A program made the translations under genes and the position numbers. From assembly GCA_029856155.1 (NCBI GenBank), contig JAHQWL010000090.1, positions 1-15,829 of the forward strand: a stretch of DNA of 15,829 bases, in the 5' to 3' direction. The notes below the pieces were generated by a model. That model searched no databases, was not told the DNA's origin, and worked only from the letters and a program-made list of their open reading frames with translations. Origin of the DNA: Promethearchaeia archaeon (GTDB lineage: Archaea; Asgardarchaeota; Lokiarchaeia; Sigyniarchaeales; SOKP01). Below are positions 1 to 15,829 of the stretch, piece by piece (positions within the stretch are counted from its first letter, which is position 1; every line of letters starts with the position of its first letter).

Positions 1-384
1 TAATGCTATTGGACGAACACCCATGCATAGAATGTCTCTTATTATACCTCCAATACCTGTAGCGGCTCCGTGATAAGGTTCAATTGCAGATGGATGATTG
101 TGAGATTCAATTCTAAATGCTAAGGCGTAACCATCTCCAATATCAATTACGCCTGCATCTTGACCAGGACCAGCTAAAACATAATCATAATTTTTCTCAG
201 CATCCTCAAACATTCTCAATTTTGGCCGTGATGATTTATAAGAACAATGCTCGCTCCACATTACATCAAACATGCCTAATTCAGTAATATTTGGTTCTCT
301 TTCTAATAAATCTTTTACTTTTTCAAATTCACCATTGTTCATTTCTACGTCTACTTCTTTTCCGTTAACAGTCACCTTTGTCAT
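1..384 (-). CDS. purL: Phosphoribosylformylglycinamidine synthase subunit PurL (N-terminal 128 aa; continues beyond the left edge)
   Basis: Not in the ORF track. Manual translation from ATG at 384 gives [12 protein letters not shown]...[25 protein letters not shown]...[12 protein letters not shown]...[45 protein letters not shown] and ESHNHPS are PurL hallmarks. TAATG overlap with the purQ stop. Confidence 0.97.
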
Positions 385-1097
385 TAAGATAGCCTCCGTT
401 TTATGAACTCTATCATTGATTCAAAAAATAATCTTCCATGAGTTGTTCTTTTTGGGCTTAGTATTGCTTCTGATGCGCGTTCTGGATGGGGCATTAATCC
501 AATGCAATTTTGTTCTATATTGCAGATTCCAGCAATATTTTCTAAGGAACCATTTGGATTTGCTTCCTCCGTCAACTCTCCTTGTTCAGTAGAGTATCTA
601 AAAACAATCTGGTTATTTTCCTCTAACTCTTTCATATTGTCAGTAAAATATCGTCCCTCTGCATGAGCTATAGGTAAAGCACACACATCACCTAGCTGCA
701 TTCTATTAGAAAAAGCAGTATTATTGTTTACTACTTTCAAATTTACCCACTTGCAGATAAATTTAAGAGAATCATTACGTAATAAAGCACCTGGGAGGAA
801 TTGAGCTTCAGTTAATATTTGAAATCCATTACAAATACCTATTACTGGTCTTCCATCATCTAACATTATCCGTGCTTCATCAATTGCAGGGCTATGAGCA
901 GCAATAATTCCTGCTCTTAAATAATCTCCAAATGCAAAGCCTCCGGGTAAAATCACTCCATCATATTTAGATTCCTTAAAATGATTATGCCATACTAAGT
1001 CTGCTTCTACATCATCAATAACATTTTTCAAAACATGTACAGTATCTAAATCACAGTTGCTCCCTGCGAATTCGATTACGGCTATTTTAATATTCAT
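384..1097 (-). CDS. purQ: Phosphoribosylformylglycinamidine synthase glutaminase subunit PurQ
   Basis: [19 protein letters not shown], nucleophile [30 protein letters not shown] (class I GATase Cys-His-Glu triad). Lies between purS and purL. Confidence 0.97.
393..397 (-). promoter_or_regulatory. Shine-Dalgarno site for purL
   Basis: GGAGG on the minus strand 8 nt before the purL ATG, inside the purQ 3' end. Confidence 0.65.
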
Positions 1098-1363
1098 AAT
1101 TTTGATACTTTTAAAATAGTTAGATATTGAGTAACTGGATTAAAAATTCGGAGATCGTTACACATTTTTTCTACAATTTTCTTGGCTTGAATTTCATCAA
1201 CAGCTTTAAGTTTAATTCGTAAAAATTGCCCTGTACGAACATTAAATACCATTTCATATCCTTTTTTTGCTAAAAGGTCTTTTTGAATAGTTTCTCCAAC
1301 TGGATCTCTAGCTGCTGGTTTATTCATTAACGTTATTTCTACTTCAAATTCTTGGCGATCCAT
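1094..1363 (-). CDS. purS: Phosphoribosylformylglycinamidine synthase subunit PurS
   Basis: 89 aa with DPVGETI, VRTGQ and MCNDLRIFNPV, matching PurS DPxG...NPV motifs. ATGA overlap with the purQ start. Confidence 0.92.
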   Translation of the reverse strand: MDRQEFEVEITLMNKPAARDPVGETIQKDLLAKKGYEMVFNVRTGQFLRIKLKAVDEIQAKKIVEKMCNDLRIFNPVTQYLTILKVSKL

Positions 1364-1588
1364 TTGTGAAAAAAGAAGTTTTATATATTTTTATTAGTTC
1401 TTATTAACTTAAAAATAATACGCATCGACAAAAACGACAATATCTTATATATCCTCAATATAATTCAAGTAATCATTCTAAACTAAAATCTAGATTTCTT
1501 AGAGAAAAAAAGATTATTGAAAGGTGAATTAATTAAATAAAAAATAATAAAATCGAAGATTATAATTTCTTTAATTGCGGTTGATCAA

Positions 1589-1792
1589 TCATACATAACC
1601 TAAACTAATAATTACTGCGAGTAATAGAGCTAATAAGCCAAACAATAGAGCGTATTTACTTCGTTTGGGTATGATAGTTCCTTTTAGCTCTTCATTTTTT
1701 TCTTCCTTATAACTTTTAAGATCTACGATAATGAATACAAAACTAAGGATAAATAAAGTAAAATCGACAAATAAAAATATTAAATTCAACAT
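1589..1792 (-). CDS. Small hypothetical membrane protein (two TM helices)
   Basis: 67 aa: two hydrophobic stretches of about 20 aa separated by a charged loop (DLKSYKEEKNEELKG...KRSK). ATG start, co-oriented with neighbours, consensus TATA box about 30 nt upstream. Confidence 0.65.
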   Translation of the reverse strand: MLNLIFLFVDFTLFILSFVFIIVDLKSYKEEKNEELKGTIIPKRSKYALLFGLLALLLAVIISLGYV

Positions 1793-1817
1793 AATACGAT
1801 AAATTACTGTGAATTAT

Positions 1818-1833
1818 TATTTAAATTTTTCTT
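1818..1833 (-). promoter_or_regulatory. Archaeal BRE-TATA promoter candidate for the small membrane protein
   Basis: Minus strand reads AAGAAAAA-TTTAAATA (purine-rich BRE plus consensus TTTAWATA), 26-33 nt before the ATG at 1792. This fits a leaderless transcript. Confidence 0.5.
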
Positions 1834-1838
1834 AAATT

Positions 1839-2816
1839 CTATAAATAATTGGCTTGCTTTAAATTTTCATAAATCCTTTTTCGAACATCTGAAATTTCTG
1901 CTTTAAATTCTAATCCAGTAATTTTTTCATAACTACTCATGTATCTTTTTGCTAATTCTATTTTAATATCTTCAGTAATTGGAGGGATATCCTCATCTGG
2001 TTTAATATCTGGAAAAACTTCAGGATAAGTGTCCATAAGCCATCCTCTAAAGATTTCTTTATCTAGAATGTCAGGGCGGTCTCCCTTTTCAAATTTTTCT
2101 TTATAAGTATCAAGGATCCAGAATCGTGATGAGTCTTGAGTGTGAATTTCATCAATAACCATTAAATCACCTTCTTTTAATCCGAATTCATATTTAGTAT
2201 CAACTAAGATAAGACCGTTCTGTTCGCAATATTCTTGTCCGAATTTAAATAACTTAAATGCGACTTCTTCCATTTCTTCATAGACATCCTTCTCAACCAT
2301 TTCTCTTTTTAAGATTTCTTCTTTCGAGAGGTAAATATCATGACCCGATTCTGCTTTTGTGGAAGGAGTTATAACTATTTCGTCAAATTTCTGATTCTTT
2401 TTCATTCCTTTAGGAGGCATTATACCAGAAGTTGGTTTTCCTTTATTGTAATCACGCCACATACTTCCCGTTAGATATCCCCTTATGACTACTTCAACTG
2501 GAACTGTCTTACATTGATGAACAACAGCTACGTTAGGATCTGGTATATCGATAATGTGATTCTTTACAATATCTTTAGTTTTTTCAAACCAGAAAGATGA
2601 AACTTGATTTAGCATTTGTCCTTTAAATGGAATGGTGGTTATTACCCTATCGAAAGCGCTTAGGCGATCTGTGGAGATAATTATTCTTTTATCTTTTTTC
2701 GTATAGTTATCTCTAACTTTTCCTCGATATAATTCCCCCAAGTTAGAAAAGTTTGTTTCTTTTAAAGTGTAGTTTAATTGTTCCTTTATTATTCCATCAA
2801 TATTCTTACTAACCAT
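1839..2816 (-). CDS. purC: Phosphoribosylaminoimidazole-succinocarboxamide (SAICAR) synthase, long type
   Basis: GKVRDNY, TDRLSAFD, PFKGQ, PVEVVIRGYLTGS, TPSTKA, LVDTKYEFG, DEIHTQDSSRFW, LDKE motifs; purine gene context. Confidence 0.97.
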   Translation of the reverse strand: MVSKNIDGIIKEQLNYTLKETNFSNLGELYRGKVRDNYTKKDKRIIISTDRLSAFDRVITTIPFKGQMLNQVSSFWFEKTKDIVKNHIIDIPDPNVAVVHQCKTVPVEVVIRGYLTGSMWRDYNKGKPTSGIMPPKGMKKNQKFDEIVITPSTKAESGHDIYLSKEEILKREMVEKDVYEEMEEVAFKLFKFGQEYCEQNGLILVDTKYEFGLKEGDLMVIDEIHTQDSSRFWILDTYKEKFEKGDRPDILDKEIFRGWLMDTYPEVFPDIKPDEDIPPITEDIKIELAKRYMSSYEKITGLEFKAEISDVRKRIYENLKQANYL

Positions 2817-2860
2817 TTTAAATAATAAAAGAAAAATCCCTAAAAATTCTTATTATTAAT

Positions 2861-2867
2861 AAAAAAA
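2861..2867 (-). terminator. Putative oligo-T terminator after the Cys-rich gene
   Basis: T7 run on the minus strand starting 12 nt after the stop at 2879. Confidence 0.4.
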
Positions 2868-2878
2868 TAAGATTAACC

Positions 2879-3349
2879 TTAGTCTACATTGACTGAAATT
2901 CCGCATTTATTACATCTCTTTGTGCCTCGGAATAAGGAATTACCGCATTCGGGACAGTGATATCTTTTTTCCTCCTCTTCAACCCATTTTTCAGTTCCTA
3001 ATTCTTTCCATTGAGGGATTGCTCTTAAAATAACTTTTTTACCAACAGGAATAGGAAAACGTTCTATAAATTTACATGGAAAATCATCACATTGATAACA
3101 TCCATCAATTCCTTTACTCTTGATACAATCTCTGATAGGGCATGTTTGACAATATCCAAATACATCCTCCTGCTTTTCTGCAAGACAGCCTGCACATTTA
3201 ATGTCATCAATAGTTTTTGAAAACGGTTTGTATACATCGACAAGTTTTTCTTTAAACTTTAAATTATTATCTCTATCAGCAATATGTATTGCACAGACTC
3301 CACAATATAGCCCGCATGGAGCTAAAAGAGCTTTATTTATATCTGTCAT
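2879..3349 (-). CDS. DUF3795-like Cys-rich metal-binding protein with C-terminal zinc ribbon
   Basis: APCGLYCGVC...CAGC...CQTCPIRDC...GIDGCYQCDDFPC follows the DUF3795 pattern. C-terminal CPECG-x9-CNKCG. Confidence 0.8.
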   Translation of the reverse strand: MTDINKALLAPCGLYCGVCAIHIADRDNNLKFKEKLVDVYKPFSKTIDDIKCAGCLAEKQEDVFGYCQTCPIRDCIKSKGIDGCYQCDDFPCKFIERFPIPVGKKVILRAIPQWKELGTEKWVEEEEKRYHCPECGNSLFRGTKRCNKCGISVNVD

Positions 3350-3366
3350 TTTATTTTCTCAACCAT

Positions 3367-3741
3367 TTATTTTTTGTAATAAATTCCGTTATTGAATTCT
3401 TTACTTGAATACTTTTTTTTATTTTTTTCCATTTTCTTTATAAATATTTGGCTTAAATCCAAATCTAAAGCATTAATTAAACTTATTAAATAAATAAAAA
3501 CATCGGCTATTTCATCAGAAATATATGATAAAAGTTCCTTATTATTCAAAATCTCTTCCATCGTGTAATCTTTAAAGAGTAATAACTGAGACAATTCTCC
3601 AGCTTCACAATTTATAGCTTGAACTAGGTTTTTAGGAGTGTGATATTGATTCCAATTACGATCTTCAACAAACTTTTTCACTTCTTTTTTAAAAAATGAA
3701 ATATTTGTTCGTAAGTCTTTAACCTCATGATTTTCATTCAT
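3367..3741 (-). CDS. MazG-like all-alpha nucleotide pyrophosphohydrolase (dCTPase DCTPP1/RS21-C6 type)
   Basis: F..DRNWNQYHTPKNL...EAGEL...DEIADVFIYL...KMEKNKKKY; ExxE and ExxD metal-binding motifs. Confidence 0.9.
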   Translation of the reverse strand: MNENHEVKDLRTNISFFKKEVKKFVEDRNWNQYHTPKNLVQAINCEAGELSQLLLFKDYTMEEILNNKELLSYISDEIADVFIYLISLINALDLDLSQIFIKKMEKNKKKYSSKEFNNGIYYKK

Positions 3742-3771
3742 AATAAGTCAATTAGTTTTAGAGATTAATTA

Positions 3772-4599
3772 TCATTTAAGATTTTTAATAAAATCACAAA
3801 TTAAGTCATTAACTACTTCTTTTCTCTGAGCAGGAGCGAAATGTCCAGCCATATCAATAATATTTAAAGTAGAATTTGGTATCATTCGATGTAATTCTTC
3901 TGACATTTGCTCAGGAGCAAAATTATCAAGTCTTCCACCTATTATTAAAGTAGGGCAACTAATACCTGATGGGTCATATTCCTTTATTTCATGTATCATT
4001 CGGAAAATTTGATCTTCAATTTGCATATATAATTCATCTTTAGTTAATTTTAAACCAGATAACGAATCGGATAAAGCAGTTATTATGTATGGAATGGTTT
4101 TATCTAATATTTTTTCAACAGAATTGGCTAATATTTGTAAAAAATTCATTCTGATAAAATAAGGGAGTAAATTGTAAAATATATTCCTTATGACATTGTC
4201 AATAATGATATATCCCGAATTCAATAGGATAAGAAACTTGATATCCTCAGGATGTTTTACTGCGAATAACTGACCAATCATTCCACCAACTAACGAGTGT
4301 CCTATTATCCCATATTTCTCATTTATCTCTAAATACTTCAGAAGATCTTCTAAATCTCTTATTATATCAAATCTAAGATTTTTTTTTAGGTTTAATTCCT
4401 TAGTGTGCTCACTCCTCCCATGCCCTAATGCATCGAAAGCAATAATACGATAATTTTCTTTCAATATTTTAATTTGTGCCTTGAAAAAAGAAGCCGAAGA
4501 CGCGAATCCATGAAGTAAAATAATGGCACAATTCTTTGAATCTGGGTTAATATTTTCATAGTATAGATTGTAACCCTCTTGGTTCTTGAAATAAGGCAT
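3772..4599 (-). CDS. Alpha/beta-fold hydrolase (putative esterase/lipase/lactonase); likely start at ATG 4599 (MPYFKN...)
   Basis: LLHGF oxyanion motif, FDALGHGRS, GHS nucleophile, GRLD acid, AGH histidine. The MPYF...YNLYY N-terminus is typical of the family, so it is preferred over the TTG at 4680. Confidence 0.88.
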   Translation of the reverse strand: MPYFKNQEGYNLYYENINPDSKNCAIILLHGFASSASFFKAQIKILKENYRIIAFDALGHGRSEHTKELNLKKNLRFDIIRDLEDLLKYLEINEKYGIIGHSLVGGMIGQLFAVKHPEDIKFLILLNSGYIIIDNVIRNIFYNLLPYFIRMNFLQILANSVEKILDKTIPYIITALSDSLSGLKLTKDELYMQIEDQIFRMIHEIKEYDPSGISCPTLIIGGRLDNFAPEQMSEELHRMIPNSTLNIIDMAGHFAPAQRKEVVNDLICDFIKNLK

Positions 4600-4719
4600 G
4601 TGAGTTAGAAACTTATGATATTCTATAATTTTTGAAATAATAGATTCCAAAAATACTTTTCTAAATTTTAAAATTATCAAATTTAGCTCTTTATTGCTTT
4701 AAAAATGTAAAACGAAAAT

Positions 4720-4729
4720 AAAAAAAAAA
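4720..4729 (-). terminator. Oligo-T terminator closing the FAD/Fe-S/kinase operon
   Basis: T10 on the minus strand immediately after the kinase TAA stop (4730-4732). Confidence 0.6.
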
Positions 4730-6193
4730 TTACAAATCTTTGGTTACACGTTTTTTATTCAATGTATCTAGTGTTACTGGCATGAATATTCGTCTTAGTT
4801 TTTTATAAATTTTTACATTCTCTCTTATAGGGCTTATAGTGTCTACAAACTTAACCATTTTATCTATAGCTTCTTCAATACTATTATATTTTTTACACCC
4901 ATAGAACCCCAAAATTGCAGCTCCTAGAGCTGCTCCGTCTTTAATTGCAGGAATTTTAATATCCTTTTCTGTAATGTCAGCAAATATTTGAGCCCAGATA
5001 TTACTATTTATGCCTCCACCATCAACTCCCAACTCTGGTACTTTTACTTTTACCATCCCTTCTAAAAGCTGGATATACATTTGAGCACTTAATGCTGCAG
5101 ACTCCATAATTGCACGGGATACATGTGCCCGAGTATGATTCAAACCTAATCCATGAATTGTACCCTTTCTAAATATGTATAAAGGGATAAATAACAATCC
5201 GTCACTACAAGGAGGAACTTTTTCTGCTTCAGCAGTTAAAATATCATATACATTAGTATTTTGTTGTTCAGATTCTTTAATTTGCCATTGAGAAAAGTTA
5301 TCTTTAAACCATTTGAACATTGTCCCTGTTCCCGGCATTGTACCTTCAATCACCCATTTACCTTTGATAACATGTGGTATGGAAAAAATAGGTATATCTC
5401 CAATACTAGGCATTGGTGCATCAACAACCATATTAACAAATATTCCTGTTCCCGTTGTCACTTTTGCTTGACCATTATTAATAACACCTAAACCTAATGC
5501 TGCACATTGTTGATCTCCTCCTCCTAGAATAATGGGTAAATTCTGTTTCAGTCCAAGTTCTCCAGCAGCCTTACTCGTTAATTCACCTATTTTTTCTCCA
5601 GGGGTATACAATTCAGGTAATAAATCTATATTTATATCGCATGAATCAGCAAGCTTTTCATCCCACTTTAATGTTTCCATATTTAAAAAACTATAAATTC
5701 CGATGGTTGGATCTGAAACAATTTTATCGCATAGTTTCATATAAATATATGAATCGGGAGAAATTATCTTAAAAGCTCTATCATATAAATCTGGCTTTTT
5801 ATTTTTAAACCATAATATCTTCGGAATTGCCCTACGCAAACCTTCCTTTTCTTGGAGAGTCTTAGTATCCGAGATTTCTCTTTCATCCATCCAAGTTAGT
5901 GCAGGGTGTAATATATTTCTCTCTTTATCAATAATTGTTAATGTTAGTCGAGAATAAGTTGCTGCTATACCAATAATATCATTTGGATCAAATGATCCAC
6001 TCTTTACTACTTTATTACAGGTATTTTTAATTCCGTTCCACCAAATAAGAGGATCTTGTTCAGAAACTCCTACTGGTTGTTTTACAATAGGATATTCTTC
6101 ATAAGCTTTAGCAACTTCTTTACCATTAATATCAAATACAATAGTCCTTGCTCCAGTTGTTCCAACATCGAATACACAAATTAAATCACTCAT
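4730..6193 (-). CDS. FGGY-family carbohydrate/polyol kinase (xylulokinase/glycerol-kinase-like; substrate unknown)
   Basis: DVGTTGAR, EQDP, WMDER, PKILW, GGGDQQCAALGLG, TTGTG, RAIMES, VDGGG, QIFADI, AALGAA motifs. Confidence 0.92.
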   Translation of the reverse strand: MSDLICVFDVGTTGARTIVFDINGKEVAKAYEEYPIVKQPVGVSEQDPLIWWNGIKNTCNKVVKSGSFDPNDIIGIAATYSRLTLTIIDKERNILHPALTWMDEREISDTKTLQEKEGLRRAIPKILWFKNKKPDLYDRAFKIISPDSYIYMKLCDKIVSDPTIGIYSFLNMETLKWDEKLADSCDINIDLLPELYTPGEKIGELTSKAAGELGLKQNLPIILGGGDQQCAALGLGVINNGQAKVTTGTGIFVNMVVDAPMPSIGDIPIFSIPHVIKGKWVIEGTMPGTGTMFKWFKDNFSQWQIKESEQQNTNVYDILTAEAEKVPPCSDGLLFIPLYIFRKGTIHGLGLNHTRAHVSRAIMESAALSAQMYIQLLEGMVKVKVPELGVDGGGINSNIWAQIFADITEKDIKIPAIKDGAALGAAILGFYGCKKYNSIEEAIDKMVKFVDTISPIRENVKIYKKLRRIFMPVTLDTLNKKRVTKDL

Positions 6194-6221
6194 ATAACCA
6201 CTTAAATTATTAATTTAAATA

Positions 6222-7496
6222 TTAAAGTAATTTTATTAATAATTCAGATATATCTAATATTTTATATTTTTCTTTTTCGGTTTTTTCAATTCCATATGCT
6301 AATCCTAATTCACATAAAGGGCAAGCAGAAATAAATATGTTCGTTCCCGTTTCTTTTAATTCATTAATTCTATTCCGTGCTTCTCTAATAGCTAAGTCTT
6401 TATCTGCCCAATGAGCTGTACCACTCCAACCACAACAATGTACATACTCTTTGTTATAGGTAGGCTCAATAATTTCTAAATCGGGAATTTTGCTTAGAAT
6501 ACCTCTAATCGATTCTGTATCATTTAAATTTCTTGCAATAAGACAAGGATCATGGATTGTTATCTTTCTATATTCTTCTGGAATACTTCTGTTAATACTT
6601 AGTTTGCCATCATCAAGTAATTTTCTGAAATATTGTACAATATGGAAAATTTCTTTTTCAATTTTAATTCCAACTTTCTCATACCTACTTTTTAAAGTTA
6701 AAATACAACCTGGACAATCTGAAATAATGATTTTTGCCCCAGTAGATATTATAAGGTCCTTATTTTTCATTGCAAATTTTTTCGCTGTCCCTAGATCCCT
6801 TATATTAAATGCTGGTCCGCCACAACATACTTTTTTCTCAAGATTGGTTGAGAATTTGATGCCTGCTTTTATTAAAATCTGGATGTTTGCTTTTATTACT
6901 TCAGGAAATTTCATTGATTCACATCCAATATAATAAAAAACTTCATCATTACCATCGGTTTCTATATTTTCTATTCCTTTTTCTTTATAAGTTTCATATA
7001 TATTGTATTCTTCTATAGTATTGGTTTTGTTCAACTTATCAATCTGCTGTTTACAGTAATCTGGCATCATTCCTTTATCATTTAAATCATCCCTGACAGT
7101 TTCTAAAAGTGATACGACAGAAAATTCAAAAGGACACCAAACTTTACAGTTTTCCTCATTAGAACATTTGTACATGAGATCAACAAAATCTTTATTTTCT
7201 TCTTTCGTTGGATCTATTTTTCCTGTTGTTAAATAATAACCAATTCGAGCCTTATAAGCAGGACTCATTGTTTCGGTTAGAGAACATTGTAGTGTACCAC
7301 AATCAAATCTACACAAATTAGGACAAAGCATACATTTAATTAGATTATCCACATCGGCTTTATAATCCTCTTTTGGATAAAAATTGATCTTTTTTTGCCT
7401 GAAACCCTTCATTATCCTTGATCGGGTTGCTCTATCAGCTCTTTGAATATATGGTAAAATCCAATTGTACTTTTTTAAAGTTTCTTCAACACCCAT
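6222..7496 (-). CDS. Fe-S oxidoreductase subunit with a ferredoxin-like region and two CCG domains (GlpC/GlcF/HdrD-like)
   Basis: CMLCPNLCRFDC and CSNEENCKVWCP motifs, then two complete CCG motifs: C-x31-CC-x35-CPGC and C-x35-CC-x36-CPLC. Confidence 0.92.
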   Translation of the reverse strand: MGVEETLKKYNWILPYIQRADRATRSRIMKGFRQKKINFYPKEDYKADVDNLIKCMLCPNLCRFDCGTLQCSLTETMSPAYKARIGYYLTTGKIDPTKEENKDFVDLMYKCSNEENCKVWCPFEFSVVSLLETVRDDLNDKGMMPDYCKQQIDKLNKTNTIEEYNIYETYKEKGIENIETDGNDEVFYYIGCESMKFPEVIKANIQILIKAGIKFSTNLEKKVCCGGPAFNIRDLGTAKKFAMKNKDLIISTGAKIIISDCPGCILTLKSRYEKVGIKIEKEIFHIVQYFRKLLDDGKLSINRSIPEEYRKITIHDPCLIARNLNDTESIRGILSKIPDLEIIEPTYNKEYVHCCGWSGTAHWADKDLAIREARNRINELKETGTNIFISACPLCELGLAYGIEKTEKEKYKILDISELLIKLL

Positions 7497-8975
7497 TTAT
7501 TTTTCACCTCCTTTCCACACATCTACATAAATTTTACCCGGATTTAGAATATTCTGAGGGTCAAGTAATTGTTTGATTTCTCTTAAAGTTTTTATAGAAC
7601 CACCCAATTCACTCTCCATCCAATGAGATCTATTAATTCCAATTCCATGATGATGAGCAATTGAACCACCTGCTTCTAAGACTGCTTTAATTGTTGTATC
7701 CCAACATTCTTGGTAATATTCTAAATCTGTTTGTTCTTTTCCGGGGGCTCCACCAAAAGTGAAGTAAATTCCTACCCCATTTGGATAAAAATGTGAAACA
7801 TGCGCAGTAATCAATATAATACCTTCCAATTTATTCATTGATTCTAATACTGAATGATAAATATTAGAAGCATTGTCCCATAATGAAGCGATTTCAATAG
7901 TATCAAATACTATTTTATATGTAGGCATTGAAGAGGTCTCTGTAACTCGAAATCTGGTCTCAAACCAATGTTCTACGGGATATGCACCACAGTCTACTCC
8001 AGAGTTTTTTTCACATTTTTCCCTAGTTATGATCTCCTCTAAATCTACTAGTTTTGTATTTCCCTCACAAACAAATATTACCATAACTTTTTCTTTTGCA
8101 TTATCTATATTTGGAAAATGTCTCTTTGTTTCAAATTTATCATATATTCTTATTACCGCGGGATAAATATTTTCTCTTAAAATTTGTCTTGTGGCATTGA
8201 AAGTATCTTCAATGGATGGAAAAGCGTATGAGATTAGTGATCTTTTTTCTGGAGTGGGCCAAATCCTTAGAGTGGCTTTAGTGACGATTCCAAGAGTACC
8301 TTCTCCCCCAATAAATAATCTTTCAAGTTGAGGTCCCGTTGCAGCTCTTGGAATAGTTTTAAAATTAATAATTTCACCTTGAGGTAATACCACCTCTATA
8401 CCTAAGATAATGTCTTCAATCTTTCCATATTTTGTACTGAATTGACCTGCAGCTCGGTGGGCAATCCATCCACCTAAAGAAGAAAAATAAAGAGATTGTG
8501 GTATATGCCCAGCAGTATAACCCTTTTTGTTTAGATAACGTTCTAAATTCATTCCATTTATACCAGTTTGAGCTGTAACTGTTAAATTTTTATCATTTAT
8601 TTCAAGAATTTTATTAAATTTTTTCATATCAAGAATAATTCCACCACGAATTGGTATCGATCCACCAACAACTCCAGATCCCTCTCCATAAGGTATTACT
8701 GGAATTTTCTCTTGATTAGCAAATTTTAAAATCTCTGAGATTTTTTCTACAGTTTCTGGCCACGTTATTAAATCCGGCAATCCAGCAATTTGACCTTGGA
8801 TCATCCAATTGAATCCAATAAGCGTTGTATCATTAGTATAAGCCAAGATGTCAATTTCCTTTGTTGAAACATTATTATTACCTACAATTTCTTTTAATTT
8901 CAATTCTATTTTCTGTTTATCTTTAATCTCACAACGATTTTCTTTATAAATTAATTCAAAGTCTTTAAAATCCAT
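7497..8975 (-). CDS. FAD-linked oxidoreductase of the VAO/PCMH family, alkyldihydroxyacetonephosphate-synthase-like (AGPS/YgcU-like)
   Basis: PYGEGSGVVGG, GHIPQS, SSLGGWIA, STKYGKIED, PRAATGP, GGEGTLGIVT, PAVIRIYD, GIYFTF, HHHGIG, DPQNILNPGK. HHHG (rather than the EHG of GlcD/D-lactate dehydrogenases) marks the AGPS clade. Confidence 0.9.
   Translation of the reverse strand: MDFKDFELIYKENRCEIKDKQKIELKLKEIVGNNNVSTKEIDILAYTNDTTLIGFNWMIQGQIAGLPDLITWPETVEKISEILKFANQEKIPVIPYGEGSGVVGGSIPIRGGIILDMKKFNKILEINDKNLTVTAQTGINGMNLERYLNKKGYTAGHIPQSLYFSSLGGWIAHRAAGQFSTKYGKIEDIILGIEVVLPQGEIINFKTIPRAATGPQLERLFIGGEGTLGIVTKATLRIWPTPEKRSLISYAFPSIEDTFNATRQILRENIYPAVIRIYDKFETKRHFPNIDNAKEKVMVIFVCEGNTKLVDLEEIITREKCEKNSGVDCGAYPVEHWFETRFRVTETSSMPTYKIVFDTIEIASLWDNASNIYHSVLESMNKLEGIILITAHVSHFYPNGVGIYFTFGGAPGKEQTDLEYYQECWDTTIKAVLEAGGSIAHHHGIGINRSHWMESELGGSIKTLREIKQLLDPQNILNPGKIYVDVWKGGEK
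7504..7511 (-). promoter_or_regulatory. Strong Shine-Dalgarno (GGAGGTGA) for the Fe-S subunit
   Basis: GGAGGTGA within the last codons of the FAD gene (KGGEK), 7 nt before the ATG at 7496. Stop and start abut (TAAATG). Confidence 0.8.
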
Positions 8976-9095
8976 AAATATCAGTCGGTTTTTTTTATTA
9001 ACTTATTAAAATGATTAGGAATAATTTATAATTTTAGTCAATATATTAAAGAATAATAAATTCCATAAAAGAAAATGGCATTATGAAGATTTGGG

Positions 9096-10574
9096 TTAAT
9101 AAATTGTCTCTCCAGTAATTTTATCTACTTTTAAATGTCTAAATTTTGCTTTTTCCCTTATTGTTTCTTTACTAGTTGAAATTGTTTCATAAATCTCCTG
9201 TGGAAATAAATATTTTGCTAATTGTTTTATCATTTCTTTCGTTTCAATACAATTATACAACTTCAAACTTTCAAGTGAGTAAAATAATTCACTTACTAAA
9301 TCATAATTCGTATCTGTTGAAAAATCAAGAAGTTCTAAATTTCTATAAATTCGAGATACTATATTTTCTAAGAGATTAAAATCTTTAAGTTTGTCAAGGG
9401 AATTGCTCATGTAATGACAAAAGAGAACGTAATAAGTAGCCTCTGATGAAACAAATCCATCTCGAAATTGTTTTATTCCATCTGGTGATATTCTTAATTC
9501 TATTTCTTCTGTAATTGCTTTTATCTTTTGTTCTAGTCTGCTGATACCTAAATGCTGATACAATTTTAAGATTACAACTAATTGAGATGTTTCTAAATTC
9601 TTTAAATAATTAGGTTCAAAAAATTTAGAATCTGATTTAATGATCTTATTTATTTGTTCAAAACTTAGATATATTTTCATTAATTCTGTTGATTTAAGAA
9701 AATAATAAGCACCATCTGTAGCTTCTATAAGAGGAGATTCGTACCTATCTGTTGCGTCTTCAAATAAATTTAATAAAAAATCTACAATCTTTTTATCATG
9801 AAGATTAACATTAAGTTGCTTAGAAAGATAAATTCCACAATAATAAATATCTGGATTTTTAAGTGTTACTAAAGGAACATCTACTAACCATTCGTCTACA
9901 TTTTCTTCTAAATATGATTTTATGTGAGAGAAATCAAAGATTTTCTGAAGATGGAAGAAATGAATAATTCTGTAGATTAAATATAAAATTTGGAGCTTAA
10001 ACTCGGGCTCTTGAAGATCTTCTAGACCTTCAATTTTCTGTCTACTATTTTGGAATTTATCTATAATTTTTTCTTGAATTTGAATATATTTTGTTAAAAT
10101 TTCTCTCTTTTCAGGTGATCTCTCAATTAAATTTTTTAAGTTCCTCAGTTCCATAATAAATTCAATAGTTAGGAACCCTTCAGATTTCAATTTTAGCATT
10201 AAAGGAGCAACTTTAATATCTATTAGATAGTCGACAATTTTCTCTAAAAAGATTTCATAAATTATTGGTGCGAGTTTTTCTTCATATAATTCTAATATCG
10301 AAGTTATTTCTTCTCTTTCTCTCTCCCGTAATTCTAAAAATGGATCTAAAAACTCTTTTTCTATTTCAAATTCTTCAATTCCAATATCCACAAATAGTTG
10401 TATAAGAAACTTTGTAAGGTCTTCTAATTTTTGGTTGATATTACTCTTAGTTATAAGACTTTCTTCGAAATCACTATTGATTTTATCCCGAAAATATTGA
10501 TCTATGTTATTATAAAAAAGATCAATCTCTTTAAAATATAAATCTAGGATGTTAAATAGTCCTTGTAAAATCAT
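9096..10574 (-). CDS. Hypothetical 492-aa acidic, helical protein; C-terminal half possibly a degenerate prenyltransferase-like alpha/alpha toroid
   Basis: Long uninterrupted ORF with ATG start and no evident TM or catalytic motif. Recurring YY-hydrophobic helices (DIYYCGIYL, GAYYFL, EATYYVL). Confidence 0.8.
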   Translation of the reverse strand: MILQGLFNILDLYFKEIDLFYNNIDQYFRDKINSDFEESLITKSNINQKLEDLTKFLIQLFVDIGIEEFEIEKEFLDPFLELREREREEITSILELYEEKLAPIIYEIFLEKIVDYLIDIKVAPLMLKLKSEGFLTIEFIMELRNLKNLIERSPEKREILTKYIQIQEKIIDKFQNSRQKIEGLEDLQEPEFKLQILYLIYRIIHFFHLQKIFDFSHIKSYLEENVDEWLVDVPLVTLKNPDIYYCGIYLSKQLNVNLHDKKIVDFLLNLFEDATDRYESPLIEATDGAYYFLKSTELMKIYLSFEQINKIIKSDSKFFEPNYLKNLETSQLVVILKLYQHLGISRLEQKIKAITEEIELRISPDGIKQFRDGFVSSEATYYVLFCHYMSNSLDKLKDFNLLENIVSRIYRNLELLDFSTDTNYDLVSELFYSLESLKLYNCIETKEMIKQLAKYLFPQEIYETISTSKETIREKAKFRHLKVDKITGETIY

Positions 10575-10812
10575 TTTGGGAAACGATAAAACGCTATAAG
10601 AGTTTTAACATAATATATTATTAATTTATAAAGAATTTGAGTAAATTAATATTTTTCTTTTTTTAAATAAGTTAATACTTATTGCTAATAGACGAAAAAC
10701 CCGAAAGATTTGACGTGTTTATAAATTTTTTTCCTTATGTTTCACTTTTGTAGTTTATTATTAAATCATTGTTAGGTTATGATTTTTGTTAGAGAAGGTT
10801 TTGATACGACTC

Positions 10813-10830
10813 GGAAAATATATTTAAAAA
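10813..10830 (+). promoter_or_regulatory. BRE-TATA promoter candidate for the glmM-like gene
   Basis: GGAAAATATATTTAAAAA about 80-95 nt upstream of ATG 10908. An SD-like GAAGTGA (10894-10900) precedes the start. An alternative box, TTTAATAA, lies at 10867-10874. Confidence 0.35.
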
Positions 10831-10907
10831 TCTTCATTAATAGAATCTATCTTACATTAAATACATTTTAATAAAAAAATAGCTATTTAACTAGAAGTGA
10901 AAATTTT

Positions 10908-12335
10908 ATGACAAGTGTTATGTTTGGCACATCCGGTATTCGTCGCGTATTTCAAAATTATAGTGAATCAGATGTTATGTTTACTCCTCAAATGGCTTTA
11001 GATGTGGGTCTTTCGTTAGGAACTTATTTAAATGGTAAAGGTACAGTTGTTATTGGAAAAGATATTAGAACTTCTGCTTTACCGATAGAATATGCTTTAA
11101 TTTCTGGCTTAGTGAGTACAGGTTGTAATGTAAAAACTTTAGGCATAGTCACTACCCCTACTCTAGCAATGTCACAAAAATTTTTAAATGCAGATTGTGG
11201 TGTTATGATTACGGCGTCCCATAATACACCAGAATACATTGGTTTAAAAATTTGGAATCCTTCTGGAATGGGATACATTCCTGAACAAGAAGAAGAAATT
11301 GAAAGGATTTACAATGATAAAAAATTTATAGACATTAATTGGGATGAGGTGGGAAAAGTAACACATGTTGAGGATATTAATGACATCCACATTCAAGATA
11401 TTAATAACCGTATTAAGTTTGATGGAAGTTCATTACAAGTAATACTTGATCCAGGAAATGGAGCTGGATGCGACATAGCTCCAAAATTGCTAAGCACTTA
11501 TAATGTAAAAATTATGACTATTAATGCTCAAATGGATGGTAAATTCCCAGGACGGAATTCGGAACCAAGCAAGGAAAATTTAATTCAACTTTCTAAATTT
11601 TTGAAAACTTCAAATACAAGTGATATCGGAATAGCACTCGACGGTGATGCTGATAGGGTTATATTTTTAGATGAAGATGGAGAAATTGTTGATCCAATTC
11701 GTCTCTTAGCATTGATGGCGGTTGATTATTTAAATCGATATAAAAGTAAAATCTCTAAGGAAAACCTAAAAGTTTCTACTGCGATTAATTCATCGAGCTT
11801 ATTGGAAGATGCTTTAACTCCTCTTGGATGTGAGGTTATTTATACAGAAGTAGGAGATATAAAAGTCGCACAAGCATTAAAAGAACAAGGAGGATTTTTA
11901 GGAGGAGAGACCTCTGGCACATATATTTGGCCTAGAACACATCTTGGACCTGATTCAATTGTCACAATAGCTAAAGTGTTAAGAATGATTGTCGAATCTG
12001 GAAAAACATTACGAGAATTATTAAAAGGAATTCCATTATATCCATATTATAGCACAAACTCTCAATTAAAAAAAGATATACCATTTACAGAGGATATAAA
12101 TCAAAAAATCATTGGTGAAATGCAAGAAGTTTTAGATTCCCTAGGAAAACAAATAAAAAACATCAACAAGATGGATGGCGTAAGGTTTGATTATAATGAT
12201 GGATGGATTTTGATCAGACGCTCAGGAACAAGCCCTTATTTAAGACTTTCAGGGGAATCAAGTGTAAGTGTAGAAGCTTCAAAAGTCTTGAACAAGCTTG
12301 TCCAAGAAAGAATGAAAAAATTAAATTTAATATAA
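10908..12335 (+). CDS. glmM: Alpha-D-phosphohexomutase, probable phosphoglucosamine mutase
   Basis: FGTSGIR, catalytic TASHN, metal-binding DGDADR, sugar-binding GGETSG, phosphate-binding RxSGT. Adjacent to glmS and nagB. PGM/PMM specificity is not excluded. Confidence 0.82.
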   Translation: MTSVMFGTSGIRRVFQNYSESDVMFTPQMALDVGLSLGTYLNGKGTVVIGKDIRTSALPIEYALISGLVSTGCNVKTLGIVTTPTLAMSQKFLNADCGVMITASHNTPEYIGLKIWNPSGMGYIPEQEEEIERIYNDKKFIDINWDEVGKVTHVEDINDIHIQDINNRIKFDGSSLQVILDPGNGAGCDIAPKLLSTYNVKIMTINAQMDGKFPGRNSEPSKENLIQLSKFLKTSNTSDIGIALDGDADRVIFLDEDGEIVDPIRLLALMAVDYLNRYKSKISKENLKVSTAINSSSLLEDALTPLGCEVIYTEVGDIKVAQALKEQGGFLGGETSGTYIWPRTHLGPDSIVTIAKVLRMIVESGKTLRELLKGIPLYPYYSTNSQLKKDIPFTEDINQKIIGEMQEVLDSLGKQIKNINKMDGVRFDYNDGWILIRRSGTSPYLRLSGESSVSVEASKVLNKLVQERMKKLNLI

Positions 12336-12353
12336 ATATTTTCAATTCTTAAA

Positions 12354-12420
12354 TTTTTTTAACTTATTCTCATGGATTTTATACGCTTTAGTATAAAATC
12401 TATAAAGTAAATAAAAAAAA
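12354..12420. terminator. Bidirectional termination region between convergent glmM and nagB
   Basis: Plus-strand T7 (12354-12360), inverted repeat GATTTTATAC-gcttta-GTATAAAATC (12375-12400), and minus-strand T8 (12413-12420). Confidence 0.6.
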
Positions 12421-12437
12421 GTAGCCAATGGTACGTT

Positions 12438-13397
12438 TTATTCTAAGAGATTGATTTTTATTCCTTTTTGTTCTAATAAATTTTGATTAGCTAAAAGTTC
12501 TCGACCGGCAATTTTATCAATAATATAGATTAAATTTCCACCATTTTCCGAGTAAATTTGTCCATAAGAAATGGGGATATTAGGTGTTGGATGATTTAAT
12601 AATGATTTGGTTATTGATTCCGCCTTACGTTCTCCATTAGCTAATAAAATTACATCCCTTGCTTTATAAACCAATTCAGCGCCCATACTAACTGCATACC
12701 AAGGGGAATCTTCTTTTGAAGAGAAATGTCCATCGGTCACTGCATTTTGCATAGTATTATTATCAAGTTTTACTAATAAAACATTACTATCTTTAAAGGG
12801 GATCCCTGATTCATGGAAAGCAACATGACCATGACCACCAACACCTATTATCTGTAAATCAATTCCACCGGCTTTATATATTTTTTGAGCATACCCTTCT
12901 AATATAGTTTTTTTTATCCATTCCAAATAAGCTGAACTTGAATTTTCTTTAATAACAATTGATTTACCCGCTTCTGTACCCAATTCTATCCAGTCTTCTG
13001 GATATGCTTCAAGTTCATTTCTTAATTCTTTCTGATCAATCAAACATCCATAAGGCACAGACGTCTCGATAAATTTTTTATCAAGAAGTGCAAAAAACTC
13101 TTGAATCATAAAATAACAATAACTTTCTGGGTGCAATGTTCTTTGTTGAGAGTTTTCACCAGGAAGACCAATATATTCATCAAGATTAAAACTACGAATT
13201 CGAGTGCTATCAATTTCACCAGAATTAAATGATTCTGCTAAATGTTTATAAAGACCTATCGGTGAATTTCCAGTAGCTAATCCTAAAACAAATTCTTTTT
13301 TTTCCTTTAATCCATTGGCAATCTTATTTTTTACGATCCGAGCTGCTACTTCACTCATATGATTAAAATCTTTTGTTATGATAACCTTGATTGGCAA
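12438..13397 (-). CDS. nagB: Glucosamine-6-phosphate deaminase-like protein (NagB/SugarP-isomerase fold), atypical
   Basis: LGLATGNSP, FNLDEYIGL, HPESYCYFM, GGIDLQIIGVGGHGHVAFHE, AVSMG, LLANGERKA. TTG start. Flanked by glmM and glmS. Confidence 0.8.
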   Translation of the reverse strand: MPIKVIITKDFNHMSEVAARIVKNKIANGLKEKKEFVLGLATGNSPIGLYKHLAESFNSGEIDSTRIRSFNLDEYIGLPGENSQQRTLHPESYCYFMIQEFFALLDKKFIETSVPYGCLIDQKELRNELEAYPEDWIELGTEAGKSIVIKENSSSAYLEWIKKTILEGYAQKIYKAGGIDLQIIGVGGHGHVAFHESGIPFKDSNVLLVKLDNNTMQNAVTDGHFSSKEDSPWYAVSMGAELVYKARDVILLANGERKAESITKSLLNHPTPNIPISYGQIYSENGGNLIYIIDKIAGRELLANQNLLEQKGIKINLLE

Positions 13398-13553
13398 ATT
13401 TTCTTAGCTCATTTATTTATTTTATATTAAAATTTAAACTAAAAAATGGTTAATTTTATATAAAAATTAAGATATGTCATTCTCTCAAATAAACTAAAGC
13501 CAAAAAACCAATAAATGAAATATTAAAATATCTTTTATGCTTTTTATTTCAAA

Positions 13554-15404
13554 ATGTGTGGTATTTTTGGGATAATTACTAATCAGAACAATCTATCCTT
13601 AGGAAAAGTCGTACTTGAAGGAATTAAGCGCTTAGAATATCGAGGATATGATTCCTGCGGAATAGTATCTCTATCTAATTCTAAATTATTCGTTAAAAAA
13701 GATTCGGGAAAAATTGATGAAATTCAAAAAAAAATAAATTTAGCAGAAATCCCAAATAACTCTAAACTTGCCCTTGCCCATACAAGATGGGCAACTCATG
13801 GAGCACCAACTAAAATCAATAGTCATCCACATTTAGATTGCTCTAATAAAATTGCAATTGTTCATAATGGGATAATAGAAAATTTCATAGAATTAAGAAA
13901 AGATCTTATAAACCAAGGTCATATTTTTAAATCTGATACAGATACAGAAGTTATTCCTCATTTAATTGAACAAAAAATGAAAGAAGGTTTAAATTTCAAA
14001 GATTCAATAGTTGAAGCATTGAAGTTATGTAATGGAGCCTATGGACTAGCAGTTTGTCATGCTGACTACCCTGATTTAATTATAGTTGTTAGAAAAGAAT
14101 CTCCTTTAGTAATTGGAATAGAGGAAGGTAAGACTACTTATTTAGCCTCAGATATTCCTGCTTTTTTACCATTAACAAGAAAGTGTTATATTATGGAGGA
14201 TGATGAACTTGCTGTTCTAAAAGCTGGAGAAGTTGATTTCTATGATTTAAAAAATGATAAAAAAATTAATAAAGAATTGCAAGTAATTGAATGGACTATT
14301 GATGCGGCAGAAAAAGGTGGTTATGAACATTTTATGCTAAAAGAAATCTACGAAGAACCAACTGCAATGCAACGAACTCTGAAAATTTCTAAAGATCTAT
14401 TGCAAGTTTTTGCCAATATATTGTGGTCAGCTGAAAACATCTATATTACGGCTGCAGGAACATCTTTTTATGCTTCTTTAGCCGGAAAATTTATTGTATC
14501 AAGATTTTTAGGTAAGTATATTCAAGCAATTGAATGTTCTGAATTTCAAACACAATTGTCTAATTCATTAAAAAATAATTCAGTAATAATTGCGCTCTCA
14601 CAATCAGGTGAAACAATTGATACAGTTGAAGCAATTAGATGGGCAAAAAGTAAAAAGAATGTAAAGATCTTAACAATTACAAATGTAGTAGGATCTACCC
14701 TTACAAGGTATTCTGATAATGTAATTGTAACTCAAGCAGGACCAGAGATTGGGGTGGCAGCAACTAAGACTTATTGTACTCAGGTACTTACGTTAGCTTT
14801 AATTGCATTAGAAATTGCAAAACTAAGAAAAGTTGAATTAGATTCTGATATTGAAAAATATGAAATGGCTTTAAAATCAACTCCTCAGATTATTGAGAAG
14901 TTTTTAAATGAAAATATCGATGAGATTAAAAATATAGTAAACACTTTAGAAAAAAGTGTTCAATTTTTCTTTTTAGCAAGAGGAATATCAATCGCCACTG
15001 CTAAAGAAGGAGGATTGAAATTAAAGGAAGTTGCTTGTCGTTTTATCGAAGGGTATTCTGCAGCCCATGCGAAACATGGACCGATTTCTCTAGTTAGAGA
15101 AGGATTTCCTATTATATTTATAGCACCCCCAGATGAGACATATCAACGTTTAATTGGAAATGTTATGGAATTCAAGGCAAGAGGGGGTAAAATTATTTCT
15201 CTTGTTGTTGAAGACGATAAGACTATTTCAGAATTAAGTGATTTAACAATTCGAATTCCCCAACCAGGAGATAAATATCATAATATATTCAGTCCGATAA
15301 CTTTTACTCCTGCTTTACAATTACTAGCATATTACGCCTCTCTACTTCACGGATTAGATCCAGATAAACCACTTAATTTATCAAAAACTGTTACTGTTCA
15401 TTAG
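13554..15404 (+). CDS. glmS: Glutamine--fructose-6-phosphate aminotransferase (isomerizing)
   Basis: N-terminal MCGI nucleophile, RLEYRGYDS, HTRWATHG, HNGIIEN, DTEV, HFMLKEIYE, SQSGET, GPEIGVAATKT, LKLKE, KHGP, NLSKTVTV. Confidence 0.97.
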   Translation: MCGIFGIITNQNNLSLGKVVLEGIKRLEYRGYDSCGIVSLSNSKLFVKKDSGKIDEIQKKINLAEIPNNSKLALAHTRWATHGAPTKINSHPHLDCSNKIAIVHNGIIENFIELRKDLINQGHIFKSDTDTEVIPHLIEQKMKEGLNFKDSIVEALKLCNGAYGLAVCHADYPDLIIVVRKESPLVIGIEEGKTTYLASDIPAFLPLTRKCYIMEDDELAVLKAGEVDFYDLKNDKKINKELQVIEWTIDAAEKGGYEHFMLKEIYEEPTAMQRTLKISKDLLQVFANILWSAENIYITAAGTSFYASLAGKFIVSRFLGKYIQAIECSEFQTQLSNSLKNNSVIIALSQSGETIDTVEAIRWAKSKKNVKILTITNVVGSTLTRYSDNVIVTQAGPEIGVAATKTYCTQVLTLALIALEIAKLRKVELDSDIEKYEMALKSTPQIIEKFLNENIDEIKNIVNTLEKSVQFFFLARGISIATAKEGGLKLKEVACRFIEGYSAAHAKHGPISLVREGFPIIFIAPPDETYQRLIGNVMEFKARGGKIISLVVEDDKTISELSDLTIRIPQPGDKYHNIFSPITFTPALQLLAYYASLLHGLDPDKPLNLSKTVTVH

Positions 15405-15451
15405 TTTTTATTTCTGAATTAATATTAACAGTTTTTAAAGTAAAATTATTT

Positions 15452-15829
15452 TTATATAAAAGATGGAAGAAATTTCATAATGGTACTACGTGTTTTTTCC
15501 ACTATACTTAGAAGCCAAGAAGTTCCAACTTCTATAATATCCTCATTTAAATTTTGTATTACATTGAGATAATTACCACTTGCAGGATCTATATTCTTTA
15601 AAAATTCATCTCTTTTTTCCTCGAGACCAGAATATGATAGACATTCAATTAAACCATTCTCTATGTTTTGCATATTTTCAAACAATTCTCTTTTTTGTTT
15701 TATCAACACATCTGATGTTTTAATGTCTATGATCGATTTGTATAATTCTATGGATCTTTTCATCTTATTAGCGAGTTGTTTGAATCTTTTAATTCTCTCA
15801 TTATAAATAATCTCAAGCTTTTCAACCGC
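15452..15829 (-). CDS. Hypothetical protein, C-terminal fragment (start lies beyond the right edge)
   Basis: The frame stays open from the window end (AVEKLEIIYNERIKRFKQLANK-MKRSIELY...) to the stop at 15452, so the listed ATG at 15763 is probably internal. Convergent with glmS. Confidence 0.7.
   Translation of the reverse strand, partial: AVEKLEIIYNERIKRFKQLANKMKRSIELYKSIIDIKTSDVLIKQKRELFENMQNIENGLIECLSYSGLEEKRDEFLKNIDPASGNYLNVIQNLNEDIIEVGTSWLLSIVEKTRSTIMKFLPSFI

Follow-up and report, generated by a model that had tools for sequence, protein, structure and literature searches.

The stretch of Asgard archaeal DNA that we analysed (15,829 nucleotides, hereafter the window) carries on its minus strand an operon of three genes, which encode an AGPS-like flavoenzyme, a CCG-type iron-sulfur protein and an FGGY kinase. 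The features of the locus are as follows.

7497..8975, minus strand: gene for an AGPS-like flavoenzyme of the VAO family, the catalytic subunit (492 aa; Pfam FAD_binding_4 and FAD-oxidase_C)
6222..7496, minus strand: gene for an HdrD/GlpC-like CCG iron-sulfur subunit, the electron-transfer partner (424 aa; two Pfam CCG domains)
4730..6193, minus strand: gene for an FGGY kinase, glycerol-kinase-like but with an altered pocket (487 aa; FGGY_N and FGGY_C)
7504..7511, minus strand: Shine-Dalgarno-like GGAGGTGA ahead of the CCG start, a purine-rich motif kept in relatives
4720..4729, minus strand: T10 tract right behind the kinase stop, a likely archaeal oligo-T terminator
8976..9095, minus strand: AT-rich intergenic stretch of 120 nt ahead of the flavoenzyme gene, read as a putative promoter region
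3772..4680, minus strand: downstream gene for an alpha/beta-hydrolase (Abhydrolase_1), a possible accessory

The operon is read from the flavoenzyme gene (8975 to 7497) through the CCG gene (7496 to 6222) to the kinase gene (6193 to 4730). At the first junction, TAAATG, the TAA stop of the flavoenzyme gene directly meets the ATG start of the CCG gene, and at the second the gap is 28 nt. The sequence GGAGGTGA, 7 nt upstream of the CCG ATG, occurs once in the window (7504-7511), where 0.2 occurrences are expected. A T10 tract also occurs once, but because 2.6 are expected by chance in a window this rich in AT, it is the position of the tract that is informative and not its mere presence. The TAAATG junction, an SD-like run of purines and a run of T behind the kinase gene are likewise found in the relatives L009, L010, L012 and L013, with T10 itself kept in L010 and L012 and shorter runs in L009 and L013. 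An earlier note on this DNA had taken the three genes for one transcription unit, and the junction, the Shine-Dalgarno-like motif, the short gap, the T10 tract and the conserved layout all bear this out. The alpha/beta-hydrolase gene also follows the kinase gene in close relatives (L009-L013), while none was found near the flavoenzyme-CCG pair among 20 distant Asgard loci.

The flavoenzyme and its iron-sulfur partner

The closest solved relatives of the flavoenzyme by sequence are AGPS structures (2uuu, 1e-65; 4bby, 2e-58), with D-LDH (8jdb, 4e-44) behind them. Its AF2 model (pLDDT 93) has a VAO/PCMH-type FAD-binding domain and a cap domain (PF01565 and PF02913), and the top Foldseek matches of this model were again AGPS (TMq 0.86-0.87), with mouse D-LDH almost as close (TMq 0.82); the TM score normalised to AGPS (TMt) was only 0.77. 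In mammalian numbering, AGPS Arg419, Tyr578 and the HHH loop His615-617, which we take from the AGPS structural literature to have catalytic roles, align with R276, Y404 and H441-H443 of the flavoenzyme, the Tyr equivalent being placed via the Y578F mutant 4bca and the Arg equivalent via the numbering of 4bby. Across an alignment of 30 homologues (A2) all of them vary little or not at all. They would also fit non-redox ether/ester exchange chemistry. The His/His/Glu metal site of GlcD/LDHD enzymes (H...H, EHGxG) is absent, and SHxYxxGxxxYF and SHHHG are present instead. By comparison, a paralogue in the same genome (L002) has the metal-site motifs H..NLH and EHGIG, and the lactate-type paralogue with the metal site, on contig C14, adjoins the gene for the lactate racemase LarA. 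Among NCBIfam models the best match was TIGR00387 (GlcD), far below its cut-off (232 versus 568). The earlier description of the flavoenzyme as AGPS-like is thus upheld, since AGPS is the top match by both sequence and fold, the Arg/Tyr/HHH residues are kept and the GlcD metal site is gone.

Several properties nevertheless set the protein apart from AGPS. At 492 aa versus 584/658 it is 92-166 residues shorter; its alignment starts at AGPS residue 131/197 and, past query position 287, leaves out some 25 residues that AGPS has in addition. By this alignment the N-terminal domain and cap insertion of AGPS, which build the long hydrophobic substrate tunnel, are missing. A neighbourhood check found no gene for FAR (acyl-CoA reductase) or GNPAT (DHAP acyltransferase) in the window or in syntenic loci. 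The AGPS reaction is redox-neutral and needs no electron partner, whereas the enzymes of the present type nearly always have an Fe-S or ETF partner, ETF genes lying near the AGPS-like gene in Clostridia and E. coli. Because of the shorter protein, the constant electron partner and the missing FAR/GNPAT context, the flavoenzyme probably carries out net redox chemistry rather than acyl/alkyl exchange. The FAD-Fer4-CCG fusion and the co-fold described below likewise speak, indirectly, against a redox-neutral reaction. That the flavoenzyme occurs fused to a PfkB sugar kinase (P0209) and to a Cof-type HAD phosphatase (P0238) suggests a small, soluble and phosphorylated substrate.

The CCG protein has two CXnCCGXmCXXC motifs and an N-terminal module, as in proteins of the HdrD/GlpC/GlcF type, and scored below the cut-off for all NCBIfam equivalogs. 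Across 23 partners there is conservation of all ten cysteines of the CCG motifs (C192, C224, C225, C261, C264, C318, C354, C355, C392 and C395) and of the seven Fe-S cysteines of the N-terminal region, a ferredoxin-like dicluster module that in the host family has seven cysteines and not eight (CX2CX3CX3C and CX5CX3CP). The pairing proposed in the earlier note is well supported: the two genes are adjacent in 17 of the 20 distant Asgard loci (with the CCG gene 3 kb off in one more), a natural FAD-Fer4-CCG fusion exists (P0125), and the two proteins co-folded with a score of 0.94 in three runs, the best control reaching 0.00. Contact agreement was at least 95% and partner pLDDT at least 88, and the first Cys loop of the CCG protein (residues 53-65) packs on the FAD-binding loops in the model. 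Of 80 solved complexes, 58 attained the 0.94 mark, as did 2 of 110 mismatched pairs, a calibration that is only roughly valid here because our own alignments and a riding ligand were used; the pass could also stem from resemblance to solved flavin/Fe-S complexes.

The kinase and its genomic settings

All NCBIfam matches of the kinase fell below cut-off (XylB 253, LsrK 243, and GlpK, TIGR01311, 179 versus 590). Six positions, E. coli R83, E84, W103, Y135, D245 and F270, are taken here, from the GK structural literature, to be the glycerol contacts of GlpK. When aligned with GlpK, the kinase keeps four of the six (the GK Arg, the Trp, GDQQ and the GTGxF Phe), with Glu84 changed to Leu and the Tyr135 loop deleted. 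Another kinase in the same genome (L015) has all six residues and is therefore a full-motif glycerol kinase.

The neighbourhood survey that the earlier note had called for showed the linkage of the AGPS-like gene with kinase and G3PDH-type genes to recur in archaea and bacteria. The layout glpA-glpB-glpC-FAD-CCG with an orthologous kinase was found in 8/20 distant Asgard loci, in families other than the host's, and a G3PDH-family gene lay nearby in 12/20. The kinase is the reciprocal best match of the kinases in these glpABC-type operons; the CCG subunit is not an orthologue of theirs. Bacteria widely carry an AGPS-like/kinase gene module, and 29 of the 80 AGPS-like loci surveyed there have GlpA/GlpD-like neighbours, often together with FGGY and MFS genes (one locus has a GlpP-like regulator). 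Taken together, these neighbours place the module in a strong glycerol-phosphate setting. Linkage to the kinase is looser than that between flavoenzyme and CCG genes, and the nearest outgroup families (L031-L033) show it weakly or not at all. In the host genome no GlpD/GlpA-family gene adjoins the operon, and GlpD-type candidates lie elsewhere, on contigs C94 and C14. Of five genomes checked, two (G038 and G006) have, apart from the module, a canonical glpK-glpA locus that scores above the GlpA cut-off; the GlpA and kinase of the module operon score lower. Because of these separate loci, and because the host genome encodes a full-motif glycerol kinase of its own, the AGPS-like module is a pathway parallel to, and not identical with, the glycerol pathway.

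Proposed pathway and alternatives

The reading that we favour, and consider reasonably probable, is that the operon encodes a two-subunit flavin/iron-sulfur dehydrogenase with its own kinase, which oxidises a small glycerol-like compound other than ordinary glycerol or sn-G3P. The kinase would first phosphorylate this compound in a GK-type pocket with two of four hydroxyl-binding positions changed. The AGPS-like flavoenzyme would then bind the phosphorylated, DHAP-like product and act at the carbon beside the carbonyl through its Tyr/Arg/HHH site, the outcome, unlike that of AGPS, being a net two-electron transfer to FAD. In a step supported by adjacency, the natural fusion and the co-fold, electrons would go from the FAD into the [4Fe-4S] module at the N-terminus of the CCG protein, packed on the FAD domain, and pass via the two HdrB-type CCG clusters to a further acceptor. 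A preceding oxidation is presumably the task, in many other lineages, of a dedicated paralogue of GlpABC or GlpD type encoded next door. The gene for this partner is not adjacent to the operon in the host family, so the pathway there may differ from the six-gene version.

We think it unlikely that the kinase instead phosphorylates a 1-O-alkyl- or acyl-glycerol, with oxidation to the DHAP level, after which the AGPS-like enzyme forms or, more probably, cleaves the C1-O bond, in an anaerobic ether-lipid or lysolipid salvage route. Such chemistry would agree with the retention of every AGPS catalytic residue, and the changed pocket positions of the kinase (Glu84, Tyr135 loop) could leave room for a substituent. 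The neighbouring G3PDH-type enzyme of many lineages would provide the DHAP-level substrate, and in P. aeruginosa a phospholipase C and a lipid kinase share the regulation of the counterpart operon (PMC8151288). The alpha/beta-hydrolase gene behind the operon in the host family also fits, but its linkage is confined to close relatives. A redox-neutral exchange, however, makes the constant electron partner needless, the tunnel-building parts of AGPS are missing, FAR and GNPAT genes are not found nearby, and both the PfkB and Cof-type phosphatase fusions and the SDR/MFS context in E. coli point to soluble small molecules. The earlier suggestion of a bearing on how eukaryotic ether lipids arose finds no support: the N-terminal domain is missing, no FAR/GNPAT genes lie close by, and in a preprint AGPS phylogeny was uninformative and no plasmalogen pathway was found in Archaea.

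It is also improbable that the pair is a plain glycerol-phosphate dehydrogenase of a new type for sn-G3P or sn-G1P, which might even run backwards to G1P in a family lacking EgsA. In its favour, the active sites of AGPS-family enzymes accommodate a DHAP moiety, the pair is found inside glp operons, and the altered kinase pocket could shift prochiral selectivity. With the profile and threshold used, EgsA was found in none of the sampled genomes of f1 (0/40), f2 (0/3) and f27 (0/3), nor in the host genome with two real Asgard EgsA queries, while GGGP synthase is present in the host family. Yet in most other families (f7, f12, f13, f19 and f20) EgsA and the pair occur together. Moreover, genus g2 of the host family (three genomes 98-100% complete, one 89%) has neither the AGPS-like gene nor EgsA, but GGGP synthase is present in the three g2 genomes tested, so another source of G1P must exist; since this genus also lacks the triad, the triad is not a general G1P source. 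For sn-G3P, GlpABC in the same operon makes a second dehydrogenase redundant. The earlier note's idea of a non-GlpA G3P dehydrogenase is not supported as such, given these shared operons in other Asgard families, the separate glpK-glpA loci, and the glycerol kinase and GlpD-type candidates of the host itself.

Finally, a conventional GlcD/GlcF-type D-lactate or glycolate dehydrogenase merely beside an unrelated sugar kinase is very improbable: such pairs (GlcD/HdrD) are commonly so annotated in archaeal genomics, five further VAO-FAD/CCG pairs lie side by side in the host genome, mouse D-LDH is nearly as good a fold match as AGPS and GlcD is the top, if sub-threshold, NCBIfam match, but the metal site is replaced by AGPS-type SHxY...Y and SHHHG, the genome's metal-site paralogue adjoins LarA, and the kinase and G3PDH-type linkage recurs across archaea and bacteria.

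Comparison with known systems

GlcDEF glycolate oxidase and Dld-II D-lactate dehydrogenase resemble the present pair in joining a VAO-fold flavoenzyme to a CCG Fe-S protein, but their substrate-binding metal site is missing here, and the lactate-type enzyme of this genome is the other gene, beside larA. With AGPS (EC 2.5.1.26; 2uuu, 4bby) the flavoenzyme shares the VAO-type FAD fold and the Arg419, Tyr578 and HHH-loop equivalents, and differs in its length, its lack of the N-terminal domain, cap insertion and FAR/GNPAT context, and its constant electron partner.

The E. coli ygc cluster (ygcU, ygcE, ygcW, ygcS/yqcE, ygcQR, ygcN, ygcO, ygcP), for which no characterisation was found in the literature searched, combines an FGGY kinase, electron-transfer proteins, a GlpP-like regulator and SDR and MFS genes with YgcU, which is 32% identical to the flavoenzyme over its full length and keeps HHHG. 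The earlier note's statement that ygcU lies near ygcE was correct, but YgcE, only 23% identical to the kinase here, is not the orthologous kinase, and ETF genes rather than a CCG gene lie nearby, electrons presumably leaving via ETF/ETF-QO.

The P. aeruginosa operon PA3026-PA3025-PA3024(-PA3023), which belongs to the regulon of GliR (PA3027), likewise combines an AGPS-like FAD oxidoreductase with an FGGY kinase in a glycerol/glycerolipid context, and deletion of PA3026-PA3024 gave no phenotype on glycerol or Biolog plates (PMC8151288). This bacterial form has a GlpD homologue as partner and no CCG subunit, whereas a dedicated CCG Fe-S subunit belongs to the Asgard form, which in the host family lacks an adjacent G3PDH-type gene. 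Bacterial kinases at loci of the same layout (a surveyed set without PA3024 itself) have Arg-Gly/Ala at the GlpK Glu84 position; of the features of this AGPS-like/FGGY/G3PDH-type (GliR-regulon type) arrangement, the operon here has the AGPS-like flavoenzyme and a replaced Glu84, but replaced by Leu. The operon has no GlpA or GlpB, and its kinase scores under the GlpK cut-off and is missing two of the glycerol-binding positions; the operon nonetheless resembles the GlpK-GlpABC pathway in its logic, in which a kinase comes first and then a flavin/Fe-S dehydrogenase that includes a CCG subunit (GlpC).

Gene organization and setting of the triad

The three genes of the triad lie on the minus strand of the window, whose G+C content is about 30%, and are arranged with their neighbors as follows.

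The triad and neighboring features of the window
7497-8975, minus strand: AGPS-like flavoenzyme gene, 492 aa
6222-7496, minus strand: CCG protein gene, 424 aa
4730-6193, minus strand: FGGY kinase gene, 487 aa
9096-10574, minus strand: Lys/Glu-rich, apparently helical protein, 492 aa, directly upstream of the operon
2879-3741, minus strand: two small genes, MazG-like (124 aa) and DUF3795 (156 aa)
10908-15404 and 12438-13397, mixed strands: amino-sugar gene group adjoining the operon (GlmM-type, NagB-like, 616-aa ORF)

The TAA stop of the flavoenzyme gene abuts the ATG of the CCG gene, and the motif GGAGGTGA, which occurs once in the window against an expectation of 0.2, sits 7 nt 5' of that ATG. 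The kinase gene is preceded by a 28-nt spacer and its stop codon is directly followed by the sole T10 run in the window; because 2.6 such runs would be expected by chance, the weight of this observation rests on its position. Relatives likewise have the TAAATG junction and the purine-rich motif, and in them too the kinase gene is followed by a T-run. These features bear out the proposal of the earlier note that the three co-oriented genes form a single operon, and the operon is real.

Gene order within and around the triad is shared with the closed genome CP070831 and with four further contigs. MAGs of Asgard archaea (Promethearchaeota) supplied the homologues with 72-86% identity, and when 201 genomes of the phylum were sampled, all matches above 65% identity belonged to a single family, that of the host (f1). 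The NCBI labels of the 72-86% homologues (Loki/Thor/Hod/Odin/Heimdall) are mutually discordant and appear inconsistent with this single-family placement. Because synteny among close relatives reflects common descent and not functional linkage, more distant relatives were required.

Several features of the surroundings were also recorded. The 492-aa protein encoded upstream has no Pfam or NCBIfam match, and among the loci of close relatives it is present in L009-L011 and absent in L012 and L013. The MazG-like and DUF3795 genes lie 3' of a hydrolase gene and before purC in all close relatives. The amino-sugar group includes an archaeal GlmM-type phosphoglucosamine mutase on the plus strand, a NagB-like deaminase of 319 aa on the minus strand whose family match is broken in two by an insertion, and a 616-aa plus-strand ORF in the place that the GlmS-type gene (GATase and SIS domains) takes in syntenic loci.

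Pairing of the flavoenzyme with a CCG protein

In the CCG protein an N-terminal ferredoxin-like module is combined with two complete CCG motifs, and the cluster-binding cysteines are all conserved (n = 23 CCG partners). The gene-neighborhood survey called for in the earlier note found linkage beyond close relatives: a CCG gene is immediately beside the AGPS-like gene in 17 of 20 distant Asgard genomes and 3 kb away in one more. A natural fusion of an AGPS-like domain with Fer4 and two CCG domains was found in an 894-aa protein of the representative library (P0125).

Co-folding of the two proteins, another check proposed at the outset, was also passed, with a score of 0.94 in all three runs versus 0.00 for the best of three controls. 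Of 80 solved complexes 58 attained this mark, as did 2 of 110 mismatched pairs, a calibration that is only rough because our runs used their own alignments with FAD riding along. Contacts agreed to at least 95% and partner pLDDT was at least 88, although such a pass may mirror resemblance to solved complexes. The model places the first Fe-S Cys loop (53-65) of the CCG protein, along with the surroundings of its C121, against the FAD-binding loops 96-100, 116-121 and 140-143, with the family-specific N-terminal helix (12-39) also in contact. Taken together, these results give good support to the flavin/Fe-S pairing.

The host organism employs this design several times over. Six of the seven VAO-type FAD genes in the host genome (G000), the triad included, adjoin a CCG gene, and the genome encodes more than 20 CCG paralogues. 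The five further VAO-type/CCG neighbors were noted on contigs C85, C47, C98, C51, C82 and C26.

The partner itself varies. Compared with its counterpart at L039:6863-8002, the CCG protein of f1 (window 6222-7496) has an N-terminal extension of about 45 residues and a 3-Cys second cluster motif. The triad CCG is not orthologous to the CCG of glpABC-type operons; the latter is closer to other CCG paralogues of G000. This lack of orthology suggests partner swapping or rapid divergence.

Glycerol-phosphate context and the kinase

The module is consistently tied to genes of the glycerol-phosphate type. The order kinase ... glpA-glpB-glpC-AGPS-like-CCG was detected by tblastn in 8 of 20 distant Asgard loci and confirmed with NCBIfam in families f13 and f7, and a G3PDH-family gene is nearby in 12 of the 20. 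Both the kinase and the flavoenzyme of the triad are reciprocal best matches of their counterparts in this six-gene operon. For named bacteria, among the matches listed, a GlpA/GlpD-like gene neighbors the AGPS-like gene in 29 of 80 loci, often in the company of FGGY kinase and MFS transporter genes; the Paraburkholderia locus includes a GlpP-like regulator. As the earlier note stated, the AGPS-like ygcU of E. coli lies near the FGGY kinase gene ygcE. YgcU shares 32% identity with the triad flavoenzyme and keeps HHHG, and YgcE just 23% with the triad kinase. The similar triad suggested for Archaeoglobus was not found among the matches listed (80 loci). A literature search, which drew mostly unrelated matches, gave no functional study of ygcU or ygcE, and nothing usable on a putative mycobacterial glpD1-Rv2251 linkage. 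In the literature searched, the only published treatment of the module concerns the P. aeruginosa GliR regulon, comprising PA3026 (AGPS-like), PA3025 (GlpD-like) and PA3024 (FGGY), where deletion of PA3026-PA3024 gave no phenotype on glycerol (PMC8151288).

The triad kinase scores far under the GlpK cut-off. When aligned with the Thermococcus glycerol kinase, it retains the Arg and Trp, the catalytic GDQQ and the Phe of GTGxF, but has Leu in place of Glu84 and no Tyr135 loop; the glycerol-site roles given to these residues follow the E. coli glycerol kinase literature. All Asgard orthologues of the kinase lack the Glu, most having QRAT, and GlpD-linked bacterial kinases have Arg-Gly/Ala at the Glu84 position in a comparison that leaves out four GC-rich bacterial loci with wrong reading frames (L066, L067, L075, L088).

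We rejected the triad as the sole glycerol pathway of the host. A second FGGY kinase with all six glycerol-kinase positions is encoded on contig C1 of G000 (L015), and the genome also holds a GlpD/GlpO-type gene (C94) and a DAO plus BFD/Pyr_redox_2 pair (C14), possibly a Thermococcus-type G3P dehydrogenase. Elsewhere, of five genomes with the six-gene operon that were checked, two have a separate, canonical glpK-glpA locus (G038:C1:1389326-1392420 and G006:C1:721650-724677) with GlpA above the curated cut-off, and the GlpA and kinase of the six-gene operon score below those of the separate locus. Because G038 and G006 carry both, the Glp genes of the six-gene operon are specialized paralogues. 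The module is best described as a pathway parallel to, and distinct from, the glycerol pathway.

Fusions found in the representative library join the flavoenzyme to a PfkB sugar kinase (P0209, 825 aa) and to a Cof-type HAD phosphatase (P0238, 773 aa), which suggests a small soluble phosphorylated substrate. Several library proteins of 850-990 aa bear two FAD_binding_4 domains. The most likely function of the module would be oxidation of a small phosphorylated glycerol-like compound other than ordinary G3P. That it is a plain G3P/G1P dehydrogenase is a minority reading.

Active site, alternatives, and known systems

AGPS is regarded as a redox-neutral ether-lipid enzyme, and ether-lipid chemistry is likewise a minority reading. 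The closest solved relative of the flavoenzyme by sequence is AGPS (2uuu, 1e-65, versus 4e-44 for D-LDH), and counterparts of AGPS Arg419, Tyr578 and the HHH loop are found in it, with R276, Y404 and H441-443 invariant or nearly so (n = 30 homologues). Its lack of the AGPS N-terminal domain and of a cap insertion, together with the absence of FAR/GNPAT genes in the neighborhood of the triad, counts against true AGPS membership. The proposed link to how eukaryotic ether lipids arose is unsupported.

Oxidation of D-lactate or glycolate is unlikely. The fold lead of AGPS is marginal (TMq 0.86-0.87 versus 0.82 for mouse D-LDH), so that fold comparison fails to separate the two; it is the active-site motifs that discriminate, the His/His/Glu metal site of GlcD/LDHD being replaced in the flavoenzyme. 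A 581-aa paralogue on contig C14 of G000 keeps this metal site, carries a fused 4Fe-4S dicluster domain as an Fe-S tail, and is followed by the lactate racemase gene larA (L137, G000:C14:17000-32000, at 8410-11432, with the divergent DAO plus BFD [2Fe-2S] and Pyr_redox_2 genes at 4442-7209), pointing to a conventional lactate module elsewhere in the genome. The reading as a D-lactate/glycolate dehydrogenase was rejected on these two grounds.

We also considered a role in sn-G1P supply, in which the altered kinase makes sn-G1P from glycerol or the AGPS-like/CCG enzyme interconverts DHAP and sn-G1P. If true, this would be a flavin/iron-sulfur route to the lipid backbone in a Lokiarchaeial family lacking EgsA (G1P dehydrogenase) and bearing GGGP synthase. 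G000, 97% complete, encodes GGGP synthase (C44:94148-94792, 185 bits), its PF13685 matches are generic iron alcohol dehydrogenases only, and two real Asgard EgsA queries found nothing credible. In the phylum sample EgsA was found in nearly all other families, with none in f1 (0/40), f2 (0/3), f27 (0/3), f15, f17 or f9. For Lokiarchaeota, just a divergent AraM-like candidate has been described and biochemistry called for (PMC6737245). The profile and gene content argue against replacement of EgsA by the triad: the pair co-occurs with EgsA in most other families, and genus g2 of f1 has neither an AGPS-like gene nor EgsA (three genomes 98-100% complete, one 89%), with GGGP synthase in 3/3 tested. 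We consider an sn-G1P role very improbable, and the triad probably does not solve the f1 puzzle of GGGP synthase without a detectable G1P dehydrogenase.

The module is found in many Asgard families and widely in bacteria, E. coli (ygcU) and P. aeruginosa (PA3026) among them. Working out its chemistry would close a gap that recurs in glycerol and glycerolipid metabolism and reveal the ancestral chemistry of the AGPS family, and the question can be tested directly in tractable bacterial counterparts. Two-component flavin/CCG dehydrogenases are well known (GlcDEF, GlpABC, Dld-II, LutABC); to our knowledge, no member whose catalytic subunit is of the AGPS type has been characterized. Layouts differ among bacteria: FAD-CCG with ETF nearby in Clostridia, ygcU among ETF genes in E. 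coli, and FAD-FAD'-CCG in Myxococcota. In three Myxococcota loci (L068, L105, L134) the gene after the AGPS-like one is another, more distant FAD gene of the VAO type, and a CCG gene comes after that in L068 and L105. This layout is similar to GlcD-GlcE-GlcF, but its first subunit is of the AGPS type.
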